NCBI GenBank assembly: GCA_946499835.1
Contig: CAMMTJ010000004.1
Location: forward strand, 15,148-79,147
Length of the DNA: 64,000 nt
Source: an uncultured Bacillota bacterium
GTDB taxonomy: Bacteria > Bacillota > Clostridia > Christensenellales > UBA1242
Direction of reading: 5' to 3'
Shown here: positions 1 through 64,000 of the stretch, one piece after another
Numbering within the stretch: position 1 is the stretch's first letter
Layout of the letters: each line of letters begins with the position of its first letter
The notes under the pieces: model-generated
What the model saw: the letters and a program-made list of their open reading frames with translations, nothing else
Told to the model about the DNA's origin: nothing
The model's database searches: none
Translations under genes and position numbers: made by a program

Positions 1-8416: not shown

Positions 8417-9418
8417 TTATCTTTCGATCAGGTTTTTCACCTTCTCAGATATATACTCCGCCCTCTTTATTTTTTCCTCTTTTTCATCTTCAAAACGGAA
8501 AATTTCTTTCAGATTTGCCTTTGCCCCTTCATGATAAAGTTTTCCAAACTTTACTGAGTCGGTCATATTCATAAAACCAAGCACGCAACCGAACTTAACT
8601 TTTGAAAGAAGATCCATCATTTCCTTCTCTTCTAGGCTGTGGCAATTTGTAAGAATACCATATGCTCTTTGTGCCTCATCTTGAATTTTGTCTGATTGCT
8701 CTCGAAGAAGAATCTCTCTCATCTCCTTTTCCTCTGTGCAGACGCAGTAAATAAACTGACTGACCTTGTCAATAATCTCATCCTCGCTCAGCCCAAAAGA
8801 GCCTTGATTGGATATTTGGTAAAAATATCCTATTGCACCACTGCCTTCGCCATAAATTCCTCTTATTGTCAGCCCAGAAGCATGGGCGCGCTCAGTCAAA
8901 GCAGAAATCTGCCCACTTTTTTCAAGTGCTGGCAAAAAGAGCATGACAGAAGCACGCATCCCCGTTCCAAGATTTGATGGGCTTGCGGTAATAAATCCAA
9001 GTTCATCATCAAAGGCAATGTCCAGTTTTTTGATAAGTGCGTCATCAATCTTTGAAAGACGCCTATATGGTTTATACAAATTGAAACCGCTTTCCAGACA
9101 CTGCTCTCGTATGTGATCCTCTTCATTTATCATGACAATAATCTTTTCATCTTCACTTATGGCAAGAGATGAAATGTCTTTGTTTGCAATAAGTTCACGG
9201 CTTATGAGATGTTGCTCAAAAAGAGCCTCGCATTCATTAAGTGAGAGTTCACTGAGCGACAAAAAGTTGAAGACATCAAAGTCTTCCAGTATTTCCATGA
9301 CCGATGTGGTGATATAGTTTGCATCAAAGTCACTATCAAGTTTGGTATAAAATTTCATGCCCCGAACATTTCGTGCAAGACGAATGCGAGAGGAAATTGC
9401 GATATCATCAAATTCCAT
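8417..9418 (-). CDS. mcsB: Protein arginine kinase McsB
   Basis: NEEDHIREQ and SPSNLGTGMRASVMLFLPAL are guanidino-kinase motifs. The ATG at 9418 is preceded by GGGAGGTG, and MEFDDIAISSRIRLARN is a typical N-terminus. Confidence 0.88.
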   Translation of the reverse strand: MEFDDIAISSRIRLARNVRGMKFYTKLDSDFDANYITTSVMEILEDFDVFNFLSLSELSLNECEALFEQHLISRELIANKDISSLAISEDEKIIVMINEEDHIREQCLESGFNLYKPYRRLSKIDDALIKKLDIAFDDELGFITASPSNLGTGMRASVMLFLPALEKSGQISALTERAHASGLTIRGIYGEGSGAIGYFYQISNQGSFGLSEDEIIDKVSQFIYCVCTEEKEMREILLREQSDKIQDEAQRAYGILTNCHSLEEKEMMDLLSKVKFGCVLGFMNMTDSVKFGKLYHEGAKANLKEIFRFEDEKEEKIKRAEYISEKVKNLIER

Positions 9419-9578
9419 TTGCACCTCCCGCACGCTTTCCACAATATTTCTTGCCGTCATAAAGTTCTTTCACAGCCTTTGCAAGTTCGTCTATATGCTT
9501 ATAGCACTCTTCACAACCCACAAAACCGGTCTGCAAAATCTCTCTATAAGTCGTATTGCAATTTGGGCATTTGTTCAT
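9408..9578 (-). CDS. mcsA: Minimal McsA-like zinc-finger protein (56 aa)
   Basis: MNKCPNCNTTYREILQTGFVGCEECY carries one CxxC..CxxC finger like the McsA N-terminus. AAGGAG SD lies 5 nt upstream. It starts 1 nt after the tex stop and overlaps mcsB by 11 nt. Much shorter than the ~170-185 aa McsA I remember. Confidence 0.55.
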   Translation of the reverse strand: MNKCPNCNTTYREILQTGFVGCEECYKHIDELAKAVKELYDGKKYCGKRAGGANGI

Positions 9579-9579
9579 A

Positions 9580-11730
9580 TTACTCCTTTTCAATACCTTT
9601 CATAGTAAGTGAAATTCTCTTCTTTTGCACATCAACAGAAAGCACTTTGACATCAACTCTGTCGCCAACTTTCAAAACTTCTGATGGATGTTTGATAAAT
9701 GAATCAGAAATTTGTGAAATATGCACAAGTCCGTCTTGGTGCACACCAATATCAACAAAGGCACCAAAGTCCACAACATTGCGGACAACACCACTTATCA
9801 CATCTCCTTCTTTAAGATCTTCAAGTGACAACAGGTCACTGCGCAAAACTGGTTTTGGCATGCTTTCACGAATGTCTCTGCCTGGTTTAAGAAGTTCGCT
9901 GACAATATCTTGAAGAGTTGGCAATCCAATGCCAATTTCTTTTGCCACCTTATCCTCACCTTTTGCACTTATAAGGTTTGGGAGAGATTTCACATTGCCA
10001 TTTTTTATATCTTGTTCGCTCATACCAAAAAGTGCCAAAAGTTTTCTTGTTGCATCATAACTCTCTGGGTGAACAGCGGTGTTATCCAAAATTTCATTGC
10101 CGTCAACCACACGCAAAAAGCCGGCACATTGTTCATAGGCTTTTGGGCCAAGTTTTGGGACTGACAAAAGTTCATCACGACTCTTTATTCCCTTAACTTT
10201 TGCCCTGTATGCAACGATATTTTTGGCGATAGACATATTGAGTCCTGACACATATGACAGCAGGCTTGGACTTGCTGTGTTAAGGTCAACACCCACACTG
10301 TTTACGCAGTCTTCAACCACACCTGTAAGCACCTCTGTAAGCCTATTTTGTGGCATATCATGTTGATACTGTCCAACGCCAATTGACTTGACATCAATTT
10401 TGATAAGTTCTGCCAAAGGATCTTGAAGTCGTCTTGCAATTGATACTGCACTGCGAAGAGATACGTCATAATCTGGAAATTCCTCAGCACCAAGTTTTGA
10501 AGCACTATAAACAGACGCTCCTGCCTCACTTACAACAGCGTAACTCACTGGACGCGAACAATGTTTGATAAGTTCAGCAACAAAGATTTCCGCCTCTTTT
10601 GAAGCAGTTCCGTTTCCTATTGAGATGACATCAACTTTGTATTTATCAATCAGTTTTTTAAGTTTTTCAATTGACTCCTCCGTCTTTGATTGAGGTGGAG
10701 TTGGATAGATAACTGTGGTGTCAAGCACATTGCCGTTTGTGTCAATGACTGCAATCTTGCACCCAGTCCTATATGCTGGGTCAAGCCCCAAAATGATATT
10801 GTTTTTGAGTGGCGCTTCCATGAGAAGAGGTTTTAAGTTGACTTCAAACATCTTGATTGCCTGCTCATCTGCCCTATCTGTAAGATTGTTTCTGCACTCT
10901 CTTTCAAGTGAAGGAAAGAGAAGCCTTTCATAACTGTCTGCAATCGTCTCTTCCATGAGAGTGTCAGTGTCTGGGTTGTTTTTCTTATAAAATTTATTCA
11001 AAATAGCAAAAGCCATTTTCTCGTCAACAGAAACTGAAACTTTGAGACATTTTTCATTCTCTCCACGATTTATCGCAAGTATTCTGTGGCTTGGAATTGT
11101 TTTGACTTCCTGCTTAAATCCAGCGTATGTCTCGTAAGTTGGACTATTCTCATTCTCCACCAAAGTGCAAGAGATAATACCTTTGTTTTCAAGGAGCGTG
11201 CGAAGTTCTTTGCGAAGTTCTGCATCGTCTGAAATTCTCTCGGCAACGATATCTTTTGCGCCTGCAATGGCTTCATTTTCATTTGCCACCTGTTCATTTA
11301 TATATTTCTTTGCCTCTTCCATAATGACAAAAGATTTTGACTGTGCTTGAAGTATATCTGCAAGCCCTTCCAGTCCCTTTGCAATAGCCACTGATGCCCT
11401 TGTCTTTCTCTTTGGCTTGTATGGACGATAAATGTCTTCAACCTCTGTCATAGTCTTTGCATCAGCAAGAGCCTTTGCAATCTCATCCGTCCACTTGCCT
11501 TGCTCTGTGATTGCTTTTTCAACCTTTGCCTTTTCGTCATTAAGGTTGCGAAGATATTTGAGTCTGTCAGCAAAAGCACGGAGTGTTTGATCGTCACAAG
11601 TGCCATGCATCTCCTTTCTATATCTTGCAATAAATGGGATTGTGCACCCCTCATCAAGCAAGTTGATGATGTTTTCGCTATATTCTCTCTTTAAGCCAAA
11701 TTCACTGGCAAGTTGCTCAATAATATCCAT
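9580..11730 (-). CDS. tex: Tex-like transcription accessory protein (S1 RNA-binding domain protein)
   Basis: N-terminal IPFIARYRKE motif, YqgF/RuvX-like centre (GLDPAYRTGCKIAV), HhH region and C-terminal S1 domain (GVVRNVVDFGAFVDIGVHQDGLVHISQ). Confidence 0.9.
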   Translation of the reverse strand: MDIIEQLASEFGLKREYSENIINLLDEGCTIPFIARYRKEMHGTCDDQTLRAFADRLKYLRNLNDEKAKVEKAITEQGKWTDEIAKALADAKTMTEVEDIYRPYKPKRKTRASVAIAKGLEGLADILQAQSKSFVIMEEAKKYINEQVANENEAIAGAKDIVAERISDDAELRKELRTLLENKGIISCTLVENENSPTYETYAGFKQEVKTIPSHRILAINRGENEKCLKVSVSVDEKMAFAILNKFYKKNNPDTDTLMEETIADSYERLLFPSLERECRNNLTDRADEQAIKMFEVNLKPLLMEAPLKNNIILGLDPAYRTGCKIAVIDTNGNVLDTTVIYPTPPQSKTEESIEKLKKLIDKYKVDVISIGNGTASKEAEIFVAELIKHCSRPVSYAVVSEAGASVYSASKLGAEEFPDYDVSLRSAVSIARRLQDPLAELIKIDVKSIGVGQYQHDMPQNRLTEVLTGVVEDCVNSVGVDLNTASPSLLSYVSGLNMSIAKNIVAYRAKVKGIKSRDELLSVPKLGPKAYEQCAGFLRVVDGNEILDNTAVHPESYDATRKLLALFGMSEQDIKNGNVKSLPNLISAKGEDKVAKEIGIGLPTLQDIVSELLKPGRDIRESMPKPVLRSDLLSLEDLKEGDVISGVVRNVVDFGAFVDIGVHQDGLVHISQISDSFIKHPSEVLKVGDRVDVKVLSVDVQKKRISLTMKGIEKE

Positions 11731-12641
11731 TATTTTTTCTCTCCTTTTTGATAAATCAATTTGTTATCTTTGCTCATCACCCTGACAATTTGTCCCCGTT
11801 CTGTCTCAAACAGCCCAAGCGGAAAATCAATATCATCATCCTCTATTTCAACCTGTCCAAAGTCACTTTGCAATGACTTTTCAAGTCTTTTAAGGTCAAG
11901 GGTGAAGTTGTTCACAAGAAGATTTGCTGTACCCTCATATGCAAGAAGTGCCTCATGAAAGATGTTGACGATTGGATAGATGTCACTTCCAAAGCAGTAA
12001 TCAATGTCTGCATTTTCAAGCGTCAAAAGATTGACAAATTCTCGTCCGCAAAGGCTGTCACTCTTTGGCGTTAATATCACCTTTGCTCCATAGGAAGAAA
12101 GAAGTGAAAAGTCATCTTTGTCAAGATAGTTTCCTCCAAGGATATAACATTCCCTGTCAAGAAAGCCAAACTCCTCCAAAAATCTTGATGGCGACTGGTG
12201 ATAACGCACACTTATAAGACCAACCTCTTCCAGCGTTCTGCCAAGATGGAAAAGTAGCGGAACTTTCATCTTAGCCGACAAGTCAGACAAGTTTGAAAGT
12301 GCCCCATCGCTCATTTCAAGCACAGATGAAACCTCAACAATCACATTGTCACCGAGCAAATCTTGTACTCTGATCTCTTGCAATTTGTCAGCACTTATGA
12401 TGACTTTGCCGTCGATTTCAAACTCTTCAATCACAGATCTTGCCACTTCTAGATTTGGCGATTTCAAAAAAAGACTCAAAACACCACTTTGCACATTTTT
12501 TTGCACCACCTGTCTGCAAATATTCATCAAATCGCTTTCACAAATTTCGCCATTTGAGTTATAATCATTTCCACAAGCAGTGCCTACAAAATCGCAATAG
12601 CAGTTTTTCAAGCCTTTAAGAATTTTGGTCTGTTGTTGCAT
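11730..12641 (-). CDS. Amidohydrolase-superfamily-like protein with non-canonical metal-site residues
   Basis: The C-terminal two thirds align by eye to MtaD/chlorohydrolase-type motifs (HLGRTLEEV; PKSD..; FGSD). The N-terminal HxH position reads CYCD. Confidence 0.5.
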   Translation of the reverse strand: MQQQTKILKGLKNCYCDFVGTACGNDYNSNGEICESDLMNICRQVVQKNVQSGVLSLFLKSPNLEVARSVIEEFEIDGKVIISADKLQEIRVQDLLGDNVIVEVSSVLEMSDGALSNLSDLSAKMKVPLLFHLGRTLEEVGLISVRYHQSPSRFLEEFGFLDRECYILGGNYLDKDDFSLLSSYGAKVILTPKSDSLCGREFVNLLTLENADIDYCFGSDIYPIVNIFHEALLAYEGTANLLVNNFTLDLKRLEKSLQSDFGQVEIEDDDIDFPLGLFETERGQIVRVMSKDNKLIYQKGEKK

Positions 12642-12691
12642 AAATCTCCTCGATTAACCTAATTATACAATAAAAAGGAGAAAATAACCAA

Positions 12692-13885
12692 ATGAAAGAG
12701 CGGACAATTTTGCATTCTGACATAAATAATTTTTTTGCCTCAGTTGAAACTGTCAGCCGTCCAGAACTTAAAGACAAACCTGTCGCAGTGACTGGAAATC
12801 CAAAGAAAAGGACTGGGATTATCCTTGCCAAAAATGAGATTGCAAAGAAATATGGTGTGGCAACAGGACAGGCAATCTGGGAAGCAAAAGTGCTCTGCCC
12901 TGACCTTGTGTGCCTGCCACCTCACTATGACCTCTATGAAGAAATATCACAAAAATTGGCATCAATCTACCTTGAATACACCGATTTTGTTGAACCTTTG
13001 GGACTTGATGAATGTTGGCTTGACGTAACTGACAGCATCAAATATCTTGGGAAAAATGGCAAAGAGATTGCTGATGAATTGCGTCACCGCATAAAAGAAG
13101 AATTTGGCATAACAGTCTCAGTTGGCGTATCCTTTTCAAAACTCTTTGCAAAACTTGGCTCTGACATGAAAAAACCAGATGCCACCACCTGCATACCAAA
13201 ATGCAAATTCAAAGAAATGACCTATCACCTTCCACTCAATGTCATTGTGGGCATAGGAAGGCGACTTGAAAAAAAGTTTAGCAAAATGAACATAAAAACA
13301 ATAGGCGAATTTGTCACACTGCCCGATACTTTTTTGAAAGAACTCATGGGCAAAACTGGTGTCGAACTTAAAGCAGATCTTTTGGGCGTGCGTGAAAGCC
13401 ATGTGCAAAATTATTACACCTTGCCACCTCCAAAAAGTATAGGAAATGGCACCACAACAATAAGAGACATCCTCACAAGAGCAGAAATAGAAAAGACGAT
13501 TTATTTCCTTGCTGAAAAAGTTTCTGCAAGATTGATAAAACAAGGTTTATTTTGCCAAACACTGACAATTTCAATCAAATCAAACACCTTGGAAAGAAGT
13601 GCAAAATCACAAAAAATCAAGCCCACACAAAGTGTGGCAGACCTTGCAAAAGAAGGTATGAAAATCGCTGATAAGTTATGGAAATATAACAAACCTATCC
13701 GTGCGATAAGACTTCGCGCCTCATACCTTATATCAGATAAAGCCAAGCAGTTGTCAATGTTTGACAAAGAAAAAGATTATTCCCATGCACTTGACCTTGT
13801 CAACCAAAAATATGGAAAGGTCTTTCTTGCGAGCGACTCCTCTTCCTTTCTAAACACCGCCAAACACCCACAAGAAGACCAATAA
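12692..13885 (+). CDS. dinB: DNA polymerase IV (Y-family)
   Basis: ILHSDINNFFASVE, LGLDECWLDVT and SVGVSFSKLFAKLGSD are typical DinB motifs. Confidence 0.9.
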   Translation: MKERTILHSDINNFFASVETVSRPELKDKPVAVTGNPKKRTGIILAKNEIAKKYGVATGQAIWEAKVLCPDLVCLPPHYDLYEEISQKLASIYLEYTDFVEPLGLDECWLDVTDSIKYLGKNGKEIADELRHRIKEEFGITVSVGVSFSKLFAKLGSDMKKPDATTCIPKCKFKEMTYHLPLNVIVGIGRRLEKKFSKMNIKTIGEFVTLPDTFLKELMGKTGVELKADLLGVRESHVQNYYTLPPPKSIGNGTTTIRDILTRAEIEKTIYFLAEKVSARLIKQGLFCQTLTISIKSNTLERSAKSQKIKPTQSVADLAKEGMKIADKLWKYNKPIRAIRLRASYLISDKAKQLSMFDKEKDYSHALDLVNQKYGKVFLASDSSSFLNTAKHPQEDQ

Positions 13886-13915
13886 AAAAGCGTCACTAAA
13901 AAAGACGCTTTTTCT
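13885..13915. terminator. Bidirectional terminator between dinB and trxB
   Basis: aaaaagcgtc-actaaaaaa-gacgcttttt. Confidence 0.7.
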
Positions 13916-14849
13916 ATTTTACCAAACCTTTGTCCACGAGAATGGCATATTTGACTGCCTCAGTGCCAGCAATAGCACCATCGCCAACAGCAGTGGCAAT
14001 CTGCTTGATTGAATCTGCACGCACATCACCGCAAGCATACACTCCGTCTGCCGAAGTTTTCATCTTTTGATCGGTATGGATAAAACCTCTGCCGTCCATG
14101 TCGATTTTTCCAACCAAGTTTGCCGTGTCAGGTGTCCTGCCAATAGCGACAAAAACGGCATCAACTTTCAATTCTTTTTCTTCGTCGCCCATGGTGTAAC
14201 TCAAACTTTCAACCTTGTCAGAGCCTTCTATTTTTTGTGATAAAGCACCTTTCAAAATCTCAACATTTTCTTTGCCGTCGAACTCATTTTCTGCATAATT
14301 ATGCAATTTCAAATTGTCTTTTGTGAGGATATAAACTCTCTTGCAAAGATTTGAAAGATAGTCAGCATCAGAAAAAGCAGAGTCACCAGAACCAACCACA
14401 GCAACCGTTTTGCCCTTGAAAAAGTTTCCGTCACAAAGAGCGCAATAACTTACCCCCTTTCCAGTAAACTCCTTCTCGCCATCAATACCAAGCAGTCTTG
14501 AATGACTTCCCTGCGCCAAAACAACAGCCTTGCCCGTATATGTGTTTTTATTGCACTTGACAACTTTCTCTTTGCCTGAAAGGTCAAATTCTTCTGCCTC
14601 TTCAAAAGCAAACTCAATCCCAAGAGAAGAAGCATGCTCAAAAAACTTAGCAGAAAGAGAAGCCCCATCAATACTTGGAAAGCCTGTATAATTTTCAATA
14701 TTGCCAATGAGTCCAACCTGACCGCCCGGCATAAACTTTTCAATTATCACAACTGATTTGTTTGCTCTTTTTGCATAAATTGCACTTGTTATTCCTGCTG
14801 GCCCACCGCCAACAACAACGATATCATATTTCTTTTCCATATTTTTCAT
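13914..14849 (-). CDS. trxB: Thioredoxin-disulfide reductase
   Basis: DIVVVGGGPAG, redox-active CALCDG, and a second dinucleotide fold VAVVGSGDSA. Confidence 0.9.
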   Translation of the reverse strand: MKNMEKKYDIVVVGGGPAGITSAIYAKRANKSVVIIEKFMPGGQVGLIGNIENYTGFPSIDGASLSAKFFEHASSLGIEFAFEEAEEFDLSGKEKVVKCNKNTYTGKAVVLAQGSHSRLLGIDGEKEFTGKGVSYCALCDGNFFKGKTVAVVGSGDSAFSDADYLSNLCKRVYILTKDNLKLHNYAENEFDGKENVEILKGALSQKIEGSDKVESLSYTMGDEEKELKVDAVFVAIGRTPDTANLVGKIDMDGRGFIHTDQKMKTSADGVYACGDVRADSIKQIATAVGDGAIAGTEAVKYAILVDKGLVK

Positions 14850-14894
14850 TATAGCATAATGACAAAGAAGTTAAAACAAAATTATTAAAAAATT

Positions 14895-14922
14895 TTGATT
14901 ATCATTGCAATTTTGTTATACT
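14895..14922 (+). promoter_or_regulatory. Putative promoter of the orphan gene (TTGATT-16-TGtTATACT)
   Basis: ttgatt at 14895..14900, a 16-nt spacer ending tgt, tatact at 14917..14922. Confidence 0.5.
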
Positions 14923-14941
14923 GAATTTATCGGAGGAATCT

Positions 14942-15784
14942 ATGCCAATCGAAGAAATGATTAGACAAAATACAAAACATAAAAGGAAAGCAAGAAAAAT
15001 ACTTTTAGAGCAATTAAAAAATTGGGAAAAAGCAAAAACCTTCACTTTGCCTAAACATAAATATAAAGTTGGTGATTATGTATATTTGAAAAAAGGGACT
15101 TTTTTGCATGGCACTCCGTTTGAAAAAGATGTCCTGTCTGTTATTTCTTCCGAAGGTTTGTTGTCTAGTGAAGTAATCAGCAAAACAGCCGATCAAAAAA
15201 AATATATTCAAAAATATCCATTTTGCGTATGTGTGTGGAACTTACAAAAAGATATGTTTTTGAAGGATTATATAGATTTGTATTGTGGTATAACAATGGA
15301 ATACAACGATGGAAAAAATATCAAGACTGAACTTATTTCATATTCTCGTCTCAAAGAAGGTTTTGACTTTATTCCAAAAAATACTTTTTCATGGAAAGCC
15401 GAACAAACAAAAGAAATTCGTTTTATGCCATCAAAAACCAATCTTGAAATAGGCAAATCCAGACAACTTGCCTTTATCATAAACACAGATAATGATGCAA
15501 TAAAACCTATTTTGGAGTATGATATTTTCTCTTCAAAATATGACAAAAGTTTTCTTAAAAATTTTGTGCTTCCAAACGTGTTGAATTATTTCATGCATGG
15601 CAAAAGAAATGATTTCTTCACAAACAGAGAAAGTGCAATTATTCTTGGCATCCCACATAATTTTATTGAAGGCATGCTTGTTGGAAAGGAACTCGAAAAA
15701 GACAAAAGCAAATTAAAAGAATTGAAAGAAATGTTTCCAAATTGTTATATTGCAAACCTTAACGGACAGGTCATCAAACGATAA
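14942..15784 (+). CDS. Hypothetical protein with PARP/ARTD-like H-Y-E motif pattern (see findings)
   Basis: ORF with GGAGG SD 5 nt upstream, plus its own promoter and terminator. Motifs FLHGTPFEKDVLSVISSEGL and ILEYDIF. No family recognised with certainty. Confidence 0.7.
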   Translation: MPIEEMIRQNTKHKRKARKILLEQLKNWEKAKTFTLPKHKYKVGDYVYLKKGTFLHGTPFEKDVLSVISSEGLLSSEVISKTADQKKYIQKYPFCVCVWNLQKDMFLKDYIDLYCGITMEYNDGKNIKTELISYSRLKEGFDFIPKNTFSWKAEQTKEIRFMPSKTNLEIGKSRQLAFIINTDNDAIKPILEYDIFSSKYDKSFLKNFVLPNVLNYFMHGKRNDFFTNRESAIILGIPHNFIEGMLVGKELEKDKSKLKELKEMFPNCYIANLNGQVIKR

Positions 15785-15801
15785 TGGTTATAAAAACATA
15801 A

Positions 15802-15829
15802 AGAAGTGCAAACTCTGCACTTCTTTTTT
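15802..15829 (+). terminator. Terminator of the orphan gene
   Basis: agaagtgca-aactc-tgcacttct followed by ttttt. Confidence 0.75.
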
Positions 15830-15834
15830 GTAAA

Positions 15835-15860
15835 TAAAAAACTTGGCGAGTTGCCAAGTT
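15835..15860 (-). terminator. Terminator of rplM-rpsI
   Basis: Reverse strand: acttggcaactcgccaagt followed by ttttt. Confidence 0.65.
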
Positions 15861-15868
15861 TTTGAATA

Positions 15869-16279
15869 TTAACGTTTTGAGAATTGAGATGCTTTTCTTG
15901 CCTTTTTGAGACCGTATTTCTTTCTCTCTTTCATTCTTGGGTCACGAGTAAGCAATCCTGCCTCTTTAAGTTCTTTCTTAAATTGTTCGTTTGCCTTAAC
16001 AAGCGCTCTTGCAAGACCGTGGCAAATTGCACCTGCTTGTCCTGAAAGTCCACCGCCTACAACTCTTACGATTGCGTCATATTTGTCAGTTGTTCCTGTG
16101 AGTTCAAGTGGTTGGCGAGCAATAAGCATAAGAGTATCCATTTGAAGATATTCTCCCATATCTCTGCCATTTACTGTAATTTTTCCGTTTCCTGGGAAAA
16201 GTCTAACTCTTGCAACAGATTTTTTTCTTCTTCCTGTTGAGATGATTTGACTAACATTCTTTGTTTTCTTCTCTGCCAT
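15869..16279 (-). CDS. rpsI: 30S ribosomal protein S9
   Basis: [48 protein letters not shown]. Confidence 0.95.
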
Positions 16280-16722
16280 TAGTTTCTCGCTCCTTTAATT
16301 TGGATTGTTTCAGGTTTTTGCGCTTGGTTGTTATGCTCACCATCTTTGTAAACATGAAGTCTTGTGAATTGTTTTCTTCCAAGGCTTGTTTTTGGAAGCA
16401 TACCTTTGATCGCCTTCTCAACTGCTTTAACAGAGTTCTTTCTCATAAGAGTGCCATAGTCAACTTCTTTGAGTCCGCCAACATAACCTGTGTGCCATCT
16501 CATTTTCTTGTCTGTGAGTTTCTTTCCTGTCAAAACAACTTTGTCGCTGTTAAGCACGATTACATAATCTCCACAATCAACATGAGGTGTGAAGATTGGT
16601 TTATTTTTTCCTGTCAAAATGTCTGCAACTTGGCTTGCCACTCTTCCAAGTGGAACATTTGTTGCGTCTACAACGAACCATTTTCTTTCAATGTCCGCTG
16701 GTTTTGCCATGTATGTTTTCAT
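16279..16722 (-). CDS. rplM: 50S ribosomal protein L13
   Basis: [20 protein letters not shown].. The ATG at 16722 is preceded by GGAGG; the ORF-track start at 16758 is upstream of the SD. Confidence 0.95.
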
Positions 16723-16841
16723 TCTATTCCTCCGAGTTTTTTCCGTCAAACAAGGCAAATTTTGTAGGCGGGGCTAGTGCAAACAAAAAACGCCTTAAAT
16801 TAAGACGCTTTTATTCTACATTTTCCCGGCCTCGTTGTCAA
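16723..16841 (-). promoter_or_regulatory. rplM promoter (TTGACA-17-TAGAAT) plus ~85-nt leader with a terminator-like hairpin
   Basis: Reverse strand: ttgaca (16841..16836), 17-nt spacer, tagaat (16818..16813). This is followed immediately by hairpin cgtcttaa-ttt-aaggcg (16807..16791) plus tttttt (16790..16785), then ~60 nt to the SD. Confidence 0.45.
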
Positions 16842-16868
16842 GCATTTTTCACAAGTTTTACGAAAAAA

Positions 16869-17510
16869 TTATTGCATAAGGTGCCCTGCAATAGCAATAC
16901 TTGCCTCATCTTCCACCAAATTGCCGGCAACACAGTCACAAAGACTAGCCAAACTTGCAATATAGTCTGCCTCATTCTTCTCAAATTTTGGCTTAAATTT
17001 TTCACAAGAAGCCAAGATAACCTCTTTTGGCATAAATGCATTTGCCATCTTCTCAGCAAATGATTGAGCATCATATAGTCCAAGTTTTGCACTGGCAAAA
17101 GTCCCTTTTTGAGCCTGAAAATTGCCCTTTACCTTTTCAATCTTATCTCTCATCAAACTTGCTTTTCGCCCTTGCAAAGCAAAGTCTTTTTTATCCAGAT
17201 TTTCCCCTTGTTTCACCCTCAAATCTACGGCACTTTTGTGCAAAGCAGAAAGCATCTCATCACCTGCAATCTCTTCTTGCAACAAAGCAGAAAGCACTTT
17301 TGAAATGTCAACCTTCTCCCCTTTCACTTCATGGGAAAAACACTCTTGAAGTGCCTTTTTCACATTATCTTGTGATATAGTCTCTTTGCCACTTATTTTG
17401 TTTATCATATTGACGTAAGAAACAGCAAGTGCCACGGCAGTAGATGGAGAAATCTCGCCGTCAAAATAATCTCCCAGTTTTTTCTCTTGCACAAATTCAA
17501 CGTTATTCAT
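16869..17510 (-). CDS. Hypothetical protein (213 aa)
   Basis: The ATG at 17510 (MNNVEFVQ) is preceded by AAGGGGG. There is a faint resemblance to cyclodeaminase/cyclohydrolase (FTCD_C) proteins (GEISPSTAVALAVSYVNMI), too weak to call. Confidence 0.65.
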   Translation of the reverse strand: MNNVEFVQEKKLGDYFDGEISPSTAVALAVSYVNMINKISGKETISQDNVKKALQECFSHEVKGEKVDISKVLSALLQEEIAGDEMLSALHKSAVDLRVKQGENLDKKDFALQGRKASLMRDKIEKVKGNFQAQKGTFASAKLGLYDAQSFAEKMANAFMPKEVILASCEKFKPKFEKNEADYIASLASLCDCVAGNLVEDEASIAIAGHLMQ

Positions 17511-17641
17511 AAAAGCCCCCTTAAACCATGCCCTTTTATCATATGTATATATTAACATATATTCATGAATAAATCAAAATGATTTTGCATAAATATTCAA
17601 AATTTTTTTGTGAAAAATTTTTCTCTTTTGTCGAAAATTTG

Positions 17642-17670
17642 TTGACTTGGGCTATTATATATATTATAAT
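17642..17670 (+). promoter_or_regulatory. Consensus sigma-A promoter TTGACT-17-TATAAT of the giant-protein operon
   Basis: ttgact at 17642..17647, exactly 17 nt of spacer, tataat at 17665..17670; counted base by base. Confidence 0.6.
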
Positions 17671-17725
17671 AAAACTGTTATTTGAAAAGAATAACTTTAT
17701 CTAACTGAAATCAAAGGGGGTTCAT

Positions 17726-17929
17726 ATGACAAACAGCATGTCTGTTTTCGTCATGATGAATATATTTAATTCATCAGCCTGTCCATTTGTTTCTTTTGAC
17801 TGCCCTGATTTTGAAGGGTCTCATTCTTACAGATTTTTCTCACACAATGATGGTGTGATTACATATAAACTTAATATGAAGTCAAAAGCAAAGGTGAACA
17901 CAGAACCTATTGGTGTGTGTCATGGCTAA
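17726..17929 (+). CDS. Putative 67-aa small protein (4 Cys), first ORF of the operon
   Basis: AAAGGGGG SD 5 nt upstream of the ATG. The stop TAA (17927..17929) overlaps the next ATG (17922). It could alternatively be a structured 5' leader. Confidence 0.4.
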   Translation: MTNSMSVFVMMNIFNSSACPFVSFDCPDFEGSHSYRFFSHNDGVITYKLNMKSKAKVNTEPIGVCHG

Positions 17930-19070
17930 AAAGACGAAACAAAACAAAATTGAAATAGTTGAAACAAAAGACAATTTAACACAAACACCACAAACAGAGG
18001 AAATGAAAAGTTCGTCTGAGGTTTTTGTTGTTGAGACTGACGGCACAGTTAAGGAAGAGCAAAGTAAGGAAAGCGGAGCACTTGTGCCTGTAAATGAAGA
18101 GCAGCAAACCAAGAAGAAAAAGAAGAAAAAGCCTCTTAAAAAAACCTCTTGGAAAAGAAGAGCGTTCAACTTGGCCACAACCTGTGTGCTTGGTATAGTC
18201 ACCGGTTGTGTGCTTGGCAGTTGGTATTACAACACCACACTCAAACCACAAGTTGACTACCCTACCGATGAGGTGATAGCAACTTTGCAAGACGACATAG
18301 ATGATGTGCTTGCAAGTGCACTTGGAAGAACGCTTTCAGATTCAGAAAAGGAAAACTGGGTTGACATTGCAAAATCGCAAGGACTCACCCCTGCCGATCT
18401 TACGGCAAGCCAAAACGCTCAACTGGCACTTTTTAACATCACCTTCGCTGACTCATACAGCGCAATCGGTCATGGCAAGTGTGCAACCATTGCCACTCAG
18501 ACCGTTTATGGCGAGATAACTTTTGATGGACAGACTTACAGTGCCACTCAAATATCACTCGGCACTTTCGCAAAAATCGCCGTTCGCTCACAAATGGATA
18601 AAGATAATCAAGGTTTGATAACACAGGTGCGAGGCTCAAACATAACTGAAACAAGTGCTGACTGGACTGGAACACCTCAGTCTTACACGCAAGCGGACTT
18701 TATTGCAATGGCTGGCGGACTTCCATCAACGGTGCACCCTTATATCATCACTTCAAAGACAATTCTTGATGAGCAAAGCGTGGTTGTCAATCAAATTTCT
18801 GGCGAGAACGGAGAAACTCTTTACTCGTTTACAGTCAACCTTGATCCAATCAACAGCGTTGCACTTTATGTCAGACAAATGAAAATGGTGAGTCAACTTG
18901 GCTCTTATCCAGAATTCTCTGACGTGCAAAACACTTTCATCATTGATGAGAATTGGAACTTAGTTCAAATTGATGTGCTTGAACATTACACACAAATTGC
19001 AATGGGCGTCAAAGCAAGTTGCGAAGGCACGCTTAGCACACTCTTTGAAATAAACGGAAAAATGGAATAA
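17922..19070 (+). CDS. Bitopic membrane protein: Lys/Glu-rich cytoplasmic head (KKKKKKK), one TM, ~270-aa external domain
   Basis: ORF with TM AFNLATTCVLGIVTGCVLGSWYY. The ATG at 17922 (MAKKTKQNK) has no SD and is start-stop coupled to the small ORF. No family recognised. Confidence 0.8.
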   Translation: MAKKTKQNKIEIVETKDNLTQTPQTEEMKSSSEVFVVETDGTVKEEQSKESGALVPVNEEQQTKKKKKKKPLKKTSWKRRAFNLATTCVLGIVTGCVLGSWYYNTTLKPQVDYPTDEVIATLQDDIDDVLASALGRTLSDSEKENWVDIAKSQGLTPADLTASQNAQLALFNITFADSYSAIGHGKCATIATQTVYGEITFDGQTYSATQISLGTFAKIAVRSQMDKDNQGLITQVRGSNITETSADWTGTPQSYTQADFIAMAGGLPSTVHPYIITSKTILDEQSVVVNQISGENGETLYSFTVNLDPINSVALYVRQMKMVSQLGSYPEFSDVQNTFIIDENWNLVQIDVLEHYTQIAMGVKASCEGTLSTLFEINGKME

Positions 19071-19085
19071 AAGGAGGGAAACAGC

Positions 19086-22000
19086 ATGAGAAAGTTTTTT
19101 AGATTTGCTTCATACACACTTTTGTATATTTTTGTAACTTTTGCCTCAGCGGTAGGCGTTGTTTTCATCTCCTCTTCTGCCGACAGTGGAAAAAGCAATG
19201 AGGAGGGTGGAATAACCATTCCTCCACAAATCACACAGATTATGGAAAGAATTTCATCTGCAAACGCCCTAGACATCAATCTGGAAGTTGATATTTCAAC
19301 TGCAAATGAAAACTATACCGTGACCATTGATGCTCTTGCCGACCTTTCACAAGGGCTTGAAAACATCTCGGTTGAAGGAACAATCTCTGCGCAAATTGGA
19401 CAAGACAACATCGATGTCAATATTGTTTATGAAAATGGAACAATTTACATGGAGATGTTCAACGGCAAATTCAAGATGGAAACCGCCAATATGCTTGACA
19501 GTGTAACTCAAATTTTGGAAATACTCAATATTGAAATTCCAGAACTGGGCATTGACTTTTCATCTATTGACACAAACACCATTCTCTCAATGCTTTCAAA
19601 CATAACTGAAACAAAGGGAGAAAATTCAATAACCCTCAAAATATCTCTTCCTATCGTGGGAGACTTGGAAGTTGTTTGCGACCTTAACTATTCAATCAAC
19701 CAAGTTGTGCTCCCATCAGTATCTATTGAAGGCACTCAAATCAGTCTATTTTCAAGCATTGACTACCCTGACCAAATTTCGATAGACCAACCTGCTAATG
19801 ACGAATATATCAATATAACTGACGTAGTCAATGTTGCAAGCGCACTCCTCTCTTATCTTGACAAAGATGAGATTGGACTTGACCTCAATGTCAAATATAA
19901 CGATTTTGACATATCAGGATCACTTAGTGCAAACCTTGACCAAATGAACTCTATCCTTTCAACTTCACTTCTTGGATATGACCTTAACCTTGTTGCCATT
20001 GACAATGTCATCTACCTTGAATTTGGCAATGTCAACTTGCAATATGACCTCAATGATGTAAACCTTATCACAGACCTTCTCTATAAGCACTTTGGCATAG
20101 AAATTCCACTTCAAAAGATCACTGACATCTTGGTATCAATAAACCAAGGCGATCTTATGGACACTGTTTCAACCATTTTGCCAGAAGGAAGTTCTGTTGA
20201 TATTGACAGCATTGACCTTGGCATAATTGAAAGTTTTGTAAAAGATGGCGACAATTATACCATCACATTGAAAGACATCGGGCAAGTTTCTTGCACTCTT
20301 TCTGGCAATGAACTCTCTTCACTTGCATTCTCTGGCTTTGGAGTTCAAGCATCAGTAAAAACAAGAACGCCTCAACCTATCACTCTCAAAAATCCAGTCA
20401 CCGCTTACAGCGACCTCACCCTTCTTATAGACGGCATAGATGCTATGCTTTCAATGAAAGACTTTTCAAGATTTGACGGAATGCTTAACATAACCTTTGG
20501 CGAAACATCTCTTCCAGTAAATTACTCAATCGCATTGGATGAGACTGGCATAAAAGCATACTTTTCAACAACTATTTTAGGAAAAGAAATTTCACTTTCA
20601 TTCCAAGAAGGCATCTTGTATATCGATATCGCCTCTCTTGATCAAAATGGAAGCGAAGCTCTCGGACAATCAATCAAACTTAAAGCGGATGAAAATGATA
20701 TTCAAAGTCTTATCGAGTATATCGGCGGGTTCCTTTCATTTGACATGCAAGATGATATAACCTCTTCTCTCACAGATATGCTCAAAGCACTTCTTAACCC
20801 AGAACTAGACTTCAATTTGATTGACAGCATCACTCCTGCCGACAATGGAGTGCAAATCTCAGCACTTGGAGCAAACCTTTCTCTCTTCTATGACCAATAT
20901 GTCAATAGAGCCTTGATTGAACTTGATGGCGTCAAAGTTGACGCATCAATCATGCCTTCATCAAACTCACTTGAACTTGGCATTGATCAAAAAGAATATG
21001 TTTCATTGTCAAATCTTCTTGACAAAGTAAAAGCAAACTTTGACCTTATTGCCAAAGGCGATTATTCAATTCAAATTGATGGAAATTATGACACAATCGC
21101 ATTTAATGGTGGAGCAAATTATGTTGATGGCAAAATTTCACTTGCTCTTGGCGTCACCATTGGAGAGAACAATTTTGTGGTAAAATATGTAGATGAAGTC
21201 ATCTATGCAGAAATTGACAATCTCAATATTTCAGTTAAACTGGCAGATAAAGATAGGCTGTTCTCATTTATTCAAGACACTTTCGGCGTTGACTTGTCAG
21301 CAATGCTTGATGAAATCCTCTCAGGAGCATCTACAGAAGAGTTTGACTTGAAAGAAATGATCACAAAAGCACTTCTTTCTCTCACTGAAAATGACATCAC
21401 CCTTTCTCTTGATGATATAACTGCAAAAGTTGTTTTCAATGACGCAAAACTTGACCGCATTGACATTTCATATGCAAGCGACCTTTCTGCAAGCCTTCGT
21501 TTGCTTGAAAAGATTTATCCTGTTCAACTTGAAGAAGAATATTTCGATATCTCTTCTGCCCTTCCATTTGTGAGCGCTGTTTATAACTATATCACATCAG
21601 AACAATACAGCATCAACCTGTCTGCAAAGACAATGGATGAGAATAAGAGCGAACTTATATCTGGTGAGGTGCAAATTGACTTGACTGGACTTCTTCAATT
21701 TAACGCATCAGTAAATATGGGAAGCGACATAATAGAGGCAAGTTTGTATGATGGATACATCTATGCAAACTACAACGGACTTCTGCTCAAAATAAAAACT
21801 TCTGACTTTGAAGAAATTCTCGTCATCCTTATGGAAATGATTGGCATTGATCCTTCAATCTTGCCATTCCTTGAAGATGTGGCAAACAATGTTGATGTGG
21901 ACATCAGTGGACTTGAACACCTCTTCCCTGAAATTGATATGGGCGACCCACTTTCAATCATCAAAATATTTAAGAGCATTTCAGTAAGTGACAACACCCT

Positions 22001-24257
22001 TCAAGTTGCACTTGATGCAGGAGTGCTTGGCGGAAGTGAAGATGATGAGGACATCTTGATCAAAATCGTAATGCAAGGCGATGCTTTGCAAAACATTGTG
22101 ATTGAAAACTTGAACTACAACAACCAAATCATTTCACTCGGCCTCAATATTCTTGACTTTGAAGGCGTTGGCGTGCCAGACACAAGCAGAAATTATGTTG
22201 ATTTGTCAAATGCAAACTCTCTTATCAAGGCAATCATCAACACATCAGAACTTGATTATTACCACATCACTGGAACGCTTAACATCCCTATGAACGTTAT
22301 TGGTTTTATCAAACTTGATATGTTTGAAATTCCTTTTGATATTCAAGTTAAACTTATTGATCGCGTGCCTGAAATAATGATCACCATTGGTGAAATTCCA
22401 ATCTTCCCAATTGTAAACACAGACGGAAACACATTTGGAAGCAACAGAATGGCTTACGCATATTACAAAGACGGCTATTTCTATCTTCACAGAACAGAAA
22501 AAAGCGCCGGTGGAAAAACACTTGAAAAGATGACAAAAATCCACTACTCTGAATTCTTCCGCGACCCAATGTCATACTTCCAATTCTTGACAGGATTTAG
22601 TGACACAATTATTGACGCAATCAATGATGCAATCGCTCTTTCACAAAACAGAGAAACCCCAATGGATATGAGCAAGATTATCAACAGTTTCACAGCAAAT
22701 GGAGAGAACTTCTCACTTTCACTCAACCTTGCCGAACTTGCAAACAACCCTGATCTTGACTCTATCACAATTGGACTCCAAACAATCAACAATGAAAGCA
22801 CAAATGGAAAAGATTATCTTGCACTTGCATCTCTTGACATGTTTATGCCATTTGCAAACGCTTTTGAGATGAATTTGAAATCTGACAATATCGCTCTTGT
22901 TGATATTGGACAAGAACTTGACTTTACTGCTCTTTACAATTTCATAAATCGTTATGACAACGAACTTGGCTTTGGCGAAAATGAAAATTGGTCAGCAGAA
23001 AATGGCAGTTGGACACAAGGTGAAACTGTGGTTTACACTTTATCCTTTGTTGAAAATGGTGGCGAAGATGTCGCTGACATAACAACTGCCGTTGGCTCAC
23101 CTATCACTCTGCCAGTGCTCACAGACAGAGTTGAAACAAATGAGCAAGGACAGACCACATACACCTTTGATGGTTGGTACACTTCAACTGATTATTCAGT
23201 CAAATTTGACTCTACAACAATGCCAAGAGGCAACACCACCCTTTATGCAAAATGGATAGTTGAAACAAGATATTACCGCACATTGTCATTCAAAACTTTC
23301 ACTTCAACAACATTTGACAGCATAACAGCACTTGAAGGCGAACCTATCACTTTGCCAATTCTCGACAAAAAGACTGAAACACAAGACAATATCACAACAA
23401 CTTACGCATTTGACGGCTGGTATAGTGATGAAAACTTTACTCAAAAATTCACCTCAACAGTTATGCCAAGCGTGGACACCACCCTCTATGCAAAATGGGT
23501 GGTAACCCAAGTGCAAGAAACTCGCTCAGTAAAAATTTATGACAATGGCGTTTTGATCTTTGATGAGCAAGTAAATCTTGGTGAAAAGATCGATCTTGAA
23601 AGTTTGGGAGAAAAATACAATAGTGACACACTCTTCTATCTTGACGAAAATTATCAAAATCAATATGATGGTGACTTCGTGGTAAATGATGACCTCACCC
23701 TTCATATCAGAAACAAATACACCATTGTGATTGAAAGTGAGTTTGGCGATGCTTATAGGCAAGAAATTTCACTCTATCAAGGTGAAACTTTTGAGCAATA
23801 TATCAAAGAACAATCATCATATGTGTTTGATGATGGCACGCAAACAGAAGAAGTGACTTACACCTTCAATGGTTATGACAACTTGCTTGACCAAATGCCA
23901 AACCAAAATTGGACAATTTCAGCAAACTGGTCGGTTGATACAAAATATTACTACACCGTTTCATTTGATTTGCGTTGGTATTTGGTATTAGGCCCTTGCT
24001 ATGCTGGAACAAAAGTTGTCACACCAGCACAGCCTATTCCATCTTTCAAGGTTCTTGAAGGCACAACAGTTGACCTGACAGAGTATAGACCAACTTGCAA
24101 AGCGTATCGCACAGCAATTCCAATTGATCCAACAGAATTTGTTGCCACAAGTTGGGGAACAAGCGCATGGGCTGATTACACTTCTGCTGGAAGCGGAGTA
24201 ACGTCAATTGTTATCACTGCTGACACAACACTTTATGCTTGTTGGGAAATGGCTTAA
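19086..24257 (+). CDS. Giant (1723 aa) N-terminally membrane-anchored surface protein
   Basis: AAGGAGGG SD 7 nt upstream. N-terminal TM FFRFASYTLLYIFVTFASAVGVVFISS, six cryptic ~190-240 aa modules, and C-terminal Listeria-Bacteroides (Flg_new-type) repeats with the FDGWY..TLYAKW signature (nt ~23030..24254). No LPXTG. Confidence 0.9.
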   Translation: MRKFFRFASYTLLYIFVTFASAVGVVFISSSADSGKSNEEGGITIPPQITQIMERISSANALDINLEVDISTANENYTVTIDALADLSQGLENISVEGTISAQIGQDNIDVNIVYENGTIYMEMFNGKFKMETANMLDSVTQILEILNIEIPELGIDFSSIDTNTILSMLSNITETKGENSITLKISLPIVGDLEVVCDLNYSINQVVLPSVSIEGTQISLFSSIDYPDQISIDQPANDEYINITDVVNVASALLSYLDKDEIGLDLNVKYNDFDISGSLSANLDQMNSILSTSLLGYDLNLVAIDNVIYLEFGNVNLQYDLNDVNLITDLLYKHFGIEIPLQKITDILVSINQGDLMDTVSTILPEGSSVDIDSIDLGIIESFVKDGDNYTITLKDIGQVSCTLSGNELSSLAFSGFGVQASVKTRTPQPITLKNPVTAYSDLTLLIDGIDAMLSMKDFSRFDGMLNITFGETSLPVNYSIALDETGIKAYFSTTILGKEISLSFQEGILYIDIASLDQNGSEALGQSIKLKADENDIQSLIEYIGGFLSFDMQDDITSSLTDMLKALLNPELDFNLIDSITPADNGVQISALGANLSLFYDQYVNRALIELDGVKVDASIMPSSNSLELGIDQKEYVSLSNLLDKVKANFDLIAKGDYSIQIDGNYDTIAFNGGANYVDGKISLALGVTIGENNFVVKYVDEVIYAEIDNLNISVKLADKDRLFSFIQDTFGVDLSAMLDEILSGASTEEFDLKEMITKALLSLTENDITLSLDDITAKVVFNDAKLDRIDISYASDLSASLRLLEKIYPVQLEEEYFDISSALPFVSAVYNYITSEQYSINLSAKTMDENKSELISGEVQIDLTGLLQFNASVNMGSDIIEASLYDGYIYANYNGLLLKIKTSDFEEILVILMEMIGIDPSILPFLEDVANNVDVDISGLEHLFPEIDMGDPLSIIKIFKSISVSDNTLQVALDAGVLGGSEDDEDILIKIVMQGDALQNIVIENLNYNNQIISLGLNILDFEGVGVPDTSRNYVDLSNANSLIKAIINTSELDYYHITGTLNIPMNVIGFIKLDMFEIPFDIQVKLIDRVPEIMITIGEIPIFPIVNTDGNTFGSNRMAYAYYKDGYFYLHRTEKSAGGKTLEKMTKIHYSEFFRDPMSYFQFLTGFSDTIIDAINDAIALSQNRETPMDMSKIINSFTANGENFSLSLNLAELANNPDLDSITIGLQTINNESTNGKDYLALASLDMFMPFANAFEMNLKSDNIALVDIGQELDFTALYNFINRYDNELGFGENENWSAENGSWTQGETVVYTLSFVENGGEDVADITTAVGSPITLPVLTDRVETNEQGQTTYTFDGWYTSTDYSVKFDSTTMPRGNTTLYAKWIVETRYYRTLSFKTFTSTTFDSITALEGEPITLPILDKKTETQDNITTTYAFDGWYSDENFTQKFTSTVMPSVDTTLYAKWVVTQVQETRSVKIYDNGVLIFDEQVNLGEKIDLESLGEKYNSDTLFYLDENYQNQYDGDFVVNDDLTLHIRNKYTIVIESEFGDAYRQEISLYQGETFEQYIKEQSSYVFDDGTQTEEVTYTFNGYDNLLDQMPNQNWTISANWSVDTKYYYTVSFDLRWYLVLGPCYAGTKVVTPAQPIPSFKVLEGTTVDLTEYRPTCKAYRTAIPIDPTEFVATSWGTSAWADYTSAGSGVTSIVITADTTLYACWEMA

Positions 24258-24262
24258 AAATT

Positions 24263-24290
24263 AAGACATAGAAAACTCTATGTCTTTTTT
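24263..24290. terminator. Strong terminator after the giant gene (shared with convergent minE-like gene)
   Basis: aagacatag-aaaact-ctatgtctt followed by tttt. Confidence 0.8.
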
Positions 24291-24302
24291 ATTTACAAAA
24301 AA

Positions 24303-24533
24303 TTATGGCAAATATCCAAAAGGCTTAACTCTTGTCGCTTCAATTTCAATAGAAAAGCATAATTTTTCGCCCTCTTTTTTGAACCGCACAACAACTGGCT
24401 GGCAAAGAGTCAAATATTGCTGGGCTATTGGAGAAATTTCTCCTTTAAGCACTTCGCACACTCTTGTCATATCAAAAGATTTATCCCTTTGAAGCAGGTT
24501 TTCAAGCCTTGATTCTGCAATTATATATTCCAT
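24303..24533 (-). CDS. minE: MinE-like topological specificity factor (divergent, 76 aa)
   Basis: Lies 9 nt downstream of minD with a GGAGGAGGA SD. RLENLLQRD.. and the C-terminal pattern LKGEISPIAQQYL..VVVRFKKEGEKLCFSIEIEA resemble MinE (RLQ.il..DR ; l..eil.vi.kYv.i....v.v.l......l.l.i.l). The N-terminal amphipathic helix is not obvious. Confidence 0.45.
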   Translation of the reverse strand: MEYIIAESRLENLLQRDKSFDMTRVCEVLKGEISPIAQQYLTLCQPVVVRFKKEGEKLCFSIEIEATRVKPFGYLP

Positions 24534-24542
24534 TCCTCCTCC

Positions 24543-25334
24543 TTACACTTTTTTGCGTATATTTCGTTTGAAATAACCCATAAGCCCACGATACTTGTAT
24601 GTGCAATCAAATATTTTCTTTGAGCCATTGTGAATATTTTCACTTAGAAGTGTAAATGCCCTCGCACTTTCAACTGAGTTCATATAGCCACCAACTGAAC
24701 AGGATGTGCCAATGGCGTCATCTTCTGGTATAACGCCAAGCAAAGGTATATTAAGAGAACGGACAATAGTTTCAATGTTCATAAGTTCACCATTCATCAA
24801 AAGGTCACCTCGCATTCTGTTTATCACAAGCCCTTTGCTTTGAATGTCATAGTCTGAGAGAAGCCCAAGCACTTTGTCGGCATCTCTTATGCTTGAAAGA
24901 TGTGGAGTCACCACAATTATCGCTTCATTTGCCGAAAAAACTGCTCTATGAAAGCCAGCCTCTACCCCTGCTGGACAATCGATCAAGATATAGTCAAAAC
25001 TTTTATCAAGGCAGTCAACCACGTTTTTTATATGCTCGCCCAGAATTTTGCTTCTATTATAAGCATGTGAAGATGGCATGACATAGAGTGATGATATTTT
25101 TTTGTCTTGCACGAGCGCCTGCCTTGCACGACATCTGCCCATGATAACATCAGTTATGTCAAAAACAACTTGATTTTCAACGCCCATAACAACATCAAGG
25201 TTGTTAAGACCAATATCAACATCAAGAAGGACAACCCTGAAACCAAGTTTTGCAAGGTTTGCACCAAGATTTGCGCAAACGGTAGTTTTTCCCACTCCAC
25301 CTTTTCCACTTGTTAAGACGATTTTTCTTGCCAT
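24543..25334 (-). CDS. minD: Septum site-determining ATPase MinD
   Basis: Deviant Walker A SGKGGVGKTT, DVDIGLNNLDVVMG, and a C-terminal amphipathic tail. Confidence 0.9.
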   Translation of the reverse strand: MARKIVLTSGKGGVGKTTVCANLGANLAKLGFRVVLLDVDIGLNNLDVVMGVENQVVFDITDVIMGRCRARQALVQDKKISSLYVMPSSHAYNRSKILGEHIKNVVDCLDKSFDYILIDCPAGVEAGFHRAVFSANEAIIVVTPHLSSIRDADKVLGLLSDYDIQSKGLVINRMRGDLLMNGELMNIETIVRSLNIPLLGVIPEDDAIGTSCSVGGYMNSVESARAFTLLSENIHNGSKKIFDCTYKYRGLMGYFKRNIRKKV

Positions 25335-25466
25335 AACAAACTCCTTGGCTCAATTTTAATACAACAGGCTCACACGGACAAAGAAGATAAAAATAAAAAA
25401 ATCTCCTTTTTTGTCTAAATAGAGATTTTTGATTAAAATAAAAATCTTGCCTTAAAAAAGACAAGA

Positions 25467-26468
25467 TCAAAAATTTTCAACAATTTTTGCAAGAAGAGCA
25501 GGATCTTCCAACAGTTTTCCAGCACCCAATATTGAAATGTTTTCGGCATCGTCTGCAATTGTGAATGGATAACGGAATTTGCGTTTCAAGAAATTGTCAA
25601 GCCCCGCGATTTGTGATACGCCACCCGCAAAAATAACTCCGCTGTTTATTATATCAGTTGATATTTCTGGTGGAAGTGATGTGATTGTCACATCGACAGC
25701 CTTGACGATCTCTTCAAAAAATGGCTCAATAACTGGCAAAATGTCGCTTGATGTGATTATGTATGATTTTGGAATTTTTGTTTCAACATCAACACCTGTC
25801 ACTTCCATATTCAATGTGTCATTGACAAACAAACTGCCCACTTCATTTTTCAAAGTTTCTGCTGATGAAAGACCAATGATTATGCCATGATTGTATGCAA
25901 TAGTGTGTGATATTGCCACATCCATAGCCCTTCCGCCAATTCCTAGTGTGCCACCTTTAAGAATTGAATTCATGTTGATGACTGCAATATCTGTGTTTGC
26001 ACCACCAATATTGACCACCATGTTTACTTTTGTTGAACTTATATTCTTCCCTGCCCCAAGACAAGTGCAAACAACTGTTGGCACAAGTGTCACTTCACGA
26101 AAACCAACATCATGGAAAAGTGAAAGATAGTTTTGTTTTTCTTCACGACTCAGTGCACAATTGACAAGAACAACGACATTGTCTTTTTTCTTTCTGTATT
26201 CAACTTTTTTGAAAAGGTATGTGAGAAGTTCGATGCAATATTCATAATTTTTTACAACACCATTGATAACTGGTGAAAAAACCTCAACACTGTCATTTGT
26301 TTTGCCCATGAGTTTTTTTGCCTCTTGGCCAAGTCCAATAACTTTGTAGCCTTGTGGTGTTGGCTCAGCAGCAACAAGCGTTGGTTCGCAAAGAGCAAGT
26401 CCGTTATCACGAATATAAATTTTCGTGTTTGCTCCGCCAATTTCTATCGCATATTTGTAATCAACCAT
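25467..26468 (-). CDS. MreB/Mbl-family actin-like protein (divergent)
   Basis: IEIGGANTKIYI, VNIGGANTDIAV and FAGGVSQIAGLDNFL are actin-fold phosphate and adenosine motifs. The ATG at 26468 is preceded by GGAGG. Confidence 0.75.
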   Translation of the reverse strand: MVDYKYAIEIGGANTKIYIRDNGLALCEPTLVAAEPTPQGYKVIGLGQEAKKLMGKTNDSVEVFSPVINGVVKNYEYCIELLTYLFKKVEYRKKKDNVVVLVNCALSREEKQNYLSLFHDVGFREVTLVPTVVCTCLGAGKNISSTKVNMVVNIGGANTDIAVINMNSILKGGTLGIGGRAMDVAISHTIAYNHGIIIGLSSAETLKNEVGSLFVNDTLNMEVTGVDVETKIPKSYIITSSDILPVIEPFFEEIVKAVDVTITSLPPEISTDIINSGVIFAGGVSQIAGLDNFLKRKFRYPFTIADDAENISILGAGKLLEDPALLAKIVENF

Positions 26469-26484
26469 TCCCAAACCTCCTCTG

Positions 26485-27855
26485 TTATAACTGAACATAC
26501 ATTGAACTTTCTCTTTCGCTTCCGTTTGCACGATAATAAACATGAATCATGTCGCCACTATCACATTGCAAAAGGAAAAAGATAAGATCATTTCTGTCAT
26601 TTATATCAACTCTCTCACTTGCATTGCCAAAATCTGCACCAGTTATCACAGTGCCCGCTGTCAAGTTTGCTATCAGTCCTGTGCCAGAGTTTGCAAGAAC
26701 AACCACCCCTTCTCCTTCAAAATCAAGAAGTGAAGATTGGCTCTCTTCAACAATCATGCCATCAATATAATAGAAACTTACTCCCATTTGTTCTTGTATA
26801 GATTTTGTCATGCTTGTCATGTTTGCATCTGCAACATTGAGCCCAAGTGTTTGATAAGATATCACTGCCGATCCGCCCTGTTCATTTTGCAAAATTATTT
26901 TGTCCAAGATTTGAGTAAGCGGATAAATTGGAACTGCAAAATTCATTTGTGCGCCGTTTGTATCCTCATAAGTTAGGCCAAGCGTGGTCAAGCCGATCAA
27001 ATATCCTTCGCTATCAAACAAACCGCCACCTGAATTGCCGTGAGTTATGTCAAGATTGATCATAATGAGATCTTCATACATATTTTCAAGCACTTCTGTT
27101 GGTTGCGTTCCCATAAATGAACCAACAGCATTTGATGCGTTTGATGTGCCTGTGATAGAACCATCACTATCAGTCCAATAATAGAAATCTTTTGTTGAAG
27201 CAGACTCTTTTGCAGATGTGTTTGAAACATAGCCCAAACTCAAAGTATTGATATATTGAAGATTGAGCGGAGTGCCAAGAGTGAACACCTCATCAAATCC
27301 AAGTTGATCTCCCTCAGCAGGATTTATTGAACGGTCTTTCATTTCAATCCATTGAAGTCCGTCAATTTGTTCATCACAAAAGAGAAGAGCCATGTCAAGT
27401 TCTTGACTAGCCCACAAAACTTCTGCCGAATAAGCAGTATAATTTCCATCATCAAGCACAATGCTGACGCTGGTGTCATAGTTTGAAAAATCTTCCTCAA
27501 CTGCAACATTGATCACATGATAATTTGTGACAAAATAACTGCCCTCGCTCACACTATACTCACCTGCTTGATAGCCTATTGATGCCACGCATACACCGCT
27601 ACCAAGAGATGATTGGGTTATTGTTTGAAATCCTGAGCGGTATGTGCTTTCAACATACACGGCAACTGTTCCGCTCTTATATAAAGTGGCAATTTCTTGC
27701 CTAGACATATTTTCTGTTATCGAGTCGGTAAGACATGATGTCTTTTTGAAAGATTTTGAATCGCCCACTGGAAAAAAGAATGTGCAAAGTAGTGACAAAC
27801 CAAGCACAAGAACAAGTGCAACAACCACTGAAACATATCCTTTTTTCATAGACAC
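26485..27855 (-). CDS. Membrane-anchored S1C (HtrA-like) serine protease with PDZ-like C-terminus
   Basis: N-terminal TM. Triad context TNYHVIN / LDMALLF / HGNSGGGLFDSEGYLIGL. Confidence 0.8.
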   Translation of the reverse strand: MSMKKGYVSVVVALVLVLGLSLLCTFFFPVGDSKSFKKTSCLTDSITENMSRQEIATLYKSGTVAVYVESTYRSGFQTITQSSLGSGVCVASIGYQAGEYSVSEGSYFVTNYHVINVAVEEDFSNYDTSVSIVLDDGNYTAYSAEVLWASQELDMALLFCDEQIDGLQWIEMKDRSINPAEGDQLGFDEVFTLGTPLNLQYINTLSLGYVSNTSAKESASTKDFYYWTDSDGSITGTSNASNAVGSFMGTQPTEVLENMYEDLIMINLDITHGNSGGGLFDSEGYLIGLTTLGLTYEDTNGAQMNFAVPIYPLTQILDKIILQNEQGGSAVISYQTLGLNVADANMTSMTKSIQEQMGVSFYYIDGMIVEESQSSLLDFEGEGVVVLANSGTGLIANLTAGTVITGADFGNASERVDINDRNDLIFFLLQCDSGDMIHVYYRANGSERESSMYVQL

Positions 27856-27859
27856 CTTC

Positions 27860-29356
27860 TTAAATTATTTGCAAACTTTTCTTAAACACTTTCTTATAGT
27901 CAGGTGCAATTTTCATGCCTTCCATAATCTCAAATGTTGCATCACCTTCCACAACAGTTTTCATGATTATAGAATCTCCAAGAATGTCACAAACAACATC
28001 TGAAATAACATTTTTCTTTGATGCGTTAAGTGCACTGGCAAGTTTGACAATCACGCCAAGTTTTCTCACAGCGTCAAGGTCTTCATCAGTCAAAATATCT
28101 TTGTATTTCACCCATTCGCCAAGGGAGAAATTGTCAAGATTTTGACAAACACAGGTGAATGCTGCAATAAGCAGTTCTCTGTGTGTTACGCCAGTCAATC
28201 CTGAATACAAAATAGTGTCAAAACCATATTTTGAATTGTTTGTGTAATTTATTTTTACCCCACTATCGTATAAATATGAGGCAATTCTAAGTGGTTTTAC
28301 GTAATATCTTGGCAATTTATGCATAACTTTGAGTTGTTTGAAAAGGATAACTGCCATAGAGAACACATGAGGGTTGATTGAATATTCATCTTTGAAAAAT
28401 TCGTAATAATTATCGATTGAATTTGCAAGCAAATCATTGAATTTTTCTTGTGCAGGAAGTGAAACATTTGTGTGAACAATTCCTTCACGAAGAGATGCTG
28501 ATGAGATTGTGATTTCTTTTGCATCAGTTGCATCTGCAAATGCTTTGATGATTGCACTTCCGCTCATAAGAGAAATTGCATCCATATCATCAATGCCTTT
28601 GATTTTTGACACTTTGGCAGTGTCAATACCCTTGATAAAGTCACATGTTTTGTCAATAAGTTCTCTTGACATTTGATAATTGTTGTCAATGTCAAGTGGA
28701 TATCTTGCAACCTTTCTTGCAATTCTGCCAAAAGCAACAAATGCAGGCCCATTTCCAACAAAAAGGCTTTCGCTTTCAAGTTCGCCCAAAATATCCATAT
28801 TTTTAAGGCTGTCAGAAACCAATTTCACCATTTGGTCAAAAGTTCTTTGTTTGCCGTCTTTGTCATAAGCCAAATTGATATGACCATAGTCAACCGTTGC
28901 ACTAGACAAAATTGTGCGTCTGTTGTATTTTATAAAATTTGTTTTGAATGCGTTGATATTGATCAGATAACCTTTTGAATTGTCAATAGAATTGACTGTC
29001 GCATGATAGTTATATTTGATTGTGTCATCGTTTTGAATGATTGTGAAACTTATGCCTGTGTTGTTGTAAATCTCATCAATAAATCCACGATAATTTCTTG
29101 CCAGTTGCAAAAAACTTGAAGCGACAGCAATAATCTGTTTTGCTTTGTAAGTTTCAATCATTTTTCTGTAAATTTTGAGCACTTCAAGCATTTCATTTTT
29201 TGTTTTTGGGCGAAGAAGTTCTTCCCCCATAATCTCTTCTGCAAGTTTGAAAGGTTGAGACTTTTCCTCGATAATTTTGAATCTGCCTGAACTTGTTTTA
29301 TAAATTGATAGTTTAAGTGCTGACTCGTTTAATTCAATAACTGCTAAATTTTCCAC
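27860..29356 (-). CDS. Ppx/GppA-family-like protein with degenerate catalytic motifs
   Basis: Overall Ppx/GppA plus HD-like C-terminal layout. However the phosphate loops read ELNESA and NINAFK instead of DxGSNS / DIGGGS, and the HD position reads LYDSG. Confidence 0.65.
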   Translation of the reverse strand: MENLAVIELNESALKLSIYKTSSGRFKIIEEKSQPFKLAEEIMGEELLRPKTKNEMLEVLKIYRKMIETYKAKQIIAVASSFLQLARNYRGFIDEIYNNTGISFTIIQNDDTIKYNYHATVNSIDNSKGYLININAFKTNFIKYNRRTILSSATVDYGHINLAYDKDGKQRTFDQMVKLVSDSLKNMDILGELESESLFVGNGPAFVAFGRIARKVARYPLDIDNNYQMSRELIDKTCDFIKGIDTAKVSKIKGIDDMDAISLMSGSAIIKAFADATDAKEITISSASLREGIVHTNVSLPAQEKFNDLLANSIDNYYEFFKDEYSINPHVFSMAVILFKQLKVMHKLPRYYVKPLRIASYLYDSGVKINYTNNSKYGFDTILYSGLTGVTHRELLIAAFTCVCQNLDNFSLGEWVKYKDILTDEDLDAVRKLGVIVKLASALNASKKNVISDVVCDILGDSIIMKTVVEGDATFEIMEGMKIAPDYKKVFKKSLQII

Positions 29357-29376
29357 TTTTCCCTCACTAATATAGT

Positions 29377-29544
29377 TTAATTTATTTTAATTGCGTTCAC
29401 AGGGCAACTTGCTTGGCAAGCACCACATTTAATGCATTTTTTTGGATCAATCACTGCATAACCCTCTTTTGAAAAGGAGATTGCTTCCACTGGACAAATG
29501 GCAACGCAAGTGCCACAACCAATACATTTATTCTTGTCAACCAT
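29377..29544 (-). CDS. 2x[4Fe-4S] ferredoxin (55 aa)
   Basis: CIGCGTCVAICP and CIKCGACQASCP. The ATG at 29544 is preceded by GGAGGAG. Confidence 0.85.
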   Translation of the reverse strand: MVDKNKCIGCGTCVAICPVEAISFSKEGYAVIDPKKCIKCGACQASCPVNAIKIN

Positions 29545-29634
29545 AGACTCCTCCATTTGAGGATATTTTAGCATAACTTAACAATAAAGTCCACTATATT
29601 TTGAAAGAAATAGCGGAAAAATTTTGAATAATTT

Positions 29635-29997
29635 TTATTTTTTGACCGCTTTGTAAAATTCAAAAATCGACAAAATACACAAAAACACTCCAAAACCAAT
29701 TCTAAGCACATTTGAGGGCAAAAATCCAGCCAAAAGTGCCCCTCCTGCTGAGAAAACAACACCTGGCAAAATTATGTAAAAAATGTTTTTCATGCAAAGA
29801 TATCCGTTCTTGTGATGGATGATCAAACTGATGAGTGCCATAACCAAAAAACTTATCAAATTTATGCCTTGACAGAGTTTTTGCTCATATCCCAAAAAGA
29901 TGGTCAAAAGAGGTATGAGAAGAGTGCCTCCGCCCATACCAAGCCCACTAAAAACACCGGCAATTACACCAAACAAAATATTCAAAAAAATGATCAT
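29635..29997 (-). CDS. TSUP (TauE/SafE) family transporter, C-terminal half-size subunit
   Basis: A 4-TM protein with GMGGGTLLIPLL. Overlaps the upstream half gene by 4 nt. Confidence 0.75.
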   Translation of the reverse strand: MIIFLNILFGVIAGVFSGLGMGGGTLLIPLLTIFLGYEQKLCQGINLISFLVMALISLIIHHKNGYLCMKNIFYIILPGVVFSAGGALLAGFLPSNVLRIGFGVFLCILSIFEFYKAVKK

Positions 29998-30401
29998 AAT
30001 ATCAGTTTAATTCCCCCTACAAACATGATGAGTGCAAATATGATTTTTATTGCTTTTGGAGGCAAAAATTTGAGAGCGTAAGAACCCAAAATTCCTCCCA
30101 GCACCACGCCAAGTCCAACTGTCAAAAGTGGGAGAGACTCGATCACTCCATTTATCACATAAATAAAAGCACTTATCAGACTGAGCGGAAAAATGACGGC
30201 AATGGCAGTAGCGTGAGAATGTTTGCTGTCAAGACCAAGCACTTTTTCAAGTATAGGCACACAAACCATGCCACCCCCACCTCCAAAAAATCCGTTCAAA
30301 AATCCTATGACAGCACCAGACAAAACAAGCAGGAGTTTGTGCACTTTTTCCCCTTTATTTTCATCCCTTTGCTTTGCCTCTTGAATTTTTTTCTTTTTCA
30401 T
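29994..30401 (-). CDS. TSUP (TauE/SafE) family transporter, N-terminal half-size subunit
   Basis: A 4-TM protein with GGGGGMVCVPIL. Confidence 0.75.
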   Translation of the reverse strand: MKKKKIQEAKQRDENKGEKVHKLLLVLSGAVIGFLNGFFGGGGGMVCVPILEKVLGLDSKHSHATAIAVIFPLSLISAFIYVINGVIESLPLLTVGLGVVLGGILGSYALKFLPPKAIKIIFALIMFVGGIKLIL

Positions 30402-30433
30402 GCTAATATTATGAATAAAATTGTTAAAAATAT

Positions 30434-30462
30434 TTGATTATTGGCAAGAAATATTATATACT
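30434..30462 (+). promoter_or_regulatory. Putative promoter TTGATT-17-TATACT of the 1115-aa gene
   Basis: ttgatt at 30434..30439, 17-nt spacer, tatact at 30457..30462. Confidence 0.4.
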
Positions 30463-30494
30463 AATCTGGTATATAAAACATTAAAAGGTGGACT

Positions 30495-33400
30495 ATGCGA
30501 AATTCAACAAAACACAGAAAAAAAATAGCATTTGGACTGGCTCTCTTGTCGCCTTTGGCAGTGCTGGGCGGACTTGGACTGGCACAAAGTGGTCAAGTTT
30601 TGGCAGATTCAAGTTACTACGTTGATTATAGAGAAACAGTTGAGGTTACAAATGGTTCTTTCACACAAGGGGCAAACCCTTATGCGAGCGGAAACCTCAC
30701 TGGCTGGACATTAACAAACACAGAAAGCAAAGCCACAGGGATGATTATCGATGTAGGCCAAACTTTTTCACAATATCAACAAAACACATATATGCTTGAT
30801 GAAAACCCAGGCAGAGCAGGTTCTGACAATAAGATTTTGATGATCAACTCAAAAGATGAAAATGATGATGAGGGAGGCTATACTCACAAAGGTTACACAT
30901 CATCCACCATCACCCTTTCAGCCAATTCTTATTACAGATTTTCTATTGATGCAAAAACTTCCCTCAATGGATCTCCTGCTGAGGCAACGCACGGATCAAT
31001 TTATATCAGTGGACTGACAGATGAAGACGGCAATGAAGTTTCTTGTGCACGAGAAAACTTTGAAAACACCACTTGGCAAACTTATTACTTCTATCTTGTG
31101 ACTGGTGACGAAGAGCAAGAGATCACCATTGATCTCTATCTGGGCTCAAAGACCGCTTCTACTGACGGTGGAGTTGTATTCTTTGACGATGTGATTTTGG
31201 AACAATATTCTCAAAACACATTCTATCGCGTTATGGGTTACACACAAAGCAGCACAACAGCAAATGAAAACACTGTTTATCTGCTTGACGAACTTCAATC
31301 AGCCTCTGCTCAAATTGATATGAGTGGCTATAACTTCGATTTTGAAAATGAAATCACAGATGACAACTATTCAACTCTTGGCGATGAATGGGAAGCACTC
31401 ACCACTGGAACAAATGCTCAATATGGAAACGCATTTATCCTTCCAGTATCAAGATACACCCAAGCATCTCAATTCCGTGATTTGACTGGTGAAAACTATG
31501 CCTTTGCTGGAAACACACTCTCATACAACACCGAAACAGGCACAGAAAACACCCAAGCACTTGTTCTTTATTCAGACACCAACAGAACAACAGTTTATGG
31601 CGTTGAGTCAAATGATATTGAAATCAAAGCACATGGACTTTACAGATTTTCTGTTTATGTGAAAGTGTCAGATATGACAACTGGAAGTTTCTATATCACA
31701 GTAAAAGAAAATGACACGATTTATGAGACATATTCATTTGATGAAGATTTCCTTGCGACATCATCTGCAACAAGCGAGGCAATCTCATCCACAACTGGAA
31801 CAGCATTCAACAACAACTATCAACGCATTGACTTCTATGTCAAAGGACATCAGTTTTATGACTCATCAGTCAACTTGCAATTCTGGCTTGGAAATGATGA
31901 AACACCTGCAACTGGCTGTGTTTTCATAGACGATATCACTCTTTCATATGTTGATTATGAAGAATTTAGTGCAGGAACAAACAAACTTGAACTCAACTCA
32001 TTTACAGGTTCGCCAACCTTCACAAACGCATTTTTCAATCAAACAGAAAATGAGGACAATTCCCTCACCTACCCACTCAAAGCAAGTGGCTGGACGCTTG
32101 AACAAAATGACAACGCTCACATAAGCCAAGAGGCAGGTGTGGTTTACCTTTACAACAAAGAAACATACAACAATATGTATTCTGATTATGCATGGCACGG
32201 AATCTACCCAGGCTCACCTGACAAAATTGATGCTCCAAACAATGTATATATGTTCTATAACCAAAATTCAACATATCAAAACTTGACATCATCATCTTAC
32301 ACTTTGGAAGCAAACAAATATTATAGACTTACTTTTGACTATTTCACATCAAGTCAGTCAGCAGTTGATGCAAGTTTGACTGTTGAGGTCGTTGATGAAA
32401 ACAATATCACCCTATTCAAACAAAGCGGATTTTCAAGTGAAAACGCATGGGGTAAGGCAGATATCTATTTCCACACAGCAGAGCAATCTTCAAACAACAT
32501 TCAAGTGAGAGTTCATTTTGGTGAAAATGAAGATGGAAAGATGATGCAAGGTATTGCTTATCTTGACAACTTTGAAGTGATTTCTGACATCAGTGAAGAA
32601 ACATTTGATAGTGCAAATTGCAAAGTTGATTTGACTGACTATCTCCTCAATCTTGACCCAACAGATTCAATTGGTGCAGATATCTCAAACTCAACAGCAT
32701 ACACATTCTCTGTTGACGAAAGTGTTGGAAGTGCTTCAAACAGCCAAGGCGGAATCGTTCGCGGACAAGACAATGCCTACACTGCTGATTATGGCATCGA
32801 AGTTGAAGATTCAAATATTTTGGTTCTGTCAAACTTTGCACAAGCACAGTCAACCATCGCTTCAAATTACACTTTCAACTTGACATCAGGCTCTTACTAT
32901 AAACTGACATTTGATTTGCGAACAATCTTCCCTAACGGAACTGATGCCAAAGACTTCACAACAGATGATCACGAATGTTCTTTTGGCGTGTCAGTTGGTT
33001 TAAGCAACTTTGACCTTATTGGAAAACTCTTCTCAGAAGAAGAATTTACAACTTATACAATTTATTTCTACGCATCAGCAGACGCAACACCAACATTGCA
33101 ACTTCAACTCCTCTCTGATTGCGACAACACTGCTGGTTCTGCATTCTTCACACACATCTCATTCACCTCTTCAACTGAGGAAGAATACAACTCAGCAAGC
33201 ACATCATCAGATTATGAAAAAACAATTTTCACAGCATCTCAAACAGAGACTGATGACTCAACTGATGATGGCACAACCGATGACACAACTGATGAAAATC
33301 CAGACAACTCTGCTTGGCTTCTCATTCCTTCAATTATATTTGGCGTAGCAATCATCTTTGCAGTGCTTGCATTCGCTCTTAGAAAAATCAACATCAAGAA

Positions 33401-33842
33401 AGTTGAAAAGATAAGAGAAGAGACATACGATCGAAAGGTAAGCCTCAACTATGACCTCATCTTGAAAGAAGCGCAAAGAAGACGCGATGAAGAAGTCAAA
33501 ATGCTCAAAGCCACAGTTGCTGGACTTGAAAAACAAAAACAAGAACTTGAAACTTCTCACAAAGAAGAAATCAAAGAAGCAAGGCTAAATAGCAAAGGCA
33601 AGATTACCAAAGAGACAGAAAGAGCCTTCAAAACTTACACCTCTTCAATGAACAGGATTCAACAAAAAATTGAAATCTTGCAAGAACAAATCACCTCTGC
33701 TCTCAAACCTGAACATCTTCTTGATATTGAAAGAAAAGTTACAATGGAAGAAGAAAAACGTTTGAAAAATGAACGCAAACAAGTTTCAATAAATGAAAAA
33801 GATAAAAAGAATCTGCCCAAAGAGGATAAGAAGAAAAAATAA
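30495..33842 (+). CDS. Type-I membrane surface protein: signal peptide, four CBM-like beta-sandwich modules, Thr/Asp linker, TM, ~190-aa cytoplasmic coiled-coil tail
   Basis: Signal peptide ..GLAQSGQVLA/DSS. Modules end in VVFFDDVILEQY, CVFIDDITLSYV, IAYLDNFEVISD and SAFFTHISFTSS. TM AWLLIPSIIFGVAIIFAVLAFAL, then a Lys/Glu-rich heptad-like tail. No LPXTG. Confidence 0.85.
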   Translation: MRNSTKHRKKIAFGLALLSPLAVLGGLGLAQSGQVLADSSYYVDYRETVEVTNGSFTQGANPYASGNLTGWTLTNTESKATGMIIDVGQTFSQYQQNTYMLDENPGRAGSDNKILMINSKDENDDEGGYTHKGYTSSTITLSANSYYRFSIDAKTSLNGSPAEATHGSIYISGLTDEDGNEVSCARENFENTTWQTYYFYLVTGDEEQEITIDLYLGSKTASTDGGVVFFDDVILEQYSQNTFYRVMGYTQSSTTANENTVYLLDELQSASAQIDMSGYNFDFENEITDDNYSTLGDEWEALTTGTNAQYGNAFILPVSRYTQASQFRDLTGENYAFAGNTLSYNTETGTENTQALVLYSDTNRTTVYGVESNDIEIKAHGLYRFSVYVKVSDMTTGSFYITVKENDTIYETYSFDEDFLATSSATSEAISSTTGTAFNNNYQRIDFYVKGHQFYDSSVNLQFWLGNDETPATGCVFIDDITLSYVDYEEFSAGTNKLELNSFTGSPTFTNAFFNQTENEDNSLTYPLKASGWTLEQNDNAHISQEAGVVYLYNKETYNNMYSDYAWHGIYPGSPDKIDAPNNVYMFYNQNSTYQNLTSSSYTLEANKYYRLTFDYFTSSQSAVDASLTVEVVDENNITLFKQSGFSSENAWGKADIYFHTAEQSSNNIQVRVHFGENEDGKMMQGIAYLDNFEVISDISEETFDSANCKVDLTDYLLNLDPTDSIGADISNSTAYTFSVDESVGSASNSQGGIVRGQDNAYTADYGIEVEDSNILVLSNFAQAQSTIASNYTFNLTSGSYYKLTFDLRTIFPNGTDAKDFTTDDHECSFGVSVGLSNFDLIGKLFSEEEFTTYTIYFYASADATPTLQLQLLSDCDNTAGSAFFTHISFTSSTEEEYNSASTSSDYEKTIFTASQTETDDSTDDGTTDDTTDENPDNSAWLLIPSIIFGVAIIFAVLAFALRKINIKKVEKIREETYDRKVSLNYDLILKEAQRRRDEEVKMLKATVAGLEKQKQELETSHKEEIKEARLNSKGKITKETERAFKTYTSSMNRIQQKIEILQEQITSALKPEHLLDIERKVTMEEEKRLKNERKQVSINEKDKKNLPKEDKKKK

Positions 33843-33846
33843 AAAA

Positions 33847-33873
33847 GTGCAACACTAGGGTTGCACTTTTTTT
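33847..33873 (+). terminator. Terminator of the 1115-aa gene
   Basis: gtgcaac-actagg-gttgcac followed by ttttttt. Confidence 0.8.
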
Positions 33874-33975
33874 GTTGCTCAATAAAAACTTATTTTTAGC
33901 ATTCCAATTTGTGAATAAATTCGCTTGGTGATAAAAAATCTTCTATGTCAAATGCCTTTTCAACTTTTATTCCAA

Positions 33976-34002
33976 CAAAAAAACAGCCTAAGATAAGGCT
34001 GT
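33976..34002 (-). terminator. Terminator of the acidic zinc-ribbon gene
   Basis: Reverse strand: acagcct-tatctt-aggctgt followed by tttttttt. Confidence 0.7.
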
Positions 34003-34005
34003 TAT

Positions 34006-34518
34006 TTATTCATCATCATCTCCGTAGTCATCATAGTCATCGTCGTCATCATCATCGTCGTCATCATCATAATCATCGTCATCTTCATCTTGATTGTCTT
34101 CGTCATCAAACTCTTCACCATCAAAGAGCGCATCTTCGTCATCATCAAAATCAAGATCAGTGATGTCATCATCGTCATCATCAAATGATGCTTTTGTGAT
34201 GTCAGTCACAGAAGCCATATCACCTGTTTCATCGTCCATTGTGATAATGTCCTCATCATCTTCTCTTGTGAGATAGTCATCCCAGTCGCCATTAAGTTCG
34301 CCATCTTCGTTTTGATGTTCTCTCAAACAACTTGCGCACATAATTTCGTCTGGTTGGATATAGTTTGTTTTGCAAATTGGGCAAAGTTCCAAATCAATAT
34401 CGTCAATATAGTCACTCTTTGCTTCAAGTTCTGCCTTGCAAACACTGCAAAGTTTATCTTTTTTTTGAATATAGTTAAGTTCGCATCTAGGGCATCTGAT
34501 ATAAACTGGTTTTTTCAT
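34006..34518 (-). CDS. Double zinc-ribbon protein with hyper-acidic poly-Asp C-terminal tail
   Basis: CPRC..CSVC and CPIC..CASC pairs in the first 65 aa. By my hand count, 58 of the last 99 residues are D/E, including an 11-Asp run. AAGGAGAAAG SD upstream. Confidence 0.8.
   Translation of the reverse strand: MKKPVYIRCPRCELNYIQKKDKLCSVCKAELEAKSDYIDDIDLELCPICKTNYIQPDEIMCASCLREHQNEDGELNGDWDDYLTREDDEDIITMDDETGDMASVTDITKASFDDDDDDITDLDFDDDEDALFDGEEFDDEDNQDEDDDDYDDDDDDDDDDDYDDYGDDDE
34009..34092. repeat. (GAY)n trinucleotide tract encoding the poly-Asp tail
   Basis: The plus strand reads atc/gtc triplets almost uninterrupted (catcatcatc..gtcatcgtcgtcatcatcatcgtcgtcatcatcat..). Confidence 0.85.
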
Positions 34519-34615
34519 ACTTTCTCCTTAATTTATACAGAAAATGATTGTTTTTCATTTTCAATGATATTATATAAATCTCATCTATAAATGTCTATCA
34601 ATTTTCAAAAATATT

Positions 34616-35254
34616 TTAAGAAATTTTAACTTTTTTTTGCTCCAAACTCACTTCTGCCTGACTCTTGCGAAGATAGATCGGTTGCAACTGGTTTGCCTGA
34701 ACAAATTTCTTCTTTTTTCTTTCTTTTTCGGCATATTCCAGAAGTTCCTCGGCAGTTGGAAAGACACTCACATCTGTCAATTTTTCATCTGCAAGCGAAA
34801 CAACTTCGCACCTCTCTTTGCCTAAGTCTTCTGCCTTTATCAGTTCCTCTTTTCCAATCATATTGCCTTCTTTGTCAAAACGCGCGAAGAAATATAGCCC
34901 GCTCAAAGCATTCATAACCACACAAAAACCTTCCTTTGGTTTATTATGCTTGCAATAACTATATGCCATAAGCCCAAGTGATGACAATGGCAAAACTGGC
35001 AAATCTTTTCCTGCACAAAAGCCTTTGACAAGCGAAATACCTATTCTTATGCCAGTGAAAGAGCCTGGGCCAACCACAACAGCATAAACATCGTTGTCAG
35101 CAAGAGTTGTGCCAAGTCCTTCCAAAAGACTGTCAAGTTTTGGCAAGATGTTCTCAGAGTGTTTGCATGATGGATCAAGGTTGCATTGTCCTTTTTTGCC
35201 ATCAATATCAACTCCTATAAGTGCTTCTTTCATTGCACTGCAAATTGCAATCAT
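34616..35254 (-). CDS. tsaB: tRNA t6A37 biosynthesis protein TsaB
   Basis: VVVGPGSFTGIRIGISLVKGF. Overlaps the tsaE stop by 4 nt. Confidence 0.85.
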   Translation of the reverse strand: MIAICSAMKEALIGVDIDGKKGQCNLDPSCKHSENILPKLDSLLEGLGTTLADNDVYAVVVGPGSFTGIRIGISLVKGFCAGKDLPVLPLSSLGLMAYSYCKHNKPKEGFCVVMNALSGLYFFARFDKEGNMIGKEELIKAEDLGKERCEVVSLADEKLTDVSVFPTAEELLEYAEKERKKKKFVQANQLQPIYLRKSQAEVSLEQKKVKIS

Positions 35255-35691
35255 TTTTTCTTCTCCACAATTATTTCTCTTTCATTTTCGCCGTCACCTT
35301 TTTTGATTGTGACATTGTAGTGCTCTCCATTAAGAAGTCCACTCACCTGTTCTGGCCACTCAACCAAGCAAACCCCATCAAGAAGGTTATGGTCAAAATA
35401 TTCTTCAAAGCCCAGTTCCTCAGCCTCTTCTTTTGAAGAAAGCCTATACATATCAAAATGATAAATTGGCATTTTTCCGCCTTCATAAACATTAAGAATA
35501 GTGAAAGTTGGACTCGTAACCATACTTTTGCAACCCATGCCCACGGCAAAACCTTTCACAAAGTGCGTTTTCCCAGCACCAAGGTCTCCTGAAAGAAGAA
35601 TTATATCGCCTTTGTTTATCACACTTGCAAACTTTTCTCCAACAAGCATGGTCTCTTTTTCATTCTTTGTCTTCACGCTCAGTAATTTCAT
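35251..35691 (-). CDS. tsaE: tRNA t6A37 biosynthesis ATPase TsaE
   Basis: LSGDLGAGKTHFVKG and PTFTILNVY. GAGGAAGGG SD upstream; the start lies 32 nt inside the end of the PAP2 gene. Confidence 0.85.
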   Translation of the reverse strand: MKLLSVKTKNEKETMLVGEKFASVINKGDIILLSGDLGAGKTHFVKGFAVGMGCKSMVTSPTFTILNVYEGGKMPIYHFDMYRLSSKEEAEELGFEEYFDHNLLDGVCLVEWPEQVSGLLNGEHYNVTIKKGDGENEREIIVEKKK

Positions 35692-36244
35692 TCCCTTCCT
35701 CTTTGACTTTCTTTTTTGCTAATTTCCTGCAAATGACATTATAGACAATTATTCCAATTATTGCAAGCAAAACGCCTTCAATTAGGCCAACCACAACATC
35801 ACTGAGATAATGCGCACCCAGAATCATTCTCGAAAAGGCAACCAAAATGGCATAGAGAGACAGTCCAATCATTCCAAAAGTGCGTCCCCAAACATTTTTT
35901 GTTTGCTTGAACAGAAAATATATCAAAAACGTGGCTATGATTGCACCGCACATAGCATGTGAACTTGGCATTGAATAGCCATCTGCACCAGCATAATTTA
36001 TCACATCTTCAAAACTGTCAAAAGGACGAGGCCTTGCAATAATTGCTTTCAAAGCAAGATTGAACAGCACAGAAAAAACAAAAGTTGCCACATATGCGAA
36101 AGAAAGTTTTCTATCTTTGAAAAATAGAGGCATAAGTGCGATTGCAAAACCGAGCCAACTGCCAAGCAATGTGAAAATTCTAAAAAAAGTTATCCATCCC
36201 TCACCTGCACCTTGAAGTGCATAGATTATTTCAATTTCTCCCAT
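35660..36244 (-). CDS. PAP2-family phosphatase (membrane)
   Basis: KAIIARPRP, PSSHAM and SRMILGAHYLSDV are the acid-phosphatase motifs. Confidence 0.8.
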   Translation of the reverse strand: MGEIEIIYALQGAGEGWITFFRIFTLLGSWLGFAIALMPLFFKDRKLSFAYVATFVFSVLFNLALKAIIARPRPFDSFEDVINYAGADGYSMPSSHAMCGAIIATFLIYFLFKQTKNVWGRTFGMIGLSLYAILVAFSRMILGAHYLSDVVVGLIEGVLLAIIGIIVYNVICRKLAKKKVKEEGNEITEREDKE

Positions 36245-36296
36245 GCTCCTATTGTAACAAATTTCATTAAAAAAAACAACAGATGCTCTTCTGTTG

Positions 36297-36878
36297 TTAT
36301 TTTTTTCTGCTTATAGTCATTCCGTCTTCAATTTCCAAAAGTTTGCTGTCAAAATCATGATCTTCTTCCAGTGCCTTCAAAAATTTTCTTAAATTGACCA
36401 CCATTGAACGATGTTTATGTTTGACAAATTCTTCACCCTTAACCCAGCCATGCAAAAGCACATTGTCTGCCACAAGCAAACCGCCTTTGCATAACATTTT
36501 CTTTAAGTGTGGCAAATATCTCAAATATTGTCCTTTTGGCCCATCGAGAAAGATGAGATCAAACTCTTTGCCTTCATCTTCCAGTTGTGGCAAGACTTCT
36601 CCCGCGTCCCCAACTATGAGATCAACTCTTTCCTTCACGCCATTCTTCTCGAAATTTGTCATTGCCTGCTGTGCTCTTTCGTTATCCTTTTCGATTGTGG
36701 TGATAAAAGCATCCTTTGCTCCTTCAAGCATTAAGAGCGCTGAATATCCCACTGCCGTGCCTATCTCTAAGATATTTTTAGGCTTCTCTTTTTGACATAT
36801 ATCAAAAAGAATTTTTGCACTTTCATCTCTGATAAAAGGCATATAGTCGTCACGAGATTTTATCTCTTTATAATTCAT
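36297..36878 (-). CDS. Class I SAM-dependent O-methyltransferase (YrrM/TrmR-like)
   Basis: ILEIGTAVGYSAL and DLIFLDGPKGQY. Confidence 0.8.
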   Translation of the reverse strand: MNYKEIKSRDDYMPFIRDESAKILFDICQKEKPKNILEIGTAVGYSALLMLEGAKDAFITTIEKDNERAQQAMTNFEKNGVKERVDLIVGDAGEVLPQLEDEGKEFDLIFLDGPKGQYLRYLPHLKKMLCKGGLLVADNVLLHGWVKGEEFVKHKHRSMVVNLRKFLKALEEDHDFDSKLLEIEDGMTISRKK

Positions 36879-36891
36879 CTATCCTTCCCTC

Positions 36892-38547
36892 TTAGTCAAG
36901 TGTGACAATAGTCAAAATCATTGGACGACGCTTTGTCCTTTTGTAAATGAAATTTGAAATCTTTCTGCGAAGTGTTGATCTGATAACAGAAGGTTCAACT
37001 CCACGCAAATCTTGTTCTTTGAGTGATGCAATGATGGCGGCTTTGGCATCTTGCACAAAAGCCTCTTGCTCATCAGCATAAACCACCCCTCTGGTGATGA
37101 TAAATGGCTCGTTTATTATTTCTCCTGCCACATTGTTTATATTGACACAAACCACGCAAATGCCTTCTTCTGAGAGTTGTTTGCGTTCACGAAGAACGTT
37201 GCTGTCCATGTCACCAATACCATAACCGTCAACAAGAAGTTGTCCGGCAGTAACAAAACCGCTCTCTTTGATTGAGTTTGACCCAAGTTCAACTTGCATA
37301 CCAAGGCTTGGCAATATGATGTTTCTCTCTTCCATACCGAGTGACATAGCAAGTTCTTTATGCACTTTCATATGTCTATATTCGCCATGCACTGGTATAA
37401 AGAATTTTGGTTTAACAAGAGAGTGCATGAGTTTGAGTTCTTCTTGACATGCGTGGCCTGATGTGTGGACTTGTTCAAGTTCGTTGTAAATCACATCTGC
37501 ACCAAGTTTGTAAAGTGCGTTGATAACTTTGTAAACATTCTTTTCATTTCCAGGAATTGGTGATGCCGAGAAGATGACAAGGTCATTTTCTCTTATTTTC
37601 AACCCCTTAAACTCGCCAGCAGCCATTCTTGTGAGTGCACTCATTGGCTCACCTTGACTGCCTGTGCCAAGAATAAGAAGTTCTTTATCGTCCATGTTGT
37701 TTATCTTGTCGATGTCAACAATATTTTCACGATTGAAAGAAAGTTCTCCAAGTTTTAAGGCAACTTCTGACACGTTTTGCATACTTCTTCCAGTGAAAAC
37801 AACCTTTCTTTTGTATTTTTCAGCCAAATCCAAAATTTGTTGAAGACGATAAATGTTTGATGCAAAGGTTGCAACAATAATACGGTTATCCTTATGACTG
37901 TCAAAGATGTGTTCAAGTGTTCTTCCAACAGTCTTTTCACTCATAGAATAGCCCGGTCTGCACACGTTTGTGCTTTCGCACAAAAGAAGATTTACCCCGC
38001 GTCTTCCAAGTTCGCCAAAACGTGTCAAGTCTGTCATTTGTCCATCAATAGGCTCATAATCAATCTTGAAGTCGCCTGTATGCACAATCGTTCCAACAGG
38101 TGTTGTGATTGAAAGAGCAAGTGATCCTGCGATTGAGTGTGTGACTTTGATAAATTCTACCGTGAAAGATCCAAGTTTCAAAACGTTTTTTGGCTTTACG
38201 GCAACCGCTTTAAGTTTAACCTTTGGATGCTCTTTGAGTTTGTTTTCAATGAGAGCAAGTGTCAATCTTGTCCCATACACAGGGGCAGAAATGTGTTGCA
38301 ACAAAAATGGTATTGCACCGATGTGGTCTTCATGTCCATGGGTTATCAAAATGGCTTTGACTTTGTCTTTGTTGGCAATAAGATATGAAAAATCTGGGAT
38401 AACCACATCCACGCCAAGCAGTTCGTCATCAGGGAAAGTCATACCGGCATCAACAACGACAATTTCATCATTGTATTCAATAGCGGTCATATTTTTTCCA
38501 ATCTCGCCCACCCCTCCTAAAAAAGTAACTTTAACTTTGTTGTTCAT
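36892..38547 (-). CDS. rnj: Ribonuclease J
   Basis: MNNKVKVTFLGGVGEIGKN.. and ITHGHEDHIGAIPFLL (metallo-beta-lactamase/beta-CASP). The ATG at 38547 is preceded by AAGGAGG. Confidence 0.9.
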   Translation of the reverse strand: MNNKVKVTFLGGVGEIGKNMTAIEYNDEIVVVDAGMTFPDDELLGVDVVIPDFSYLIANKDKVKAILITHGHEDHIGAIPFLLQHISAPVYGTRLTLALIENKLKEHPKVKLKAVAVKPKNVLKLGSFTVEFIKVTHSIAGSLALSITTPVGTIVHTGDFKIDYEPIDGQMTDLTRFGELGRRGVNLLLCESTNVCRPGYSMSEKTVGRTLEHIFDSHKDNRIIVATFASNIYRLQQILDLAEKYKRKVVFTGRSMQNVSEVALKLGELSFNRENIVDIDKINNMDDKELLILGTGSQGEPMSALTRMAAGEFKGLKIRENDLVIFSASPIPGNEKNVYKVINALYKLGADVIYNELEQVHTSGHACQEELKLMHSLVKPKFFIPVHGEYRHMKVHKELAMSLGMEERNIILPSLGMQVELGSNSIKESGFVTAGQLLVDGYGIGDMDSNVLRERKQLSEEGICVVCVNINNVAGEIINEPFIITRGVVYADEQEAFVQDAKAAIIASLKEQDLRGVEPSVIRSTLRRKISNFIYKRTKRRPMILTIVTLD

Positions 38548-38627
38548 AATTTTCCTCCTTAAATTCAAACAAAAATCAATGCAACTCTGCATTTCTTAAA
38601 AAATTTTTTCTTATGTAAAACAAGGGC

Positions 38628-39560
38628 TTATAACAAAAACTTTGCGTTGTCGATTGTGTCCACTTCTTCAAGGCGTTTTGGCGTCAAAATGGTGTCGCTG
38701 TCAACATAGAAGCGCATGCCTTGACTTGAAAAGAACATAACCATATCAAAAATATAAATGAATGGGAAGAGAATAGGCAAGATGATCACGAGTGAATATA
38801 GTCCAATCGCCATTGCAAGAAGCAGTGTCAAGATGTAAATCACAAAAGCGGTTGAAAATACTCGAAGTCCACGTCTGAGCACTGCCATTTGTCCTTTTGG
38901 AAAAGCCCTAAATACATTGCAATCAAAAACAATCATTGCAGGAGCCCAGCCAGCAACAAAGGTCTCTTTGATTGCAAACAAAAGTGCAGGAATCAATATG
39001 ATAAAGATTGGCACAATGATTGAAGCCAGTTGTCCAGTCAAAAGGCTGAGGCCATAAAGGCCACCGATAATCAATGCGTTGAATGGAAGGTCAAACAAAA
39101 ATCTCATCCCAGCATAAGGCAAAGACTTGTTGAGCGTGCGAAGATAAGTGCCAGTGAAAGAGTGTTTTGAGTTTGTCGCCATATAGCCATAAACCATTTC
39201 ACAAGTCACAAACCTTCCCATATTTGCAAGAAGAGAACGAAGGAAATAAAGAATCAAAACAAGATAAATCCCTGCCCCTACATTTGCAACAAAAATTCTT
39301 TGAACAAAGGTGAAGCATGCACCAATAACATCAGTGAGTGCTTCTCCAACAGAAACGCCAAGTCCATAGAAAGTGCCAGATGAGAAAAGATATTCAAGAC
39401 CAAACTCATTCCATATGTCAACTATGATAGTTGAAATTGTGGAATAAAAAGGCATTGCCAAGGCAATAACCACAGCCCACGATAAAATCTTATAAAGGAG
39501 CAATTTCCAAACTTTGTCGAAATTTGCACACAAAAGTTTAAGTGAGTTTCTAAACATCAT
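38628..39560 (-). CDS. Polytopic membrane protein, unknown function
   Basis: Long ORF with about 7-8 hydrophobic segments. No family recognised. Confidence 0.7.
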   Translation of the reverse strand: MMFRNSLKLLCANFDKVWKLLLYKILSWAVVIALAMPFYSTISTIIVDIWNEFGLEYLFSSGTFYGLGVSVGEALTDVIGACFTFVQRIFVANVGAGIYLVLILYFLRSLLANMGRFVTCEMVYGYMATNSKHSFTGTYLRTLNKSLPYAGMRFLFDLPFNALIIGGLYGLSLLTGQLASIIVPIFIILIPALLFAIKETFVAGWAPAMIVFDCNVFRAFPKGQMAVLRRGLRVFSTAFVIYILTLLLAMAIGLYSLVIILPILFPFIYIFDMVMFFSSQGMRFYVDSDTILTPKRLEEVDTIDNAKFLL

Positions 39561-39639
39561 AATATCTTAAATTCCAAACACTTTGATATACAACATTATA
39601 CACTATCTCAAAAAAAAATACAACAAAAAAAGGCAATTA

Positions 39640-40110
39640 TTATTTAATTGCCAAAATTTTGTATTTTGCGTCTGCTCCGCCACTCTTCACGACAATTTCT
39701 TCCCCTTTCTGTTTGCCCATAAGAGCACTTCCAACAGGAGAAAGATTTGAGATGATACCATTTGCTGGATCACTTTCTGTTGAGCCCAAGATTTTGTAAG
39801 TGATCTCCTCGTCAAACTCCTCATCATAGAGTGTCACGGTTGAGCCTATGCCGATAACATCTTTGTTTTTTGGTGAACCAGAAACAACTTGGCATGACAA
39901 AAGAATGTCTTCCATTTCGCTGATTTCTGCTTCAACAAGAGCCTGTTCTTCTTTTGCAGCATCATATTCTGAGTTTTCAGAAAGGTCTCCAAATTCTCTT
40001 GCTGCACCAATTTTTTTCGCAACTTCTCTGCGTTTAACTGTTTTATAAAAATTTAATTTTTCTTCAAGTTGTTTTTTACCCTCAGGTGTTAAAATATGAA
40101 CTTCTGCCAT
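39640..40110 (-). CDS. greA: Transcription elongation factor GreA
   Basis: LTPEGKKQLEEKL.., AREFGDLSENSEYDAAKEEQ, and the C-terminal FKBP-like domain. The ATG at 40110 is preceded by GGGGGAGG. Confidence 0.9.
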   Translation of the reverse strand: MAEVHILTPEGKKQLEEKLNFYKTVKRREVAKKIGAAREFGDLSENSEYDAAKEEQALVEAEISEMEDILLSCQVVSGSPKNKDVIGIGSTVTLYDEEFDEEITYKILGSTESDPANGIISNLSPVGSALMGKQKGEEIVVKSGGADAKYKILAIK

Positions 40111-40151
40111 AATCAAGCCTCCCCCATAATGTTTTTGCTTTATGCTTGCCT

Positions 40152-40180
40152 ATTATACTTAAAAAAAATTGCCAAGTCAA
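40152..40180 (-). promoter_or_regulatory. Consensus promoter TTGACT-17-TATAAT of greA
   Basis: Reverse strand: ttgact (40180..40175), 17-nt spacer, tataat (40157..40152); counted base by base. Confidence 0.6.
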
Positions 40181-40250
40181 ACTTTTTTCAAACTTTTTTT
40201 GAGAATTTTTTTATAAGGTTTTGCCAATAATATATGTGGAGGAATGAAAA

Positions 40251-40631
40251 ATGTTTACTATTATTGCATTTTTGCTCACCCTTGCCGGATGCGTCAATTG
40301 GTTTATGATTGGAGCACTTCAATATGACTTTGTCGCCGGTATTTTTGGCTATCAAGGCAGTATTTTGTCAAGAATTGTCTATATTATCATTGGAATAAGT
40401 GCTTTCTTTCTTGTTTACAAACTGATAAAAGGCAAAGGCAAACTTGCCGTCTTTTCAAAAAGAAATAAAAAAGATGTGGCAAAAAATATAGCCAAAATGA
40501 GTCACAAAAAGGCCACTTCAAATGTTGAAGTGGCAAAAGAAGACATGCCAAGATATGATGAAGATTATGTCGAGCACGAGCAAGATGAAGAACGCGGACT
40601 TCTCAACGATATCACAAACGATGAGGAGTAA
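40251..40631 (+). CDS. DUF378-family small membrane protein with extended charged C-terminus
   Basis: GCVNWFMIGALQYDFVAGIFG..LSRIVYIIIGISA matches the DUF378 pattern (NWgliG...fdlVa.ifG..lsRiiY..vG). Confidence 0.7.
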   Translation: MFTIIAFLLTLAGCVNWFMIGALQYDFVAGIFGYQGSILSRIVYIIIGISAFFLVYKLIKGKGKLAVFSKRNKKDVAKNIAKMSHKKATSNVEVAKEDMPRYDEDYVEHEQDEERGLLNDITNDEE

Positions 40632-40721
40632 GTTATGCAGAAAAACATCTCAACTTTTGCACTTATCATGTTTCTTACCAGTGCACTTTTTGTTATACTT
40701 TTCTTTTATCAAACCTTTTGA

Positions 40722-41180
40722 TCATTTATGATATTTTGAGCCAGAATTGATCATAAATGCACGATAAAGTTGTTCAAGCAAAATGACGCGTGCCAGATTG
40801 TGAGGATATGTAATTTTGCCAAAAGATATCTTTTCATTCACGGCATTTTTGACCTCATCACTGACACCATAAGAGCCTCCAATAACAAAAGTTATCTCAC
40901 TTGTCTCATTTGCCAGTTCTTTTAGTTTGCTGGCAAACTCTTCACTTGAAAGAGCCTTGCCTTTTATATCAAGCAAAATATTTTTTGACCCAAGATGTCC
41001 AAGTATTTCCTTTCCCTCATAGGTCAATATCTTTTGAGGCAATTCATATATATTTTTCTCATCCACTTCAATGATTTTGAGATTGCAATGTTTTTGCAAT
41101 CGTTTTTTATATTCTTCACATGCATCTTTCCAAAATTTCTCTTTCAAATTGCCCACACAAACAATCTTGATCGTTATCAT
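40722..41180 (-). CDS. rlmH: 23S rRNA (pseudouridine1915-N3)-methyltransferase RlmH
   Basis: MITIKIVCVGNLKEKFWKDACEEYKKRL.. and ITFVIGGSYG..KISFGKITYPHNLARVILLEQLYRA. Confidence 0.9.
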   Translation of the reverse strand: MITIKIVCVGNLKEKFWKDACEEYKKRLQKHCNLKIIEVDEKNIYELPQKILTYEGKEILGHLGSKNILLDIKGKALSSEEFASKLKELANETSEITFVIGGSYGVSDEVKNAVNEKISFGKITYPHNLARVILLEQLYRAFMINSGSKYHK

Positions 41181-42316
41181 AACACCCCCCAAATGAATGT
41201 GAAAAGAGTTATCCCTACAAGCAAAGCAAAAATTGTGCCCAGCAAAATCTTGTTGACCGTGTCCATCTTAAAACCCTCTTCCCTCATCATTTCATCTTCA
41301 ATTTCACTTGAAAGCCCCGCTTCACTTCCAGTTTTTTCAAGGTCAAGATTTTCTTCAAGTGGAAGTGCCTCTGCAATTTCTTTGCCAAGAATTTCTGCCT
41401 GAGATTTTTCAATTTCGTGCATATAATCTTGTTTTATAATCTGTTTGACAAGCACATTTTTAAGTTCGTTTATTGTTCCAGATGCCCTTTCTTTTTGCAG
41501 TTTTATGCTAAGCGTAAAAATACCCCAAACAAGAAGAGCGCAGAGGATGATCATAAAGATTATACCAAGATAGAAATTGCTGGTTAAAGCCGTTATAAAA
41601 GCGCTGTAAAGTCTGCCTATAACAAGCCCATTCGATTGTGAAAAAGAGATATAAACATTGAGAAAATTGTTCATGAAATGCACAATAATTGCTGGAAAGA
41701 TAGAACCGCAGCCAACTGACAGCCAGCCAACAAAAAGTCCTATAATGGTTGCATAGAAAAACTGCTCAATGTTCATGTGCATAAGACCAAAAAGAAGCCC
41801 TGAAATAATCACTGCCCTTTTCCAGCCAAGTGGAGAAAGTCCATGAAGCACAAGTCCCCTGTGAGCAACCTCTTCGCATAATCCTGGCAAAATGGCTGTA
41901 AAAATCACATTGACAATAAGCATATAGAAGGGATATGATCCACCTTGCGATGATGAAGAGAAGTTATAACCAAAAAGTTGCAAAATCACATTGAAAAATG
42001 AAGCCACGAAGATGTTGAGAAGAAAGACCATTGCGCCGATGCCAATACTCATCCAAATGGCTTTGCCTGATATTTTTCTCATTCCAAAAAAGTGACAAAC
42101 TGAGCCCGGCTTTTTCTTTGAGAGTTTTGAAAACAAAAATATTGACACGCAAAGAAGAAGTCCAATTTGAACAACTATATTAAAGACATAATCTGCCCAC
42201 GCCCCTAAAAAGTTCAAAAGTCCAAAGGCAGAAAGAGTGCGGATGGCAACAAAAACCACTGCTATCAATAGATAACAGATAAGCGTGCTTCTGACAACTT
42301 TATTTTTTACTGACAT
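41177..42316 (-). CDS. CPBP-family intramembrane glutamic endopeptidase (CAAX protease/Abi)
   Basis: EEVAHRGL, FGLMH and HFMNNF motifs in a polytopic protein. Confidence 0.8.
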   Translation of the reverse strand: MSVKNKVVRSTLICYLLIAVVFVAIRTLSAFGLLNFLGAWADYVFNIVVQIGLLLCVSIFLFSKLSKKKPGSVCHFFGMRKISGKAIWMSIGIGAMVFLLNIFVASFFNVILQLFGYNFSSSSQGGSYPFYMLIVNVIFTAILPGLCEEVAHRGLVLHGLSPLGWKRAVIISGLLFGLMHMNIEQFFYATIIGLFVGWLSVGCGSIFPAIIVHFMNNFLNVYISFSQSNGLVIGRLYSAFITALTSNFYLGIIFMIILCALLVWGIFTLSIKLQKERASGTINELKNVLVKQIIKQDYMHEIEKSQAEILGKEIAEALPLEENLDLEKTGSEAGLSSEIEDEMMREEGFKMDTVNKILLGTIFALLVGITLFTFIWGVL

Positions 42317-42348
42317 TGTTTATCCTCTGTTATATATCATACACTGCC

Positions 42349-43320
42349 TTAGGACATAAAATTCATAATTGTGCTTAAAACAAGCAAAACAACTGCAACT
42401 GCCCATGAAATAATTAAGAATAATGAAGGTCTCTTTTCTCTTTCTTTCACTTCTTCCACATCATTTTTATGTTTGAAGAAAAACATGTCGATAAGGAAGA
42501 TTATGACACCTGTTACGCAAAGAAGCAACAATGCAAGCAAAACAAACCACCAAGAAAATTCTATGCTCATGCTCCATGAGGTCATCTGCTCAATAAATGC
42601 CATTGTTATCACAATGAAATTGTTGACAAAATGGACAATCATGCTTGAAAAGATAGATCCTGTCCTTGTCGCAATCCAACCCAAAATAACTCCCAAAAGG
42701 AAAGTGTATGCAAATTGTTGCAAATTGCCGTGCATAAGGCAGAACATCATGGCACTCAAAAGCACTGCTGTTACATCTGAAAAATTGCGTCTAAGTCCTT
42801 TGAGCACAACTCCTCTAAAAATGAGCTCTTCGCATATGGCAGGCAGGAGTGCAAGGACAAGAAGATTGAGAATATACCAACCAAAATTGTCAAGTGGAAG
42901 AATAGAAACGGTTGTGTCCATTGGATATCCAACAGAGATAAGTGCCATGTCGCAAAGAGAAATAAAATATTGAATACCAAAAAGTGCAATAATGCCGACA
43001 GCAATTGCAATAAGCGTCCTTTTCCAACCTATCTTAAAATTGAGCCCAACTGCACTGTTTTTCACTTTTGCGACTTTGTTGTAAATAAAAAATGTTGCAA
43101 GAAAAGTCAGTTGCCCTGCAAACGCATAAGGAATTGTAAACCACAAATATTCTTGCATATTTTCGCTTGAAAGTCCTGCCGCATTTGCAATAGAAACGCC
43201 AAGCATTGAAAACAAAAACATCACCAAAAATGGTGCTAAAAGTGAAATTATATAAATCTTTCCGCTGTCATCATTTGTGTAAAAATTTCTGCGGAAATCA
43301 ATTTGAATTTGCTTTTCCAT
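42349..43320 (-). CDS. CPBP-family intramembrane glutamic endopeptidase, second tandem copy
   Basis: EELIFRGV, FCLMH and HFVNNF. The ATG at 43320 (MEKQIQ) has no SD; an alternative GTG lies at 43353. Confidence 0.8.
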   Translation of the reverse strand: MEKQIQIDFRRNFYTNDDSGKIYIISLLAPFLVMFLFSMLGVSIANAAGLSSENMQEYLWFTIPYAFAGQLTFLATFFIYNKVAKVKNSAVGLNFKIGWKRTLIAIAVGIIALFGIQYFISLCDMALISVGYPMDTTVSILPLDNFGWYILNLLVLALLPAICEELIFRGVVLKGLRRNFSDVTAVLLSAMMFCLMHGNLQQFAYTFLLGVILGWIATRTGSIFSSMIVHFVNNFIVITMAFIEQMTSWSMSIEFSWWFVLLALLLLCVTGVIIFLIDMFFFKHKNDVEEVKEREKRPSLFLIISWAVAVVLLVLSTIMNFMS

Positions 43321-43398
43321 GAGGCAATTATACAGCAATAAACAAAAAAACACAACTTAATGCTGGACTTTTGCAACAAATAGGCTTAAAATATAGTT

Positions 43399-43857
43399 AT
43401 GACAGATTTCATGAAAGAAGCAATAAAAGAAGCAATAAAAGCCAAAGAGGCTGATGAAGTGCCAATCGGCGCTGTTGTTGTGTGCGATGGAAAGATAATT
43501 TCTCGTGCCTTCAATCAGCGTGAAAAGAAACAAAATGCACTTGCTCATGCTGAGGTGCTTGCAATAAACAAAGCCTGCAAAAAATTGGGATCGTGGCGAC
43601 TTGACAACGCCACAATTTATGTCACCCTTGAACCATGCCCAATGTGCGCTGGTGCGATAACAAACGCAAGAATAAAAGAAGTAGTCTATGGTTGCGAAGA
43701 AGCCACTTCAAAAGACAATCTTTGTCAGAAAATATTTGAAAGTGACAGGCTAAATCATCATCCTGCTTATACCTTTGACCAAACTCACAAACAAGAAATA
43801 ACTCAACTTCTGCAACAATTTTTCAAAGAAAAAAGACAAAAACAGAGCAAAAAATAG
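43399..43857 (+). CDS. tadA: tRNA adenosine(34) deaminase TadA
   Basis: HAEVLAI and PCPMCAGA. Confidence 0.9.
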   Translation: MTDFMKEAIKEAIKAKEADEVPIGAVVVCDGKIISRAFNQREKKQNALAHAEVLAINKACKKLGSWRLDNATIYVTLEPCPMCAGAITNARIKEVVYGCEEATSKDNLCQKIFESDRLNHHPAYTFDQTHKQEITQLLQQFFKEKRQKQSKK

Positions 43858-43873
43858 CCCTGTTTTTTGTAAA

Positions 43874-44341
43874 TTAAAGAAGTTTGATAAGTTCGTCTTC
43901 AAACTCTTTTTCACTTATTTTCCCCTCTTCTTTCAACTTTCGAAGATGCTCAATCTTTTTTTCTTTGTCACTTTTCATTTCGCTTGCGCTCTTATCTTCT
44001 TCCGGCTTAATCCAAACCATATCTGAGATAAACATTGTGATAATAAGGATTATCGTTGAAGCAGAGAACAAATTTAATATCAGCCCAATCATAACGGAAG
44101 TCATATAAAAACCATATCTCTTTTGGAAGTACTTTCCTCCGCCTGCGATTGAATAAATCAAAAAGCCTGTGCTTATCATAAATGCCACTATCTGCAAAAT
44201 GTCAAATATGGTATAAAATAATGGCTCTCTTTCAATGCTCGGAAGCATAAAATATGAGACGATCAAATAGATATTGAGTCCAATGTTCAAAATGTTCAAA
44301 ATTATCGCTGTGATAATGAGTGCTCTTTTTGTGTTGTTCAT
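43874..44341 (-). CDS. Membrane protein with C-terminal SHOCT-like domain
   Basis: Four TM segments, then KIEHLRKLKEEGKISEKEFEDELIKLL (SHOCT pattern). Confidence 0.65.
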   Translation of the reverse strand: MNNTKRALIITAIILNILNIGLNIYLIVSYFMLPSIEREPLFYTIFDILQIVAFMISTGFLIYSIAGGGKYFQKRYGFYMTSVMIGLILNLFSASTIILIITMFISDMVWIKPEEDKSASEMKSDKEKKIEHLRKLKEEGKISEKEFEDELIKLL

Positions 44342-44462
44342 TTTTCCACCTTTTATAACAAAAAATATAGCACAACCTTCTTTTTTTTGTCAAATTGATT
44401 TGCTCTTAACAAACAAAAAGATATATACTCAAATTGTAGAAAAATAGCGATAAGGAGTTTTT

Positions 44463-45233
44463 ATGAAAAATATTGTTATCACAGGTGCATCAAGCGGTAT
44501 AGGACTTGCACTTAAAGAATATTACACAAAATGTGGCGACAAGGTCATCGACATTTCAAGAAATGGAAGCGATTTTCAGTGCGATGTTTCTGACAGATAC
44601 AGTCTTTCCAAAGTCTTTGATCAGATAAAGTCTCAAATTGACAAAATCGACATCCTCGTTTGTTGTGCAGGGTTTGGTCTTTCTGGCGCTATCGAATTGA
44701 TCAGCGAAGAAAAAATTCGCTCAGAATATGACGTCAATGTGCTTGGCACAATTTTCACAATTCAACTTGCACTGCCTCTTATGAGAGAGAACGGCAAGAT
44801 AATCAACATAAGCAGTGCCTGTGCACTCTTCCCTCTTCCATTTCGAGCATTTTATTGCTCAAGCAAATCGGCTGTAAGCATGCTCTCTGACTGTTTGCGT
44901 ATGGAACTGAGCCAAACAAAGATTCAAGTGACTGCCATTTGTCCTTGCGACATACAAACACCTTTCACCAAAAATAGAATCAAAAACTTTGACACAAATG
45001 AGCGTTATGGAAATGCAATAACACTTTCAACACAAAAAATTGACAACAGTCAAGACAAACGTATGCCTCTTGACAAAGCAATCAAGATTATGGTCAAGAT
45101 TATAAACAAAAAGAAGTTGAAGCCTCAATACGTTATGGGCACAAGAAACAAGATTCTCTATCAAGTGCAAAAGTATTTCCCAAAATCTGTTGTATTGAAA
45201 GTTTTGACAAAGATTTTTTATAAAGCAAAATAA
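44463..45233 (+). CDS. SDR-family oxidoreductase
   Basis: ITGASSGIGLA, NISS, and YCSSK (YxxxK). Confidence 0.85.
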   Translation: MKNIVITGASSGIGLALKEYYTKCGDKVIDISRNGSDFQCDVSDRYSLSKVFDQIKSQIDKIDILVCCAGFGLSGAIELISEEKIRSEYDVNVLGTIFTIQLALPLMRENGKIINISSACALFPLPFRAFYCSSKSAVSMLSDCLRMELSQTKIQVTAICPCDIQTPFTKNRIKNFDTNERYGNAITLSTQKIDNSQDKRMPLDKAIKIMVKIINKKKLKPQYVMGTRNKILYQVQKYFPKSVVLKVLTKIFYKAK

Positions 45234-45267
45234 GCAAAGGTTATCTCTCAATTTGATATTTTGAGTT

Positions 45268-45297
45268 CAAAAAAACTTGGGTTATTGCCCAAGTTTT

Positions 45298-45299
<2 letters not shown>
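45268..45299. terminator. Bidirectional terminator between the SDR gene and groEL
   Basis: aaaaaaaacttggg-ttattg-cccaagtttttt. Confidence 0.75.
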
Positions 45300-46923
<1,624 letters not shown>

Positions 46924-47208
46924 TTATTTCACCACAGCCAAGATGTCAGTTTGTCTGACAACGACATATTTTTTCTCACCAAAAGTTATCTCAGTGCCAG
47001 CGTATTTTGAATATAACACCCTGTCACCTTCTTTGACTTGCATTTCAATCTTTTTGCCGTCAAGTTCTCCACCCTTGCCTACTGCAACGACTTTTGCAAT
47101 TTGACTCTTTTCTTGCGAAGCGGTTGGCAACAAAATGCCCCCTTTCGTTTCTTTTTCGCTCTCTTCTGGAAGCAAAACAACTCTATCAAAAAGTGGTTTA
47201 ATTTCCAT
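46924..47208 (-). CDS. groES: Co-chaperonin GroES
   Basis: MEIKPLFDRVVLLPEE..KGGILLP.. Confidence 0.95.
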   Translation of the reverse strand: MEIKPLFDRVVLLPEESEKETKGGILLPTASQEKSQIAKVVAVGKGGELDGKKIEMQVKEGDRVLYSKYAGTEITFGEKKYVVVRQTDILAVVK

Positions 47209-47351
47209 AAAATACCTCCTTAATTTCTTAAATATTATATCTCACCGCGTGACAAAAGTAAAGCAATAGCACCCTCTTTCCCTCATAGAAAGGCTTTTTT
47301 TGTCATACACATATTTGTGATACAACAACTTATAAAAGGAAGCAAGTCTTT

Positions 47352-48116
47352 ATGCCAAAATTTTCAAATAAAAAAATTTTTATATCCATTTCTGTCGCAT
47401 TTCTCTTTGTCACCGGTGTCTTTTGTGCCACCTTGCTCTCTTCATTTGTCTTGCCCGCCTCAACACAAGTTGCAGGACAAGTGAAATCCAATCAATTTGA
47501 AATTCACTTTCTTGCCTTAAACAAATCAACGCTCTCTTCTTCCGCCAGCACTCTTGCCAAAGATGTTCAATCAATCGGTGGTGGCGGATATGTTTGGAAA
47601 AATGGTGAATATTTTTATGTGGTGTCAAGTGCATATGCCAACAAAAATGATGCTGTGCTTGTGCAAAACAACTTGAAATCAAGTTCAATTGACAGTGAAA
47701 TCTTTTCAGTCACATTTCCATCCATTGTGATAGAAGGAGGATATGACAGCGAAAGCAAAAAGGTGCTAGGCAAAGCGGTAAACATTTTTGAGACCAGTTA
47801 TCTTGCTCTTTTTGATGTTGCAATAAGTCTTGACACACAGGTCTATAACGAGATATCGGCAAGACTTGCAATAAACTCAAATCATGCCAATATAAATTCT
47901 GTTATTGCCGATTTTCAAACTCTCTTTTCTCAAAGTGATGACAGCAAAATATCAGCGCTGTCTATTGCCCTTTCCTCTCTTTCAAAAATATCTGCAAACC
48001 TATGCTCTGGCGTGATAATAAACAGCGGTCAAACTTATTCATCACTGATCAAATATCGCTATACCGAAATTCTTTCTCTACTTTCTTCATTGTGTGAAAA
48101 CTTGAATAAAAGTTGA
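47352..48116 (+). CDS. Membrane-anchored hypothetical protein, possible SPOR-like domain
   Basis: N-terminal TM. GGGYVWKNGEYFYVVSSAYANKNDAVLVQNNLKS loosely fits the SPOR pattern. Confidence 0.55.
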   Translation: MPKFSNKKIFISISVAFLFVTGVFCATLLSSFVLPASTQVAGQVKSNQFEIHFLALNKSTLSSSASTLAKDVQSIGGGGYVWKNGEYFYVVSSAYANKNDAVLVQNNLKSSSIDSEIFSVTFPSIVIEGGYDSESKKVLGKAVNIFETSYLALFDVAISLDTQVYNEISARLAINSNHANINSVIADFQTLFSQSDDSKISALSIALSSLSKISANLCSGVIINSGQTYSSLIKYRYTEILSLLSSLCENLNKS

Positions 48117-48156
48117 AATGATTTTACAAAAAAAGCGTCAACATTTGACGCTTTTT

Positions 48157-48861
48157 TTACATTGCCTGCATAGGTTCAATATCAATTGAAGTCGATGATG
48201 AATCTCGCTCTGCCTTAACCGATCTGCAAGAGATTTCATATGCCGTTCGCACTTCTTTTCTTCCATCATCAAAGCATTTTGTGTATTCTCTTGATTGAAT
48301 CCTTCCTTCAATATGAAGTTTTGTGCCGACTTGTTGTTTTGAAATATATTGAGCATTTCTGCCCCAGAAAATACAAGGGAGATAATCTGATCTATTAAAC
48401 TTCCCACGATTGACAGCCACCAAGGCGTCACATATTTCTCTTCCAAAAGGCGTTTTACGATAAATTGGTTTGTCACAAATGAAGCCTGTCAAAGTTATCT
48501 GATTGACATTGTCTCTGTCAGATGCAAATTCCTCTCTCTCCTCTTCATTCATAGTGTCCTTGGCAAAGAAATATAAGATAAGTTTGCTCTTCTCTTCTTC
48601 CTGCCTATTATATGAACGAAATTCACCTTTGACAGCAAGCAAGTTGCCATCTGCAAGGTCAATATCCTTGCTCTCAACCAGTCTTTCAGGAATGGTTACT
48701 GGAATGAGGTCTGGCACTTGTGAACGCCTTTCAACCTCTGCGAAAAGTTCATAAAACCATTCCCCTTCAATTTGATGAGTTTTTCTGGCTTCCCCTTTGA
48801 TTTTTCCCACGATAAAAGCCTTGTTGTTTGTGTTTTCATTGTTAAAAAGTTTGTTTTGCAT
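48157..48861 (-). CDS. Tandem OB-fold SSB-like protein
   Basis: Two SSB-like halves: FIVGKIKG..FYELFAEVERRSQVPDLIPVTI..VKGEFRSYN and ITLTGFICDKP..NRSDYLPCIFWGRNAQ..IEGRIQSREY. The ATG at 48861 is preceded by GGAGG. Confidence 0.6.
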   Translation of the reverse strand: MQNKLFNNENTNNKAFIVGKIKGEARKTHQIEGEWFYELFAEVERRSQVPDLIPVTIPERLVESKDIDLADGNLLAVKGEFRSYNRQEEEKSKLILYFFAKDTMNEEEREEFASDRDNVNQITLTGFICDKPIYRKTPFGREICDALVAVNRGKFNRSDYLPCIFWGRNAQYISKQQVGTKLHIEGRIQSREYTKCFDDGRKEVRTAYEISCRSVKAERDSSSTSIDIEPMQAM

Positions 48862-48873
48862 TTTTTCCTCCAA

Positions 48874-49638
48874 TTATTTAAGGCTTTGCACGCCATTGTT
48901 GTCAACAACAAAATTGTCATGATAAATTAAATCGCCGACGCATGTCACTTTGTATCCTTTCATTGTCAAACGTTCAAGTATCATTTTTGTCGACTCTACC
49001 ACATTGTCAGCGTTGTTATGACAAAGGATAATCGACCCATTTTGGACTCTATCAAGCACACGCGTTGTCACTTCTACCGATGAAAGACCTTTCCAATCGA
49101 GAGAATCAACGTCCCATTGGATTGTGGTCAGTCCCAAACTTTCGCAGGTGGAAAGAAGAGTGTTGTTGTAAGAGCCATAAGGCGCTCTGAATAACGACAC
49201 TTCTTTGCCTGTCAAATTTTCAATTTTGGTGGTTGAAGTTTCCAGTTCTTTTTTTATCGTTTCGCTGTCAAGTTTGACCATGTCAGGATGTGTATTTGAA
49301 TGGGTGCCAATTTCCATTCCAGCCTCATCTATCTTTGTGACCATTTCTGGATATTTATCTACCCAGAAGCCAACAAGGAAGAATGTTGCTGTTGCGTTGT
49401 AGGAAGAAAGCACCTCCAAAATTTCTTCTGTTTTGTCAGCACCCCAAGCGGCATCAAAGGATATGGCGACTTGTTTTTCCTCTGTCTGCACACGATAAAT
49501 GGGCACTTTTCGACTGCTGTTGCCGAAAAAAACTGATGCGGCACTACTGCCCTCTATTGAAAGCGTCAAGAGAACAGCGACCAAAATCATTGCAAGCGCA
49601 ATTTTTATGGTCTTAGATTTGATAACGCAAAATGGCAT
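48874..49638 (-). CDS. Polysaccharide deacetylase (NodB family, PdaA/PdaB-like)
   Basis: ISFDAAWG, ATFFLVGFW, GMEIGTHSNTHPD, LFRAPYG and ILCHN. Confidence 0.85.
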   Translation of the reverse strand: MPFCVIKSKTIKIALAMILVAVLLTLSIEGSSAASVFFGNSSRKVPIYRVQTEEKQVAISFDAAWGADKTEEILEVLSSYNATATFFLVGFWVDKYPEMVTKIDEAGMEIGTHSNTHPDMVKLDSETIKKELETSTTKIENLTGKEVSLFRAPYGSYNNTLLSTCESLGLTTIQWDVDSLDWKGLSSVEVTTRVLDRVQNGSIILCHNNADNVVESTKMILERLTMKGYKVTCVGDLIYHDNFVVDNNGVQSLK

Positions 49639-49774
49639 TTGCAAACCTCACTTTTAATAATAGATTTCTTCAAGTCTTCTGTAAAAGGATAACTTGCCCT
49701 ATTTTGTTAGTTTTTGTTCACCTTTGTCGAATGACTTTGTTTCAATTATATTTTTCAGCCATTTTGATTATGAC

Positions 49775-49802
49775 AAAAAAGACAGCCTTTCATCAGGCTG
49801 TC
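49775..49802 (-). terminator. Terminator after the topoisomerase operon
   Basis: Reverse strand: gacagcct-gatgaa-aggctgtc followed by tttttt. Confidence 0.75.
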
Positions 49803-49834
49803 CTTAATCCTTGCATTTGGCATACAGTTTTTTG

Positions 49835-52303
49835 CTATACAATATAGTTTGATATAGAAATAAACTGCTTTTTGATAATTTCATTTCCAGTGTTCAATCT
49901 ATCCACGCTTGGCAATTTCTTTGTTTCCAGTGGCAACAATTTTACGCCAAAATCAACTGCCAAAACAATGTTGCCGTCACCTGCACAAGCAAATGCGACC
50001 TTCTTTCCACCTTTTGCAAAGTTGACATATTTGACGCCTTTGCGATAACGCTGTGCAAGAGGAAATTCTTTGGTGTTTATCTTTTTGATATAACCATTGT
50101 CTGTCACTGCAATAACTTGCGTGAAATCATTTTGTCCAGCATAGACAACATAGTCTCCTTCTTCCAAGTTGATGCCTTTCACGCCAGCAGAAATTCTGCC
50201 TTGAATTGGCACTTCGCTCTTATCGAAATTGAGACTCATGCCGTCTTTTGTGAGCATAAGCAAAGTGCCTTTGCCTCTTTCCACTTCTGCTCCGATGACT
50301 TCATCTCCATCATTCAATTTTACGCCTTGATAGAAAGATTTGACAGTTATGCAGTCTTGCATGGTTGACTTTTTGCACATTCCCTGTTTTGTGTAAAACA
50401 AAACATTTGTGTTGTCAGACTTGATAATAAATGTCACAGGGAATTCAGAAGATGGACAATTTTTGTCAATCTTTGAAAGCAAACATCCTTTGTCACGCCA
50501 TTTGCATTCTGGGATCGCATCAACTTGCACTTTGCAAATATTTCCTTTCTTGGTAACAAACATCACAACATCTTTTGATGAGAGTTTGACCACCTTGCTG
50601 TGCACATCTGACAGGGTTGAATTGTCAAAAAGAGTCTTTTGTGACATTGAATAGTTTTTCAGTGGCACTTTTTTGATTGTTCCAATGGCAGATAATGCAA
50701 CCATAAAACTCTTATCTTCTGTCTCCTCTTGTTTTGCCTCTTCCACTTTGATTTCGGCAGACTTTGCCAGTTTGCTTCTTCGAGGATTTGCATATCTTTT
50801 CTTGATTTCTGTTATTTCTTGTTTAACAATATCAAGTTGCGCTTTCTTTGAAGAGAGAATTCTTTCATATTCTGCAATTCGGGCTTTAAGTTCTTTGAGT
50901 TCTTCTTGAAGTTTTGTCACTTCCAAATTGACAAGCCTTGCAAGACGCATATCAAGAATAGCCTGTGCTTGACGATCTGACAGGTTGAATCTTGTGCGAA
51001 GTTTTGTCTTTGCCTCGCTCACACTGGCTGATTTTTTGATAATCTTTATCACTTCATCGATATTTTTGATTGCGATGAGAAGCCCTTCAACAATATGTGC
51101 TCTTTCCTTGGCTGCGTTAAGGTCAAACTTGGTGCGTCTGACAATAATCTCTCTTTGGTATGCTGTGTAATATGAAATTATCTCCATCAGACCAAGTTGT
51201 TTTGGTTTTCCGCCTGCGATAGCAACCATATTGATTGCAAACGACACTTGAAGATTTGTTGCCTTGAAAAGATATTCAAGAATCTTCTTTGGATTTGCAT
51301 CTTTTTTAAGTCTGATAACTGCCCTCATACCTGTTCGGTCACTCTCATCACGGATTTCAGCGATAGATGAAAGTTTGTCTTTGTTTGTCTCTTTGAGTTC
51401 GGCAATCTTTTGAAGCAAAAGGGCTTTATTGACTTGATAAGGAATTTCGCTGATGACAAGATTGGTCTTATCGCCAACAGTTTCAATATTGACTTTTGAT
51501 CGTATGATTATTTTGCCTTTACCTGTTCTGTAAGCCTGCTCAAGACCTTCATCAAAGATAAGTTCTCCCCCAGTTGGAAAGTCAGGCGCTTTGATGATTT
51601 TCATCATTTGTTCAAGTTTGATATTTGGATTGTCGATGTATGCAACCACACCGTCAATAACCTCTCCAAGGTTGTGAGGAGGAATGTTTGTGGCAACACC
51701 AACGGCAATTCCTGATGCGCCATTGACAAGCAGGTTTGGAAATCTGCCAGGAAGCATATCAGGTTCTTTCAAAGTGTCATCAAAGTTAAGTGACCAGCGA
51801 ACGGTATCTTTTTCAAGGTCACGCATAAGTTCCATAGCAAGCGGAGCAAGTCTCGCCTCTGTATAACGCATAGCCGCAGGACTGTCACCATCGACAGACC
51901 CAAAGTTTCCATGTCCGTCAACAAGTGGAGCACGGAGAACAAAGTCTTGTGCCATACGCGTCATAGCATCATAAACAGAAATATCACCATGAGGATGATA
52001 TTTTCCGAGACAGTCACCAACAATTCTTGCAGATTTTCTGTAAGGTTTGTCTGGTGTAACGCCAAGTTCCAACATAGAATACAAAATCCTGCGTTGGACA
52101 GGTTTAAGTCCATCTTCCACACGTGGAAGTGCTCTGTCCATAACAACCGTTTCAGTGTATGGTATCATTGAGTCGTGAAGCACCTCGTCAATAGAACGCA
52201 AAATTATGCCATGCCCTGTCCCATCCATGTCATTCTTATCTTTTTCTTCTTCTACTGCTTTTGGTGGCTCTTCTTTATTGCCTATGATATCATCATAACT
52301 CAT
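49835..52303 (-). CDS. parC: Type IIA topoisomerase subunit A, ParC-type
   Basis: [21 protein letters not shown] has the Q typical of ParC (GyrA usually has H). I see no GyrA-box (QRRGGKG) at the start of the C-terminal domain. The ATG at 52303 is preceded by GAGGGTGG. Confidence 0.7.
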
Positions 52304-52347
52304 TTGTCCACCCTCAAAATTTTCTTTGTCTTGCACTGCACTACCTC

Positions 52348-54300
<1,953 letters not shown>

Positions 54301-54479
54301 ACATTACTCCAAAATAACTTATCTGCAAATATTATAACATAAAAATAAAAATTAAACCAAGTTTTTTTGGCGTAATGTTGATAAGAAATTTTATGAATAT
54401 TTATGCGTTTTATTGCAAACATATTCATATTAAATAATTTGTTTAATTGTGCATATGCTAATATAAAAGGGAAAAATTT

Positions 54480-55541
54480 ATGAAAAAAATTGTTTTAACA
54501 GGTGGTGGCACTGCTGGTCATATCTACCCTGCACTTGCTGTGAGAGAAAGACTCTCTCGGGAGACAGAGGTTCATTTTGTTGGCGGAAACGGAATGGAAA
54601 AAGATATCCTCAAAAATGAAAAGGATATCTCTTTTCATCAAATCCGCACAGTAAAGTTGGAGAGAAAATTGACTCCAAAAAATTTGCTTATCCCTTTCAA
54701 ACTCATTTTGGCAATTCATGATGCAAAGAAACTTTTGAAAGAAATAAAGCCTGATATTATATTTTCAAAAGGTGGCTTTGTGTCTGTGCCAACAGTAATC
54801 GCTGGAAAAAAACTTGGCGTGCCTATTGTAAGTCATGAGTCCGATCTTTCAATGGGACTTGCAAACAAAATTATACTCAAAAAATGTGACATAATGTGCA
54901 CCTCTTTTGAAGAGACTGCCAAAGTGGACAAGAAATGTGTTTACACAGGTCAGCCAATTCGCAAAAAAGTTTTTCGTGGTGACAAAAGCAAAATTCAAAG
55001 TCAAGGCAATTTCGATTCAAGCCTGCCAAACCTTCTTGTCATTGGCGGTTCACTTGGAGCAAAGTTTATCAATGAAAAAGTTTGGGGCAATATTGACAAA
55101 CTGACACAAGAGTTTAACGTTGTGCATATCACAGGCAAACAAGCAAAAGAAAAACATAGCCACAAAAATTATTTACAAATCAGTTATGCTGAAAATATTG
55201 GTGACTTCTTTGCTTGGAGCGACATTGTGCTCTCACGTGCTGGCGCTGGTGCAATAAATGAATTTGTTGCACTGAGAAAACCTGCACTGCTTATTCCATT
55301 ATCAAAAAAATGTTCACGTGGCGACCAAATTGAAAATGCAAAATTATATGATAAAAAAGGTCTTGCTGATATTTTGGAAGAAGAAGATTTTGATAATGTT
55401 CTTTTTATGATAAAATTAAAAAATCTACTCAAAAATGCAAAAAATTATATTAAAAACATGGAAAAAATGCAAAGTTTTGATGCAAGTGAGAAAATAGTCA
55501 AGATCCTTGAAAATACAGCACAAAAAAATATTCAAAAATGA
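54480..55541 (+). CDS. murG: UDP-GlcNAc:lipid I N-acetylglucosaminyltransferase MurG
   Basis: LTGGGTAGHIYPALAV, and the C-terminal LSRAGAGAINEF. Confidence 0.9.
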   Translation: MKKIVLTGGGTAGHIYPALAVRERLSRETEVHFVGGNGMEKDILKNEKDISFHQIRTVKLERKLTPKNLLIPFKLILAIHDAKKLLKEIKPDIIFSKGGFVSVPTVIAGKKLGVPIVSHESDLSMGLANKIILKKCDIMCTSFEETAKVDKKCVYTGQPIRKKVFRGDKSKIQSQGNFDSSLPNLLVIGGSLGAKFINEKVWGNIDKLTQEFNVVHITGKQAKEKHSHKNYLQISYAENIGDFFAWSDIVLSRAGAGAINEFVALRKPALLIPLSKKCSRGDQIENAKLYDKKGLADILEEEDFDNVLFMIKLKNLLKNAKNYIKNMEKMQSFDASEKIVKILENTAQKNIQK

Positions 55542-55624
55542 CAAAATAACAGAATATTTTTGCAAATAAAAAAGTAAAAATAAAATAATAAAATAAATAT
55601 TACAAAATATGACATAAAAAAAGC

Positions 55625-55654
55625 AAAATTATCTTTGCTTTTTTATTTTTTATT
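55625..55654. terminator. Bidirectional terminator in an extremely AT-rich spacer (murG / S8 protease)
   Basis: aaaaaaagcaaa-attatc-tttgctttttt. Confidence 0.65.
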
Positions 55655-55673
55655 TATTTTTTTCGACTTTTTT

Positions 55674-56873
55674 TTAATATTTTCGAAATAATTTATTTTT
55701 GCTGTTTGTATTATACGCTCTTTTTCTTTCTCCTAAGATTTCCTTTATGACAGGATACCCAAAACCTTCGCTATTTTTATTGAAAGTTATCGCCTTGCAA
55801 CATGAAAGCAACTTTTGTTTGACTTGGTCAGGACTGAGCGACCCTTCCTTTTCAAGAAGCAATGCAACAACCCCTGCAATCATTGGCGTTGCAACAGACG
55901 TGCCACTCAACTTCACATAATCACCCTTCACGCCACACGATGTTATATCAACAGATGGTGCAACAAGGTCAGGCTTAAATCTTTGAAAGGCAGGGCCTCT
56001 GGATGAAAAATCTGCTATCTCAAAAAAGTTTGGATCAAAGTTGTCACTATCTATTCGGTTGTCATCAAAGCCACCAACAGTGATAATTCTGCCACTCACA
56101 CCTGGACTTTTTATCGTTTGAAACTCTGGACCGCTGTTCCCGGCAGCAGCGACAACAACAATACCTTCCCTCCAAAGTGCTTCACTGCCTGCCATAATTG
56201 GATCGTTGAAGCCAACAGGTTCACTGCCAAAACTCATGCAAACCACTTTGATGTCATATTGTTTATGATTGTTGTAAACCCATTGCATCGCATCAATGAT
56301 TTTGTCAGCCGATGCCTCGCCCTTGCCGTTTAACGCTTTGAGCGATATGATCTTTGCTTGCGGTGCAATGCCACAATACTTGCCACCTGAAAGACAACCA
56401 TTGCCAGCGCAAACACCACTCACAAAAGTTCCATGTCCGTTATCATCATAGATCTTTTCTTTGCCACCTACAAAATCTTTGAAATAAATCACCCTGTCCT
56501 CTTCCAAAAGAAAGTCTGGATGAGGGGCAATTCCAGTGTCTATAAAAGCAACATTGACGCCCCGTCCACTCAGTGACAAACCATCAAGTTCAAATATCTT
56601 CTTTGCGACATTCATGAGAGTTGTCGCTTTGGATAATGAATAAATGAAAGAAACTTGACTTAGAGATGAAAGAGATAAAATTTGCTTTTTCGTCAAACGC
56701 AATTTGAAAGAGTTTATGAATAAATATTCGTCAAGAACCTGACACTTGTTATGTAAAAGATATTTTTTCAGTCTTGGAAAGTCAAAGGCTTTGACAATGC
56801 AATCCACTTTTTCATTTTCGCTTGAAATGAAGACCTGTGACAAGAGAAGTTTATCAATTTTGCTATAATTCAT
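55674..56873 (-). CDS. S8 (subtilisin-like) serine peptidase without signal peptide
   Basis: VAFIDTGI (Asp), HGTFVSG (His) and GTSVATPMIAG (Ser). The N-terminal ~100 aa look propeptide-like. Confidence 0.85.
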   Translation of the reverse strand: MNYSKIDKLLLSQVFISSENEKVDCIVKAFDFPRLKKYLLHNKCQVLDEYLFINSFKLRLTKKQILSLSSLSQVSFIYSLSKATTLMNVAKKIFELDGLSLSGRGVNVAFIDTGIAPHPDFLLEEDRVIYFKDFVGGKEKIYDDNGHGTFVSGVCAGNGCLSGGKYCGIAPQAKIISLKALNGKGEASADKIIDAMQWVYNNHKQYDIKVVCMSFGSEPVGFNDPIMAGSEALWREGIVVVAAAGNSGPEFQTIKSPGVSGRIITVGGFDDNRIDSDNFDPNFFEIADFSSRGPAFQRFKPDLVAPSVDITSCGVKGDYVKLSGTSVATPMIAGVVALLLEKEGSLSPDQVKQKLLSCCKAITFNKNSEGFGYPVIKEILGERKRAYNTNSKNKLFRKY

Positions 56874-57139
56874 TTGAGAAGAGAAAGCATCCTTTTCACA
56901 TTTTGATAGTCTTGTTCGCTTAATCCACTTTTAAGCCCTTCTACCAAACTTTCAAGTTGTTCATAATCAAATGTTCCTTCTCTCTTTTGTTTTGCCACTT
57001 CGTCAAAAAGTTGCCTTTCAAGTTGATCTTTCGGCATATCTTTCAAAGAGTTGTATTTCTTTGCAATATCCTCTTCGCTGACAATCTCTGCCCTTTTGTC
57101 TTGCCTTTTGGTGTAATCAAACTGCGAAAGTTTTCCCAT
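56870..57139 (-). CDS. Hypothetical 89-aa charged protein, translationally coupled to the S8 peptidase
   Basis: ATGA stop/start overlap with the downstream peptidase. No family recognised. Confidence 0.55.
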   Translation of the reverse strand: MGKLSQFDYTKRQDKRAEIVSEEDIAKKYNSLKDMPKDQLERQLFDEVAKQKREGTFDYEQLESLVEGLKSGLSEQDYQNVKRMLSLLK

Positions 57140-57222
57140 ATTTTTTCACTCCTCTACTTTCAATATATGTTCACATTTTGCCTTGTTGCACTATTTTTTC
57201 GAAAAGCGAATATAATTTATTT

Positions 57223-57597
57223 ATGGAAAATAATGTCTATGAAATGTTGTCAAAAATGATGGCTAATAGTCAAAATCAAGGACAAAATGGAGGGGGAAAT
57301 TTTAATAACAATTTCTCCACCTCATCAGTGCAGTCGCAAAATCCAAGTTTTTCATATTATCCGCAAGAGGCCTACCCAAACCAAGAAAATGCCTCTTCTG
57401 CCAGTGCAATGGCCTTTTCGCCTGACAACGCCCTTCCACTTTTATTGCAACTTCTCTCATCAAAAGGTGGAAGCGGTGGACTGCTTTCACTTTTGGGAGG
57501 CGGTGGCAACAACCTATCATCTCTTCTCTCTTCACTAGGCAAGAAAAAAGAGGAAGACTCTTCTTCCCCTTTGCCAGATGACGATATCATTTTATAA
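57223..57597 (+). CDS. Low-complexity Q/N/G/S-rich hypothetical protein (124 aa)
   Basis: MENNVYEMLSKMMANSQNQGQNGGGNFNNNF..GGSGGLLSLLGGGGNNLSSLLSSLG... No SD; TATAAT lies 6 nt upstream of the ATG. Confidence 0.45.
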   Translation: MENNVYEMLSKMMANSQNQGQNGGGNFNNNFSTSSVQSQNPSFSYYPQEAYPNQENASSASAMAFSPDNALPLLLQLLSSKGGSGGLLSLLGGGGNNLSSLLSSLGKKKEEDSSSPLPDDDIIL

Positions 57598-57599
57598 AA

Positions 57600-58265
57600 T
57601 TATATTTCAAGTTTGGCAAGACTGTCTGCCACAGAGCCATTTTTGAAATAATAAAACTTTTTGCAAAGTTTTTGCGCTATTGATGGCTTTGTCGTTGCAA
57701 TAATCAAAGTCGTCTTTTTTGTTTTTAATTTTTTGATCATATCAAGGACAACTTCCATTGATGCCTCACTTAGTCTATCAAAAATGTTGTCAACCATCAA
57801 AAGATCAAGGTTATCTCTCATAGAAAGCCTAATAAATGAAAGGACATATTTCTCTTCCAAAGACAATTCTTTTATTTTGCGATCCTTTATTTTTTCTATG
57901 GCGTATTCTATAATTATTTCATTTATCTTATTTTCAACATCAGCCTCTTTCATTCCCCACGCTTTGAGAATATATTTGAAGTTTTCATAAACAGTTTTCT
58001 TTTCAAGAAATACAGGAGTTGAAGGGATATATCCAGCAGAAATATCTGTGCGATAGTCAAGTTTATCAAGAGGAATGTCTTTTATATACACCTCTCCCTT
58101 TGTCATTTTTTCAAGTTTTGCAAATATACGCAAAAGACTGGTCTTTCCACTCTCGTCTTCACCAATAAAAGCCACACTTTCGCCATCTTCAATGTTCATA
58201 TTGACATCATACAAAGCGTAATATTCACGAGTGAATTTCAAAAACAAATTCTTTACTTCAATCAT
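57600..58265 (-). CDS. ABC-type ATPase-like protein with degenerate catalytic motifs
   Basis: Walker A GEDESGKTS is intact. The signature reads LSLEE (not LSGGQ), Walker B reads LLMVDN (no catalytic Glu), and the H-loop lacks His. The ATG at 58265 is preceded by AAGAGG. Confidence 0.7.
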   Translation of the reverse strand: MIEVKNLFLKFTREYYALYDVNMNIEDGESVAFIGEDESGKTSLLRIFAKLEKMTKGEVYIKDIPLDKLDYRTDISAGYIPSTPVFLEKKTVYENFKYILKAWGMKEADVENKINEIIIEYAIEKIKDRKIKELSLEEKYVLSFIRLSMRDNLDLLMVDNIFDRLSEASMEVVLDMIKKLKTKKTTLIIATTKPSIAQKLCKKFYYFKNGSVADSLAKLEI

Positions 58266-58323
58266 AGCAACCTCTTTTATCATTTTACTATAATCGAAAA
58301 AAAAATAAAAGCAAATTTTGCTT

Positions 58324-58827
58324 TTATTTGATTTTTAGCACAAATTCTTCTGAAATATTGTCCGTGCCAATCAAAATTTGCCCTGTGCCATCGCCATTAT
58401 CTTGCACTTGACCTGCAATAACTCTAAAAGTCAAATTGACAGGCTCTTCGCTTTTGAAAATATATGATTTGTTTGTCACCTCGGCAAACTTTTCAAAGGC
58501 TTCTGCCCCCGCCTCGCCTTTGCTTAACTTGACTAAGTGCGTCAAAGACTCCCAATAGTCTGACTTATCAAAAGTAAGAGTCAACTCTTCTTGATTTTCT
58601 TCCCAAAAAGTCAAATTGACAGGTTTGTCTGACTTAATCAGCACATCAACTGACTCACTTTCAAGTCTGGAATCTGTTTGAAAATTTATTCGAAGGACAT
58701 ATTCATCACTTCCAGCAGACGTTGCTTCGCTTATAAATGCCGATTTTATCATAGTGGAATCTTCACAGCCTACAAGCAAAAATGCAAAAGATAACAAAAA
58801 AAGAGCAACAATATTTTTTAGTTTCAT
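58324..58827 (-). CDS. Lipoprotein, unknown function
   Basis: Signal peptide with lipobox LLVGC. Confidence 0.7.
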   Translation of the reverse strand: MKLKNIVALFLLSFAFLLVGCEDSTMIKSAFISEATSAGSDEYVLRINFQTDSRLESESVDVLIKSDKPVNLTFWEENQEELTLTFDKSDYWESLTHLVKLSKGEAGAEAFEKFAEVTNKSYIFKSEEPVNLTFRVIAGQVQDNGDGTGQILIGTDNISEEFVLKIK

Positions 58828-58872
58828 TTTTCACCTCAAAATATTATTGCTCTTTGAAAGGCTTTTTAATCA

Positions 58873-59220
58873 TCAAAAGGCATTTTCAATATGTGAAATT
58901 TGATCACCCAAAATTTCAATCACATCAAACCTAATCTCGCACTTTTCATACAAATCATTTTCAAGCATAAAAAGAGTGCTTGTCTTTCTTATCTTATGTT
59001 GCTTTCGCTCGTCCACTGCTTCGCTTGGTCTTCCAAACGCCAGTGTTTCTCGCTCCTTAACTTCCACAAAAACAAGTGTTTTCTTGTGTAGAGCAATTAT
59101 ATCAATTTCACCAACTTTGTTTTTATAATTTCTTTCCAAAATCTTATATTTTTTCTTTTTTAAGAATTTTATTGCTTGCTCTTCACCTATCATGCCTTTA
59201 ATGCGATTAAACTTTTTCAT
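58873..59220 (-). CDS. yraN: YraN-family endonuclease (UPF0102)
   Basis: GEEQAIKFLKKKKYKILERNYKNKVGEIDIIA..VFVEVK. Confidence 0.85.
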   Translation of the reverse strand: MKKFNRIKGMIGEEQAIKFLKKKKYKILERNYKNKVGEIDIIALHKKTLVFVEVKERETLAFGRPSEAVDERKQHKIRKTSTLFMLENDLYEKCEIRFDVIEILGDQISHIENAF

Positions 59221-60032
59221 CAGTCGAGTGTTATCCTCCCAATTCGGCTTTTGCGAAAGTCATCAATGATGGCTTGTGCCGTCCTTTCTATGTCAATCTC
59301 GCCTCCGCCTCTCACATAACCTCTTTTTCTTGCAATACCTTCAAGTGATAAATCTTGTCCAAAGCGTTTTTCAAGCAGTGGGAGATAATCTTTTTTGAGA
59401 AAGGCAAGAAGTTCCTCTGCCAATTCTATTTGATCAACCACTTGGTCTTTTATACTTCCAATAAATGCCAACTTTTTTGCCACCTCTTGATCGGCAAGGT
59501 TTGGATATAATGTTCCTGGTGTGTCACAAAGTTCAATATTATCACCTATTGCCACCCATTGACGCATTTTTGTCACGCCCGGTTTGTTGCCAGTGACCAT
59601 TTTTGACTTTCCGCAAAGATTGTTTATAAGCGTGCTTTTTCCTGAATTTGGCACGCCGACAACCAACGCTCTGATTGCCACCTTAACGCCCTTTGCCTTA
59701 TATTTTTCTATTCTGTCTTTTGCAAGGTTATTTATCTTGGTTTTTATTATCTTGCCTGCCCCTGACATCGTGCTGTTTAGGCAGACATAATCACTCTTCT
59801 CACCCTTAAATCTGGTGACAAAATTTTTTATTTTTTCTTCATCTGAAAGGTCGATTTTGTTTATAACAAAAAGTATTGGCTTGCCTTGTGAAAGAGTGTC
59901 AAGTGATGGGTTGATTGATGAAATTGGTGCTCGTCCGTCTAAGACATACAAAATGACATCAATGCTTGGAAGCATTGACTTCATCTCTTTAAGAGCCTTA
60001 GTCATATGTCCGGGAAACCAATTTATTTTCAT
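59220..60032 (-). CDS. rbgA: Ribosome biogenesis GTPase A (YlqF/RbgA)
   Basis: INWFPGHMTKA, circularly permuted G motifs (NKIDL.. GVPNSGKST.. DTPG). Confidence 0.9.
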   Translation of the reverse strand: MKINWFPGHMTKALKEMKSMLPSIDVILYVLDGRAPISSINPSLDTLSQGKPILFVINKIDLSDEEKIKNFVTRFKGEKSDYVCLNSTMSGAGKIIKTKINNLAKDRIEKYKAKGVKVAIRALVVGVPNSGKSTLINNLCGKSKMVTGNKPGVTKMRQWVAIGDNIELCDTPGTLYPNLADQEVAKKLAFIGSIKDQVVDQIELAEELLAFLKKDYLPLLEKRFGQDLSLEGIARKRGYVRGGGEIDIERTAQAIIDDFRKSRIGRITLD

Positions 60033-60706
60033 TTTTTCTCCTGTTTTTTGAGTAAATCTGGTCGAAGTTTTTTTGTTTTTTCAAGTGCTTGTTCTTCTCT
60101 CCAACGAGCAATCTCTTTATGATTGCCAGAGAGAAGCACTTCTGGCACAGATAATCCACGAAAAAGACTTGGACGAGTATATTGTGGATATTCCAAAAGA
60201 TTGTTTGAAAAACTCTCTTCTTGCAAACTGTCATTTGAGATAACCCCTTCCACAAATCTGCAAAGAGCGTCAATAATCACCATTGTTGGCAGTTCGCCAC
60301 CAGTTAAAACATAATCACCAATAGAAATTTGCTGAGGCTTGAAAATTTCAACCACCCTTTCGTCAATTCCTTCATAGTGACCGCAAATAAAAATAAGATG
60401 TTCCTCTTTCGACAACTCTTCTGCAATTTTTGCATTGAAAGTTTGTCCGCTTGGGCTTGCCATAACTATGTGGCTTTTCTCATCCAGCACGCTTTCCACT
60501 GCGTCACACACAGGCTGAGCCATCATAAGCATTCCTGCTCCGCCACCAAAAGGATAGTCATCACATTTTTTATGCTTGTCCTGTGAAAAATCTCTTATAT
60601 TGATGATATTTATCTTTATTTTTCCACTCTCTTGTGCTCGTTTGATTATACTCTCACCGAGTGGAGCAAAACTTTCAGGAAAAAGTGTCAATATGTCGAT
60701 CACCAT
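60029..60706 (-). CDS. trmD: tRNA (guanine37-N1)-methyltransferase
   Basis: IDILTLFPE.., CGHYEGIDERV and IGDYVLTGGE. Confidence 0.93.
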   Translation of the reverse strand: MVIDILTLFPESFAPLGESIIKRAQESGKIKINIINIRDFSQDKHKKCDDYPFGGGAGMLMMAQPVCDAVESVLDEKSHIVMASPSGQTFNAKIAEELSKEEHLIFICGHYEGIDERVVEIFKPQQISIGDYVLTGGELPTMVIIDALCRFVEGVISNDSLQEESFSNNLLEYPQYTRPSLFRGLSVPEVLLSGNHKEIARWREEQALEKTKKLRPDLLKKQEKK

Positions 60707-61194
60707 ACGCTCACCTCGTCAAACTTATCCTTGTTGACAACAAGAGTGTCTCCATCTCGATCAAAAACACCATCAACAAAAGGTGTTTGAACAGTTCTGC
60801 CGTTGCAATCAATGATAAAGTTGAAAGTCGCACCATAGTTTTCGACATCAACAATTTGTCCCACAAGATTGCCCTCTTTGTCATAAAGAACCATGCCTAT
60901 AAGGTCATCAACAAGAAGTTCATCCTCTTCAAGTGCATTTTTGATAAGATCTTTGTCGAGCATTATTCTCTTGCCTCGCAACGACTCTGCCATATTGCGA
61001 TCGTCAATGCCTTCAAATTTGACATACAAAAAACCTTGTCGAAGAGAAATGTTTGAAATTTCAAACTTCTTCCCTTCAACATAGGCCTCTTCCATTCCAT
61101 TGAACACCGCATTCACATTTGTGGAAATCTGCGCTTTGACTTCCCCGCGAATGCCCTGTGGTTTGACAATTTTTGCCACTTCAATCAAAGACAT
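60700..61194 (-). CDS. rimM: 16S rRNA processing protein RimM
   Basis: KPQGIRGEVK.. plus the PRC-barrel C-terminus; operon context. Confidence 0.9.
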   Translation of the reverse strand: MSLIEVAKIVKPQGIRGEVKAQISTNVNAVFNGMEEAYVEGKKFEISNISLRQGFLYVKFEGIDDRNMAESLRGKRIMLDKDLIKNALEEDELLVDDLIGMVLYDKEGNLVGQIVDVENYGATFNFIIDCNGRTVQTPFVDGVFDRDGDTLVVNKDKFDEVSVW

Positions 61195-61424
61195 TATTCA
61201 CCAAATTTGACAAAGACTTTCTTGCGAGATTTTGCAAGCATAGATTTTACAATCGTTCTTATGCTTGATGCAATCTTTCCGCCCTTACCGATAATCTTTC
61301 CCATATCGTCAGGGTTGACTTTAACGAAAATGGTAACTTCCGTCTCTGTTTCTTCCATAGAAACTTCGACAGCGTCTTCGTCTTTAACAAGACTTTTGAC
61401 GATATATTTGACAAGTTCTTCCAT
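61194..61424 (-). CDS. KH-domain RNA-binding protein (YlqC-like)
   Basis: DMGKIIGKGGKIASSIRTIV; sits between rpsP and rimM. Confidence 0.85.
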   Translation of the reverse strand: MEELVKYIVKSLVKDEDAVEVSMEETETEVTIFVKVNPDDMGKIIGKGGKIASSIRTIVKSMLAKSRKKVFVKFGE

Positions 61425-61435
61425 AAATTCTCTCC

Positions 61436-61684
61436 TTATTTTACCTCAATTCCGCTTTTTACAAGAAGTTGCTTTGCAGTTTCTGTTGGTTTTGCACCGT
61501 TAGCAAGCCATTGTTTTGCTTTGTCAGCATCAATCTTGATTGTTGCAGGATCAGTAAGTGGGTTGTAAGTTCCGATCATGTCGATAAACTTCCCATCTCT
61601 TGGAGAACGAGAATCTGCCACGATAACTCTGTAAAATGGAGATTTTTTGTCACCAAGTCTTGTAAGTCTGATTTTTACTGCCAT
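61436..61684 (-). CDS. rpsP: 30S ribosomal protein S16
   Basis: [34 protein letters not shown]. The ATG at 61684 is preceded by AAGGAGG. Confidence 0.95.
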
Positions 61685-61742
61685 AATTTCCTCCTTTATA
61701 GATTTAATATCTTGTTCAGGCATAACGCCTGCGATATTACGA

Positions 61743-63056
61743 CTAGAATTTTGGTCTGAATCCACGACCATTTTTGAATTGTTTCATCATTTCTTTTGAT
61801 TGCTCAAATTGTTTGAGAAGTTGGTTGACCTGCTGAACAGAAGTGCCACTTCCCTTGGCAATTCTCTGTCTTCTGCTCGCTTTGATAATATCTGGATTTT
61901 GTCTTTCCTCTTTGGTCATAGATTGAATGATTGCTTTGTTGACCAAAATTTGATTTTCATCAATGTCAAGGTTTTTGATTTTTCCACCCAGCCCCGGTAT
62001 CATGCCAAGCAAGTCTTTTATAGATCCCATTTTTTTAAGATTTTCAATTTGAGAAAGATAGTCATCAAAGGTGAAAGAATTTTCTCTAAATTTCTTTTCA
62101 AGTGCCTTTGCCTCTTCCTCTGTCACAGCCTCTTGTGCCTTTTCAATAAGTGAAAGCACATCACCCATGCCAAGTATTCTGCTTGCAATACGGTCTGGAT
62201 AAAATGGCTCGATATCGCCAATCTTTTCACCAATACCTGTGAATTTGATTGGTTTGCCGGTGATTGCCTTGATTGAAAGGGCTGCACCGCCACGAGTGTC
62301 GCCGTCCATCTTGGTCAAAACAACACCAGTAATATCAAGGTCACGATCAAAACTTTGAGCAACTGTGACAGCGTCTTGCCCTGTCATCGCATCAACAACA
62401 AGCAAAATCTCTGTTGGAGAAACTTCTTTTTTGATGTCTTGAAGTTCTCTCATCAGTTCTTCATTTATATGAAGTCTGCCGGCTGTGTCGATTATGACTG
62501 TGTCATAACCTTGCTTCTTTGCATGCTCCACTGCTTGCTTTGCCGTTTTGACAGGATTTTGTGTCCCCTTTTCAAAAACATCCACTCCCGCCTGCTTGCC
62601 AACCACTTGAAGTTGATTGATTGCCGCAGGTCTATAAATATCACAAGCAACAAGCAGTGACCTTTTGCCAGACTTTTTGAGATGTGCACCAAGTTTTGCA
62701 CACATGGTTGTCTTGCCTGCACCTTGAAGCCCACACATCATGATAACTGTTGGTGGCGCTGGTGACACCATAAGTTTTTGGCTGTTTGAAGACATAAGAG
62801 TTGTCAATTCATCACGCACAATTTTGATGACTTGTTGTGCCGGCGTCAAACTTTTGAGCACTTCATCGCCAACAGCCTTTTCAGACACAGTTTTGACGAA
62901 ATCTTTGGCAACCATATAGTTGACATCGGCTTCCAAAAGAGCAATACGCACCTCTCTCATCGCTTCTTTGATTTCAAGTTCGGTAAGCCTTCCCCTTTTT
63001 GTGAGTTTGGAAAAAATATGATTGAATTTTTCAGATAAAGATGAAAACAATGCCAT
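61743..63056 (-). CDS. ffh: Signal recognition particle protein Ffh
   Basis: [14 protein letters not shown], and the Met-rich M domain. Confidence 0.95.
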
Positions 63057-63343
63057 TATTCTTCCCTCCTTTTAGTTTGATTTTTCAGTCTTTCATTTTC
63101 TTTTGTGACCAACTCAAACTTTTCCACAAAATGCAAAAGATTTTCAAAGTGTTCAAGTTTTGCGACTGCTTTTGTGATTGTGTCTTTGACTGCCTGACGA
63201 GAAATGTTTCTGTTGAGTGCAATTTCACTTCCAGTGAGGTCATACAAAAGAAAGTCGCCAATCACCTCTCTCTGTGTTTGACTTAATAGTGGCCCATAGG
63301 CATCAAATAGTTTGCACAGCAAAACATTTTCTTCAATCTTCAT
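63056..63343 (-). CDS. ylxM: YlxM-like putative DNA-binding protein (UPF0122)
   Basis: LFDAYGPLLSQTQREVIGDFLLYDLTGSEIA..ISRQAV. Directly upstream of ffh. Confidence 0.8.
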   Translation of the reverse strand: MKIEENVLLCKLFDAYGPLLSQTQREVIGDFLLYDLTGSEIALNRNISRQAVKDTITKAVAKLEHFENLLHFVEKFELVTKENERLKNQTKRREE

Positions 63344-63478
63344 ATCACAATTTGTAAAGCACTTTTACTTTACAAAGATATAATACCACAAAACTTTTTA
63401 TAAAGCAAGCATTTTTTCAAAAATTCTCATTGACTTAGAAAAAAGTTGGTGATATAATCTTTGCATTGGAGAGAAAAT

Positions 63479-63832
63479 ATGGACGAAAAAAAATGTGATT
63501 TTAGAAATATATTTGATGAAAATGGCAATATTGATAGAAAGGCTGCAACTGAAATGATGAAAAACACACCAAAATCAGAACAACCTGCATTATGGCAAAC
63601 TTTGATTGACTTGTCAAACTTGAAAAAAACAGCAAAACTACAAAAAAATAAAGAAGAAGAAATTGTCAAAGAAAAAGTTTCAATCACCAGTGCAAACCCA
63701 AGATGTTTTGACACTTCAACATTTTCTATGGCAAACAAACCAGAAGATATGACACGAGAAAGATATATTGATGAATATGTTGCAAAACTTGTGAACGGCT
63801 GTCATGAGATTGACGAATTTTTGAAAAAGTAA
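63479..63832 (+). CDS. Hypothetical protein (117 aa)
   Basis: The ATG at 63479 is preceded by GGAGAG. No family recognised. Confidence 0.55.
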   Translation: MDEKKCDFRNIFDENGNIDRKAATEMMKNTPKSEQPALWQTLIDLSNLKKTAKLQKNKEEEIVKEKVSITSANPRCFDTSTFSMANKPEDMTRERYIDEYVAKLVNGCHEIDEFLKK

Positions 63833-64000
63833 TCACGGAAAAAGTTTCACAATTATTTCATTGCTGACACCAAAATAATTTTTATTGATGGCGACAAAGC
63901 CATCTTTTTCTTTTATTATGCCTTGACTTAAAAACTTTTTATAGTTGTCATTTTTTGATATATTATAGCCTAGCGCCTTTAATTTTTCTATTTCAAAACC
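63833..64000 (-). CDS. C-terminal 55 codons of an unidentified gene entering from the window end
   Basis: Hand translation gives GFEIEKLKALGYNISKNDNYKKFLSQGIIKEKDGFVAINKNYFGVSNEIIVKLFP*. It faintly resembles a HemN_C/HemW-type C-terminus. Not callable. Confidence 0.35.
   Translation of the reverse strand, partial: GFEIEKLKALGYNISKNDNYKKFLSQGIIKEKDGFVAINKNYFGVSNEIIVKLFP

Follow-up and report, generated by a model that had tools for sequence, protein, structure and literature searches.

The window, a 64,000-nucleotide stretch of DNA from an uncultured member of the Bacillota, contains a promoter, a structured 5′ leader and two adjacent genes, (b) and (c), which encode membrane-anchored proteins and end at a terminator-like hairpin. 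Their positions are collected in Table 1, together with those of a short open reading frame, (a), that lies within the leader. An earlier note on this DNA had read the region as a three-gene envelope operon between a consensus promoter and a strong terminator. The conserved envelope operon is real, but its supposed third protein subunit, (a), is not supported. The promoter was borne out: with 11 of the 12 consensus positions matched, it outscores all others in the scanned 10-kb region. Of 41 orthologous loci, 39 keep 11 or 12 of these positions with the 17-nt spacing, a recurrence that exceeds chance. The hairpin and its T tract are likewise present, but calling them strong was generous, because only three of the ten stem pairs are G-C. 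An automated call lengthens (b) upstream to a TTG at 17910; we instead place its start at the listed ATG, because the N-termini of homologues read MA[KN]K. The reading of (b)-(c) as a real, conserved operon for envelope proteins that are as yet uncharacterised, with a true consensus promoter ahead of it, is supported.

Table 1. Features of the (b)-(c) locus, in coordinates of the window
Feature	Position	Strand	Remarks
SigA/Sigma-70-type promoter, TTGACT-17-TATAAT	17642..17670	+	11/12 consensus positions
Structured 5′ leader RNA, ~245 nt	17677..17921	+	start inferred from the -10 box
ORF (a), 67 codons	17726..17929	+	inside the leader; judged not a conserved protein gene
Leader 3′ hairpin (ACACA...UGUGU)	17898..17918	+	ends 3 nt 5′ of the (b) AUG
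Gene (b), 382-aa bitopic membrane protein	17922..19070	+	ATG within ATGGCTAA, overlapping the (a) stop
(b) TM helix, residues 77-107	18150..18242	+	AF2; holds invariant T94, G95, L98, G99, W101 and Y102
(b) ectodomain, ~270 aa	18264..19067	+	predicted LolA/LprG-like open beta-barrel; AF2 pLDDT mostly 80-95
Shine-Dalgarno of (c), AAGGAGGG	19071..19078	+	7 nt before the ATG
Gene (c), 1723-aa giant	19086..24257	+	starts 15 nt after (b)
(c) N-terminal hydrophobic anchor (putative), residues 7-32	19104..19181	+	conserved, consensus LSYSLLY...ASAYGVI
(c) predicted tandem LolA/LprG-like domains D1-D5, ~190 aa each, residues 47-1022	19224..22151	+	from AF2 secondary-structure periodicity
(c) 'cap' domain, residues ~1043-1290	22212..22955	+	far boundary from family alignment
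(c) Flg_new (Listeria-Bacteroides) repeats	23034..24254	+	2 canonical and ~3 degenerate
Terminator-like hairpin, bidirectional	24263..24286	both	common to the operon and convergent minE; then T tract

Word-index searches recovered only 8 to 14 relatives of these proteins, and a pattern-based genome scan and a full HMMER search were needed to reveal the (b)/(c) family, in which (b) homologues form 899 clusters at 50% identity. The two genes travel together. Indeed, 58 of 60 species-level genomes have (c) immediately 3′ of (b), and the two are fused into one protein, with the (b) domain at the N-terminus, in at least 12 other protein clusters (P0020, P0023 and ten among the top 150 family representatives). 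The natural fusion P0179 is 1119 aa long. Pumilibacter intestinalis, a cultured isolate from the mouse gut, has a fused version that is annotated as a 'hypothetical protein'. The suggestion that (b) and (c) belong together was therefore well founded, and their adjacency and fusion argue that they act as one unit; since (b) adjoins (c) and is N-terminal in the fusions, it would be the module at the membrane-proximal base. Carriers of the pair are uncultured Christensenella-like and other gut Clostridia, with relatives labelled Erysipelotrichaceae or Mollicutes, which are reduced-genome lineages. A universal third partner gene was considered and rejected, the divergent upstream genes belonging to three unrelated families.

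The protein features first described for (b), namely a poly-Lys stretch (seven residues), one TM helix and an external domain of about 270 aa, were confirmed, the last two in an AF2 model. For (c), the 1723-aa length and an N-terminal membrane segment lacking any wall-anchor motif in its company also stood: the hydrophobic segment is conserved (median 24 aa across 39 homologues) and has no lipobox, LPXTG is absent (the nearest sequence is an internal NPVTA at residue 436), and no SLH or CWB2 Pfam domain was found. This segment could, however, be a cleaved signal peptide instead of an anchor. The C-terminal Listeria-Bacteroides repeats had been recognised correctly, and Flg_new matches (PF09479, TIGR02543) exceed their cut-offs (62.7 bits against 27 and 32.5 against 20.95), covering residues 1317-1390 and a second repeat. 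In Pfam and NCBIfam searches of (a), (b), (c) and distant homologues nothing but Flg_new rose above cut-off; LppX_LprAFG fell below it (E 0.21, 11.9 bits against 24), and profile searches of the PDB by sequence returned no match at E <= 1. The claim that these proteins resemble no nameable family is thus true by sequence, but AF2 and Foldseek point to a LolA/LprG-type fold.

This assignment comes from AF2 models built on shallow alignments (8 and 14 sequences; pLDDT 73-74), with moderate Foldseek TM-scores of 0.4-0.5. The predicted structures of both proteins have the open antiparallel beta-barrel of about 11 strands and the helical lid that define the LolA_LolB clan. The best match to the (b) ectodomain is LprG (3mh8/3mha; E 1e-6, prob 1.0), followed by LolA, LolB, RseB and MucB, and the (c) modules match LolA (4ki3/2w7q), LprG (3mha/3mh9) and also LprF (prob 1.0, TM 0.4-0.53). 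We therefore model the (b) ectodomain and the (c) modules as LolA/LprG open barrels, of which (c), modelled over residues 1-1200, would hold five to six in tandem, each of about 190 aa. Despite this common predicted fold, hhalign detected no sequence relationship between (b) and (c). A diderm-type bridge of the AsmA/TamB kind was also considered and dropped: there is no AsmA/DUF490 Pfam match, AF2 shows discrete helix-plus-sheet domains, and no TamB, YhdP or AsmA-like structure is among the top 50 Foldseek matches.

Conservation along (c) is uneven. Identity to the homologue P0012 is 66% in the TM segment, 51% in D1, 49% in D2 and 46% in the cap, and it falls to 22% in D3 and 24% in D4, the least conserved modules. 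The short Bacilli-type forms (~950-1000 aa) lack both the middle modules and the Flg_new repeats and end with the cap, in which Y1133, F1157 and I1179 (numbered as in the 1723-aa protein) are nearly invariant. Across the family, proteins have from about 3 to more than 10 modules, with arrays of 1000-2600 aa.

Upstream of (b), the conserved element is a covarying, structured leader RNA. Our covariance model, R1, matches the window at 17711..17927 (152 bits, E 1e-32) and found 40 leaders among 62 loci; metagenome contigs supplied another 6. Each locus has a single copy, which abuts the (b) start codon wherever the DNA reaches that far. In an alignment made with MAFFT only, pairing is kept in 88.5% of the cells at the proposed pairs. 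Both partners change in 20 of 43 pairs, where shuffles give 9.9 +/- 2.1, and covariation scores 0.295, as compared to at most 0.143 in slid controls. In the 44-sequence alignment both partners change in 33 of 43 pairs, and compensatory cells number 182, where shuffles yield 52. Helices 9-10 of A8, which bear on the 3′ hairpin, covary, and the leader also has invariant unpaired blocks and an internal CUCCUUAA tract that pairs with the 5′ UUAAGGGG. Alternative long-range helices (CUUUUGAC/GUCAAAAG, CAUUUG/CAAAUG and CAGC/GCUG) are complementary in 79.5% of cells, although they are too invariant to covary. Folded alone, the window leader does no better than many shuffles (z = -1.44).

This leader appears to be an orphan. 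Among the 4227 families of Rfam 15, searches at E <= 10 with the leaders of the window, L010 and L041 returned unrelated noise only, and eight leader loci scanned at the gathering score gave no match. No copy precedes another gene within 889 kb of the loci, and of 17 matches in a metagenome pattern search 11 are chance matches and none heads another gene. The leader has the conserved, structured aptamer with covariation that is expected of a riboswitch class; it may, on an equal footing with a small-molecule riboswitch, be a protein-binding or thermosensing element. The 3′ hairpin of the window leader is the counterpart of a CCC/GGG hairpin by which other members mask the Shine-Dalgarno (SD) site, and because it covers the ribosome-binding region of (b), the leader probably gates initiation of (b) translation. 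In the clade of the window this hairpin is reduced, and translational coupling from an upstream ORF may take its place.

That upstream ORF is (a), which the earlier note had presented as a third protein subunit of 67 aa with an excellent SD and four Cys. The ORF and its SD are there (AAAGGGGG, then 5 nt, then ATG), but the Cys number three and none of their positions is conserved. The stop of (a) overlaps the (b) start, as claimed, and in the two ORF-bearing clades its frame contains no stops where about 4.7 would be expected; both observations, with the good SD and ATG, would suit a coupled small protein. Of 39 leaders, however, only 13 have the frame open; 25 lack it and one more (L009) has it truncated. 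It is broken in L018 and L027, both of which the RNA model nevertheless scores above 200 bits. In addition, (a) was not detected in Bacilli-type or fused loci. Differences are spread evenly over codon positions 1/2/3 (for example, 15/16/11 and 21/19/25), and amino-acid identity (51-67%) is lower than nucleotide identity (68-80%). A conserved small protein should retain its ORF, show an excess of third-position changes and have an amino-acid identity no lower than the nucleotide identity, a combination that was not found. Moreover, the blocks of amino acids that are conserved fall on conserved stretches of the RNA, and the variable residues track compensatory changes in stems. From the patterns of ORF presence and substitution we consider (a) not to be under coding selection; as judged by sequence comparison it is a lineage-restricted reading of the leader and no conserved protein, which may be translated as an upstream ORF in the clade of the window. 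The earlier note had named giants lacking the upstream ORFs as evidence against its proposal, and such giants do occur without (a) but not without (b).

We propose, with a probability of roughly one half, that the promoter and leader control (b) and (c) as a membrane-rooted, two-part surface fibre or stalk whose translation is gated by the leader. The near-consensus promoter would drive a two-gene operon behind the leader of about 245 nt, which folds into several covarying helices, and its 3′ hairpin would most likely open or close the (b) start in response to a signal. The Lys/Glu-rich tail of (b) would be cytoplasmic and its LolA/LprG-fold domain displayed outside the membrane, at the base of the common unit. 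The giant would be held by its conserved N-terminal TM helix and would continue into five tandem LolA/LprG-fold domains, the cap and, in Clostridia, the Flg_new repeats. Coupling of (b) and (c) is also supported by the invariant residues of (b), which sit in its TM helix, and by the conserved TM sequence of (c). Because conservation is seen in the base (TM, D1 and D2) and the cap, and the middle modules differ in both number and sequence, the array is best read as a stalk or fibre that would carry the cap and Flg_new tip through and past the wall.

A less likely but serious rival is that the array is instead a relay for lipids, lipoproteins or glycolipids, in which the modules hold acyl chains and the chain of (b) and (c) passes cargo across the wall, either outward or, for scavenging, inward, by analogy with LprG/LppX, the Lol pathway and the Lpt bridge. 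The best-known proteins of the LolA/LprG fold are lipid carriers, which favours a relay over a stalk. In fact, the top structural matches of known function are carriers of acyl lipids or lipoproteins (LolA, LolB, and LprG with PIM or triacylglyceride bound), a bitopic base with a chain of like-folded modules recalls LptC and the LptA oligomer, and the pair also occurs in the lineages with reduced genomes. Against this, a varying module number and a poorly conserved middle are not what a relay with a fixed span would be expected to show, no ABC, MFS or RND transporter gene is conserved beside the pair among the loci examined, and the LolA fold is a plugged barrel with no continuous groove. Furthermore, this fold can serve protein-protein, non-lipid roles in Firmicutes, for example in GerS (bioRxiv 10.1101/2025.01.13.632879). 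A broader version, in which the leader would be a new riboswitch class for an envelope metabolite or second messenger and would control a TM-rooted LolA-type chain moving acylated molecules between the membrane and the surface or environment of monoderms, is doubtful.

An envelope sensor or regulator seems more doubtful again. Here LolA-like domains would bind a protein partner or a mislocalised component of the envelope and use the TM helix and Lys-rich tail of (b) for signalling, in the manner of RseB/MucB or GerS. The RseB and MucB matches are consistent with this, as are a distant (b) homologue (L054) that adjoins ECF sigma and anti-sigma-like genes in place of (c), and the conserved divergent, membrane-bound XRE regulator at Bacilli-type loci. 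However, an array of 1000-2600 aa with an adhesin-type repeat tip far exceeds what a sensor needs, the (b) tail is disordered in the AF2 model, poorly conserved and anything from almost nothing to about 200 aa long, and Pfam and NCBIfam detect no signalling domain in (b) or (c). Finally, a stoichiometric complex in which (a) is a Cys-containing small subunit coupled to (b) and joined by (c) is very unlikely in view of the leader comparison above.

The locus offers a structured orphan RNA, about 245 nt long, strongly covarying and outside Rfam, which is directly testable as a riboswitch or protein-binding leader. It also offers a predicted new architecture for the LolA/LprG fold, in which a TM anchor carries the domains in tandem and a bitopic protein is the dedicated partner. 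By itself, the (b) family comprises about 900 clusters at 50% identity. The carrier lineages are abundant in gut microbiomes, and to our knowledge their envelopes are almost unstudied; the fused version in cultured Pumilibacter intestinalis provides an experimental handle. If the modules bind lipids, they would represent a new route for hydrophobic molecules across the wall of single-membrane bacteria.

Compared with known systems, the leader resembles translational riboswitches and similar leaders in which the ribosome-binding site is sequestered: it is long and covarying and places a 3′ hairpin over that site. Unlike known riboswitches, it matches no Rfam family, it precedes one operon only, and a third of its members can also be read as an ORF of 60-70 codons. 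The closest structural matches of the proteins are the mycobacterial lipoproteins LprG, LppX and LprF (Pfam LppX_LprAFG, LolA_LolB clan; E 1e-6 to 1e-4, TM <=0.53), which likewise sit on the outside of the cytoplasmic membrane. Both (b) and (c), however, have TM helices of about 24-30 residues in place of a lipobox, their locus lacks a partner MFS transporter gene, and the (c) domains follow one another in series of 3 to more than 10. With LolA and LolB of diderms they share, by Foldseek, the open beta-barrel and helical lid. Those proteins have a single domain, are either soluble or lipid-anchored, and act with LolCDE in the periplasm, whereas (b) and (c) are TM-anchored, (c) is multi-domain, the carriers are Clostridia and Bacilli lineages, and the locus has no Lol genes.

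A LolA fold in a Firmicute is also known from GerS of Clostridioides difficile, the activator of the amidase CwlD, which has no sequence similarity to LolA. GerS is a lipoprotein of one domain with a role in spore germination, and neither an amidase partner nor a sporulation context was seen at our locus; when we searched the literature on Gram-positives for proteins with LolA-like domains in tandem, GerS was the one relevant result. Trans-envelope bridges (LptC-LptA-LptD and the AsmA-like TamB and YhdP) follow a like logic, in which a bitopic base or N-terminal TM helix is followed by a run of like-folded beta-modules. Those bridges form a jellyroll or beta-taco groove, in contrast to the plugged LolA barrel and variable span predicted here, and we know of no outer membrane in the lineages that carry (b)-(c). 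Lastly, with its PF09479 repeats in the C-terminal ~400 aa, (c) resembles the Flg_new/InlB B-repeat surface proteins of Firmicutes and Bacteroidota, but in the (c) family these repeats are accessory, and the conserved core is the predicted LolA-fold array with its cap.

We confirmed the observation of the earlier note, which had been made from sequence alone, and its interpretation is supported in part. The promoter, ORFs and coordinates are present as it described them, and the promoter is genuine; at 39 of 41 loci TTGAC[A/T]-17-TATAAT precedes the leader, matching at 11-12 of 12 positions. What had been read as a three-gene envelope operon is instead two genes and a leader, a structured RNA between promoter and (b) start: (b), for a 382-aa bitopic membrane protein, and (c), for a 1723-aa giant with an N-terminal transmembrane (TM) helix, both stand as genes, and the 67-codon ORF (a), in which we counted three Cys rather than four, does not. 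The terminator, described as strong, has just three G-C pairs in its stem. A mechanical ORF listing puts the (b) start at TTG 17910; the downstream ATG is preferred because homologue N-termini (MA[KN]K) support it. The window is chromosomal (G+C ~38%), and the operon is flanked on one side by rpsI-rplM and a divergent 229-aa hypothetical gene, whose position is occupied by unrelated genes in other clades, and on the other by convergent minE, minD and an mreB-like gene. A separate 1115-aa ORF has syntenic orthologues in two of the compared loci (L001 and L003) that lack a Pfam match, and is a second conserved, uncharacterised envelope protein of the same block.

Features of the operon, its leader and its surroundings, in window coordinates unless a distance is given
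Feature	Position	Strand	Remarks
Divergent 229-aa hypothetical gene	16869..17558	-	homologues in the five closest loci only
Promoter TTGACT-17-TATAAT	17642..17670	+	best consensus match in 16000..26000, 11/12 positions
Leader, match to covariance model R1	17711..17927	+	152 bits
ORF (a)	17726..17929	+	ATG 5 nt after AAAGGGGG
Local leader hairpin GCCCUGAUUUUGAAGGGU	17802..17819		window clade
(b) start	ATG 17922	+	within ATGGCTAA, overlapping (a) stop
(c)	19086..24257	+	starts 15 nt past (b), preceded by AAGGAGGG
Terminator-like hairpin and T tract	24263..24286		ends operon; common to convergent minE
1115-aa ORF	30495..33842	+	N-terminal signal peptide, C-terminal TM, Lys/Glu-rich coiled tail
XRE-type membrane regulator gene (Bacilli-type loci)	~100-800 nt upstream of (b)	-	~200-215 aa

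Nucleotide conservation spans the stretch from promoter to (b) start even between loci whose (b) proteins are only 31-59% identical. Within it, the (a) frame is open in 13 of 39 leaders, truncated in L009 and absent in 25; L018 and L027 lack it though they are close kin of ORF-bearing loci, and the RNA model still gives both >200 bits. Pairs of loci with the ORF differ evenly across codon positions (e.g. 15/16/11 and 21/19/25) and amino-acid identity lies below nucleotide identity (51% vs 68%, 67% vs 80%), and therefore no peptide is conserved. By these comparisons ORF (a) is leader RNA rather than a protein gene. In the two ORF-bearing clades, however, the (a) frame contains 0 stops as compared to ~4.7 expected and 4-10 in the other frames (the stop-free set consists of the window, L005-L007, L010, L013-L016, L022, L029 and L045). 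In these clades, to which the window belongs, ribosomes may also read the leader as an upstream ORF; the act of translation may then matter and the peptide not. Its termination on AUGGCUAA could help start (b), for which the SD in the window is weak.

The case for a structured leader rests on comparison between species; folded alone, the window leader is unremarkable (z = -1.44). An RNAalifold consensus on A7, an unfitted 13-sequence MAFFT alignment of leaders, contains 43 pairs, of which 20 remain paired although both partners have changed, as compared to 9.9 +/- 2.1 in shuffles; 88.5% of cells are paired, and the covariation score is 0.295 against <=0.143 with slid partners. Similarly, a 44-row model-guided alignment revealed double changes in 33 of the 43 pairs and 182 compensatory cells where shuffles gave 52. 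Of 62 loci searched with the covariance model R1, 40 contain the element in single copy, on the + strand and each time ending at the (b) start codon, and a metagenome pattern scan recovered six more instances, five of which adjoin a (b) homologue, the sixth being cut by the locus end. The leaders of the window, L010 and L041 matched no Rfam family with the threshold relaxed to E <= 10, nor did eight loci scanned at gathering score.

The leader comprises a hairpin at its 5′ terminus, UUAAGGGG(G) in long-range pairing with an anti-SD-like CUCCUUAA, hairpins P1 and P2, which are hypervariable in sequence with pairing kept, a covarying CACGG/CCGUG hairpin (variants CAUGG/CCAUG and CACAC/GUGUG), invariant blocks (ACAUAUA ... 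AAUAUGUCAAAAG), and a 3′ hairpin formed by a C-rich tract and the purine tract that immediately precedes the (b) AUG. Through this 3′ hairpin the leader would control (b) translation, possibly with interplay of the 5′ GGGG tract, the CUCC tract and the SD. In the window clade a local hairpin, flagged as terminator-like by a scan and followed by a U-rich stretch, takes the place of the usual anti-SD-like tract; the hairpin and the 5′ GGGGG tract compete for the CCCU strand, and it could therefore be an attenuator variant.

We ran a pattern-based scan with the (b) alignment on one genome per GTDB species. The resulting 60 loci derive from uncultured Clostridia, Eubacteriales and Christensenella-like MAGs and, more distantly, from Bacilli labelled Erysipelotrichaceae, Coprobacillus or 'Mollicutes'; the full rplM ... 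(b)(c) ... minE-minD order is kept in ~40 Clostridia loci. A (c) homologue lies directly downstream of (b) on the same strand in 58 of 60 genomes, bearing out the association made in the earlier note. Of the two exceptions, one locus ends within (b); in the other, L054, a distant (b) homologue is followed by ECF-sigma-like and TM anti-sigma-like genes with no (c) giant (656..3342). Searched in full with HMMER, 1.84 billion representatives yielded 899 clusters of the (b) family, 515 of them at E <= 1e-10, and 10 of the 12 long proteins among the top 150 family members are (b)-(c) fusions, of up to 3194 aa. The cultured Pumilibacter intestinalis has one such fused form, annotated 'hypothetical protein'. 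Of the two ORFs that had been placed upstream of the giant, (a) is missing at many loci and (b) is there: P0020 and P0023, distant giants seemingly without it, have the (b) ectodomain built in at the N-terminus, ahead of (c) modules. This survey shows an obligate linkage at the level of gene order and fusion, with (b) and (c) forming a single unit. The invariant (b) residues T94, G95, L98, G99, W101 and Y102 sit in its TM helix, and the (c) TM, of median length 24 aa, is unusually conserved and has small residues (ASAYG), which suggests that the two helices pack together in the membrane.

No universal third protein partner was found at these loci, the divergent upstream genes belonging to three unrelated families. 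In eight of eight Bacilli-type loci (L048, L051, L052, L055, L056, L059, L060 and L063) a divergent gene encodes an XRE-type HTH_3 domain with several TM segments. The leader RNA is absent from Bacilli-type (b)(c) loci, and therefore this regulator may stand in for it. A single Coprobacillus MAG contains two paralogous (b)(c) loci (L057 and L064), in which (c) is short (700 aa) or broken into two ORFs of 396 and 352 aa, perhaps through decay or through frameshifts in the assembly.

That (b) and (c) resemble no nameable family holds for sequence and fails for fold. Neither they nor their distant homologues match Pfam, NCBIfam or PDB sequences, except for the Flg_new repeats (two canonical and about three degenerate) in the C-terminal ~400 aa of (c), and by sequence both belong to no described family. 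AlphaFold2 predicts for (b) (8 sequences, pLDDT 73.5) a disordered tail (1-71), a TM helix (77-107) and a confident ectodomain, whose best PDB match is M. tuberculosis LprG (E 1e-6, prob 1.0), followed by DUF1329, SAOUHSC_02783, LolA, LolB, RseB and MucB. Residues 1-1200 of (c) (14 sequences, pLDDT 74) are predicted to form an N-terminal helix, five ~190-aa modules (D1-D5), each of a helix, six strands, helices and 5-6 strands, and a distinct cap. In Foldseek searches single modules matched LolA (4ki3, 2w7q, 8v1k, 8orn) and LprG/LprF (3mha, 3mh9, 4qa8) with prob 1.0 and TM 0.4-0.53; sequence similarity between (b) and the modules was not detectable. These models place (b) and (c) in the LolA_LolB superfamily at the fold level, as predicted relatives of proteins that carry lipids and lipoproteins.

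The best-conserved parts of (c) are the TM, D1, D2 and the cap (46-66% identity to the homologue P0012; for the cap, 90% against P0011). Identity falls to 22-28% in D3 and D4, and it is these middle modules that the ~950-1000-aa Bacilli forms lack; total length ranges from ~950 to >2600 aa. Conservation at base and tip around a variable spacer is what marks a stalk, and we therefore favour a membrane-rooted fibre or stalk, in which (b) would be the membrane-proximal base of the (c) chain and the cap, in Clostridia also the Flg_new repeats, would be presented beyond the wall. The main rival, less likely but plausible, is a relay of lipids, lipoproteins or glycolipids, suggested by the functions of LprG and LolA; against it, the span is variable, there is no conserved transporter, and non-lipid roles are known for LolA-like proteins of Firmicutes such as GerS (bioRxiv 10.1101/2025.01.13.632879). 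Unlike LprG, (b) and (c) are without lipoprotein and transporter features. No description of a TM-anchored tandem array combined with a dedicated bitopic partner and an orphan covarying leader turned up in Rfam, Pfam, NCBIfam, the PDB or the literature searched; the main interest of this combination lies in the leader RNA and in the unusual use of the LolA fold.
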